The notes beneath the pieces are model-generated. The model did no database searches. It was not told the origin of the DNA and saw only the letters and a program-made list of their open reading frames with translations. A stretch of DNA of 25,065 nucleotides from Gaiellaceae bacterium (GTDB lineage Bacteria > Actinomycetota > Thermoleophilia > Gaiellales > Gaiellaceae): assembly GCA_033857355.1 (NCBI GenBank), contig JAWVDL010000058.1, positions 1 through 25,065 of the forward strand. Direction: 5' to 3'. A program made the translations under genes and the position numbers. Positions 1 to 25,065 of the stretch are shown one piece after another. Positions within the stretch are counted from its first letter, which is position 1, and the number at the start of each line of letters is the position of its first letter.

Positions 1-1
1 T

Positions 2-520
2 CGAGAGGAGCTCGACCCCTTCGTCGAAATCGCAGCGGGAGAAGACGATCCGGGTCAGCGGGTTGAGCGGGTTGTGCTCGAAGACCGCCACGATTCCGGC
101 TGGCCGGACGACGCGCGCCAGCTCGGCCGCGAGGCCGGCTCGGTCGGGCGGATCGACGTGGTGGAAGACATTGACCGCAAAGGCAAGGTCGAAGCTCTCG
201 TCGGCAAAGGGGAGCGTTTCCCCGTCGTACGTCCGATAGCGCACCGCCGGGTTCGCGGCGGCGGCGCGCTCGACGAGGGCCTGCGAGACGTCGACGCCCT
301 CCAGGGCGCCGATCTTGGCGAGATACGGATGGAGCGAGCCCGGACCGGAGCCGACGTCGAGAGCGTGGATCCGCGCGGGGTCGCCGATCTCCCTGCGAGC
401 GAGCTCGACGAGGACTCTGCCCTTGGCTTCGAGATAAAACGCGTGCTCTTGGCGGCCAAAGCCGATCGCGTCGCCGACGGCCTGCTCGTAGCTCTCTCCG
501 TAGCGGTCGAATTCCGACAC
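2..520 (-). CDS. Class I SAM-dependent methyltransferase (3' end runs off the left edge; not in the ORF track)
   Basis: Manual translation from GTG at 520: MSEFDRYGESYEQAV...ALDVGSGPG (motif I)...LPFADESFDLAFAVNVFHHV...ELARVVRPAGIVAVFEHNPLNPLTR; no stop before the window edge. Confidence 0.88.
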   Translation of the reverse strand, partial: MSEFDRYGESYEQAVGDAIGFGRQEHAFYLEAKGRVLVELARREIGDPARIHALDVGSGPGSLHPYLAKIGALEGVDVSQALVERAAAANPAVRYRTYDGETLPFADESFDLAFAVNVFHHVDPPDRAGLAAELARVVRPAGIVAVFEHNPLNPLTRIVFSRCDFDEGVELLS

Positions 521-539
521 GGAACTATCATCGCTGGCC

Positions 540-1643
540 GTGTTCCTCAAGGGACTTTTCTGGGGCTCGCTCGGTGCGCTCGCGTGGACCCACGTCGGCT
601 ATCCGGTCGCCGCGACCGTCGCGTCCCGGGTGCGCCCGAGGACCGTGCGAAAGGGCGACGCGCAGCCGCGTGTGAGCGTGATCGTCGCCGCCTGGAATGA
701 GGAGGACGTGATCGAGCGGCGCCTCGAGAACCTGCTCGCGCTCGACTATCCGCCGGAGCTCGTCGAGATCGTGGTGGCGTCCGACGCGTCGAGCGACCGC
801 ACCGACGAGCTCGTCACGGCGGTGTCGACCCGCGAGCCGCGCGTACGCCTCGTTCGTGCCCCGCGGGGAGGGAAGGTCGCGGCGCAGAACTTCACCGTGC
901 CGCAGACCTCCGGCGAGATCCTCGCTTTCTCCGACGCCAACGCGACCTGGGCTCCCGACGCGCTCGCCAAGCTCGTCCGCAGCTTCGCCGATCCGGACGT
1001 CGCGTATGTGTGCGGCGAGCTGCAGCTGCAGCGGCCCGACGGGACGAACCGCGAGGGCGCGTACTGGCGATACGAGTTGCTGGTTCGCGCTGCCGAGTCG
1101 GCGCTCGGCTCGGTCACAGGCGGGAACGGCTCGATCTACGCGGTGCGCCGGGAGGACTACCTGGACGTCGACCCGCGCTTCGGACACGACCTCTCCTTTC
1201 CGTACCGGATGGTGCAACGCGGAAGGCGCGCGGTCTTCGAGCCCGATGCCGTGGCGTACGAGAAGCCCTCGCGAGACCTCGAGGACGAGTACCGGCGCAA
1301 GGTGCGCATGTTCGAGCACTGCTGGCTGATCGTCCTGCGCGGTCGGATGTTCAGCGACCTGGATCGGGTCTACCTCGCCGAGGTGCTGTCACACCGGCTC
1401 CTTCGGTACGGGAGCGGACTTCTCCACGTCGCGCTGCTCGCGACGAGCGTCGCGCTGGCGCGTGAAGGCCGGATCTACGCAGCGGCGCTGGCTGCGCAGC
1501 TCGCGTTCTTCGCCATGGCGGCGGCGCGACCGGGGTTGCCGCGCTACTACACGCTGGTTACGTGGGCTACGGTCGAGGCGCTCCGGAACTACCTGCGTGA
1601 CGGCGTCCCTGCCGTATGGGAGAAGGCGGAGGGAACGCGGTGA
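540..1643 (+). CDS. Glycosyltransferase family 2, CesA/IcaA-like, with TM segments
   Basis: SVIVAAWNEE, ASDASSD, RGGKVAAQN, FSDAN (DxD-like), GNGSIYAVRR, and an EYRRKVR variant of QxxRW; hydrophobic N- and C-terminal helices. Confidence 0.9.
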   Translation: MFLKGLFWGSLGALAWTHVGYPVAATVASRVRPRTVRKGDAQPRVSVIVAAWNEEDVIERRLENLLALDYPPELVEIVVASDASSDRTDELVTAVSTREPRVRLVRAPRGGKVAAQNFTVPQTSGEILAFSDANATWAPDALAKLVRSFADPDVAYVCGELQLQRPDGTNREGAYWRYELLVRAAESALGSVTGGNGSIYAVRREDYLDVDPRFGHDLSFPYRMVQRGRRAVFEPDAVAYEKPSRDLEDEYRRKVRMFEHCWLIVLRGRMFSDLDRVYLAEVLSHRLLRYGSGLLHVALLATSVALAREGRIYAAALAAQLAFFAMAAARPGLPRYYTLVTWATVEALRNYLRDGVPAVWEKAEGTR

Positions 1644-2221
1644 ATCGCGCGGCGGACGTCGTCGGCGCGGTCGTCGGCTTGGCCCTCGCGAGTCCCGTGC
1701 TCGCCGCTGCGGCGGTGGCGATCAAGCTCGAGGACGGCGGCCCGGTGCTCTACCGCCAGCGCCGCGTCGGCCTCGGCGGCGCGGACTTCGACCTGCTCAA
1801 GCTGCGGACGATGATCGTCGGGGCGGAGCATCAGGGCGCGGGCCTCGCGGTCAACCGCGGCGACGCACGCATCACCCGGGTCGGCCGCGTCCTCCGGCGC
1901 CTCTCGCTGGACGAGCTGCCGCAGCTCTGGAACGTCGTGCGCGGCGAGATGTCCCTGATCGGGCCTCGCCCGACGCTCCGTTACCAGGTCGAGCGGTACT
2001 CCGAGCGGCAGCGCAAGCGCCTGGACGTCAAGCCCGGGATCACGGGCTGGGCCCAGGTCAACGGGCGGGCGTCGCTGCCGTGGGACGACCGGATCGAGCT
2101 CGACGTTTGGTACGTGGAGCATCGCTCGCCGGCGGTCGACCTGAAGATCCTCGCCAAGACGCCCCTCGCGCTCTTCTCGGCCACGTACAAGGGCGAGACC
2201 GGAGGCTGGCACAACGCTTGA
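1640..2221 (+). CDS. Bacterial sugar transferase (priming polyprenyl-phosphate glycosylphosphotransferase, WcaJ/WbaP C-terminal domain type)
   Basis: KLRTM, DARITRVGRVLRRLSLDELPQLWNVVRGEMSLIGPRP, VKPGITGWAQVNGR, DVWYVEH motifs; start moved to GTG 1640, giving a GTGA overlap with the upstream stop. Confidence 0.93.
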   Translation: MNRAADVVGAVVGLALASPVLAAAAVAIKLEDGGPVLYRQRRVGLGGADFDLLKLRTMIVGAEHQGAGLAVNRGDARITRVGRVLRRLSLDELPQLWNVVRGEMSLIGPRPTLRYQVERYSERQRKRLDVKPGITGWAQVNGRASLPWDDRIELDVWYVEHRSPAVDLKILAKTPLALFSATYKGETGGWHNA

Positions 2222-2263
2222 TCCTGCTTGGGAAGGGTCGTCCTCACCTCCTCCCCTGCTGCG

Positions 2264-2292
2264 ATCGTAAGCCGGAACGTGTGCCGTGTCAG
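2264..2292 (-). promoter_or_regulatory. Putative sigma70-type promoter on the minus strand (CTGACA-N17-TACGAT), pointing antisense into the sugar transferase gene
   Basis: -35 at 2292-2287, 17-nt spacer, -10 at 2269-2264; followed by the SD-like sequence GGGGAGGAGGTG (2256-2245). Confidence 0.5.
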
Positions 2293-2300
2293 CGACTTCT

Positions 2301-2319
2301 CGTAACGAATGCGTAACGA
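2301..2319. promoter_or_regulatory. Direct repeat CGTAACGA x2 with 11-bp period (candidate OmpR/PhoB-type operator)
   Basis: CGTAACGA at 2301-2308 and 2312-2319 in the intergenic region. Confidence 0.5.
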
Positions 2320-2340
2320 CTGCGGGCTAGGCTCTTCGCC

Positions 2341-3345
2341 GTGCCGACCGTCCTCTTCACGTGCGCCGGCCAGCGCGTCGACATCGTCACGGCGTTCTGC
2401 CGTGCGGGCGCGACGACGATCGCGACCGACGTCAATCCGCTTGCGCCGGCGCTCTACCACGCCGACCGCTACGCACTCGTCCCGCGGATCGGAACGCCCG
2501 ACTACGTCCCTGCGCTGCGCGATCTCGTTCGCGCGCACGACGTCGACCTGATCGTCCCGCTCACCGATCTCGACCCACCCGTGCTCGCGCGCGCCCGCGA
2601 CGAGCTCGGCGCGCTCGTGCTCCTCCCGGATGCAGAGCTCGTCGACTTGCTCGGCGACAAGTACCGCGCCCACCAGCTCTTCCTCGAGCGCGGGATCGGA
2701 TCCCCTCCGACCTGGCTACCCGACGAGCTGCCCGACGAGGTCGAGCTGCCGGTGCTCGTGAAAGCGCGGGAAGGCTTCGGCTCGCGGCACATCTACCGCG
2801 CCGACACGCGCGAGCAGCTGGACTTCTTCCTCGGCTACACGCCCGTCGACTCGATGGTGCAGGCCGTCTGCCTGGGAGAGGAGTTCTCGATCGACGTGTT
2901 CTGCGACCTCGAGGGGCACTGCGTGGCCGCGATCCCGCGCACGATGATCGAATCCAAGGGCGGCGAGTCGATCAAGGGCCGGAGCATCAAGGACTGGGAT
3001 CTGATCGAGCACGCCTGCGGTGTCGCCGAGGCGTTGCGGCTCGTGGGGCCGGCGAACATCCAGTGCTTCCGCGAGCCGGGCGGGAAGAAGCTCGTGACCG
3101 ACATCAACCCGCGCTTCGGCGGCGGCTTCCCGCTGCCACTCGCGGCCGGTGGCCGGTATCCGGAGCTTGCGCTCGCACTGGCAGCGGGGGAGCGGCTCGA
3201 GCCGAAGCTTGGGGAGTTCCGCGAAGGCGTCGTGATGACGCGCTTCTTCTCCCACCTGTCTCTGACCGCCGCAGGCGACGGTACGCTCGATCCGTTCGCC
3301 GAGGACCTCCCAGAGCCCGTCGCCACAGAGCCCGGCGAGGCGTGA
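2341..3345 (+). CDS. ATP-grasp domain protein (carbamoyl-phosphate-synthase-like, polysaccharide-cluster type)
   Basis: DKYRAH, PVLVKAREGFGSR, EEFSIDVF, ANIQCF, TDINPRFGGG motifs; TAGGCT -10 element 7 nt before the GTG start. Confidence 0.85.
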   Translation: MPTVLFTCAGQRVDIVTAFCRAGATTIATDVNPLAPALYHADRYALVPRIGTPDYVPALRDLVRAHDVDLIVPLTDLDPPVLARARDELGALVLLPDAELVDLLGDKYRAHQLFLERGIGSPPTWLPDELPDEVELPVLVKAREGFGSRHIYRADTREQLDFFLGYTPVDSMVQAVCLGEEFSIDVFCDLEGHCVAAIPRTMIESKGGESIKGRSIKDWDLIEHACGVAEALRLVGPANIQCFREPGGKKLVTDINPRFGGGFPLPLAAGGRYPELALALAAGERLEPKLGEFREGVVMTRFFSHLSLTAAGDGTLDPFAEDLPEPVATEPGEA

Positions 3346-4781
3346 TCCGCCGGCTCGCCACGCTCGGGGCGCTCGTCGCCCTCGCCTCCGCGTGCGGCGA
3401 GGCCCAGCACAGCGCCACCCCGGAGAGCACAAGTAACAGAGTGTTACTAAGTCGGAAGGGCCCGGGAAGAGCGCTTGCCGGGGCCCACCGCCTGGCTCGG
3501 CCGGCGATCCTGCAGGTGACGCTCGTGAACGGGGACACGCTTCGGCGCGTCTCGGGCGGCCGCGTGCGGATCGCCGGCAAGGCCACCCAAACGAACCGTC
3601 GCGGCGTCGCGCGCATCCACGTCGCCGACCGTCACCCCTATCCCGTGCGCGTCAACGTGCGCGGCTTCGCGGCGCGCACCGTTCGCGAGTCGTTCCGGCG
3701 CCGCCGCAAGGTCACGATCCGGGTCTACCGGCCCGAGCTGCAATGGCCGTTCTACGGGGCAACCGCTGCCCGCAGCCAGGCTCAGCGCCACATCCGGCTT
3801 CGCCCGCCGTTCCGGGTCGTCTGGAGCCGCGGGATCGGAACGCTGATCGAGTTTCCCGCCGTCGTCTCCGACGGAGTCGCGTACATCGGCAACTTCCGCG
3901 GCACGGTGCGGGCGATCTCGATGCGCTCGGGACACGTCGCGTGGCGCACCGACCTGCACGCGAAGATGGCCGCCTCGCCGGGTGTCGTCGGCGACGAGCT
4001 CGTCGTCCACACGATGAGCGGCTCCGTGTACGTGCTCGACCGCGCGACCGGGCGCCGCCTGTGGAGCCGCTACATCGGCTCGCCGATCGAGTCGTCTCCG
4101 GTCGTGCGGCACGGTGTCGACTACTTCGGCGCGTGGAACGGCCGGGTCTACGCGCTCGACCTCCGTCGACACCGGGTGCGCTGGACGTACCGCTCGGGCT
4201 ACAAGATCACCTCGAGCCCGGCGCTCGCCGGCCGCACGCTGTTCGTCGGCGACTACGGAGGGCGGCTGCTCGCGCTGCGGGCGCGGGACGGGGCTCTGCG
4301 CTGGGCCCGCTCGGTCAACGGGCGCATCTACGGAACGCCCGCCGTCGCTGGCAGACGCGTCTTCGTCCCCTCGTCCACCGGCGGCTCGTTGACCGCGTTC
4401 TCGACGGGCGGGCGCAGGCTCTGGTCGCTCAACACGGGCTCGTACGTCTACTCGTCGCCGGCCGCCTGGCACGGGCGTGTCTTCTTCGGCGCCTACAACG
4501 GCTCTTTCTACGGCGTCTCCGCAGGCAGCGGGCGCATTCTCTGGCGCGTCGGCACCGGCGGGCCCGTCTCGGGGGCGGCGGTCGTCGTGGACGGCGTCGC
4601 CTACGCCGGCAGCTTCGCTCACCGCATCGTCGGCGTCGACGCGCGCTCCGGGCGGGTTCGCCTGCGCTTCCCGCACGGGGAGTACGTGCCGGTCTCCGGC
4701 AACGGCGGACGGCTGCTCCTGCACGGTTACTCGCGGCTCTACGCCGTCGAGCCGCGCCGTCGTCGGCGCCACAAGCGATGA
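3342..4781 (+). CDS. PQQ-binding-like beta-propeller repeat protein with signal/lipoprotein-like N-terminus and an Ig-like region
   Basis: GTG at 3342 overlaps the upstream TGA; MIRRLATLGALVALASAC; repeated SSP(V/A)V..G.VY.G...G.VYALD...G...W blades. Confidence 0.85.
   Translation: MIRRLATLGALVALASACGEAQHSATPESTSNRVLLSRKGPGRALAGAHRLARPAILQVTLVNGDTLRRVSGGRVRIAGKATQTNRRGVARIHVADRHPYPVRVNVRGFAARTVRESFRRRRKVTIRVYRPELQWPFYGATAARSQAQRHIRLRPPFRVVWSRGIGTLIEFPAVVSDGVAYIGNFRGTVRAISMRSGHVAWRTDLHAKMAASPGVVGDELVVHTMSGSVYVLDRATGRRLWSRYIGSPIESSPVVRHGVDYFGAWNGRVYALDLRRHRVRWTYRSGYKITSSPALAGRTLFVGDYGGRLLALRARDGALRWARSVNGRIYGTPAVAGRRVFVPSSTGGSLTAFSTGGRRLWSLNTGSYVYSSPAAWHGRVFFGAYNGSFYGVSAGSGRILWRVGTGGPVSGAAVVVDGVAYAGSFAHRIVGVDARSGRVRLRFPHGEYVPVSGNGGRLLLHGYSRLYAVEPRRRRRHKR
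3432..3448. repeat. Perfect AT-rich inverted repeat AGTAACA-GAG-TGTTACT inside a CDS
   Basis: 7-bp arms at 3432-3438 and 3442-3448, read directly from the sequence. Confidence 0.8.
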
Positions 4782-6013
4782 AGCGCTTGCTCCTCGGAGC
4801 CCTCGCGGTGCTCGTCGTCGCCGGCGGCGCGCTCGCCGCGTTCGTCGTCTACCGCGAGCGCCAGAGCCGGAACGTCCGCGGCTCTTCGACGGTCGAGTTC
4901 GTCGCCACCGAGCCGACCGCGCCCGTCGTCCGCGAGGAGGGCGTGCTCTGGCCGATGTTCGGCTACACGGAGCAGCGCGACCGCTACGCGCCCGGGCTCG
5001 ACGTCCGGCCCCCGTTCCGTGCGATCTGGCGCTACCGCGCGCAGAGCCTCCTGGAGTTCCCGCCCGCGATCGCGTACGGCCGCCTCTACGTCGTCTCGAA
5101 CGCGGGCGTCGCGATCGCGGTCAACACGCGCACCGGCAAGAAGGCGTGGAAGCACCGCGTCGGCCGCTGCTCGGCGGCGTCGCCGGCCGTGCACGGGCAC
5201 GTCGTCTTCGCCTCGTTCCTCAACCGCCCGCCTTGCAACGCGAAGAAGGTTCTGGACGGCGAGGTGATCGCGTTCGCCGCCGGCTTCGGCAAGATCCGCT
5301 GGCGCACGCGGATCGGGCCGACCGAGTCGTCGCCGCTCGTCGCGAACGGGCGCGTCTACGTGGGCGACTGGCGCGGCCGCGTGTACGCGCTCGACGAGCT
5401 GACCGGAAAGATCGACTGGAGCTTCCAGACGGGGAACCGGATCAAGGGAGCGGCGGCGCTGTCCGGGAACCGCCTGTTCGTGGGCTCGTACGACCACCAC
5501 GTCTACGCGCTCGGAGCCCGCACCGGAAAGCTGATCTGGAAGGCGGCCGCGCAACAGCGCCTCGGCCACCGCGGCCAGTTCTATGCAACTCCCGCCGTCG
5601 CCTACGGGCGCGTCTACGTGGGAGCGACCGACGGCAAGATGTATTCGTTCGGGGCCGCGAGCGGGAAGCTCCGCTGGTCGCACGGCACGGGCGGCTACGT
5701 CTACGGCTCGGCGGCGGTCTGGCGGAAGCGCGTCTACGTCGGCTCCTACAGCAAGACCTTCTTCTGCTTCGACGCGGCAACTGGGGACGTGCTCTGGCAG
5801 TTCAAGGCGAACGGCCCGATCTCGGGCTCCGCGACGATCGTGGACGGCGTGGTCTACTTCGCCACGCTGAAACGGCGCACGTACGGTCTGGACGCCCGCA
5901 CCGGCCGGCAGCTGTGGACCTTCCCCGACGGGAAGTACAGCCCGGTCGTGGCCGACAAGAAGCGCCTCTACGTCGTCGGCTACGCGAGGATGTATGGGAT
6001 GGTGCCGCGATGA
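4778..6013 (+). CDS. Second PQQ-binding-like beta-propeller repeat protein, N-terminally anchored or secreted
   Basis: ATGA overlap at 4778-4781; MKRLLLGALAVLVVAGG; WPMFG...RPPFRAIW...LLEFPP and repeated SSP/ATP..G.VYVG...G..YA blades. Confidence 0.88.
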   Translation: MKRLLLGALAVLVVAGGALAAFVVYRERQSRNVRGSSTVEFVATEPTAPVVREEGVLWPMFGYTEQRDRYAPGLDVRPPFRAIWRYRAQSLLEFPPAIAYGRLYVVSNAGVAIAVNTRTGKKAWKHRVGRCSAASPAVHGHVVFASFLNRPPCNAKKVLDGEVIAFAAGFGKIRWRTRIGPTESSPLVANGRVYVGDWRGRVYALDELTGKIDWSFQTGNRIKGAAALSGNRLFVGSYDHHVYALGARTGKLIWKAAAQQRLGHRGQFYATPAVAYGRVYVGATDGKMYSFGAASGKLRWSHGTGGYVYGSAAVWRKRVYVGSYSKTFFCFDAATGDVLWQFKANGPISGSATIVDGVVYFATLKRRTYGLDARTGRQLWTFPDGKYSPVVADKKRLYVVGYARMYGMVPR

Positions 6014-6921
6014 GATACGTGGTGACCGGCGCCGCGGGGTTCATCGGCTCGCACCTCGCCGAAGCGCTTCACGCCGCCGGCCACGACGTCGTCGGGATCG
6101 ACGCCTTCACCGACTACTACGACCCTGCGCTGAAGGAGGAGAACGCGCGCGGCCTCGACGTCCGGCGGCTCGACCTCGCCGCGGACGAGCTCGACTTCGC
6201 AGGCTTCGACGGCGTCTTCCACCTGGCCGGACGGCCCGGGGTGCGCAGCTTCGGCGACGTCTTCCCCCGGTACCTTCGCGACAACGTGCTCGCAACGCAA
6301 CGGGTCTTCGAGGCCGCCGTGCGCGACCGTGTGCGCGTCGTCTTCGCCTCGTCGTCGTCGGTCTACGGCGAGACCGAGCGCTATCCGACGCCGGAGGACA
6401 CACCCGCTCGTCCGCTCTCCCCGTACGGGATCACCAAGCTGACCGGCGAGCAGCTCGCACGCGCGTACGCGAGCAGCTTCGGGCTCGACGCGGTGGTCCT
6501 GCGTTACTTCAACGCGTTCGGGCCCCGCCAGCGGCCCGACATGGCGTTCACGCGAATCGCGCTTGCGCTCGCTTCGGGCGAGCACTTCACGGTGTACGGC
6601 GACGGGAAGCAGTCGCGCGGTTGGACCTACGTCTCCGACGTCGTGGACGCGACGGTCCTTGCGATGCAGCGCGGTAGCGGGACCTACAACGTCGGCGGCG
6701 CGCACGAGGTGTCGCTGCAGGAGGCGATCGCGCAGTTCGAACGGATCTCGGGACGGACCCTCGATATCCGAGACGACGCAGCCGTTCCCGGCGACCAGCG
6801 GCGGACGAACGCCGACACGACGCGGATTCGCAGCGAGCTCGGCTGGGAGCCGCGGGTGGGTGTCGAGGAAGGGCTGCAGGCCGAATGGGACTGGGCCTCC
6901 GCTAGAGTCGCCGCCCGATGA
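6010..6921 (+). CDS. NAD-dependent epimerase/dehydratase (extended SDR)
   Basis: VTGAAGFIGSH, ASSSSVYG, PYGITK (YxxxK), LRYFNAFGPRQRPDM; ATGA overlap with the upstream gene. Confidence 0.93.
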   Translation: MRYVVTGAAGFIGSHLAEALHAAGHDVVGIDAFTDYYDPALKEENARGLDVRRLDLAADELDFAGFDGVFHLAGRPGVRSFGDVFPRYLRDNVLATQRVFEAAVRDRVRVVFASSSSVYGETERYPTPEDTPARPLSPYGITKLTGEQLARAYASSFGLDAVVLRYFNAFGPRQRPDMAFTRIALALASGEHFTVYGDGKQSRGWTYVSDVVDATVLAMQRGSGTYNVGGAHEVSLQEAIAQFERISGRTLDIRDDAAVPGDQRRTNADTTRIRSELGWEPRVGVEEGLQAEWDWASARVAAR

Positions 6922-7775
6922 GCGCTGCCGATCTGGAGGGAGAGCAGGAGGTCGATCTCGGCCGCTACGGCAGTGCGCTCGCAGCGCGATGGTGGCTGCC
7001 GGTGGCCGGCCTGATCCTCGGCGCGGTGCTCGGATACCTGCTCTCGGTCGGCGGCAAGCAGACCTTCAGCGCCCAGGCTGTCCTCTATCCCGGCACCCCG
7101 TACTCGCCGAGCGGCGGGAACGCGATCCAGAGCCCGCAGACGAATCCGGCGAGCATCCGCGCGATCGTCAAGTCGGAGTCGACGCTCCGGCGCGTCTCCG
7201 CCGACGTCGGGATCCCGGTCGCGAAGCTGCGCTCGGGCACCTCCGCGAACGTCGTGGGCGGGACGGTGCCGAAGACCGGCCAGGTGCCGCTCTACGCAAT
7301 CACCGTCAAGGGAGGCCAGCCGGCGAAGATCGCCCGTGCGGCGAACGAGCTGGCGCGGATCGCCGTCGCGGGCGTCTCGGCGGGCTATGTCGACACGAAG
7401 ATCGCCTCGCTGCAGGCCCAGGTGACCTCCGACCAGCAGCAGCTCACCTCGATCGACCAGGAGGTGGGGCGCATCGAGGCGACCCTCCCGCGTGTAGGGG
7501 CGAGCGACCGGATCGCCGCAGCCGCGCTCGTGCTCGCAGCGCAGCAACGTCGGGCGGTCGTCCAGCAGGATCTCCTCGCGGTCCGGCCGCTGCTCGCGCA
7601 GGCGCAGACCGTCGAGCGCGGGAGGATCCTCACCCGTGCGGTGGCCAGCAAGGCAACCGCACGCAGCCGCCGGAACTCGATCGTGGTCGCCGCGCTGATC
7701 GGCCTCATCCTCGGCGGCCTCGCCGCGCTCGCCTGGGAGCGCTTCGCCGCACGCGAACCCCGCCGCCCGGCCTAG
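6918..7775 (+). CDS. Wzz/PCP-like polysaccharide chain-length determinant (no kinase domain)
   Basis: N-terminal TM (RWWLPVAGLILGAVLGYLL), Gln/Ala-rich coiled-coil middle, C-terminal TM (NSIVVAALIGLILGGLAALAW). Confidence 0.75.
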   Translation: MSAADLEGEQEVDLGRYGSALAARWWLPVAGLILGAVLGYLLSVGGKQTFSAQAVLYPGTPYSPSGGNAIQSPQTNPASIRAIVKSESTLRRVSADVGIPVAKLRSGTSANVVGGTVPKTGQVPLYAITVKGGQPAKIARAANELARIAVAGVSAGYVDTKIASLQAQVTSDQQQLTSIDQEVGRIEATLPRVGASDRIAAAALVLAAQQRRAVVQQDLLAVRPLLAQAQTVERGRILTRAVASKATARSRRNSIVVAALIGLILGGLAALAWERFAAREPRRPA

Positions 7776-7790
7776 TACGCTCAGCGCGGG

Positions 7791-8732
7791 ATGCTCGAAG
7801 GGAAGACCGTCGCGGTCGTCGTGCCCGCGTACAACGAGGAGCGGCTGATCGCGGAGACCATCGCCGGGATCCCCGACTTCGTCGACCGCATCGTCGTGGT
7901 GGACGACAAGTCGCGTGACGCAACCGTCGAGCGGGCGCGCGCGGCGGGCGACCCGCGCGTCGAGGTCGTCGTCCACGAGAAGAACCAGGGCGTCGGCGCC
8001 GCGATCGTCACGGGCTACAAGCGAGCGCTGGCCGAGCGGGTCGACGTGACCGCCGTGATGGCAGGCGACAACCAGATGGATCCGGCCGAGCTCGAGTCGC
8101 TGGCAGGCCCCGTCGCGCGCGGGGAGCTCGACTATGCCAAGGCGAACCGCTTGTTCACGGGCCAGGCGTGGCAGCAGATCCCGCGGTACCGCTATCTCGG
8201 CAACGCCGTCCTCTCGCTCTTCACCAAGATCGCGTCCGGGTACTGGCACGTCGCCGACTCGCAGGCGGGCTATACGGCGGTCGGCCTCCCGATGCTGGAG
8301 CTGCTCGACCTCGACCGGATCTACAAGAGCTACGGCTTTCCGAACGACATCCTCGTGCACCTCAACGTGTGGAACGCCCGGGTCCGCGACATTCCCTCAC
8401 GCCCGATCTACGGCGTGGGCGAGAAGAGCGGGATCAAGGTGCGAAAGGTCGTTCCGCGCATCTCGTGGCTGCTCGTGAAGGGCTTCTTCTGGCGGATGCG
8501 CGAGAAATACGTGATCCGCGACTTCCACCCGCTCGTGTTCTTCTACATGCTCGGGTTCGCGATGACCTTCCTGGGCCTCGCGCTCGGAATCTTCGAGACC
8601 GTGCTGCGGATCATGGGCCACGGGATCCCGGCGGCGACGATCGTGCTCGTCGCGCTCCTCCTCATCTCCGGCTCGCAATTCGTGCTCTTCGGCATGTGGT
8701 TCGACATGGAGTCGAACAAAGACCTGCGTTAG
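7791..8732 (+). CDS. Glycosyltransferase family 2 (DPM-synthase/GtrB-like, two C-terminal TM helices)
   Basis: VVVPAYNEE, VVDDKSRD, NQGVGAA, MAGDNQMDP, DSQAGYTA motifs. Confidence 0.9.
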   Translation: MLEGKTVAVVVPAYNEERLIAETIAGIPDFVDRIVVVDDKSRDATVERARAAGDPRVEVVVHEKNQGVGAAIVTGYKRALAERVDVTAVMAGDNQMDPAELESLAGPVARGELDYAKANRLFTGQAWQQIPRYRYLGNAVLSLFTKIASGYWHVADSQAGYTAVGLPMLELLDLDRIYKSYGFPNDILVHLNVWNARVRDIPSRPIYGVGEKSGIKVRKVVPRISWLLVKGFFWRMREKYVIRDFHPLVFFYMLGFAMTFLGLALGIFETVLRIMGHGIPAATIVLVALLLISGSQFVLFGMWFDMESNKDLR

Positions 8733-8813
8733 CGGAGGTGTACCCGCGCTGTATCGGCCCGGGCGACAGTCGGACCCGTGAAGGCTGCCGCCGTTCACCG
8801 AAGCGGGCACCGA

Positions 8814-9500
8814 CTAGGCCGTCGCTGGTCCGGTCACGCCCTCGTCGGGCCGGTGCTTCGACCGGGCGTGGTACCGCCGCATCTTCGAACGGCTGCCGCA
8901 GCCCTCCATGCTGCACCAGCGCCGGGTGCGGTTTCGGCTCGTGTCGTAGAAGAGCCACCCGCAGTCGTCGACGCCGGGGCACTCGCGGACGCGCGTGAGG
9001 TCGCCGCCGGTCAGGAGCTCGACGGCGGACCCCACGACGGGCCAGAGGACCCGGCGCAAGTCCGGCTCGCTCGTCCACGACCAGACGAAGCGGTCGCCGG
9101 CGCGGACGAGAGAGGCCACTCGGACCGCGTCGAGGTGCTCGTCCTGGATCGCGCGCCGATCGTCGCGAGCAGGCTCCTCGCCGCGCGCGATAGCTCGGAA
9201 GACCCCGTCGACAGCCGCCCGGAGCCGGAGTGCGCGCTCGAAGACGTCGCGAGCGCCGTCGGGATCCGCCGCGGCAAGCTCGCCCATCTGGCTCATGGCC
9301 CGCTCTTCCAGCGCCTGGGCGTGCCAGCTCCAGCGAACGAGGTCGGTGTAGTCGTGCAGGAAGTCCTGCGGCGCGTCGCTCAGCGGGTCTTCGATCGTGT
9401 TCGCGAAATGGAGACAGAGCCGCCCGCCGAGCAGGCGCGGAAAGTCTCGTGTGAGTCCCTGCCCCCGGGTCTTCACGTTCCTTCTTTCGAGTCGCGCCAT
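8814..9500 (-). CDS. ABATE / CGNR zinc-finger domain putative transcriptional regulator
   Basis: LCLHFANT N-terminal motif; C-terminal RECPGVDDCGWLFYDTSRNRTRRWCSMEGCGSRSK; TAAACT -10 element 6 nt before the ATG. Confidence 0.88.
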   Translation of the reverse strand: MARLERRNVKTRGQGLTRDFPRLLGGRLCLHFANTIEDPLSDAPQDFLHDYTDLVRWSWHAQALEERAMSQMGELAAADPDGARDVFERALRLRAAVDGVFRAIARGEEPARDDRRAIQDEHLDAVRVASLVRAGDRFVWSWTSEPDLRRVLWPVVGSAVELLTGGDLTRVRECPGVDDCGWLFYDTSRNRTRRWCSMEGCGSRSKMRRYHARSKHRPDEGVTGPATA

Positions 9501-9585
9501 CGAACGAGTTTACCGTCTATACCAAGTTTGGAAGTAAAGGTTGCCGGACACGCATCCTTCGAGACCCAGGGGGGATGAGACGAAA

Positions 9586-10908
9586 ATGATCGGCAAGAGC
9601 CGCCTCGGCGCCGACTTCATGAAGCTCTGGAGCGCCCTGAGCATCTCGCTCATGGGCTCCGCGATCACCACGCTGGCGCTGCCGCTCATCGCGGCACGGA
9701 CGCTGGGCGCCTCCGCGCTTCAGATGGGCGCGCTCGCGGCGGCAAGCCAGGCGCCGTTCCTGTTCTTCAGCCTTCCTGCCGGCGCGTGGATCGACCGGAT
9801 GCGGCGTCGGCCGGTCCTCATCGCCTCGGATCTCGCGTCGGCGGTGTTGCTCCTTTCGATTCCGATCGCCGCGATCTTCGGAACGCCGCCGTACCTCCAG
9901 CTGTGCGCGGTGGCGTTCGGGGTCGGCACCTTCACGGTGCTCACGGATGTGGCGCACTACGCCTATGTGCCGACGCTCGTCGGGCGCCGGCAGCTGACCC
10001 CGTGCAACAGCCGCCTCCAGATCAGCCATTCGGTGGCCAACACGGCCGGTCCGGGCTTCGCCGGCATCCTCATTCAGCTGCTCAGCGCCTCGATCGCCGT
10101 ACTCGCCGACGCCTTCTCGTTCCTGGTCTCGGCCGTTCTCCTGCGGTCGATTCGCAAGCCGGAAACGGATGTCGAGCTCGAGGATCAGCCGGTCGGCCTG
10201 GTCCAGTCGGTGCGGGACGGGCTGCGGATGCTTCTCCGACACCGGCTGCTGCGTCCGATCATCCTCGTAACCGCGCCGGCCGGGTTCTTCGAGTCCGGCC
10301 TTCTCGCGCTCTACATCCTCTACGCCAGCCGGTACCTCCACCTGAGTCCGCTGCTGATCGGCCTGACCTTCGCCGCCGGCGGCGTGGGCGCGATCCCGGG
10401 CGCGATCCTTGCCGAGCGCGCCGGGGCACGCTTCGGCGTCGGGCCGACGATCATCGGCGGCTACGCCCTTGCCGGCGTTGCCGCGCTGCTCGTCCCCCTC
10501 GCGGGCGGCCCGGTTGCCGCCGTCGTCCTCATCCTGATGGTCGGCAAGGCAGTCGGCGGGATAACCGACACCGCCGCGAACATCCAGCAATGGACGCTCC
10601 GTCAGGCCGTCACGCCGGATCGCCTCGCCGGGCGAGTCACCGCGGGTCAACGCTTCCTCGTCTACGGCGCCTACGCGCTGGGCGCGCTCGCGAGTGGCGC
10701 CGTCGGCTCGCTGATCGGCGTCAGGGCCGCGCTCTTCGTCTTCGCGTTCGGCATGGTAGTCGCGCCGCTCTTGGGCGCATTCACGGCGCTGCGGGGCGTC
10801 CGCGAGCAGCCTGCGGAGGCCGATGACGATGAGTTGAAGCCGGCCGATGAGGAGAGGTCGGCTGCGGACGACACCCGGCACGCGATGCCGACGGCACCGG
10901 AGTTTTAG
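9586..10908 (+). CDS. MFS transporter (H+ antiporter / MFS_3-like)
   Basis: DFMKLWSALSISLMGS, AGAWIDRMRRRPVLIASD (motif A), RQAVTPDRLAGRV; many TM segments; start chosen at ATG 9586. Confidence 0.88.
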   Translation: MIGKSRLGADFMKLWSALSISLMGSAITTLALPLIAARTLGASALQMGALAAASQAPFLFFSLPAGAWIDRMRRRPVLIASDLASAVLLLSIPIAAIFGTPPYLQLCAVAFGVGTFTVLTDVAHYAYVPTLVGRRQLTPCNSRLQISHSVANTAGPGFAGILIQLLSASIAVLADAFSFLVSAVLLRSIRKPETDVELEDQPVGLVQSVRDGLRMLLRHRLLRPIILVTAPAGFFESGLLALYILYASRYLHLSPLLIGLTFAAGGVGAIPGAILAERAGARFGVGPTIIGGYALAGVAALLVPLAGGPVAAVVLILMVGKAVGGITDTAANIQQWTLRQAVTPDRLAGRVTAGQRFLVYGAYALGALASGAVGSLIGVRAALFVFAFGMVVAPLLGAFTALRGVREQPAEADDDELKPADEERSAADDTRHAMPTAPEF

Positions 10909-11054
10909 GCCGTCCAGGACAGCGCTCCACGGGCGCGCGACTGGAACGTCTCCCGGCCCCCCGATTGCGTGAAGCCAAAGCACGGTCCGATAGCGTGCGA
11001 CCGTCGTCGGGCGAGCCCCTATTCGCGCAACGCTCGAGCCATCAGGGATCTGAG

Positions 11055-12089
11055 GTGACGCAGCTTGTCGTCGGAGGCGCCGGCTTCATCGGCGCGAACC
11101 TGGCCGACCACCTCCTCGAATCCGGGTCGGATGTCGTCATCGCCGACGACTTCTCCCGTGTCGGCTCGCGAGAGAACGTGCGCTGGCTTTCGACGCGCCA
11201 CGCGGGTTTGAGGGTGGAGGCGGCCGACGTGGCGCGCGGGCCGGAGGTTCTCGAACCGCTCGTCCGGGGCGCAAGCGTCGTGTACCACTTCGCCGGCCAG
11301 GTCGCCGTGACCAAGTCGATCGAAGATCCGCGGCGCGACTTCGAGGTCAACGCTCTCGGCACCCTCAACCTTCTCGAAGCCGTGCGCGCGGCGAATCCCG
11401 AAGCCGTGCTGGTCTACGCGTCGACGAACAAGGTGTACGGAGCGCTCGAGGATCTGCCCGTCGAGGAGGAGGACACGCGCTACGCGTTCTCCGGCGGGCG
11501 CACGGGCATCGACGAAGGCCAGCCGCTCGACTTCCACTCTCCGTACGGGTGCTCGAAAGGGGCGGCCGACCAGTACGTCGCCGACTACTCCCGCACGTAC
11601 GGTCTTCGAACGATCGTCCTGCGCCAGTCGTGCATCTACGGCCAGAGGCAGTTCGGCGTCGAGGACCAGGGCTGGCTGGCCTGGTTCGCCATCGCAGCAG
11701 CACTCGGTCGCGAGATCACGATCTTCGGGGACGGCAAGCAGGTGCGTGACGTGCTCCACGTCGGCGACCTGGTCGACCTGATCGGGCGGGCGGTCGCGAA
11801 GAGCGAGAGCGTTCGCGCGCAGGTCTACAACGTCGGCGGGGGTCCCGAGGCAGCCGTGTCGCTGCTCGAGGCGATCGGCTTGATCGAACGGCACCTTGGT
11901 CGACCGCTGGACGTTTCGTTCTCGGAAGCCCGAACGGGCGATCAGCGGATCTACGTCAGCGACACCCGGCGCGCGCGGGACGAGCTCGGCTGGCAGCCAC
12001 GGGTGGGAGTGCGCGACGGGATCGCGCAGCTCATGGGCTGGATCGAGGCGAACCGGTCGCTCTTCGCGGTCGAGAGCTCGCCCGCCTGA
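11055..12089 (+). CDS. Extended SDR, CDP-paratose/CDP-tyvelose 2-epimerase-like
   Basis: VVGGAGFIG, HFAGQVAVTKS, YASTNKVYG, SPYGCSKGAADQY, LRQSCIYG, GDGKQVRDVLHVGD; GTG start after GAG at 11055. Confidence 0.85.
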   Translation: MTQLVVGGAGFIGANLADHLLESGSDVVIADDFSRVGSRENVRWLSTRHAGLRVEAADVARGPEVLEPLVRGASVVYHFAGQVAVTKSIEDPRRDFEVNALGTLNLLEAVRAANPEAVLVYASTNKVYGALEDLPVEEEDTRYAFSGGRTGIDEGQPLDFHSPYGCSKGAADQYVADYSRTYGLRTIVLRQSCIYGQRQFGVEDQGWLAWFAIAAALGREITIFGDGKQVRDVLHVGDLVDLIGRAVAKSESVRAQVYNVGGGPEAAVSLLEAIGLIERHLGRPLDVSFSEARTGDQRIYVSDTRRARDELGWQPRVGVRDGIAQLMGWIEANRSLFAVESSPA

Positions 12090-12097
12090 GCTACGAT

Positions 12098-12113
12098 ACG
12101 AACATATGTTCGT
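12098..12113. promoter_or_regulatory. LexA (SOS) box ACGAACATATGTTCGT overlapping the dinB start; -10 TACGAT at 12092-12097
   Basis: Perfect 16-bp palindrome matching the Gram-positive/actinobacterial CGAAC-N4-GTTCG consensus, directly at an SOS gene. Confidence 0.9.
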
Positions 12114-13302
12114 GTTGCCCGAGGCGACGATCCTCCACGCCGACCTCGACGCGTTCTTCGCCTCCGTCGAGCAGCGGGACGATCCGAGCCTCCGCGGCCG
12201 GCCGGTGATCGTCGGCGGGGGAGTCGTGCTCGCGGCGAGCTACGAGGCGAAGGCTCGCGGTATCCACTCGGCGATGGGCGGCGCGCAGGCTCGACGGCTC
12301 TGTCCTGACGCGATCGTGGTGCCACCGCGCATGTCGGCCTACGCCGACGCGAGCAAGGCGGTTTACCGCGTGTTCGAGGACACGACGCCGCTGGTCGAAG
12401 GGCTGTCGATCGACGAGGCGTTCCTGGACGTCAGCGGGATGAGGCGACTCGCCGGCAGCCCGATGGAGATCGCGGTCCGGCTGAAGCGCGAGGTCCGCGA
12501 ACACGTGGGGCTGCCGATCACCGTCGGCGTGGCCCGCACGAAGTTCCTCGCCAAGGTGGCTAGCGGGGTAGCCAAGCCCGACGGGCTCCTGGCCGTGCCG
12601 CCGTACCGGGAGCTCGCCTTCCTCCACCCACTGGCCGTGGAGCGGCTCTGGGGCGTCGGTCCGGTCACCGCGGACAAGCTCCGGTCGCGAGGGATCACGA
12701 CGGTCGGCCAGGTGGCGCAGCTTGCGGAGCCGATCCTCGTCTCGATGCTGGGCCGCGGAGCAGGTCGGCAGCTCCACGCGCTCGCGCACAATCGCGACCC
12801 GCGTGCGGTCCGGGTCGGCCGCCGTCGCGGCTCGGTCGGCTCGCAGCGCGCGCTGGGACGTTCGCGGAAGTCCGCCGAAGCCGTCGACGCCGTGCTCGTC
12901 TCGCTGGTCGACCGGGTCGCGAGACGGTTGCGGGCCGCGGATCGCGTCGGTCGCACGGTCGTCCTGCGATTGCGCTTTGCGGACTTCTCGCGGGCGACGC
13001 GGTCGCACACGTTGTCCTACGCGACCGAGAACACCCGAACGATCCTCGCGACGGCGAGAGGGCTGCTCACGGTTGCCATGCCGACGATCGAGCGCCGGGG
13101 GCTGACGCTGGTCGGCGTTTCGGTCGCGAACCTCGAAAACGATCTCCCCGCGCAGCTCATGCTGCCGCTCGACGGCTACTCGAGCGGAGCTCTGGACACC
13201 GCACTCGACGAGGTGCGAGTCCGGTTCGGCTCGGAGGCGATCACCCGAGCCGTGCTCCTCGGCCGCGACCAGGGACTGTCGCCGCCGCTCCTCCCGGATT
13301 GA
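12106..13302 (+). CDS. dinB: DNA polymerase IV (Y family)
   Basis: ILHADLDAFFASVEQ, AASYEAKARG, LSIDEAFLD, KFLAKVASGVAKPDG, LWGVG motifs; C-terminal little-finger domain. Confidence 0.95.
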   Translation: MFVLPEATILHADLDAFFASVEQRDDPSLRGRPVIVGGGVVLAASYEAKARGIHSAMGGAQARRLCPDAIVVPPRMSAYADASKAVYRVFEDTTPLVEGLSIDEAFLDVSGMRRLAGSPMEIAVRLKREVREHVGLPITVGVARTKFLAKVASGVAKPDGLLAVPPYRELAFLHPLAVERLWGVGPVTADKLRSRGITTVGQVAQLAEPILVSMLGRGAGRQLHALAHNRDPRAVRVGRRRGSVGSQRALGRSRKSAEAVDAVLVSLVDRVARRLRAADRVGRTVVLRLRFADFSRATRSHTLSYATENTRTILATARGLLTVAMPTIERRGLTLVGVSVANLENDLPAQLMLPLDGYSSGALDTALDEVRVRFGSEAITRAVLLGRDQGLSPPLLPD

Positions 13303-13311
13303 CCCGCTCGG

Positions 13312-13377
13312 TCAGGCCGGCAGCAGCTCCAGACGAACTGTGAACAGTCTGAGCAAACGGCGATATCGGTGACGCAT
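13312..13377 (-). CDS. Unannotated 21-aa small ORF MRHRYRRLLRLFTVRLELLPA
   Basis: ATG 13377-13375, TGA 13314-13312; strong SD GAGGAGGGAG just upstream; ECF-type promoter copy A upstream. Confidence 0.65.
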   Translation of the reverse strand: MRHRYRRLLRLFTVRLELLPA

Positions 13378-13397
13378 CTTTCTCCCTCCTCTCTGCT

Positions 13398-13429
13398 CTC
13401 AGGACGGATTCGCGGCCGCGCTTCTTCCC
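13398..13429 (-). promoter_or_regulatory. ECF-type promoter copy A: GGGAAGA-N16-CGTCCTGAG
   Basis: -35 at 13429-13423, -10 CGTC at 13406-13403; same geometry as three other copies. Confidence 0.8.
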
Positions 13430-13451
13430 TGGACGCCCGAACTGCGATTTC

Positions 13452-14021
13452 ATGGAGGACGTGCCTGCCGAAAGCGCCACCGCCGCAGAGCTCGTCGCCC
13501 GCTGCCGGGCCGGCGACCAGGACGCCTGGCGCGCGCTCGTCGAGCGGTTCTCGCGCTACGTCTTTGCGATCGCCGTCCAGGGCTTCCGGCTCCCGGAGCA
13601 TGCGGCCGAGGATGTCTTCCAGGAGGTCTTCGCCCGAACCTACGAGCACCTCGACCGGCTCCGCGACGACGCGGCGATTCAACCCTGGCTCGCCCAGCTC
13701 ACGCGCAGGCTCTGCATCGACCATCTGCGCGCTTCGTCGCGGGAGCAGCTCGAGGAAGAGCCCGAGCCCGACGTCGCGGAGGACACGTTCGAGCGCCTGG
13801 ACGATGCGCTCGCGGTGCACGAGGCGCTGGCCGAGCTGCCCGAGCAATGCGGGGAGATCCTCGACCGGTTCTTCGCGCGCGACGAGAGCTACCGGACGAT
13901 CGGCGAGCTCCTCGGCTTGCCTGCGGGAACCATCGCCAGCCGGATCTCGCGGTGCCTCGCAAAGCTGCGCGAGCACTTCGAGGGAAGAAATCCGTCCCCC
14001 AGCCCGTCTGGTGATCGATGA
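13452..14021 (+). CDS. ECF RNA polymerase sigma factor (sigma70 group IV)
   Basis: DQDAWRALVERFSRYVFAIA, AEDVFQEVF, WLAQLTRRLCIDHLR (region 2); LAELPEQCGEIL...SYRTIGELLGLPAGTIASRISRCLAKLR (region 4). Confidence 0.95.
   Translation: MEDVPAESATAAELVARCRAGDQDAWRALVERFSRYVFAIAVQGFRLPEHAAEDVFQEVFARTYEHLDRLRDDAAIQPWLAQLTRRLCIDHLRASSREQLEEEPEPDVAEDTFERLDDALAVHEALAELPEQCGEILDRFFARDESYRTIGELLGLPAGTIASRISRCLAKLREHFEGRNPSPSPSGDR
13982..14013 (+). promoter_or_regulatory. ECF-type promoter copy B inside the 3' end of the sigma gene: GGGAAGA-N16-CGTCTGGTG
   Basis: -35 at 13982-13988, -10 CGTC at 14005-14008, ATG of the next gene at 14018. Confidence 0.8.
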
Positions 14022-14272
14022 CCCATTACGACGAAGACCGGCTGGCTGCGCTGCTGCGCGTACTTCCGCCCGCTCCGAGAGGGTGGGTCACGGCTGCCCA
14101 GGAGCTGCCTCTGGCGCGCCGAGGGCTCGACGAGATCGTCGCCCGTGCCGAAGCCGACGCCGAGTTCAGGGCGCGGCTCGTCGCCGACCTCGAAGCCGCG
14201 CTCGAGGCCGAGGGCTACGAGCGGGACCCGGCCGTGCTCGAGGCGCTCCGGCAGCGTTTGGCCGGCGGTTGA
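14018..14272 (+). CDS. 84-aa soluble protein; candidate anti-sigma factor with an NHLP-leader-like C-terminal half
   Basis: ATGA overlap with the sigma gene; EIVARAEADAEFRARLVADLEAALEAEGY resembles NHLP-clan leaders; no TM helix; ends in GG. Confidence 0.75.
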   Translation: MTHYDEDRLAALLRVLPPAPRGWVTAAQELPLARRGLDEIVARAEADAEFRARLVADLEAALEAEGYERDPAVLEALRQRLAGG

Positions 14273-14859
14273 GCGAAGCCGACGACCTGCTTGGTCTGAG
14301 CGTCGGCGAGCTCCTCGACGAGCTGGCTTCGTCGGCTCCCGTTCCCGGATCTGGGTCGGCCTCCGCGCTCGTTGCGGCGATGGCCGCCGCGCTCGTGTCG
14401 ATGGCCGCGCGGCTTGCCTCCGACTGGGAGGACGCGTCGGGTGTCGCCGCCCAGGCAGACGCGCTGCGGATCCGCGCGGGCCGGCTCGCGCAGCTCGACG
14501 CAGAGGCGTACGGCGCCGTGCTCGAGCTCCGCGAGGCTCCTCTGGAGGAGCGACCCGAGGATCGAGACTTCCGTCTCGGAGGAGCGTTCTCGCACGCGGC
14601 GGACGTGCCGCTCGAGATCGCCGGCGTCGCCGAGGACGTCGCGGAGCTTGCAGCGCTCGTCGCCCACGCGAGCGCGCTCGCGCCGCGGGCGGACGCCGCC
14701 GGGGCGGCCGTGCTGGCGGCTGCGGCCGCCCGGAGCGCGGCGAGCCTCGTGGCGATCAACCTGTCGGTGGCGGAAGGCGATCCTCGCCCCGTGCGTGCTC
14801 GTGCGCACGCCCAGGCGGCCGAGCTCGCTGCTCGGCGCGCGCTCGAGGCGTCGGGCTAG
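14269..14859 (+). CDS. Cyclodeaminase/cyclohydrolase family protein (FTCD C-terminal domain-like)
   Basis: TTGA overlap; LLDELASSAPVPGSGSASALVAAMAAALVSM, DAEAY, AADVPLEIA, VAINL motifs. Confidence 0.85.
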   Translation: MSEADDLLGLSVGELLDELASSAPVPGSGSASALVAAMAAALVSMAARLASDWEDASGVAAQADALRIRAGRLAQLDAEAYGAVLELREAPLEERPEDRDFRLGGAFSHAADVPLEIAGVAEDVAELAALVAHASALAPRADAAGAAVLAAAAARSAASLVAINLSVAEGDPRPVRARAHAQAAELAARRALEASG

Positions 14860-14863
14860 CCGG

Positions 14864-14895
14864 AAAGACAAAAGCCGCCCGGCGTCCGAGCGGCT
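14864..14895 (-). terminator. Intrinsic terminator for the 67-aa gene (possibly bidirectional)
   Basis: Minus-strand stem AGCCGCUCGG/CCGGGCGGCU (one U-G pair) with a 3-nt loop, then UUUGUCUUU; lies between convergent stop codons. Confidence 0.7.
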
Positions 14896-14916
14896 CCTGT
14901 CTCTCCTGTGCTCGCC

Positions 14917-15120
14917 TCAGGCCGGCGCGGCGATTGCGGGCGCCGCGGCTTCGCGGACTCGGCGGTGGGCGAAGACCGGGCCCAGCGAGCTCAGTGCGCG
15001 CCGGACGCGGTGCTCACGCGGAACGGCCTCGGCGGCCAGGCGGTAGCGGGCCGCCTCGCGCAAGAGATCGTCGTTGCGGGCTCTGGCGAGTTCTTGCATC
15101 ACATATGGGTGGGACTGCAT
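14917..15120 (-). CDS. 67-aa hypothetical helical protein
   Basis: SD AAGGAG before the ATG, ECF-type promoter copy C upstream, terminator downstream; MQSHPYVMQELARARNDDLLREAARYRLAAEA... Confidence 0.75.
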   Translation of the reverse strand: MQSHPYVMQELARARNDDLLREAARYRLAAEAVPREHRVRRALSSLGPVFAHRRVREAAAPAIAAPA

Positions 15121-15148
15121 TTGCGGCTCCTTGCTCGTCGGTGACGAC

Positions 15149-15180
15149 TACTAGACGGGGGCCGCGTTGCTTTTCTTCCC
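15149..15180 (-). promoter_or_regulatory. ECF-type promoter copy C: GGGAAGA-N16-CGTCTAGTA
   Basis: -35 at 15180-15174, -10 CGTC at 15157-15154. Confidence 0.8.
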
Positions 15181-15197
15181 TTGTAGGCTCGCTGCCG

Positions 15198-16016
15198 ATG
15201 TCGCACGAGCCCCTCCCCGCCTGGAGCCTCCGGCCCGATGCCGTCGAGGAGCTCGCGGCCGCTACGGACTGGCCCGAGCGCATGACGCGCGACTGGGCCT
15301 GGGGCGGTGCGACCGGCTCGGGAGTTCGGGTCTGCATCCTCGACAGCGGCATCGAGCCCGGGCATCCGCTCGTCGGCGCGGTCGACCGGTCGGTGGCGCT
15401 CAGCGGCGAGGGCGACGACGTGACGGTCGCGGAGGACGCCGAAGGCGACCTGTGCGGACACGGGACGGCGTGCGCCGGCATCGTTCGCTCGATCGCGCCC
15501 GACTGTTCCATCTCGAGCGTCCGCGTGCTCGGGGCGGGGTACACGGGCAGCGGAAGCATCCTGCTGGCGGGTCTGCGGTGGGCGATCGAGCAGGAGTACG
15601 ACGTGATCAACATGAGCCTGTCGACCACGAAGCGTCAGTTCGCGAGCACCTTGCACGAGCTCGCCGACAGCGCCTATTTTCGGCGGACGATGCTCGTCGC
15701 CTCGGCCCACAACATGCCCGTCGAGAGCTATCCCTGGCGGTTCGCCTCGGTCATCTCCGTCGGCAGCCACGAGGACGACGACCCGCTCGCCTACTACTAC
15801 AACCCGCGCCCGCCGGTCGAGTTCTTCGCGCGCGGGCTCAACCTCGAGGTCGCCTGGCTCGGCGGCGGCACCCTGCACGTGACGGGGAACAGCTTCGCGA
15901 CGCCCCACATGACGGCGATCTGCGCCCTCGTCCTGAGCAAGCACCGCGAGCTGACGCCGTTCCAGCTCAAGAGCCTGCTCTACCTGACCGCGTCGAACGT
16001 GGGAGGCGAGGGATGA
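15198..16016 (+). CDS. S8 family (subtilase) serine peptidase, cytoplasmic, no obvious signal peptide or long propeptide
   Basis: Catalytic motifs CILDSG (Asp), HGTACAG (His), VASAHN (oxyanion Asn), GNSFATP (Ser); start at ATG 15198, 8 nt after TAGGCT. Confidence 0.92.
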   Translation: MSHEPLPAWSLRPDAVEELAAATDWPERMTRDWAWGGATGSGVRVCILDSGIEPGHPLVGAVDRSVALSGEGDDVTVAEDAEGDLCGHGTACAGIVRSIAPDCSISSVRVLGAGYTGSGSILLAGLRWAIEQEYDVINMSLSTTKRQFASTLHELADSAYFRRTMLVASAHNMPVESYPWRFASVISVGSHEDDDPLAYYYNPRPPVEFFARGLNLEVAWLGGGTLHVTGNSFATPHMTAICALVLSKHRELTPFQLKSLLYLTASNVGGEG

Positions 16017-16663
16017 GCGAGGAGGAGCTTCGGGCAGCGGTCGCGGCCGGCGTGCTCGGCGCGGAGGAGTCGTTCCAGAGCCTCTTGCAGTCGGTTGTCG
16101 AGGTCGCCCGGGCGATCTTCCGCGCGCAGGCGTCGTCCATCTTCCTGCTCGACGAGCAGACGGACGAGCTGGTTTTCGAAGCGGTCGCCGGCGAGGGCGC
16201 CGACACGCTCCGCGGCCGCCGTTTTCCGTCGAGCACCGGCGTCGCCGGGTGGGTGCTGGTCGCCCGCCAGCCGCTCGTGATCGAGAACGTCGGCGAGGAT
16301 CCTCGCTTCGCCCGTGAGGCCGCCGAGAGCACGGGCTACGTCCCGAAAGGGCTCATGGCGGTCCCGCTCCTGCACGAAGAACGTGCGCTCGGCGTGCTCG
16401 AAGTGCTCGACCGGCCGCAGGAGGCGGCCTTCAGCCTCGCCGAGATCGAGCTCCTGGGCCTTTTTGCGAATCAGGCTGCGATCGCGCTCGACCTGCTCCG
16501 GCGGGCGCGACGAGCGCAAGCCGCTGTGCAGGGCAGCCAGCTCGCCGTCGTCGCGCGGATCGCCCGCGCCCTCGACGAAGAGCCCAGGCGCCGGAAGGAT
16601 GCCACGCTTCGTCTGCTCGAGGCGATCGAGGAGCTGCTCGCCGACCGCCCCGAGAACGACTGA
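16013..16663 (+). CDS. Stand-alone GAF domain protein
   Basis: ATGA overlap with the peptidase; SSIFLLDEQTDELVF, GVAGWV, DPRF, LMAVPL...LGVLEVLDR, FANQAAIAL; short C-terminal helix and no output domain. Confidence 0.9.
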   Translation: MSEEELRAAVAAGVLGAEESFQSLLQSVVEVARAIFRAQASSIFLLDEQTDELVFEAVAGEGADTLRGRRFPSSTGVAGWVLVARQPLVIENVGEDPRFAREAAESTGYVPKGLMAVPLLHEERALGVLEVLDRPQEAAFSLAEIELLGLFANQAAIALDLLRRARRAQAAVQGSQLAVVARIARALDEEPRRRKDATLRLLEAIEELLADRPEND

Positions 16664-16681
16664 GCCCGGCCGAAGCCGGGC
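16664..16681. terminator. GC-rich hairpin GCCCGGC-CGAA-GCCGGGC between convergent genes
   Basis: Perfect 7-bp stem; reads as a c(UUCG)g tetraloop on the minus strand; no clear U-tract. Confidence 0.55.
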
Positions 16682-16708
16682 CCAGTTCGAAGAGTCGAGA
16701 CCGACGGG

Positions 16709-16873
16709 CTAGGGCTCGTTGCGGTCCGTCTCGCTTTCCATCCCGGCGTCATTCCGTCCGATGTCGGCACGGCCCACGTCGGCCCGTCCTACGTCGTACC
16801 GATGAGCCTCGACATCCGGCTCCTCTTTCTCGTCCTCTGCGGAGCGGACATGCTCGTCCTGTCCTTCTGACAT
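16709..16873 (-). CDS. 54-aa acidic peptide with tandem DxGRx repeats (precursor-like)
   Basis: SD AAGGAGGAG before ATG 16873; MSEGQDEHVRSAEDEKEEPDVEAHRY-DVGRA-DVGRA-DIGRN-DAGME-SETDRNEP; ECF promoter copy D upstream. Confidence 0.75.
   Translation of the reverse strand: MSEGQDEHVRSAEDEKEEPDVEAHRYDVGRADVGRADIGRNDAGMESETDRNEP
16742..16795 (-). repeat. 15-bp-period coding repeat (DVGRA/DVGRA/DIGRN/DAG)
   Basis: GAC GTA GGA CGG GCC / GAC GTG GGC CGT GCC / GAC ATC GGA CGG AAT / GAC GCC GGG. Confidence 0.8.
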
Positions 16874-16912
16874 TTCTCCTCCTTCCGGAAGGTCCGCGCG
16901 ATCTGCGCTACA

Positions 16913-16944
16913 CACCAGACGCGGAATCCTGGCCGAATCTTCCC
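16913..16944 (-). promoter_or_regulatory. ECF-type promoter copy D: GGGAAGA-N16-CGTCTGGTG
   Basis: -35 at 16944-16938, -10 CGTC at 16921-16918; the 9-nt -10 region is identical to copy B. Confidence 0.8.
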
Positions 16945-16988
16945 ACGTCGCTCTTCCAAAACACAATCGGCACTGCGATCCTGCGCGC

Positions 16989-18644
16989 GTGAAGCCGGCA
17001 AACCGCCTCGGCGACTCGTTGCACGCGTTCCGCGACGTCTTCCGGAATCGCGATCTGCGACGCCTCGAGCTCGCCTGGGCGGGCTCGATGATCGGCACCT
17101 GGGCGTACGGCGTCGGGCTCGTGGTGTTCGCGTACGAGGCCGGCGGTGCGACGGCGGTCGGCCTCGTCGGCTTCGCCCGCTGGACGGCGGCGGCGCTGGC
17201 GGCTCCGCTGACCGGAGCGCTCGGCGACCGGCTGCCACGGGCGCGCGTGATGGTCGGAGCAGACGCGATTCGCGCGGTGACGCTGGTGGCAGCCGCGGCG
17301 GTGGTGTTCGCCAACGCCCCGGTCTGGATCGTCTACGTGCTCTCGGGAGTGGTTGCGGTGACCTCTACGGCCTTTCGGCCGGCTCAAGCGGCGCTCGTGC
17401 CGTCGCTCGCCCAGACGCCGCAGGAGCTGACCGCGGCAAACGTCGTCGCCACGACGATCGAGAGCGCGGGGATCTTCATTGGCCCTGCGCTCGGCGGCTT
17501 CCTGCTCGCGGTCTCGTCCACGGGCGTCGTCTTCCTCGTCACCGCTGCGACCTTCGTCTGGTCGGCCGCGCTCGTGCTGCGGATCACGCCGAAGCCCGCG
17601 CCGAAGCCAGAGGAGGGTGCGGCGCGAGAGCCGTTTCTCGCGCACGCAGCCGGCGGCTTCCGCGCGATCGCGGGCGACAAGGGCCTGCGCGTGCTCGTCG
17701 GTCTCCTCGCCGCGCAGACCTTCGTCATGGGGGCCTTGAGCGTGCTGGTCGTGGTTGCGTCGATCGAGGTCGTGGGCCTCGGCAGCTCCGGCGTCGGGAT
17801 CCTCAACTCGGCGCTCGGTGTCGGCGGGCTTCTCGGCGCGGTCGCAGCGGCCGTGTTCGTGGGGCGCGAGCGGCTCGCGGTCGGGTTCACCCTCGGGATC
17901 GTGCTCTGGGGACTGCCGATCGCGCTCATCGGCATCTGGCCGAGTGCCGTTCTCGCAGTGGTCATGCTCGGCTGCGTCGGTGTCGGGAACACCGTCGTCG
18001 ACGTCGCCGGGATGACGTTGCTCCAGCGGTCGGCCGCCGACGCGGTGCTTGCGCGGGTCTTCGGCGTGCTCGAGAGCCTCATCGTCGGCTCGATCGCGCT
18101 CGGGGCGGCCGCCGCGCCGCTGCTGATCGCTGCTGTCGGCGCGCGTGGCGCGCTCGTCGTCACCGGCGCCTTTCTCCCGGTCCTCGTCGCGCTCACGTGG
18201 CGGAGGTTGTCGGTGATCGACTCAAGCGCAACCCCGCCCCTCGCCCGCGTGGCGCTGCTGCGCGCGATTCCGATTTTCGCGCCGCTCCCGGCGCCGGCCC
18301 TCGAACGGACGGCGTCGCGCCTCGTCCCCGTGCAGGCCGCCGCGGGCACCGAGATCATCCGGGCCGGCGAGCCCGGCGATCGCTTCTACATCGTCGAGAG
18401 CGGCGAGGTGGAGATCCTGCCGGAGGCGAACGATCCGTCGCTGCACGGGCCGGGGGCCTACTTCGGGGAGATCGCCCTCCTGCGGGACTTGCCCCGAACG
18501 GCCACCGTCCGCGCCCGCAGCGACGTCGCGCTCCTCGCGCTTGCGCGCGACGACTTCCTTGCCGCGGTCAACGGCGATCCCGAGAGCCGCCAAGCGGCGG
18601 ACATGGTCGTCATGTCGCGCCTCGCGCCGTCGGTGCCCGTCTAG
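16989..18644 (+). CDS. MFS transporter fused to a C-terminal cyclic-nucleotide-binding domain
   Basis: TGALGDRLPRARVM (motif A), many TM segments; C-terminal LLRAIPIF...GEPGDRFYIVESGEV...YFGEIALLRDLPRTATVRA. Confidence 0.9.
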   Translation: MKPANRLGDSLHAFRDVFRNRDLRRLELAWAGSMIGTWAYGVGLVVFAYEAGGATAVGLVGFARWTAAALAAPLTGALGDRLPRARVMVGADAIRAVTLVAAAAVVFANAPVWIVYVLSGVVAVTSTAFRPAQAALVPSLAQTPQELTAANVVATTIESAGIFIGPALGGFLLAVSSTGVVFLVTAATFVWSAALVLRITPKPAPKPEEGAAREPFLAHAAGGFRAIAGDKGLRVLVGLLAAQTFVMGALSVLVVVASIEVVGLGSSGVGILNSALGVGGLLGAVAAAVFVGRERLAVGFTLGIVLWGLPIALIGIWPSAVLAVVMLGCVGVGNTVVDVAGMTLLQRSAADAVLARVFGVLESLIVGSIALGAAAAPLLIAAVGARGALVVTGAFLPVLVALTWRRLSVIDSSATPPLARVALLRAIPIFAPLPAPALERTASRLVPVQAAAGTEIIRAGEPGDRFYIVESGEVEILPEANDPSLHGPGAYFGEIALLRDLPRTATVRARSDVALLALARDDFLAAVNGDPESRQAADMVVMSRLAPSVPV

Positions 18645-19363
18645 AGGTTGATTTCCAGGCCGTCCTGGGCCTGCTCGAACCCGTCGGCGAGCGGAAGCTC
18701 CGAGGGGCGGTGCGTGACGAGGAGACGCTTGGCGCCGGAGGCTTCGAAGGCGGCCGCGGCCTCGTCCAGGGACAGGTGCCCGCGCAGGCCCTCCTCGCCC
18801 GACTCCGCGAGTGTCGCCTCGCAGATGAACACGTCGGCGTCGCGGGCGAGCTCGGCGAGAGCGTCCGCCGGCCCGGAGTCGGCCGAGTAGGCCAGGGTGG
18901 CCTCCGGCCCGGTGACGCGGAAGCCGAACGACAGCAGCCCGTAGTGCGGGACACGAAACGGCGTGATCGAGAGGCCGGCCGCGTCGAATGCCGTGCCGTC
19001 GGCGTATTCGCGGATCGGGAAGGTCGAGTCGAACATCTCCTCGCTGCCGAAGGTCCGGCCGAAGGTGCGCAGCTGCTCGGCGCCGCCGGGAGGCAGCCAG
19101 AGCTCGGGTGGCTCCACGTCGCGCGCGGGTCCGAACATGAGGCTCCAGGTCCACGGTACGAGGTCGCCCCAGTGGTCGAGGTGGAAATGGCTGATCGCGA
19201 TCGCATCCACCCGAGGCCAGTCCTCGCGCTCCCGAAGCCGGGGCAGCACGCCGGGGCCGCAGTCGAGCAGCAGGCGGCCCGACTCCTCCTCGACGAGGTA
19301 TCCAGACTGCGCACCGCCGGGATTCGGCCACGCGGGAGAGCAGCCTGCCACGACCACGTTCAC
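18641..19363 (-). CDS. MBL-fold metallo-hydrolase (RNase Z / YhfI / Rv1339-like)
   Basis: VAGCS...GGAQSGYLV, LLLDCGPG, SHFHLDH (HxHxDH), VPHY, YSADSG, FICEAT, GHLS, VTH; start GTG 19363 (alternative 19390); CTAG shares stop codons with the convergent MFS gene. Confidence 0.88.
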   Translation of the reverse strand: MNVVVAGCSPAWPNPGGAQSGYLVEEESGRLLLDCGPGVLPRLREREDWPRVDAIAISHFHLDHWGDLVPWTWSLMFGPARDVEPPELWLPPGGAEQLRTFGRTFGSEEMFDSTFPIREYADGTAFDAAGLSITPFRVPHYGLLSFGFRVTGPEATLAYSADSGPADALAELARDADVFICEATLAESGEEGLRGHLSLDEAAAAFEASGAKRLLVTHRPSELPLADGFEQAQDGLEINL

Positions 19364-19411
19364 CGGTCGGAGCCCTTCATCCGTGCGCACTCTGTGTCAT
19401 AGAATGGCCGG

Positions 19412-19816
19412 GTGCCCGCCCCGACCGAGGTTCTCCAGCGCGTTCCACTGTTCTCCGATCTCGATCGACGGGATCTGGAGAGGATCGCAGGCTCGATGAA
19501 GGAGCGCACGTTCAATGCGGGCGACCCGGTGCTCGTCGAGGGCGAGAGCGGTGTCGGCTTCTTCATCATCGACAGCGGCAACGCGACGGTGTCCGTCGGC
19601 GGCGAAGAGCGCCGCAAGCTCGGGCCCGGCGACTACTTCGGCGAGGTCGCGCTCCTCGCGCAGACCGATCGAACCGCGACGGTGACGGCTGAGAGCGAGC
19701 TTCACTGCTACGGCCTGACGAGCTGGGCCTTCAGGCCGATCATCGAGGAGAACGCCGGCCTCGCCTGGAAGCTCCTGCAGTCGCTCGGCAAGATGCTGAG
19801 CGGCCCGCGCGGCTGA
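19412..19816 (+). CDS. Stand-alone cyclic-nucleotide-binding domain protein
   Basis: LQRVPLFSDL, EGESGVGFFIIDSG, LGPGDYFGEVALLAQTDRTATVTA; no HTH; TAGAAT -10 element 6 nt before the GTG. Confidence 0.9.
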   Translation: MPAPTEVLQRVPLFSDLDRRDLERIAGSMKERTFNAGDPVLVEGESGVGFFIIDSGNATVSVGGEERRKLGPGDYFGEVALLAQTDRTATVTAESELHCYGLTSWAFRPIIEENAGLAWKLLQSLGKMLSGPRG

Positions 19817-19867
19817 GCTAGCTCCGCGGAACGGGCTGCCGGCTCGTCCCGGCCCTCCATTCGAGGC

Positions 19868-19894
19868 CGTAAAGCCTTCGTAAGCAGTTCGTTC
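19868..19894. promoter_or_regulatory. CGTAA/CGTAA/CGTTC repeats with 11-bp period upstream of the UDP-GlcA decarboxylase operon
   Basis: CGTAA at 19868 and 19879, CGTTC at 19890; -10 TATGCT at 19913-19918. Confidence 0.35.
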
Positions 19895-19924
19895 GCGCGC
19901 CGGGGCCGCCTCTATGCTTTGGCC

Positions 19925-20866
19925 ATGCCGACCTCGGTTGTCACCGGCGGCGCCGGATTCCTCGGCTCCCACCTCTGCGATTACCTCGCTGCTCAGGGCG
20001 AGCGCGTCATCTGCGTGGACAATCTCGAGACGGGCTCGCTCCAGAACGTCGAGCACATGCGCGGCGACCAGTTCGCGTTCATCAACCACGACGTCACCGA
20101 GCACCTCGCCGTCGACGAGCCGGTCGACTTCGTCTATCACCTGGCCGCGCTCGCGAGTCCGATCGACTACCTGCGCCAGCCGCTGCACTCGCTGAAGGTC
20201 GGCTCGTACGGCACGCATCACGCGCTCGGCCTGGCGAAGTTCAAGCGGGCGCGGTTCCTGCTCGCGTCGACCAGCGAGGTCTACGGCGACCCGCAGGTGC
20301 ACCCGCAGCCCGAGACCTACTGGGGGCACGTGAACCCGATCGGTCCGCGCGGCGTGTACGACGAGGCCAAGCGCTACGCCGAGGCGCTGACGATGGCCTA
20401 CCACCGCCAGCAGGGAGTCGACACGGCGATCGTCCGAATCTTCAACACGTACGGACCGCGGATGCGGGAGACCGACGGGCGCGCCTCGGTCACCTTCCTG
20501 CACCAGGCACTCGAAGGGACGCCGCTGACCGTCTTCGGCGACGGCTCCCAGACCCGCTCGCTCTGCTACGTCGACGACCTGATCCGCGGGCTCTACATGC
20601 TCGCGCAGAGCGGCGAGCACCTCCCCGTCAACATCGGAAACCCGTCACATGAGGTGACGATGCTCGAGCTCGCGCAGACCGTGATCAAGGTCACGGGCTC
20701 GTCCAGCGAGATCGTGTTCGAGGCGCTGCCCACGGACGATCCGCAGGTGCGCCGACCGGACATCACGCGAGCGAAGCAGGTGCTCGCGTGGGAGCCGGAG
20801 ATCGACCTGGAGGAAGGCCTCCGGCGCTGGCTCGTCGCGCTGGGCCGCCAGCCCGTCGGTGTCTAG
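19925..20866 (+). CDS. UDP-glucuronic acid decarboxylase family protein (UXS-like SDR)
   Basis: [84 protein letters not shown]. Confidence 0.93.
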
Positions 20867-22016
20867 GCAGCTCGTCCTGCTCGCGGCCATGCTCGTCGCG
20901 GCCGCCGGCCTCGCCGTGCCTGCGTCCACGGCGACGAAGGCCACCTCTGCCCGCCACATGCTGGTCGGCATCGTCGACGACGCCCAGACCCTCTACGGCG
21001 ATCCGGACAAGACCTATCCGCTGCTGAAGAAGCTCCGCGTGCAGGTCGTCCGCGTGAATCTCTACTGGGGCGGGCGCTTCGGCGTCGCCAAGCGGCGGCC
21101 GTCTCTCGCGACCAACCCGAACGACCCGGCCTACGACTGGAGGCTCTTCGACCGCGCAGTCACGTACGCGAGCAAGAACGGGATCAAGGTGCTCTTCACG
21201 ATCATGTACACGCCCTCGTGGGCGAACGGTGGGCGCGCCCAGAACGTTGCGCCGCGGAGCTCGGACGACCTCCGCAAGTTCGCGTACGCCGCGGCGTTTC
21301 GCTACAGCGGCACGTTCACGCCGGCGAAGGAGACCACGAAGCTTCCCGCCGTGAGGCTCTGGCTCGCCTGGAACGAGCCGAACAACCCGATCAACCTCAC
21401 GCCGCAATACCGCCGGGTCGGATCGAAATGGGTCATCCAGAGCGCGGTCGACTACGCGAAGATCTGCACCGCGGTCTACACCGGCGTCCACGGCACGAAG
21501 CTGCCCGGGGAGAAGGTCGCCTGCGGCGCGACGGCCCCGCACGGCAACAACGCGCCGCGCTCGAGCCGTCCCTCGGTTTCCCCGATTGGCTTCCTACGCG
21601 CGCTCAAGAAGGCGGGCCTGCGCAACTTCGACGCCTACGCGCACCATCCGTACTACGGCAGCCCGCGCGAGTCGCCCACGACGAAGCCACCCTCGTCTGC
21701 GGCGGTCACCATGGCGAATCTCGGCACTCTGACCGCCGAGGTGACGCGGCTCTACGGGCCGAAGCGGATCTGGCTGACCGAGTACGGCTACCAGACGAAC
21801 CCACCCGACCGGCAGTTCGGCGTCTCGTACGCGGCCCAGGCGCGCTACCTGACGCAGGCGTACGCGATCGCGCGGCGCAATCCACGCATCGACATGATGC
21901 TCTGGTTCCTCCTCCGCGACGACTCGCGGGTCGCCGACGGATGGCAGTCGGGCCTGTTCACGTCGTCGGGCGTGCGGAAGCCCGCGTACGACGCTTTTCG
22001 GAAGCTGCCGCACTGA
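20859..22016 (+). CDS. Secreted clan GH-A glycoside hydrolase (GH39/GH5-like)
   Basis: Signal peptide ending ...PASTA; [15 protein letters not shown] (acid/base), AHHPY, WLTEYGY (nucleophile), WQSGLF...KPAY. Confidence 0.8.
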
Positions 22017-23337
22017 GCTCGGTCCACGCCGGCGCGGCGAGGAGCGGCGCAAGCGCGGCCCCGCCGAGCACGATCGAGGTCACGGTCCGGTCGCCCGACC
22101 ACACGAGTGTGAGGTGGACGGGCACGTTCGAGATCCAGTAGACGAGCACGAGGCCGAGGAACGACAGGGCCAGCCACGCGCCGGCGAAGGCGAGCTCCCG
22201 GTAGCGGCGCGAGACCAGGGCGGTGGCGAGGCCCAGGAGGATCAGGGCGAGGAGGAAGCCGAAGCGGCCGCTCGCGATCCGGTCGGCGAGCCCGCCTGCC
22301 GCGGGTCCGACGCGGTCGGCGTGATCCGAGAGGTACCCGGGGCTGGCCGCGTTCCCGAGGGAGTACTCCGGGTTCGGCAGGTGATGCGCGGCGATGAACA
22401 CGCGCCAGGGCACGAGCACTGCGAGCACTCCCAGCATGGCCAGGCTCGCCCGCGCCAGCCGGGCCCGGTCCCACACCGCGAGCGTCCCGAGCAACGCGAC
22501 CGCCGCGGCCAGGGCGAACAGCGCGCCTTCGCTCTTCGTCAGCGCGGCGGCGCCGAGGAAGAGCGCGGCGCAGGCCAGTACGGGCGTCTGGCCGGTCTCG
22601 AGCCAGCGGGCGAGGGCGGCGACGCCGAGCACGACGAAGAATGCAAGCGGCGCGTCCGCGAGGCCGTTCGAGACCTGCTGGATCGTCCCCGCGGCGGACA
22701 CGATCGCCAGCGTGACGAGCCCTGCAAGCAGAAGCGGCACGCGAGGCGTGAGCAGGTCGAGCAGCGCAAAGGAGAACGCGGCGGCGACCAGGACGAGCTG
22801 TACGTGAAAGAGCGCAGGGTCGAACGCGCCCATCGTGCGGAATCCGATCGCCTCGAGCGACGGGAAGAGCAGCGGATGCTGCAGGGGCGGGTAGGCGTCG
22901 GTCGTGAAGACCGGGTTCGCCGTACCGCCGAGCTGGTAGAGCGCCCGCGCCTTCATCCCCCAGATCGCCCAGCCGTCGAACTCGAGCAGCGGACGGCGGC
23001 CGACCGTGACTAGCGCATAGCCCAGCTGGGCCTCCAGCGGCGCGAGCGGGGCGAGGCCGAGCAGTTCGCGCTTCCGGTCCTCCCGCACGATGGAGCGCGG
23101 GCGCCTGATGAACGCGGCGACGCCGACCACCAGCGCGAGCAGCGTGAGCTCCACGAGCCCGAGGGTGATCTGGATCAGAACGAGCTCAGCCGCGAGCAAG
23201 CCGACGGCAGCCAGCCCGGCCATGTAGGCCAGGCCGAGCCTGCGCCAGCCGCGCAGTCCGAGCAGCTGCAGCAGCGCGACTCCGATCGCCAGGTAGAGGA
23301 CCTGCAGGTAGAGGAGGCCGACGACGCTGCCGCTCAT
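21958..23337 (-). CDS. Polytopic membrane protein, GT-C / ArnT-like glycosyltransferase candidate
   Basis: About 11-12 hydrophobic segments; FDGWAIWGMKARAL, YPPLQHPLLFP, ADAPLAFF, TKSEG motifs. Confidence 0.7.
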   Translation of the reverse strand: MSGSVVGLLYLQVLYLAIGVALLQLLGLRGWRRLGLAYMAGLAAVGLLAAELVLIQITLGLVELTLLALVVGVAAFIRRPRSIVREDRKRELLGLAPLAPLEAQLGYALVTVGRRPLLEFDGWAIWGMKARALYQLGGTANPVFTTDAYPPLQHPLLFPSLEAIGFRTMGAFDPALFHVQLVLVAAAFSFALLDLLTPRVPLLLAGLVTLAIVSAAGTIQQVSNGLADAPLAFFVVLGVAALARWLETGQTPVLACAALFLGAAALTKSEGALFALAAAVALLGTLAVWDRARLARASLAMLGVLAVLVPWRVFIAAHHLPNPEYSLGNAASPGYLSDHADRVGPAAGGLADRIASGRFGFLLALILLGLATALVSRRYRELAFAGAWLALSFLGLVLVYWISNVPVHLTLVWSGDRTVTSIVLGGAALAPLLAAPAWTELSAAASEKRRTRASARPTT

Positions 23338-23798
23338 TGCGCGACCCGGGCGACCCAGAACGGGTTCGAGCCGTCGCGGACGACGTCCGAGAATGGAAGT
23401 CCGAGCGACTTCGGATCCGTGCCGACCGAGAGGACGACCGTCGCCTGAGCCGGCGTAGTGACCGCAATCGCCGGCAGGAGGTAGTAGCGCCCGAAGGTCT
23501 GTAGCGTGGCCGAGCGGTCGACTCCCGGCGTGAACGACGCCGAGGCGGGCGCGTTGACGAAGTAGCGGTCGTCGCGGCGCAGCTGCGCGCGGAAGAAGTT
23601 GAACGCGTCGATGGGGATCCCGTTCGCGTAGGCAGCGGCCTCCAGCCGGTCCTGTGCCGTGTAGCCGCTGAACTGGACGTGCTCTCGGTGGAGGAATCGC
23701 CAGCTCTCGGGATACGACTTCAGCGTGGAAGCGAGCGCGCTCGCTGCGAGGAGGCCCGCCAGGACGAGGCGCAGCGTTCGGAGCCGCGCCTCGGTCAT
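23334..23798 (-). CDS. Hypothetical membrane-anchored or secreted protein
   Basis: Translationally coupled (ATGA) on both sides; N-terminal hydrophobic helix; YYLLP motif. Confidence 0.75.
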   Translation of the reverse strand: MTEARLRTLRLVLAGLLAASALASTLKSYPESWRFLHREHVQFSGYTAQDRLEAAAYANGIPIDAFNFFRAQLRRDDRYFVNAPASASFTPGVDRSATLQTFGRYYLLPAIAVTTPAQATVVLSVGTDPKSLGLPFSDVVRDGSNPFWVARVAQ

Positions 23799-24991
23799 GC
23801 GAGCAGCCGGCCGAGCCCTTCCGCCTCGAGCAGGGAGCGGTAGAGCCGGTCGACGTCGTCCACGAGGCGCTCGACCGAGTAGCGCTCCCGCACGCGCGCC
23901 TGCGCGGCCTCGCCCATCCGCTTGCGCAGCTTGTCGTCGGTGGCGAGCTGGGCGAGACGGTCGGCGAGCGCCTCGACGTCGCCGGGCGCGACGAGGAAGC
24001 CGTCCTCGCCGTCGCGCACGACGTCGGGGATCCCGCCGACCCGCGTGGCCACCACCGGCTTCCCTGCGGCGAGAGCCTCGATCGCGGTTACGGGCGTCCC
24101 CTCGTTCGCGGACGGCAGGACGAAGACGTCGAACGCCGCGAAGAAGCTCGCCACCTGCTCCTGGTAGCCGAGGAAGAGCGTCTCGCGCATCACGCCGAGC
24201 TCGTGCGCGCGCCGCTCGACCTCGCCGCGGTCAGGCCCGTCGCCGACCAGGCACAGGCGCGCGTCGATCCCGCGCTCGCGCAGCGACTTGAACGCGAGCA
24301 GGACGTCGTCGGTGCGCTTGATCCCGGTCATCCGGCCGATCCAGCCGACGGTGAACGGCCGCTCCCCGATTCCGAGGACGCGTCTCGTCTCGCCACGGCC
24401 GTTCGAGGTCGGAGCCACGCGCTGGTCGAGCTCGATTCCGAGCCGGACGACGGCGAACCGGGTCGCAGGCGCGACGTCCAGCTCGACGAGGTCGTCGCGC
24501 ACCTGCGGGCTGACGGCGACGAGAGCGGTCGTCGAGCGCGCGAGCGCTCGCTCGAGGTGGCGAAAGGCGCGGGCGCGCACCGGGTCGAAGTAGCCGCGCA
24601 GGACGTGGCCGTGAAAGGTGTGCACCACGACCGGGGGCCGTGCGTCGCCCGCCAGGAGCGCGGCGAAGCGTCCGACGGCTCCGGCCTTGGCGGTGTGCGT
24701 GTGCAGGATGTGCGGCCGGACCTTGCGGATCAGCCGCGCGAGCCGGACCGCCGCGACGACGTCGCGCGCCGGCGAGATCTCGCGGTGCAGCTCGTCGATG
24801 CGCACCACGTCCACGCCGAGCTCGTCGGCGACGAACGCCATCGAGTCCTCCCCCGGCGCGAGGCTCCCGGCGACGAGCGTCGTCTCGTAGCCGCGCTTTG
24901 CGAGGCCGGCGGTGAGATACGCGACGTGCAGCGCGGGCCCGCCCATGTTCAGGCGCGCGATCACGCGCAGGACGCGGACCGGCTCAGCCAA
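23795..24991 (-). CDS. Glycosyltransferase family 4 (GT-B)
   Basis: VIARLNMGGPA, ILHTHTAKAG, HTFHGH, IGRMTGIKR, VGDGP, VLPSANEGTPVTAIEALAAGKPVVATRVGG; TTG start. Confidence 0.93.
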   Translation of the reverse strand: MAEPVRVLRVIARLNMGGPALHVAYLTAGLAKRGYETTLVAGSLAPGEDSMAFVADELGVDVVRIDELHREISPARDVVAAVRLARLIRKVRPHILHTHTAKAGAVGRFAALLAGDARPPVVVHTFHGHVLRGYFDPVRARAFRHLERALARSTTALVAVSPQVRDDLVELDVAPATRFAVVRLGIELDQRVAPTSNGRGETRRVLGIGERPFTVGWIGRMTGIKRTDDVLLAFKSLRERGIDARLCLVGDGPDRGEVERRAHELGVMRETLFLGYQEQVASFFAAFDVFVLPSANEGTPVTAIEALAAGKPVVATRVGGIPDVVRDGEDGFLVAPGDVEALADRLAQLATDDKLRKRMGEAAQARVRERYSVERLVDDVDRLYRSLLEAEGLGRLLA

Positions 24992-25064
24992 GGAGGAAGT
25001 CGGCCGTCCGGCGCAGGCCCTCGTCGAGCCCGACGCGCGGCTCGAAGCCGAGGAGGCGCCGCGC
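24984..25064 (-). CDS. C-terminal fragment of an NAD-dependent epimerase/dehydratase (5' part outside the window)
   Basis: Manual translation ARRLLGFEPRVGLDEGLRRTADFLLG-stop, a typical SDR tail; overlaps the GT4 start by 8 bp. Confidence 0.75.
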   Translation of the reverse strand, partial: ARRLLGFEPRVGLDEGLRRTADFLLG

Positions 25065-25065
25065 C

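Follow-up and report, generated by a model that had tools for sequence, protein, structure and literature searches.

The window, the whole 25,065-nucleotide stretch of DNA that was analysed from a soil-dwelling actinobacterium of the Gaiellaceae, contains genes for an ECF sigma factor, two proteins named here P84 and FTCD_C, a subtilisin, a GAF protein and a transporter, together with three small ORFs, two further genes and four copies of an ECF-type promoter motif (Table 1). GC3 frame analysis as well as Pfam and NCBIfam searches bore out all eleven ORFs of the original prediction. Overlaps of 4 nt link sigma to P84 (ATGA), P84 to FTCD_C (TTGA) and S8 to GAF, and a strong Shine-Dalgarno sequence precedes each small ORF. 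The proposed symmetry of three blocks, each with a minus-strand small ORF back-to-back with a plus-strand operon, holds in this locus but does not extend beyond this genus-level lineage; most relatives have S8-GAF immediately after P84/FTCD_C on the same strand. A literature search gave no published description of this gene layout, in line with its supposed novelty.

Table 1. Genes and promoter motif copies of the locus (positions in the window)
Feature	Position	Strand	Evidence or remark
pep21, 21-aa basic micro-ORF, divergent from sigma gene	13312..13377	-	strong Shine-Dalgarno (SD)
ECF-type promoter copy A, GGGAAGA-N16-CGTC, facing pep21	13403..13429	-	equivalent site in L001/L002
ECF (group 4) sigma factor, 189 aa	13452..14021	+	Sigma70_r2 + r4; TIGR02937 94.6 bits (cut-off 42.9)
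ECF-type promoter copy B, within last sigma codons, 9 nt 5' of P84 start	13982..14008	+	motif search
P84, 84 aa, all-helical, NHLP/LigA-like C-terminal half	14018..14272	+	PF14407/NHLP-like, below cut-offs
FTCD_C (cyclodeaminase/cyclohydrolase fold) protein, 196 aa, TTG start	14269..14859	+	PF04961 89.8 bits
p67, 67-aa small protein, putative ECF target, lineage-restricted	14917..15120	-	SD + promoter C
ECF-type promoter copy C, facing p67	15154..15180	-	equivalent sites in L003, L013
S8 cytoplasmic subtilisin without prodomain, 272 aa	15198..16016	+	PF00082
Stand-alone GAF protein, 216 aa, translationally coupled to S8	16013..16663	+	GAF 73.7 bits
p54, acidic 54-aa peptide, one EPDVEAH motif + 5-residue tandem repeats	16709..16873	-	SD; D-[VF]-E-[AG]-H family member
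ECF-type promoter copy D, facing p54	16918..16944	-	motif search
MFS transporter (EntS/MFS_3-like) + C-terminal CNBD, 551 aa	16989..18644	+	MFS_1, MFS_3; cNMP_binding residues 449-527
MBL-fold hydrolase	18641..19390	-	Lactamase_B_2
Stand-alone CNBD protein, 134 aa	19412..19816	+	cNMP_binding 56.6 bits

Orthologs of the sigma factor (55-87% identity) are present in every Thermoleophilia locus read. Its neighbour P84 has 5498 homologs, nearly all of 84 aa among those listed, and its AF2 model is helical (pLDDT 74). FTCD_C is poorly conserved in sequence and scores 69 against the FchA equivalog (cut-off 275); the PDB structure closest to it is 7vg4 (E 6e-14). In most loci its gene adjoins that of sigma or P84, and the two often overlap by 4 nt. 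P84 resembles PF14407 (38 bits, cut-off 48), NF038399 (32 bits, cut-off 40) and nitrile hydratase alpha, and genes for an S8 protease and an exporter are close by. One might read it as a true RiPP precursor or leader of the NHLP type, which would make the locus a cluster for a natural product instead of a pair of sigma and anti-sigma. We consider this very unlikely: all matches stay under the cut-offs, Foldseek returned only weak nitrile hydratase or leader-peptide matches, and P84 has neither a core peptide nor a terminal Gly-Gly that is conserved among its homologs. Moreover, all 84 residues are conserved (45-96% identity), unlike precursor cores, no modifying enzyme is among the Pfam/NCBIfam matches of the locus, and P84 adjoins sigma in 22 of 24 ordered loci. 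P84 is instead a probable candidate for a non-canonical anti-sigma factor, as suggested by its relationship to HxxxCxxC proteins that are encoded beside ECF sigmas, downstream of them (hhalign 98%, E 3e-14). The homology covers the C-terminal two-thirds of these proteins, the sigma-distal part, and two of them show a weak match to the anti-sigma family NF052375 (E 0.03). Neither a zinc motif nor a recognised anti-sigma domain was found in P84 with Pfam and NCBIfam.

Within 3.5 kb there are four copies of GGGAAGA-N16-CGTC, against 0.18 expected by chance, and none of 100 shuffles had four or more. Each small ORF is preceded by one of the three minus-strand copies, and the single plus-strand copy precedes P84. 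A relaxed pattern (N14-18) has 23 matches across the whole 2.0-Mb assembly; those inspected outside this locus all fall within coding sequence. P84 is preceded by the motif in all 37 related Thermoleophilia loci (26 exact, 11 with at most two changes), usually with 9-19 nt between CGTC and the start codon, and so are 27 of the 28 members of the acidic peptide family to which p54 belongs, mostly at 36-62 nt. As expected of a regulon, the motif travels with both genes even where S8-GAF-MFS is unlinked from sigma; where the two are found on different contigs, the peptide still has it.

SigR-RsrA is a pair of an ECF sigma factor and a zinc-binding (ZAS) anti-sigma factor. With such pairs the locus shares a sigma factor co-translated with a small soluble partner, the homology of P84 to the HxxxCxxC proteins and a target promoter with the usual AAC-type -35 and CGTC -10 elements. 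On the other hand, P84 has an NHLP/LigA-like domain in place of the ZAS signature, FTCD_C is a third constant partner, and the sigma-dependent promoter is situated 3' of the sigma gene, so that it would drive the partner and not sigma.

The catalytic triad of the subtilisin (D49/H88/S232) is invariant in 25 orthologs, its AF2 model has the subtilisin BPN' fold (pLDDT 90), and its N-terminus has no hydrophobic stretch. In 23 of 24 loci the S8 gene runs 4-8 nt into the GAF gene, and their pairing holds outside Thermoleophilia too. The suggestion that the GAF protein binds cyclic nucleotides found no backing, as its best matches are NifA-type and the NKFDE motif, which we take to be the signature of cNMP-binding GAF domains, is absent by eye.

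Although a sequence search gave only 9 close homologs of p54, its family comprises 28 peptides with 1-8 copies each of D-[V/F]-E-[A/G]-H. Throughout the 59 motif instances Glu and His are invariant, and the tandem-repeat tails are hypervariable. Peptides of this type are strictly tied to S8-GAF and MFS-CNBD, as had been proposed, and always lie between GAF and MFS-CNBD. Among the motif matches read for three S8-less genomes, which in two of them were only part of all matches, there was no such peptide. The other small ORFs proved to be peripheral to the locus: contrary to the original prediction, pep21 and p67 are kept in near relatives only and show no link to S8. The 21 homologs of p67 are nearly all 67 aa long, and neither NCBIfam nor a further family search gave a match. 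An intact 21-aa pep21 is found in L057, L059 and L001; its counterpart in related loci is 27 aa long or is a secreted protein of 223 aa that resembles it at the N-terminus. Because pep21 is weakly constrained (synonymous to non-synonymous changes 7:3, and 3:9 versus L057) and points into the 3' end of dinB, the small ORFs might be untranslated, with the ECF promoters making antisense or regulatory RNAs against divergent or convergent genes. This appears improbable, at least for p54 and p67, given the strong Shine-Dalgarno sequences, the ratio of 21:11 for p67 versus L059 and, across the 28 peptides, an amino acid motif that is kept while its codons vary synonymously between loci.

Orthologs of MFS-CNBD adjoin the acidic peptide in about 24 loci, and L015 has two such transporter genes with their own peptide beside each. 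The MBL hydrolase is possibly a cyclic-nucleotide phosphodiesterase; it scores 126 bits against NF041851, far under the phosphodiesterase cut-off of 400, and its L001 ortholog carries PF23023. The MBL gene is found in the nearest relatives only and the stand-alone CNBD gene in about a third of the loci, and both are thus peripheral rather than fixed parts. Nor is the locus a self-contained circuit, because the nearest relatives have a cyclase-STAND gene between FTCD_C and p67 that is missing here; no cyclase was found in the window, and the genome has at least 9 elsewhere. One may ask whether the cyclic-nucleotide genes (the cyclase of the relatives, the CNBD proteins and the MBL hydrolase) represent a Pycsar-like anti-phage defence that lies beside the ECF operon by chance. 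At the domain level PADLOC matched the PycC cyclase as well as the CNBD portions of Pyc effectors, and the L001 MBL ortholog matches the Anti-Pycsar Apyc1 family. However, the PADLOC matches (E 1e-5 to 1e-13) span generic cyclase or CNBD domains only, the effector would be a 12-TM MFS protein, a sigma promoter lies inside the block, and the gene set, far from being patchy, keeps a stable synteny in 60 of the family's 76 genomes, which makes a defence function highly improbable.

A sample of 401 genomes of the class confirmed the expected co-occurrence: 57 genomes have both P84 and S8, 1 has only S8, 16 have only P84 and 327 have neither. In families where both are rare, the same genomes carry both. 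Most loci have sigma, P84, FTCD_C, S8 and GAF in a single compact operon, and S8 starts at most 62 nt after P84 or FTCD_C in 13 of 24. This arrangement, and the presence of P84 in 57 of 58 subtilase genomes, would also fit S8-GAF as the signal-input arm of sigma: a ligand on GAF would induce the subtilisin to degrade P84, whose leader-like fold could serve as a protease handle, or FTCD_C, and thereby free sigma. The acidic peptides, often His-rich, repetitive and hydrophilin-like, would then be sigma-induced disordered stress or metal-binding proteins instead of substrates. We regard this as rather unlikely. Since 16 genomes keep P84 without S8, with sigma and P84 together in the three loci read (L014, L016 and L020), S8 cannot be required for sigma control, and the sigma-P84-FTCD_C unit is separable from the protease. 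Furthermore, the D-V-E-A-H motif is absent from P84, and the position of the peptide between GAF and the transporter is invariant.

Also at odds with an input arm, other families of Actinomycetota have the S8-GAF/peptide/CNBD-transporter set without sigma, P84 or FTCD_C, often beside STAND cyclases. Outside the class S8-GAF occurs with MFS-CNBD, cyclases and repeat peptides of the DVEGH or EDD-x-EGQ type, and screening found no such peptide in 9 of 16 of these loci. In one case, L120, the pair sits within a lanthipeptide-like RiPP cluster whose NHLP-like precursor contains EDIDAH; this cluster also encodes a RamC_N-kinase enzyme and an ABC exporter with a fused CNBD.

Some lanthipeptide clusters encode the S8 leader peptidase LanP and a dedicated exporter. 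The locus similarly groups precursor peptide, subtilisin and exporter, and L120 places S8-GAF in such surroundings. Unlike these clusters, the window encodes no modifying enzyme, and its protease is a cytoplasmic one that lacks a prodomain and is coupled to a GAF partner. The CNBD-fused exporter is of the MFS type (ABC in L120), and an acidic repeat protein with several motifs would serve as precursor. In cyanobactin pathways the subtilase PatA cuts PatE-type multi-core precursors at G(L/V)E(A/P)S. Here, too, an S8 protease accompanies precursors with several cassettes and a repeated five-residue site, D-V-E-A-H, whose hydrophobic-Glu-small residues stand in the same register. Yet TIGR03895 scores 31.7 bits (cut-off 421), the tails are tandem oligopeptide repeats, and macrocyclase, heterocyclase and DUF domain are all absent. 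The export sets for NHLP/Nif11 precursors, reportedly described by Haft in 2010, are said to include a CNBD protein (TIGR03896). They resemble the locus in having an NHLP-like domain and CNBD proteins beside a peptide exporter; here, however, the TIGR03896 matches are weak (E 1e-4 to 1e-6, far under the cut-off), C39-ABC and HlyD are absent, and the NHLP-like protein appears as the partner of sigma, not as cargo. Phr signalling peptides of Bacillus are released extracellularly by subtilisin-type proteases after Sec export. In both cases S8 enzymes cut short peptides from small precursors, as predicted here, whereas neither our protease nor our peptide has a signal peptide, and a transporter gene lies next to them.

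Taken as a whole, the best explanation, to which we assign a probability of roughly 55%, is that two units are joined in this locus, an ECF regulon whose sigma is held by P84 and a module that processes and exports an acidic peptide. In the first unit, specific to Thermoleophilia, sigma would be made together with P84 and FTCD_C, and the soluble, helical P84, possibly aided by FTCD_C, would keep it inactive. Sigma would recognise GGGAAGA-N16-CGTC. Because one copy in its own last codons would drive P84-FTCD_C, active sigma would re-make its own inhibitor, resulting in negative feedback; in most relatives this transcript would also cover S8-GAF, and the other copies would drive the small ORFs. 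The second unit, widespread in Actinomycetota, consists of S8-GAF and the CNBD-fused transporter with the fast-evolving acidic peptide in between. The subtilisin, controlled by its GAF partner, would cut the peptide at or beside D-V-E-A/G-H, with V/F at P4, A/G at P2 and His at P1, and the transporter would export the fragments upon binding of a cyclic nucleotide to its CNBD. This nucleotide may be made by the cyclase-STAND genes of the relatives, removed by the MBL hydrolase and read by the free CNBD protein. Judged from its sequence, this Gaiellaceae locus is thus probably devoted to making and exporting small peptides.

Genes were called by codon-position GC and then checked against Pfam and NCBIfam, because raw lists of open reading frames are unreliable at the GC content of this DNA. 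The window covers the whole of a 25-kb contig (C58); the assembly from which it comes has 2.0 Mb, is 70.8% complete and has 70% GC. Every gene named in the original prediction, which had proposed a circuit of sigma factor, small peptides, subtilase and cyclic nucleotides, was recovered in this way. Four-base overlaps join the genes for the ECF sigma and its 84-aa partner P84, for P84 and the cyclodeaminase/cyclohydrolase-fold protein FTCD_C, and for the subtilisin S8 and the GAF protein. A strong Shine-Dalgarno sequence precedes each of the three minus-strand small ORFs (pep21, p67 and p54). The surroundings of the locus, i.e. dinB and genes for cell-envelope polysaccharides, are not common to related loci. 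A glycosyltransferase/sugar-transferase/epimerase cluster occupies most of the remaining contig, and a PylC-like ATP-grasp enzyme (2341-3345) lies inside it, 11 kb from the locus. Two divergent genes at 8814-10908 code for an ABATE/zf-CGNR regulator and for another transporter of the MFS_3 type, which has no cyclic-nucleotide-binding domain (CNBD). In the one public sequencing run used, 20% of sampled words matched; its contigs were short fragments from relatives, without direction or transcript ends.

Genes of the sigma/S8 locus, with positions in the window
Feature	Position	Strand	Remarks
pep21, 21 aa	13312-13377	-	
ECF sigma	13452-14021	+	Sigma70_r2 + r4/r4_2
P84, 84 aa	14018-14272	+	sub-threshold similarity to PF14407 and NHLP leaders
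FTCD_C	14269-14859	+	TTG start
p67, 67 aa	14917-15120	-	
S8 peptidase, 272 aa	15198-16016	+	PF00082
GAF protein, 216 aa	16013-16663	+	
p54, 54 aa	16709-16873	-	
MFS transporter with C-terminal CNBD	16989-18644	+	
MBL hydrolase	18641-19390	-	
CNBD protein, 134 aa	19412-19816	+	

P84 has 5498 homologs in a large protein collection, nearly all of them 84 aa long among the matches listed. Of the genomes sampled, 60 of 76 in the family, 73 of 401 in the class and 9 of 401 in the phylum have it. Its near relatives (a single-protein scan, 14 loci) are in MAGs labelled Gaiellaceae, Gaiellales or Thermoleophilia. The co-occurrence that had been postulated for the parts is borne out by the class sample: P84 and S8 are both found in 57 genomes, S8 only in 1 (a partial match), P84 only in 16 and neither in 327, counts that come from related genomes and are not independent events. 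In five families where P84 and S8 are each rare, both occur in the same genomes.

The eleven proteins and the promoter motif were mapped onto 20-kb stretches around 40 P84 matches. The sigma gene adjoins P84 in nearly all of these stretches, FTCD_C lies beside sigma or P84 in most, and the S8-GAF pair falls inside about two thirds, with the MFS-CNBD gene next in nearly all of the latter. Gene order varies between genera and the gene set is retained, which argues for function rather than inertia. Of 24 loci, 13 have the S8 start at most 62 nt behind a P84 or FTCD gene of the same strand, and 23 have overlapping S8 and GAF genes; the usual form of the locus is therefore a single operon. The layout of three blocks, each with a small minus-strand ORF back-to-back with a plus-strand operon, is present in the window as described but is not the usual form in relatives; its symmetry is due to the insertion of p67 between FTCD and S8. 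The nearest relatives have a further insertion at this place, a 3.8-kb cyclase-AAA_16-TPR gene.

The promoter motif GGGAAGA-N16-CGTC occurs four times in the window, against 0.18 copies expected. One copy lies upstream of each small ORF, and the fourth is on the plus strand within the last sigma codons, 9 nt upstream of the P84 start. A looser pattern with a spacer of N14-18 has 23 matches in the whole assembly, and those examined outside the locus lie within genes. The motif travels with the genes, as had been expected: all 37 Thermoleophilia loci have it at most 80 nt before P84 (exact or with up to two changes), even where P84 stands apart from sigma (loci L036 and L037), and it also stands upstream of 27 of 28 peptides of the acidic family to which p54 belongs, there mostly 36-62 nt from the start. 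Before P84, the CGTC end is mostly 9-19 nt from the start codon, and the transcript would therefore be leaderless or nearly so. In two genomes (G769 and G546) the S8-GAF-MFS genes and sigma are on different contigs, and the peptide and its motif are still present, as predicted for the regulon of a trans-acting sigma. We consider the regulon and the linkage of its genes to be solid.

The motif copies before P84 (window 13982-14008 and related loci) are mostly GGGAAGAAA, and those before the acidic peptides (window 16918-16944 and related loci) mostly GGGAAGATT; this difference in the -35 extension may be one of tuning. Another related locus, L035, has three tandem copies about 200 nt apart (10390-10810), two of them followed by near-identical sequence; they may mark a duplicated small target gene beside an FTCD_C gene.

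The sigma factor has no domains besides its regions 2 and 4 and belongs to the ECF sigmas (group 4; TIGR02937 94.6 bits, cut-off 42.9). It reaches no named equivalog of NCBIfam (SigM 80.7 vs 190). P84 has no His/Cys motif and no match to zf-HC2 or RskA, and lacks a recognisable ZAS domain; HxxxCxxC appears only in distant homologs. A profile comparison aligned P84 with residues 39-111 of proteins of about 130 aa whose genes follow ECF sigma genes in another family (98%, E 3e-14). These proteins have an invariant H-x3-C-x2-C near the N-terminus, give a weak anti-sigma match in two of four cases (E 0.03) and are not recognised as zf-HC2 by Pfam. Such soluble H-x3-C-x2-C proteins with a P84-like C-terminal half lie downstream of an ECF sigma in loci L044, L046, L047 and L008 of family f18, with several CNBD proteins around the gene, and may represent the ancestral form of the sigma partner. 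We infer that P84 is a shortened, non-canonical partner of the anti-sigma type; the position of its gene, the codon overlap and its homology suggest that it binds and inhibits its cognate sigma.

A resemblance of P84 to RiPP leaders is also discernible. Its model is helical (pLDDT 74). A fold search gave no match with E below 1 and so speaks neither for nor against an anti-sigma fold. Nitrile hydratase alpha and an NHLP precursor, both weak matches, are its only neighbours in structure or sequence; in the Atlas it matched 'hypothetical protein' clusters only. It stays below the precursor cut-offs (PF14407 38 vs 48; NF038399 32.2 vs 40; TIGR03793 16.5 vs 50.9) and ends at the leader-like domain, without the cleavage site and variable core of an NHLP precursor. 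The modifying enzyme of PF14407 precursors is an ATP-grasp (PMC8939145), and no ATP-grasp is encoded in the locus. The C-terminal Gly-Gly of P84, on which the original prediction had laid stress, is not conserved. This rules out taking it as the mark of a leader that has lost its core.

The FTCD_C domain is unequivocal (89.8 bits, cut-off 24.5). The protein scores far below the FchA equivalog (69 vs 275). Its orthologs have few conserved residues in common, a hint of a binding or sensing role. The window has no folate or histidine genes.

S8 is a member of the S8 subtilases, with 98 bits to PF00082 and an invariant Asp49/His88/Ser232 triad. The model is that of a subtilisin (pLDDT 90; Foldseek E 1e-18 to subtilisin BPN'), with neither a prodomain nor a hydrophobic N-terminus. 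No named maturase family of NCBIfam is reached (PatA 31.7 vs 421; QhpE 99.1 vs 165; mycosin 99.8 vs 279). The best matches of the adjoining GAF protein are NifA-type. Other Actinomycetota families, in which no P84 was found, have S8 orthologs with 45-61% identity; the tallies beyond the class include the unpublished genomes G120 and G088, and no locus from either was used. In 16 loci beyond the class the GAF gene again adjoins S8, usually together with MFS-CNBD, often with a cyclase-STAND gene and sometimes with a free CNBD and MBL. None of these 16 loci contains sigma, P84 or FTCD, and seven encode repeat peptides with DVEGH or EDD-x-EGQ.

In one locus from another Actinomycetota family (L120:7091-14776, genome G235), the S8-GAF pair is part of a recognisable RiPP-like cluster. 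The gene order is GAF, S8, a CRP-type regulator, an NHLP-like precursor (TIGR04509 33.3 bits, cut-off 34), a RamC_N-plus-kinase enzyme such as class III/IV lanthipeptide synthetases contain, and a CNBD-fused ABC exporter. The precursor contains EDIDAH, followed by an aromatic-rich (Tyr/His/Trp-rich) tail. This arrangement is the best support for S8 as a peptide-maturation protease and for the export of its products by CNBD-fused transporters. In a further locus, an 'aroma-sacti' RiPP-family protein (L117:13840-14037; NF045560, 67 bits) with SDVEGH is encoded about 5 kb from an S8-GAF pair, which could be a coincidence.

p54 matched no family in profile searches of the Pfam/NCBIfam type, and a sequence search returned only nine near-identical homologs. 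Since the peptides are too variable for word-based search, we traced the family through synteny and motif. The S8-GAF-MFS loci have a small acidic ORF at a constant place, between GAF and the transporter and divergent from the latter; a few of these ORFs were missed by automatic screens. The 28 peptides carry 59 copies of one motif, which consists of four or five acidic residues, Asp (52/59), Val/Phe, Glu (59/59), Ala/Gly and His (59/59). Its codons differ synonymously between loci. A hypervariable stretch follows, often made up of lineage-specific tandem units of 4-11 residues, and after the last motif copy there are only 3-10 residues, mostly basic. In L015, a locus with two back-to-back MFS-CNBD genes, each transporter has its own divergent D-V-E-A-H peptide gene beside it (7771-7911 and 11460-11669). 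In three genomes without an S8 ortholog, no such peptide was present among the motif matches read, which were fetched in part for two of them. One could speculate on an ATCUN-type function, in which a cut between V and E would leave an N-terminal x-x-His.

The two other small ORFs had likewise been counted among the peptides that the subtilase might process or that might feed back on sigma, and neither shows a link to S8. The 21-aa ORF of pep21 is kept, weakly constrained, in three near relatives; in other genera its position is taken by 27-aa ORFs or by a secreted protein whose Arg-rich N-terminus is similar, and pep21 may be a relic. A ratio of 21:11 synonymous to non-synonymous changes shows p67 to be coding, but it occurs in close relatives only; what distant loci carry behind this promoter resembles it more loosely.

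The MBL hydrolase has only fold-level similarity to the phosphodiesterase family NF041851 (126.5 bits, cut-off 400). Outside the window, the genome encodes at least nine class III nucleotide cyclases (contigs C15, C151, C333, C93, C380, C306, C134 and C203), most of them in open frames of 750-1200 aa, which suggests heavy use of cyclic-nucleotide signalling. An assignment to Pycsar anti-phage defence was rejected: the PADLOC matches are to generic domains only, the window contains no cyclase, and the gene set is stably inherited within the family.

The locus can be likened to an ECF sigma with its anti-sigma, joined to a set of precursor, protease and exporter such as those of LanP or PatA. 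It falls outside the ZAS anti-sigmas, the NHLP precursors, the named S8 maturases, Pycsar and the phosphodiesterase equivalog. No paper on the gene combination or the peptide motif was found within an incomplete coverage of the literature, and the main text of the ECF reclassification paper makes no mention of these domains; to this extent the locus is indeed not a described system. Of the circuit originally proposed, the regulon and the gene linkage stand, and a link of pep21 and p67 to S8 is not supported. Peptide processing, export and nucleotide gating are well-motivated inferences. A tentative reading, to which we assign a probability of roughly 30%, is that the loci represent an unrecognised class of ribosomal peptides in Actinomycetota. 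Multi-copy acidic precursors would be cut at D-V-E-A/G-H sites in the cytoplasm by a GAF-controlled, prodomain-less subtilisin, and short lineage-specific fragments, often His-rich or basic, would be exported by transporters gated by cAMP/cGMP at the CNBD. In Thermoleophilia the system would be driven by an ECF sigma with an anti-sigma of RiPP-leader-like fold, and the fragments would serve as signals or metal-binding peptides.

Gaiellales are abundant in soil, and very few have been cultured. As a regulon with a single sigma, a clear promoter motif and few targets, the locus is well defined and open to testing. If the model of sigma control, peptide processing and gated export is right, it would reveal a new type of ECF partner, an NHLP/LigA-like fold together with an FTCD_C protein, and a new fast-evolving family of secreted or processed peptides that is recognisable by a five-residue motif. 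To our knowledge, Actinomycetota have many CNBD-fused transporters without known function; the model would directly link cyclic-nucleotide signalling to peptide export in this phylum, and would recommend the S8-GAF pair to RiPP genome mining as a candidate leader peptidase.

What the first reader, a model, noticed from the sequence alone, without database searches (positions are those of the whole stretch)
13398..16944. Four copies of a bipartite ECF promoter GGGAAGA-N16-CGTC define a local regulon
The copies are 13429-13403 (-), 13982-14008 (+), 15180-15154 (-) and 16944-16918 (-). All have GGGAAGA, an exact 16-nt spacer and CGTC, and two share the full CGTCTGGTG. The spacers are unrelated, so this is not a duplication. 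Each copy sits just upstream of a start codon in the correct orientation, and all four lie within 3.6 kb of an ECF sigma gene. GGAA-type -35 and CGT-type -10 elements are typical of ECF promoters. A rough estimate assuming about 70% GC gives about 0.02 chance copies of the 11 fixed bases in this window.
Basis: partly seen in the sequence, partly recalled or inferred. Interest (0 to 1): 0.85.

Follow-up and report, generated by a model that had tools for sequence, protein, structure and literature searches.

The report
Sigma-factor promoters driving small genes
Four copies of one two-part promoter motif around an alternative (ECF) sigma factor gene in a soil Gaiellales bacterium are real; the same motif sits before the same small genes in about a hundred related genomes, so this is a genuine, mostly local sigma-factor regulon of an ordinary kind whose target genes are uncharacterised.

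Summary
GGGAAGA-N16-CGTC occurs four times at the stated coordinates, against 0.02 expected. The interpretation, ECF-type promoters forming a local regulon, is strongly supported by comparative genomics. No transcript data could be obtained.

- **Motif.** It extends to GGGAAGAW-N15-CGTC-Y-N-G-T. In the 2.02-Mb assembly (a 71%-complete MAG) only these four sites fit. They score 29-40 bits on a weight matrix; the next best site scores 13.8.
- **Conservation.** In 99 orthologous sigma loci from Gaiellales genomes, 94 carry the motif inside the 3' end of the sigma gene, just before the conserved 84-aa downstream gene. The start codon is usually 9 nt after CGTC, so the transcript is probably leaderless.
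- **DNA-level selection.** The motif is kept in all three reading frames of the sigma tail. It moves with the 84-aa gene where that gene is unlinked.
- **Other targets.** Further copies precede two recurrent small-protein families: acidic DVEAH tandem-repeat proteins and basic 60-75-aa proteins.
- **Co-occurrence.** Ten relatives with the sigma gene hold 36 motif hits; ten without it hold 3.
- **No self-activation.** No copy lies upstream of the sigma gene itself.

The wiring resembles Corynebacterium glutamicum sigH-rshA. Verdict: a new member of a known kind, of moderate interest.

The parts
13399..13429 (-). Promoter copy 1 (GGGAAGAA-N15-CGTCCTGA). It is divergent from the sigma gene; the first G lies 23 nt from the sigma ATG.
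   Evidence: 30.8 bits. The same divergent placement, at -23 to -26, occurs in 12 of 99 orthologous loci.
13312..13377 (-). 21-aa basic ORF with a strong Shine-Dalgarno (SD) sequence, 25 nt after copy 1.
   Evidence: Read from the sequence. Same-length homologues follow the same promoter in genus-level relatives L022, L023 and L057. Coding status is inferred.
13452..14021 (+). ECF sigma factor gene (189 aa; regions 2 and 4 only).
   Evidence: Pfam Sigma70_r2 and r4, and TIGR02937 at 94.6 bits. Orthologues at 55-89% identity in 20 of 40 relatives.
13982..14012 (+). Promoter copy 2, inside the last 13 codons of the sigma gene. CGTC ends 9 nt before the ATG of the next gene.
   Evidence: 40.4 bits. 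94 of 99 orthologous loci have a site here. It is kept in three reading frames.
14018..14272 (+). 84-aa helical protein with sub-threshold similarity to NHLP-clan proteins. It is the conserved first target and the candidate sigma partner; the transcript is probably leaderless.
   Evidence: below family cut-offs; alignment A1; 60 of 79 orthologues have the strict motif, and 18 of the other 19 a one-mismatch variant; helical model, pLDDT 71.
14269..14859 (+). FTCD_C (cyclodeaminase-fold) gene. It overlaps the previous stop (TTGA), so it is probably co-transcribed from copy 2.
   Evidence: Pfam PF04961 at 92 bits. Present in 50 of 60 full loci, either after the 84-aa gene or before the sigma gene.
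15150..15180 (-). Promoter copy 3 (GGGAAGAA-N15-CGTCTAGT).
   Evidence: 36.1 bits. The orthologous site in L022 precedes the orthologous gene.
14917..15120 (-). 67-aa basic helical protein with an SD sequence, 33 nt after copy 3.
   Evidence: Family members follow the motif in many loci, often 8-11 nt after CGTC, which implies leaderless transcripts. Database relatives are all named hypothetical protein, apart from one stray automatic label.
16914..16944 (-). Promoter copy 4 (GGGAAGAT-N15-CGTCTGGT).
   Evidence: 29.4 bits.
16709..16873 (-). 54-aa acidic protein with a DVEAH motif and an SD sequence, 44 nt after copy 4.
   Evidence: 41 distinct motif-preceded proteins carry 1-6 DVEAH-type repeats.
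15198..16663 (+). Subtilase (S8) and GAF genes, overlapping by ATGA. They are conserved neighbours without the motif and are divergent from copy 3.
   Evidence: Present in 46 of 60 full loci.
16989..18644 (+). MFS transporter fused to a cyclic-nucleotide-binding domain. It is a conserved neighbour without the motif and is divergent from copy 4.
   Evidence: Present in 48 of 60 full loci.

Best explanation
The four sites are promoters read by RNA polymerase carrying the ECF sigma factor encoded at 13452-14021. The -35 element is GGGAAGAW and the -10 element is CGTCYNGT, with the 16-nt spacing (GGGAAGA to CGTC) typical of ECF promoters. When the sigma is active it transcribes four units. (1) From a promoter embedded in its own last codons, a probably leaderless mRNA for the 84-aa protein plus the FTCD_C gene. 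(2) The 67-aa basic protein. (3) The 54-aa acidic DVEAH protein. (4) A 21-aa ORF divergent from the sigma gene. The sigma does not activate its own gene through this motif. If the 84-aa protein is its inhibitory partner, which is inferred from position only, the circuit is a negative feedback loop like C. glutamicum sigH-rshA. What is shown: the motif, its rarity, its conservation, its placement and its co-occurrence with the sigma gene. What is inferred: which sigma reads it, the transcription start sites, and the roles of the small proteins.
For: Rarity: 4 sites against 0.02 expected. The extended pattern hits only these 4 in 2.02 Mb. Weight-matrix scores are 29-40 bits, against 13.8 for the next best site.

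Conservation: all 19 orthologous loci first fetched carry the strict motif. There are 124 strict sites in 460 kb of 80 further loci, where the density in G000 outside this locus (5 in 2.0 Mb) predicts about 1 (my arithmetic).

Independent positions: among 75 sites that do not precede the 84-aa gene, the base 3 nt after CGTC is G in 75 of 75 and the next is T or A in 70 of 75. Neither position was used for selection.

DNA-level selection: in the sigma tail the motif is read in frames 2, 0 and 1 (78, 7 and 4 loci). The sigma stop codon falls anywhere from 17 nt before to 31 nt after the end of CGTC. In G017 the 84-aa gene lies 4 kb from the sigma gene. There the motif sits before the 84-aa gene, inside the 3' end of a TPR gene, and the sigma protein lacks the tail.

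Placement: of 133 non-redundant sites matching the extended pattern, 47% have a start codon 6-12 nt after CGTC (peak at 9) and 45% have an SD-led start at 17-87 nt. At random control positions the figures are 12% and 16%.

Co-occurrence: 36 extended hits in 10 relatives with the sigma gene, against 3 in 10 relatives without it. The reversed-pattern control gave about 0.

Same target families at unlinked sites in other genomes.

Geometry: it matches published actinobacterial ECF consensus sequences, namely SigR GGGAAT(G/C)-16 nt-(C/G)GTTG and C. glutamicum PrshA with the -35 element TGGAAGA (PMC3489674).
Against: There are no transcript 5' ends. The only public run found holds fragmentary contigs. 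The G000 assembly shows about 20 sigma-like candidates in the first look, so assigning the motif to the adjacent sigma rests on linkage and co-occurrence only. The relatives are kin, so the counts overstate independence. The assembly is 71% complete, so remote targets may be missing. The -35 element has AAG where many ECF promoters have AAC.
Confidence: 0.85

Rival explanations
1. The sites are genuine ECF-type promoters, but they are read by another sigma factor of the genome, either a paralogue or a sigma acting in a cascade, and not by the adjacent one.
For: The first look found about 20 sigma-like candidates in G000. G007 has two paralogous sigma/84-aa modules, both with the motif. In G024 a motif copy precedes another sigma-like gene.
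Against: The motif lies inside this sigma gene's 3' end in 94 of 99 loci. It is near background in 10 relatives that lack this sigma.
Confidence: 0.07
2. The motif is an operator for a DNA-binding regulator that is not a sigma factor and is co-inherited with the cluster.
For: Co-occurrence with the locus cannot separate the sigma from the other genes of the cluster.
Against: The motif is asymmetric and directional. It has a fixed 16-nt spacer without sequence conservation. It sits at promoter distance from start codons, including 9 nt before leaderless starts. No cluster gene other than the sigma has a recognised DNA-binding domain.
Confidence: 0.04
3. It is an RNA-level signal, such as a processing site, or a by-product of a conserved protein tail (EGR...PSG) of the sigma factor.
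For: Copy 2 lies in coding sequence and is translated as EGR...PSG in most orthologues.
Against: The motif is read in three different frames. Its -10 part sometimes lies beyond the sigma stop codon. Half of all sites lie outside the sigma gene and show the same extended motif. The tail is absent where the 84-aa gene is unlinked. The two motif halves are not complementary to each other (read from the sequence; no fold was run).
Confidence: 0.02

Closest known systems
Corynebacterium glutamicum sigH-rshA with the SigH-dependent PrshA promoter (Busche et al. 2012, PMC3489674)
   Same: A promoter dependent on the sigma lies within the sigma coding region and drives the gene immediately downstream. 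The -35 element is TGGAAGA, against GGGAAGA here. The authors read the wiring as a means of fast shut-off.
   Different: PrshA starts 62-66 nt before rshA, whereas here CGTC ends about 9 nt before the ATG, so the transcript is probably leaderless. RshA is a known anti-sigma factor; the 84-aa protein here has no cysteine and only sub-threshold NHLP-clan similarity. The -10 element is CGTC, not GTT. The sigma here is not close to SigH.
Generic ECF (group 4) sigma promoters and regulons (Casas-Pastor et al. 2021, PMC7826278; Todor et al. 2020, PMC7776599)
   Same: A two-block motif with a 16-18-bp spacer, near-consensus sites, small regulons and genes co-encoded with the sigma.
   Different: There is no autoregulatory site upstream of the sigma gene in any of 99 loci. 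About half of ECF sigmas are reported to autoregulate, so pipelines that mine upstream regions would miss this motif. The ECF group could not be assigned; no supplementary tables were available.
Cluster-situated ECF sigmas of peptide natural-product clusters, e.g. MibX/MibW of microbisporicin (from my own knowledge, not checked here)
   Same: An ECF sigma inside a gene cluster drives promoters before small peptide genes and cluster operons.
   Different: No recognised peptide-modifying enzyme is present, only a subtilase. The partner protein is soluble. The peptides here (DVEAH repeats) belong to no described class.

Membership tests
ECF sigma-dependent promoter | Two conserved blocks separated by a spacer of fixed length (16-18 bp) and free sequence | tested here: met
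   GGGAAGAW-N15-CGTCYNGT in 147 non-redundant sites, with spacer columns near background.
ECF sigma-dependent promoter | A cognate sigma with regions 2 and 4 only, genetically linked | tested here: met
   189-aa protein with Sigma70_r2 and r4, and TIGR02937 at 94.6 bits. The motif lies inside its 3' end in 94 of 99 loci.
ECF sigma-dependent promoter | Correct orientation and distance to the genes it drives | tested here: met
   92% of 133 sites are followed by a start codon at leaderless or SD-led distance, against 28% at random positions.
ECF sigma-dependent promoter | Transcription starts a few nucleotides after the -10 element and depends on the sigma | not testable with these tools
   No usable RNA data. 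The start-codon peak 9 nt after CGTC is only indirect support.
Autoregulated ECF sigma (the common textbook circuit) | A copy of the target promoter upstream of the sigma gene or its operon | tested here: not met
   0 of 99 loci have a same-orientation site of 18 bits or more within 400 nt upstream. In G000 no other site exceeds 13.8 bits.
Sigma / ZAS anti-sigma pair (SigH-RshA, SigR-RsrA type) | The downstream partner has the HxxxCxxC zinc motif | tested here: not met
   The 84-aa protein has no cysteine and no cysteine column is conserved in alignment A1.
NHLP-type RiPP precursor (for the 84-aa target) | Score above the family cut-off, and a conserved Gly-Gly cleavage motif followed by a core peptide | tested here: not met
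   PF14407 scores 38 bits against a cut-off of 48, NF038399 32 against 40, and TIGR03793 16.5 against 50.9. The C-terminal GG is not conserved and nothing follows it.

The most novel reading that the evidence does not exclude
The regulon is the control layer of an undescribed ribosomal-peptide module that is widespread in Gaiellales. An ECF sigma is held by a soluble NHLP-like partner. On release it fires leaderless or short transcripts for tandem-repeat DVEAH precursor proteins. These are cut by the signal-less subtilase (with its GAF partner) and handled by the MFS transporter that carries a cyclic-nucleotide-binding domain.
Probability: 0.25. Interest if true: 0.75.

Novelty: new member of a known kind. 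Interest (0 to 1): 0.55.

Why it matters
It provides a precise and testable promoter model, and a regulon, for an ECF sigma family of Gaiellales, an abundant soil actinobacterial order with almost no cultured members. No experimental genetics on this order turned up in the searches made here. It also shows that a target promoter can be maintained inside a dedicated C-terminal tail of the sigma gene, across three reading frames. Methods that mine regions upstream of sigma genes would miss such a case. Finally, it marks three families of unannotated small proteins as co-regulated, most notably the DVEAH tandem-repeat proteins. That makes them a defined entry point for studying the conserved sigma/subtilase/GAF/MFS cluster.

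Tried and rejected
- **RNA evidence.** One public run was found, holding only fragmentary contigs of relatives. It gave no read ends, no strand information and no start-site information.
- **Literature.** Searches for the motif, for an ECF link to cyclodeaminase or Gaiella, for DVEAH/DVEGH and for Franean1_4349 found nothing relevant. No supplementary tables of the ECF classification paper were available, so the ECF group was not assigned.
- **Small proteins.** Pfam and NCBIfam found no family for the 67-aa, 54-aa and 21-aa proteins. The homologue search for the 67-aa protein returned only close relatives, nearly all named hypothetical protein. The protein atlas gave only unnamed actinobacterial clusters for the 84-aa protein.
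- **Structure.** AlphaFold2 on the 84-aa protein gave a helical model of modest confidence (pLDDT 71, pTM 0.37). I did not fold-search it because matches would be unreliable.
- **Consensus scans.** The sigma-70 promoter and terminator scan found nothing in 13200-17100.
- **Rejected explanations.** A repeat or mobile element, chance or composition, and a protein-coding constraint on the sigma tail.
- **Other strict hits.** The five other strict hits in G000 (contigs C68, C89, C190, C329, C341) fail the extended pattern. The best of them scores 13.8 bits, so I count them as background.
Full report
**Observation.** The pattern GGGAAGA-N16-CGTC occurs exactly four times in the 25-kb window: 13403-13429 (-), 13982-14008 (+), 15154-15180 (-) and 16918-16944 (-). 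Dinucleotide-preserving shuffles give 0.02 matches on average, and none of 100 reaches four. One mismatch adds a single site, which is at chance level. The spacers and flanks are unrelated, and no longer repeat surrounds the copies.

The window is contig C58 of a 2.02-Mb metagenome-assembled genome (MAG) with 386 contigs, 70% G+C and 71% estimated completeness. In the whole assembly the strict pattern occurs nine times, four of them within this 3.6 kb. Other spacer lengths give 1-11 hits. By my arithmetic, four or more of nine hits falling in one 3.6-kb stretch has a probability of about 1e-6, even after allowing for all possible stretches.

**Genes**.
- dinB: 11896-13302 (+).
- 21-aa basic ORF with a strong Shine-Dalgarno (SD) sequence: 13377-13312 (-), 25 nt after copy 1.
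- ECF sigma factor: 13452-14021 (+).
- 84-aa protein: 14018-14272 (+). Its ATG overlaps the sigma stop and lies 9 nt after the CGTC of copy 2, so copy 2 sits within the last 13 codons of the sigma gene.
- FTCD_C-fold gene: 14269-14859 (+), overlapping the previous stop.
- 67-aa basic protein: 15120-14917 (-), 33 nt after copy 3.
- Subtilase 15198-16016 (+) and GAF protein 16013-16663 (+).
- 54-aa acidic protein: 16873-16709 (-), 44 nt after copy 4.
- MFS transporter with a cyclic-nucleotide-binding domain: 16989-18644 (+).

Three of the four copies lie back to back with the start of a larger divergent gene (sigma, subtilase, MFS).

**Relatives.** A search of 40 related genomes found an orthologous sigma (55-89% identity) in 20 of them. 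I fetched 19 loci of about 12 kb, and every one carries at least one strict copy of the motif. A scan of species-representative genomes with an alignment of the 84-aa protein found 539 encoding stretches. The 80 best come from MAGs labelled Gaiellaceae, Gaiellales, Thermoleophilia or more broadly Actinomycetota. Of 79 orthologues of the 84-aa gene with usable upstream sequence, 60 have the strict motif within 70 nt. Of the other 19, 18 have a one-mismatch variant: TGGAAGA or AGGAAGA at -35, or GGTC or AGTC at -10. These 80 loci (460 kb) hold 124 strict sites. The density in G000 outside this locus predicts about one.

Positions that played no part in selecting the sites are conserved:
- The base after GGGAAGA is A or T.
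- The base after CGTC is T or C.
- The third base after CGTC is G, and the fourth is T or A.

Among 75 sites that do not precede the 84-aa gene, and so are free of that gene's coding or translation constraints, the third base after CGTC is G in 75 of 75 and the fourth is T or A in 70 of 75.

The extended pattern GGGAAGAW-N15-CGTC-NN-G-W hits only the four window sites in the whole assembly. On a weight matrix built from 147 sites they score 29-40 bits, against 13.8 for the next best position in 2.02 Mb. The four sites are themselves among the 147, which is a small circularity.

In ten fairly complete relatives with the sigma gene, the extended pattern occurs 1-5 times per genome, 36 in all. 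The reversed control pattern occurs once in total.

**Selection acts on the DNA, not on the sigma protein.** In 89 non-redundant loci with a site at the sigma 3' end, GGGAAGA is read in all three frames (78, 7 and 4 loci). The sigma stop codon lies anywhere from 17 nt before to 31 nt after the end of CGTC. The tail translates as EGR, then five or so variable residues, then PSG. That is the promoter's own conservation pattern.

G017 supplies a natural control. There a cyclase/STAND-ATPase/TPR gene, itself interrupted by a transposase gene, lies between the sigma gene and the 84-aa gene. The sigma protein ends without the tail. The motif sits directly before the 84-aa gene, inside the 3' end of the TPR reading frame.

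**Placement.** Of 133 non-redundant sites matching the extended pattern, 62 have an ATG or GTG that opens an ORF of at least 40 aa at 6-12 nt after CGTC, with a sharp peak at 9 nt. Another 60 have an SD-led start at 17-87 nt. At random control positions the shares are 12% and 16%. A start codon 9 nt after the -10 block leaves no room for a leader. The peak therefore most simply marks the transcription start itself, giving leaderless mRNAs, which are common in Actinobacteria (my knowledge). This is indirect evidence only.

**Targets recur**. Besides the 84-aa gene, the motif precedes:
- Small acidic proteins with 1-6 repeats of an acidic run followed by DVEAH and two or three basic residues. 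There are 41 distinct proteins, 35-130 aa long and 32% Asp+Glu on average. The window's 54-aa protein is a member with a single repeat.
- Basic helical proteins of 57-76 aa related to the window's 67-aa protein, often at leaderless distance.
- The 21-aa ORF, found only in genus-level relatives.
- In single genomes, proteins with signal-peptide-like N-termini, and one further sigma-like gene.

Several of these sites are unlinked to the sigma locus, so in relatives the regulon is mostly but not strictly local. None of the small proteins matches a Pfam or NCBIfam family. The literature search found nothing on the DVEAH motif.

**Link to the sigma factor.** In 99 sigma loci, 94 have a same-orientation site at the sigma 3' end. 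Twelve have a divergent site whose first G lies 23-26 nt before the sigma start, as in the window. None has a same-orientation site within 400 nt upstream of the sigma gene or of an FTCD_C-sigma operon. Ten relatives without the sigma gene hold 3 extended hits in about 32 Mb, against 36 in the ten relatives with it. Six of the ten without it belong to the same family as the window's genome. Kin are not independent, so I treat this as supportive and not as a statistic. One clade uses GGTC in place of CGTC before the 84-aa gene and, in four of nine loci, at the second promoter as well. Elsewhere GGTC occurs once against 107 CGTC sites. This hints at a shared reader whose specificity drifted.

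**How it most likely works.** The holoenzyme carrying this sigma binds GGGAAGAW at -35 and CGTCYNGT at -10. It transcribes the 84-aa gene (with FTCD_C) and the small-protein genes. It does not raise its own transcription through this motif. The 84-aa protein is always next to the sigma gene, except in rearranged loci, and it is small and helical. It is the obvious candidate for a sigma-binding partner. If it inhibits the sigma, the circuit is a self-limiting pulse generator. That step is inference.

The published precedent is C. glutamicum. There a SigH-dependent promoter inside the sigH coding region, with -35 element TGGAAGA, makes a monocistronic rshA transcript, which the authors interpret as a means of fast shut-off (PMC3489674). 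That paper also quotes the SigR consensus GGGAAT(G/C)-16 nt-(C/G)GTTG, which has the same geometry as the motif here. About half of ECF sigmas are reported to autoregulate (PMC7776599), so the lack of autoregulation here is not exceptional.

**Context.** Sigma, the 84-aa gene, FTCD_C, subtilase, GAF and MFS-cNMP form a conserved neighbourhood. They occur in 60, 60, 50, 46, 46 and 48 of 60 loci with full flanks, respectively. My data add the promoter model, and they show that DVEAH repeat proteins are regular targets. They do not test proteolysis.

**Limits.**
- No transcript ends could be obtained.
- The sigma's ECF group was not assigned.
- Its nearest solved relatives are only distantly similar.
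- G001 is flagged as unpublished, and I did not use its locus L005. It contributes at most one or two of the pooled sites and one 21-aa homologue.

**Verdict.** This is a new, well-delimited member of a known kind, an ECF sigma regulon, with uncharacterised target genes.

Noticed in passing
window 16709-16873 (-); also L028, L037, L042, L046, L049, L050 and L059-L134: A family of small acidic proteins (35-130 aa) with 1-6 tandem units: an acidic run, then DVEAH (variants DVEGH, DFEGH, DVELH), then 2-3 basic residues. They almost always follow the sigma motif. No Pfam family and no literature were found.
   Followed up: partly
window 15181-15200 (+): A TANNNT-like hexamer (TAGGCT) lies 8 nt before the subtilase ATG and abuts the opposite-strand -35 element of copy 3. 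L022 has TAGACT at the same place. This could be a back-to-back divergent promoter pair with a near-leaderless subtilase mRNA.
   Followed up: no
L039 6498-10471 (G017): A cyclase/STAND-ATPase/TPR gene lies between the sigma gene and the 84-aa gene. It is interrupted by a DDE transposase gene at 7411-8721. The sigma motif lies in the 3' end of the TPR reading frame.
   Followed up: partly
L048 701-1299 (G024): A motif copy at an unlinked site precedes another gene with a Sigma70_r2 domain. This could be a sigma cascade.
   Followed up: partly
L022 and L029 (G007): One genome carries two paralogous sigma/84-aa modules, each with the motif at the sigma 3' end, so cross-talk is possible.
   Followed up: no
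window 14018-14272; alignment A1: The terminal Gly-Gly of the 84-aa protein is not conserved among orthologues, which end in NG, DT, DG, AS, SD and others. This argues against a double-glycine leader function. The invariant block is LPPxPxxWxxAAxE, near the N-terminus.
   Followed up: partly
window 14005-14020: The bases between CGTC and the ATG include GGTGATC, which is complementary to the 3' end of 16S rRNA (from my own knowledge of that end). The 84-aa gene may therefore also be translated from the longer sigma transcript.
   Followed up: no
L077, L079, L084, L124, L052: In some relatives the motif precedes proteins of 120-220 aa with signal-peptide-like N-termini.
   Followed up: no
L083-L134 subset: One clade uses GGTC in place of CGTC as the -10 core at the 84-aa gene promoter and, in some loci, at the second promoter.
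   Followed up: partly

What the first reader, a model, noticed from the sequence alone, without database searches (positions are those of the whole stretch)
16709..16885. Acidic 54-aa leader-plus-repeat peptide that looks like a multi-core precursor
An acidic leader ends in EPDVEAH and is followed by RY and then DVGRA-DVGRA-DIGRN-DAGME. The repeats differ at synonymous positions (GTA/GTG, GGA/GGC, CGG/CGT), which points to selection on the peptide rather than recent slippage. It has the strongest SD in the window (AAGGAGGAG) and ECF promoter copy D. It sits between a subtilase operon and a transporter, the layout of peptide-signal or RiPP loci. No classical maturase (rSAM, YcaO, LanM) is in the window, so simple proteolysis into 5-mers, as in Phr-type signals, is plausible.
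Basis: partly seen in the sequence, partly recalled or inferred. Interest (0 to 1): 0.78.

Follow-up and report, generated by a model that had tools for sequence, protein, structure and literature searches.

The report
ECF-driven DVEAH repeat peptide beside subtilase
A real, transcribed 54-residue acidic mini-protein of a soil Gaiellaceae bacterium belongs to a large unnamed family of "DVE(A/G)H-cassette" peptides that always travel with a cytoplasmic subtilisin-type protease, a GAF sensor and a cyclic-nucleotide-gated membrane pump, which points to an undescribed peptide-cutting (and perhaps peptide-exporting) pathway.

Summary
Window 16709-16873 (-) encodes a 54-aa acidic peptide: leader, EPDVEAH, then RY, then DVGRA-DVGRA-DIGRN-DAGME. 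It is a real gene. Evidence: pN/pS of 0.14-0.23, a strong SD, a conserved ECF-type promoter (GGGAAGA-N16-CGTC), a terminator hairpin, and short RNA-library contigs from four soil studies that cover this gene but not its neighbours.

It belongs to an unnamed family with no Pfam, NCBIfam or literature match. Members carry 1-4 cassettes of [DE][DE][PDE]-D-V-E-[AG]-H-[RK], each followed by a short variable segment, often basic.

In 14 of 15 assessable Thermoleophilia loci the gene sits beside the same signal-peptide-less S8 peptidase-GAF pair, and in most of them also beside an MFS-CNBD transporter gene. More distant Actinomycetota have DVEGH versions next to the same S8-GAF pair.

The Phr-like 5-mer reading does not: there is no signal peptide, the protease is cytoplasmic, and the conserved unit is the cassette, not the pentad.

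Best reading (about 0.45): a dedicated substrate or precursor of the S8-GAF protease, cut at DVEAH|R, with its product possibly exported.

This scan has already reported the same family on other DNA (Chloroflexota, Nocardioides). New here are the ECF-sigma control, the pentad-repeat subtype and the expression evidence.

The parts
16918..16944 (-). ECF-type promoter GGGAAGA-N16-CGTC (copy D of four in the window)
   Evidence: 4 matches against 0.02 expected; 9 in the whole assembly; the same motif (0-1 mismatch, spacer 16) lies 36-62 nt upstream of the start codon in the 13 Thermoleophilia homologues examined, and as an exact match upstream of the homologue in L002-L007.
16876..16886 (-). Shine-Dalgarno GGAAGGAGGAG, 2 nt before the ATG
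   Evidence: Equivalent AAGGAGG/AGGAGGAG sites precede the homologues.
16709..16873 (-). CDS of the 54-aa peptide P0001 (stop codon included)
   Evidence: pN/pS is 0.14-0.23 at pS 0.34-0.56 against three same-genus orthologues. Nine metagenome homologues share invariant N-terminus, motif and tail.
16802..16816 (-). DVEAH motif (residues 20-24), the invariant family signature; proposed protease recognition or cleavage site
   Evidence: Logo of 112 instances: [DE][DE][PDE]-D-V-E-[AG]-H-[RK].
16736..16795 (-). Pentad repeat region DVGRA-DVGRA-DIGRN-DAGME (residues 27-46)
   Evidence: Copy number varies from 4 to 6 in steps of 5 aa among close homologues and in RNA-library contigs (joint 16750/16833).
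16712..16741 (-). Conserved C-terminal tail MESETDRNEP (residues 45-54)
   Evidence: Invariant in 10 of 10 close homologues. Related endings ...TEP/...ETP occur in other genera.
16660..16685 (.). G+C-rich hairpin (UUCG loop) between the convergent GAF and peptide genes; terminator-like on both strands, no U tail
   Evidence: -45.4 kcal/mol, z = -3.3. RNA-library contigs end at 16637-16678. The consensus terminator scan found nothing.
15198..16016 (+). S8 (subtilisin-type) peptidase, 272 aa, no signal peptide or propeptide; proposed processing enzyme
   Evidence: D49/H88/S232 are invariant in 31 homologues. AF2 pLDDT is 89.5. The best PDB matches are Ca-loop-deleted subtilisin BPN'.
16013..16663 (+). 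Stand-alone GAF protein, start overlapping the S8 stop (ATGA)
   Evidence: It is adjacent to S8 in all but one of the loci examined.
16989..18644 (+). MFS transporter fused to a C-terminal cyclic-nucleotide-binding domain, divergent from the peptide gene
   Evidence: It is adjacent in 16 of the 18 DVEAH-peptide loci checked by tblastn (Thermoleophilia genomes plus L020), and in the metagenome contigs.
13452..14021 (+). ECF sigma factor, presumed to read the four GGGAAGA-N16-CGTC promoters
   Evidence: It is co-located in many Thermoleophilia loci. Direct sigma-promoter pairing is inferred.
14018..14859 (+). NHLP/Frankia_peptide-like 84-aa protein ending in GG (14018-14272) and an FTCD_C-fold protein (14269-14859), downstream of the sigma gene
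   Evidence: These are accessory to the module in Thermoleophilia only.

Best explanation
The ORF is a genuine, highly transcribed gene for a 54-residue, acidic, unstructured peptide. It is one member of an unnamed family of DVE(A/G)H-cassette peptides. The family forms a conserved module with a cytoplasmic subtilisin-type S8 peptidase, a GAF sensor protein coupled to it, and an MFS transporter gated by a cyclic-nucleotide-binding domain.

Proposed mechanism:
1. In Gaiellaceae the neighbouring ECF sigma factor switches the gene on through GGGAAGA-N16-CGTC. The promoter conservation and RNA contigs are shown; the sigma-promoter pairing is inferred.
2. The peptide is translated. This is inferred from purifying selection and the SD.
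3. The S8 peptidase, under control of its GAF partner, recognises V-E-A-H as P4-P1 and cuts before the following Arg/Lys. This is inferred from the invariant motif, its fit to subtilisin P4/P2/P1 preferences, and strict gene linkage.
4. The released repeat-bearing C-terminal part either leaves the cell through the MFS-CNBD pump or is turned over. In relatives the released parts would be short basic peptides. This step is inferred from linkage only.
For: Coding and expression:
- pN/pS is 0.14-0.23.
- The SD and promoter are conserved in all relatives checked.
- RNA-library contigs from four soil studies span 16637-16913. That is roughly from a few bases past the -10 element to the hairpin. None reaches the GAF or MFS genes.

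Family:
- A profile search of 1.8 billion proteins, plus genome loci, gave 64 non-redundant small proteins with 112 motif instances. The flanks are acidic at P8-P6 and R/K at P1' in 93 of 112.
- Proteins carry 1-4 cassettes.
- In 7 of 12 multi-cassette proteins with short tails, the protein ends exactly where the repeated post-motif segment ends. This is as expected if that segment is a defined product.

Linkage:
- 14 of 15 assessable S8-GAF loci in Thermoleophilia have such an ORF. It stays next to S8 or MFS even when gene order is rearranged (L038, L040) or an IS element is inserted (L009).
- The same holds on metagenome contigs and in distant Actinomycetota (L054, L055, L060, L062).

Protease:
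- It is intact (triad invariant), lacks a signal peptide and has a subtilisin BPN'-like fold.
- It resembles in size the leader-cleaving protease QhpE (NCBIfam, 96 bits, below cutoff).

Peptide: no confident fold (pLDDT 59, pTM 0.14), as expected for a protease substrate.
Against: - No cleavage, product or export has been observed; all functional steps rest on gene linkage and motif logic.
- The part conserved across the family is the motif, not the supposed product. This fits a docking or inhibitory motif equally well.
- In this protein the whole sequence, including the tail MESETDRNEP, is conserved within the genus. That is unexpected for a discarded remnant.
- MFS pumps usually carry small molecules, so a 30-residue fragment would need further trimming.
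- His at P1 is not a preferred subtilisin P1 residue (general knowledge).
- RNA evidence comes from assembled contigs chosen because they hold this gene. They show neither strand nor level, and DNA carry-over cannot be excluded.
Confidence: 0.45

Rival explanations
1. Intracellular regulator rather than precursor. The DVEAH motif is a short linear motif that docks on the S8 peptidase or its GAF partner as a pseudo-substrate, inhibitor, activator or decoy. ECF-induced expression of the peptide would then tune the protease's action on other targets, for example the NHLP-like sigma partner. The variable repeats would be spacers.
For: - Only the motif and its acidic flank are conserved family-wide. 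What follows is hypervariable and often low-complexity.
- Multiple motifs per protein would raise avidity.
- The protease lacks a propeptide, the usual built-in inhibitor.
- In Gaiellaceae the peptide gene is a sigma target and S8-GAF lies directly downstream of the sigma genes on the same strand, a wiring that suits feedback.
Against: - Post-motif segments are kept identical within a protein while the spacers differ, and proteins end exactly at the end of that segment. Pure spacers would not be expected to behave this way.
- The co-conserved, divergently placed exporter has no role in this model.
- The NHLP-like protein has no DVEAH motif.
Confidence: 0.25
2. The peptide is a Phr-like multi-core signal precursor that is cut into DVGRA/ADVGR-type pentapeptides, which are exported and sensed as quorum or stress signals.
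For: - The pentads have a fixed period with Arg/Lys every fifth residue in many family members.
- The unit sequence differs between genera but is homogenised within a protein, like pherotype diversification.
- An exporter gene is adjacent.
Against: - The precursor has no signal peptide.
- No RRNPP/Rap-type receptor or Opp genes are in the locus.
- Many family members have no pentads at all.
- The subtilisin-like protease is not expected to cut after Arg-Ala repeatedly (general knowledge).
- The conserved tail argues against simple dicing.
Confidence: 0.12
3. A stand-alone stress protein: an ECF-induced, intrinsically disordered, highly charged hydrophilin-like or metal-binding (Asp/Glu/His) peptide. 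Its linkage to S8-GAF-MFS would reflect shared regulation, not a shared pathway.
For: - ECF promoter.
- Apparently abundant monocistronic transcript in soil RNA libraries.
- Disordered and highly charged.
- The D/E/H motif could ligate metals (inference).
Against: Linkage to S8-GAF survives rearrangements, IS insertion and replacement of the ECF promoter by other upstream elements in distant Actinomycetota. This goes beyond co-regulation. A single His per motif is a weak metal site.
Confidence: 0.1

Closest known systems
Cyanobactin precursors (PatE) processed by the subtilisin-like proteases PatA/PatG
   Same: - A small precursor with 1-4 cassettes, each a short conserved recognition sequence next to a hypervariable segment (PMC4663559, read).
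- An S8 protease is encoded beside it.
- V-E-A-H resembles the PatA site G(L/V)E(A/P)S as I recall it, which I could not verify in a held paper.
   Different: - The S8 here is a bare 272-aa subtilisin core closest to BPN'. It has no PatA/PatG DUF or macrocyclase domain, and the NCBIfam PatA model scores 28.7 bits against a cutoff of 421.
- There is only one protease and no heterocyclase or prenyltransferase.
- The host is an actinomycete, not a cyanobacterium.
- No C-terminal recognition sequence is evident.
Phr/RRNPP-type signalling peptides of Firmicutes
   Same: Small precursor genes yielding about 5-residue products. Subtilisin-family proteases take part in maturation (general knowledge).
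   Different: Phr precursors carry Sec signal peptides, are cut outside the cell, and sit next to Rap/RRNPP receptors. None of these is present here.
Intracellular subtilisin proteases (ISPs) of Bacillus and the leader protease QhpE
   Same: A signal-peptide-less, propeptide-less subtilisin core with a short N-terminal extension. The best NCBIfam matches are QhpE and mycosin, both far below cutoff. QhpE removes a leader from a small peptide subunit (general knowledge).
   Different: There is no GAF partner, no DVEAH-type substrate and no cNMP-gated pump in those systems. The N-terminal motif here is LPAWSL, not LIPY/F. No rSAM or other Qhp genes are present.
DVEGH-repeat proteins beside GAF-coupled subtilases, noted earlier by this scan in Chloroflexota, Nocardioides and other Actinomycetota (unpublished AI notes)
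   Same: Same motif, same S8-GAF pairing, and a cyclic-nucleotide theme with an MFS pump (independently seen here).
   Different: - This Gaiellaceae branch is driven by an ECF sigma promoter instead of a Crp-type regulator or site.
- It usually has one or two DVEAH cassettes followed by x-D/E-x-G-R pentads.
- It adds an NHLP-like protein and an FTCD_C protein to the cluster.

Membership tests
DVE(A/G)H-cassette small proteins (unnamed family) | 45-120 aa, acidic, with at least one [DE][DE][PDE]-D-V-E-[AG]-H-[RK] motif | tested here: met
   EEPDVEAHR at residues 17-25.
DVE(A/G)H-cassette small proteins (unnamed family) | Gene adjacent to a signal-peptide-less S8 peptidase-GAF pair | tested here: met
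   14 of 15 assessable Thermoleophilia loci.
DVE(A/G)H-cassette small proteins (unnamed family) | Adjacent cyclic-nucleotide-linked gene (MFS-CNBD or Crp) | tested here: met
   MFS-CNBD at 16989-18644, divergent from the peptide gene. Conserved across loci.
Cyanobactin pathway (PatE-type precursor) | PatA/PatG-type proteases with DUF and macrocyclase domains | tested here: not met
   The S8 is 272 aa. The PatA model scores 28.7 bits against a cutoff of 421. The nearest structures are subtilisin BPN'. There is no second protease.
Cyanobactin pathway (PatE-type precursor) | Cores flanked by both N-terminal and C-terminal recognition sequences | tested here: inconclusive
   An N-terminal-type motif (DVEAH) is present. 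No conserved C-terminal recognition sequence was seen.
Phr / RRNPP signalling peptides | Sec signal peptide on the precursor | tested here: not met
   The N-terminus MSEGQDEHVRSAEDEKEE is acidic with no hydrophobic stretch.
Phr / RRNPP signalling peptides | Cognate Rap/RRNPP (TPR) receptor gene adjacent | tested here: not met
   None among the window's genes.
NHLP / Nif11 leader RiPP precursors | NHLP or Nif11 leader homology and a Gly-Gly cleavage motif | tested here: not met
   No Pfam or NCBIfam hit for P0001 even at E = 10 and E = 0.1 respectively, and no GG motif. The NHLP-like protein of the locus is a different gene (P0011).
Pentapeptide-repeat proteins (PF00805 clan) | Long array of A(D/N)LXX pentads forming a quadrilateral beta-helix | tested here: not met
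   Only about 3.5 pentads. No Pfam hit. Only 1 of 28 relatives hits each penta model, at E of 0.07-0.13. AF2 gives no beta-helix (pLDDT 59).
Regulon of the neighbouring ECF sigma factor | Bipartite ECF-type promoter at the correct distance, conserved in orthologues | tested here: met
   An RNA contig ends at 16913, 5 nt past the CGTC.
Regulon of the neighbouring ECF sigma factor | Transcription depends on that sigma factor | not testable with these tools
   Needs in vitro transcription or genetics.

The most novel reading that the evidence does not exclude
Soil Actinomycetota and Chloroflexota possess a previously unrecognised route to ribosomal peptides. A second-messenger-gated (GAF) cytoplasmic subtilisin cuts multi-cassette DVE(A/G)H precursors into short, unmodified, lineage-specific peptides. 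A cyclic-nucleotide-gated MFS pump then exports them as signals or metal-binding agents. In Gaiellaceae the whole pathway is placed under an ECF stress sigma factor.
Probability: 0.3. Interest if true: 0.85.

Novelty: new variant of a known kind. Interest (0 to 1): 0.7.

Why it matters
If the reading is right, this is a widespread and abundantly transcribed peptide-processing module in uncultured soil Actinomycetota. It has no family model, no name and no literature. It would link three kinds of signalling (an ECF sigma factor, GAF and cyclic-nucleotide domains, and regulated proteolysis) to a hypervariable set of tiny gene-encoded peptides.

The module gives a directly testable substrate-enzyme pair: a 54-mer and a 272-aa subtilisin. 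It could reveal a new class of bacterial signals, or a new way to control an intracellular protease.

Even on the conservative reading, the finding shows that a strongly expressed small gene is systematically missed or left unnamed in annotation.

Tried and rejected
- Pfam and NCBIfam scans of the peptide and of 28 relatives found no family, only chance-level hits.
- Literature searches for DVEAH/DVEGH, Franean1_4349, and subtilisin + GAF + CNBD combinations found nothing relevant.
- The paper I wanted for the exact PatA site (PMC4384831) is not held. That resemblance therefore rests on memory.
- ESM Atlas returned only unnamed clusters, at scores below 0.9.
- The search for related loci with the broad alignment A3 failed for lack of a conserved stretch. 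With A2 it confirmed only 7 of 246 pattern hits, because confirmation uses the first sequence.
- The profile search returned many long low-complexity repeat proteins that lack DVE[AG]H. I treated these as false positives and kept only proteins of 130 aa or fewer that carry the motif. The five motif residues in the logo are therefore circular; only the flanks are independent.
- The consensus sigma-70 promoter and terminator scan found nothing.
- Pentapeptide-repeat fold: rejected (see the membership test).
- An sRNA-only reading is rejected by pN/pS.
- Shared cleavage motif with the NHLP-like protein: its family has ADLEAAL but no DVEAH, so the 'decoy of the anti-sigma site' idea has no sequence support.
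- No DVEGH-type ORF was seen within the 1.5-kb flanks of most distant S8-GAF loci. This does not show absence.

Full report
**The observation**

The minus strand of window 16709-16873 translates to MSEGQDEHVRSAEDEKEEPDVEAHRYDVGRADVGRADIGRNDAGMESETDRNEP, 54 aa. GGAAGGAGGAG lies 2 nt before the ATG. The three full pentads use different codons. Tandem Repeats Finder sees a diverged 15-nt period. The gene fills the gap between a GAF gene ending at 16663 and an MFS-CNBD gene starting at 16989.

**It is a real gene**

- Orthologues in three genomes of the same genus give pN/pS of 0.14-0.23 at pS 0.34-0.56. The frame is therefore translated and constrained. One of these genomes, G001 (locus L004), is unpublished. 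The pairs without it give 0.14-0.19.
- Nine metagenome homologues keep the N-terminus, EPDVE(A/G)HR and the tail MESETDRNEP invariant. The repeat number changes in steps of five residues.
- GGGAAGA-N16-CGTC lies at 16944-16918. It occurs four times in this window against 0.02 expected, and nine times in the 2.0-Mb assembly.
- The same promoter motif is found as an exact match upstream of the homologue in L002-L007. In the 13 further Thermoleophilia homologues examined it has 0-1 mismatch, always a 16-nt spacer, and lies 36-62 nt before the start.
- A strong hairpin at 16660-16685 follows the stop.
- Contigs from RNA libraries of four independent soil studies lie on 16637-16913 only. One ends at 16913, 5 nt past the CGTC. 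None reaches the GAF or MFS genes within the 1-kb stretch laid.
- Some of those contigs carry a longer repeat region, so repeat-number variants are present in RNA libraries too.

Caveats on the RNA evidence: these are assembled contigs from runs selected for holding this gene. They show no strand and no expression level, and DNA carry-over cannot be excluded.

**The family**

More distant genera of the same family (Gaiellaceae, by the record titles) encode related ORFs. Some have two DVEAHR-plus-repeat modules and other pentads such as QDLGR, TEVGR and HDAAR.

A profile search of 1.8 billion representative proteins gave dozens of small proteins with 1-4 copies of the motif. Together with ORFs found in genome loci, I collected 64 non-redundant members with 112 motif instances. 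The logo is [DE][DE][PDE]-D-V-E-[AG]-H-[RK], with Arg/Lys at the next position in 93 of 112. The five core residues defined the set, so only the flanks are independent evidence.

Pfam, NCBIfam, the ESM Atlas and the literature hold nothing for the family.

Two architectures exist.
- **Pentad tails**, as in this protein.
- **Short-core cassettes**, such as ...DDVEAH-RRRA, -RLA, -KKPSVA, -VKQGRA, -AHAHK, -KMGRK and -RKAR.

In 7 of 12 multi-cassette proteins with tails of 8 residues or fewer, the protein ends exactly where the repeated post-motif segment ends, while the acidic spacers differ.

**Context**

The cluster in the window reads:
- ECF sigma (13452-14021)
- an NHLP/Frankia_peptide-like 84-aa protein ending in GG (14018-14272)
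- an FTCD_C protein (14269-14859)
- S8 peptidase (15198-16016)
- GAF (16013-16663)
- the peptide gene, convergent
- MFS-CNBD (16989-18644), divergent
- an MBL hydrolase and a CNBD protein

A search for the GAF protein in 151 genomes of the class found it in 19, including this window's own genome. In 14 of the 15 loci that carry S8-GAF and are not cut by a contig end, a DVE(A/G)H-type ORF (once DFEGH) lies beside it. In 13 of these 14 an MFS-CNBD gene is also nearby.

The linkage survives rearrangement (L038, L040) and an IS insertion (L009). Metagenome contigs of a 38 %-identical relative show the same MFS-CNBD | peptide | GAF | S8 layout.

At phylum scale the S8 peptidase (46-62 % identity) occurs in 26 of 401 genomes, nearly always next to a GAF gene and often near an MFS-CNBD gene. 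DVEGH-cassette ORFs are visible within the short flanks in L044, L054, L055, L060 and L062. Two rows of that table (L058 and L064) come from the unpublished genomes G298 and G269, and nothing depends on them. In those distant loci the ECF promoter is absent.

**The partners**

The S8 peptidase is 272 aa with no signal peptide or propeptide. The Asp/His/Ser triad and the oxyanion Asn are invariant in 31 homologues. It folds confidently (pLDDT 89.5). It is closest to calcium-loop-deleted subtilisin BPN' at 30-34 % identity. It is not PatA-like.

The peptide itself has no confident fold (pLDDT 59, pTM 0.14).

**Mechanism**

The invariant V-E-[AG]-H offers a hydrophobic P4 and a small P2, as subtilisins prefer (general knowledge). 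It is flanked by an acidic run and followed by Arg/Lys.

This motif, the strict linkage to an intact cytoplasmic subtilisin, and the cassette architecture lead to my best reading. The peptide is the protease's dedicated substrate or precursor, cut at DVEAH|R, with the GAF protein gating the protease and the MFS-CNBD pump possibly exporting the product. I put this at about 0.45.

The main rival is that the motif is a docking or inhibitory element and the peptide a regulator of the protease (0.25).
- the precursor has no signal peptide;
- the protease is cytoplasmic;
- no receptor gene is nearby;
- many relatives have no pentads.

A stand-alone stress or metal-binding peptide (0.1) does not explain linkage that outlasts changes in regulation.

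**Comparison and novelty**

The closest known logic is the cyanobactin precursor: 1-4 hypervariable cores flanked by short recognition sequences and cut by subtilisin-like proteases (PMC4663559, read). The defining enzymes are absent, so this is an analogy and not membership. Phr, NHLP and pentapeptide-repeat memberships were tested and not met.

The scan's notebook shows that the same DVEGH / GAF-coupled subtilase association was already noted on other DNA, in Chloroflexota, Nocardioides and other Actinomycetota. I found it independently here before reading those notes, but they are AI notes and not evidence.

New in this window:
- ECF-sigma control, replacing the Crp-type control noted earlier for other branches;
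- the pentad-repeat subtype with a conserved ...NEP tail;
- the short-core tail regularity;
- RNA-library support.

Noticed in passing
L052:3249-3536 (+) (genome G405): Next to a GAF-S8 pair lies a 95-aa ORF with an NHLP-like leader. It is followed by EDIDAH and a Tyr/His/Trp-rich C-terminus (…YYSYYYGPHRHYYRHY…). The D-I-D-A-H sits at an apparent leader-core junction and may tie the DVEAH motif to NHLP-type precursors.
   Followed up: no
L060 and L062, about 90 nt upstream of the DVEGH peptide genes: Instead of the ECF promoter, these distant Actinomycetota loci have palindromes: TGACA-N7-TGTCA in L060 and the CRP-like TGTCA-N6-TGACA in L062. This is consistent with Crp-type control of the same peptide family in other lineages.
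   Followed up: partly
window 14917-15120 (-): A 67-aa ORF (MQSHPYVMQELARARNDDLLREAARYRLAAE...) sits directly behind ECF promoter copy C (15180-15154), divergent from the S8 gene. It is not a DVEAH peptide. Its function is unknown.
   Followed up: partly
window 15198-15320 (S8 N-terminus): The roughly 40-residue extension before the catalytic Asp carries a conserved LPAWSL motif (consensus of 31 homologues). It is reminiscent of the inhibitory LIPY/F extension of Bacillus intracellular subtilisins.
   Followed up: no
window 16945-16975 (-) and the same place in L002-L004: The element GATTGTGTTTTG(G/A)AAG just upstream of the -35 box is conserved across the genus. It may be an additional regulator site, or the divergent MFS-CNBD promoter.
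   Followed up: no
L009:8082-9476 (genome G017): A DDE transposase is inserted between the GAF gene and the peptide gene. The peptide gene keeps its promoter and reading frame.
   Followed up: partly
L012:10589-11395 and L011:6388-9864: Large adenylate/guanylate-cyclase STAND/TPR proteins (one with a BTAD domain) lie a few kb from the S8 gene in two relatives. This adds to the cyclic-nucleotide theme (GAF, two CNBD genes, MBL hydrolase) of the locus.
   Followed up: no
window 16750-16833: RNA-library contigs from three studies replace these 82 nt with 109 other letters. These are expressed relatives with a longer repeat region.
   Followed up: partly
window 2341-3345 (+): A PylC-like / ATP-grasp_Ter ligase gene sits inside the polysaccharide gene cluster, 13 kb from the peptide. 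No link to the module was seen in other genomes' loci.
   Followed up: no
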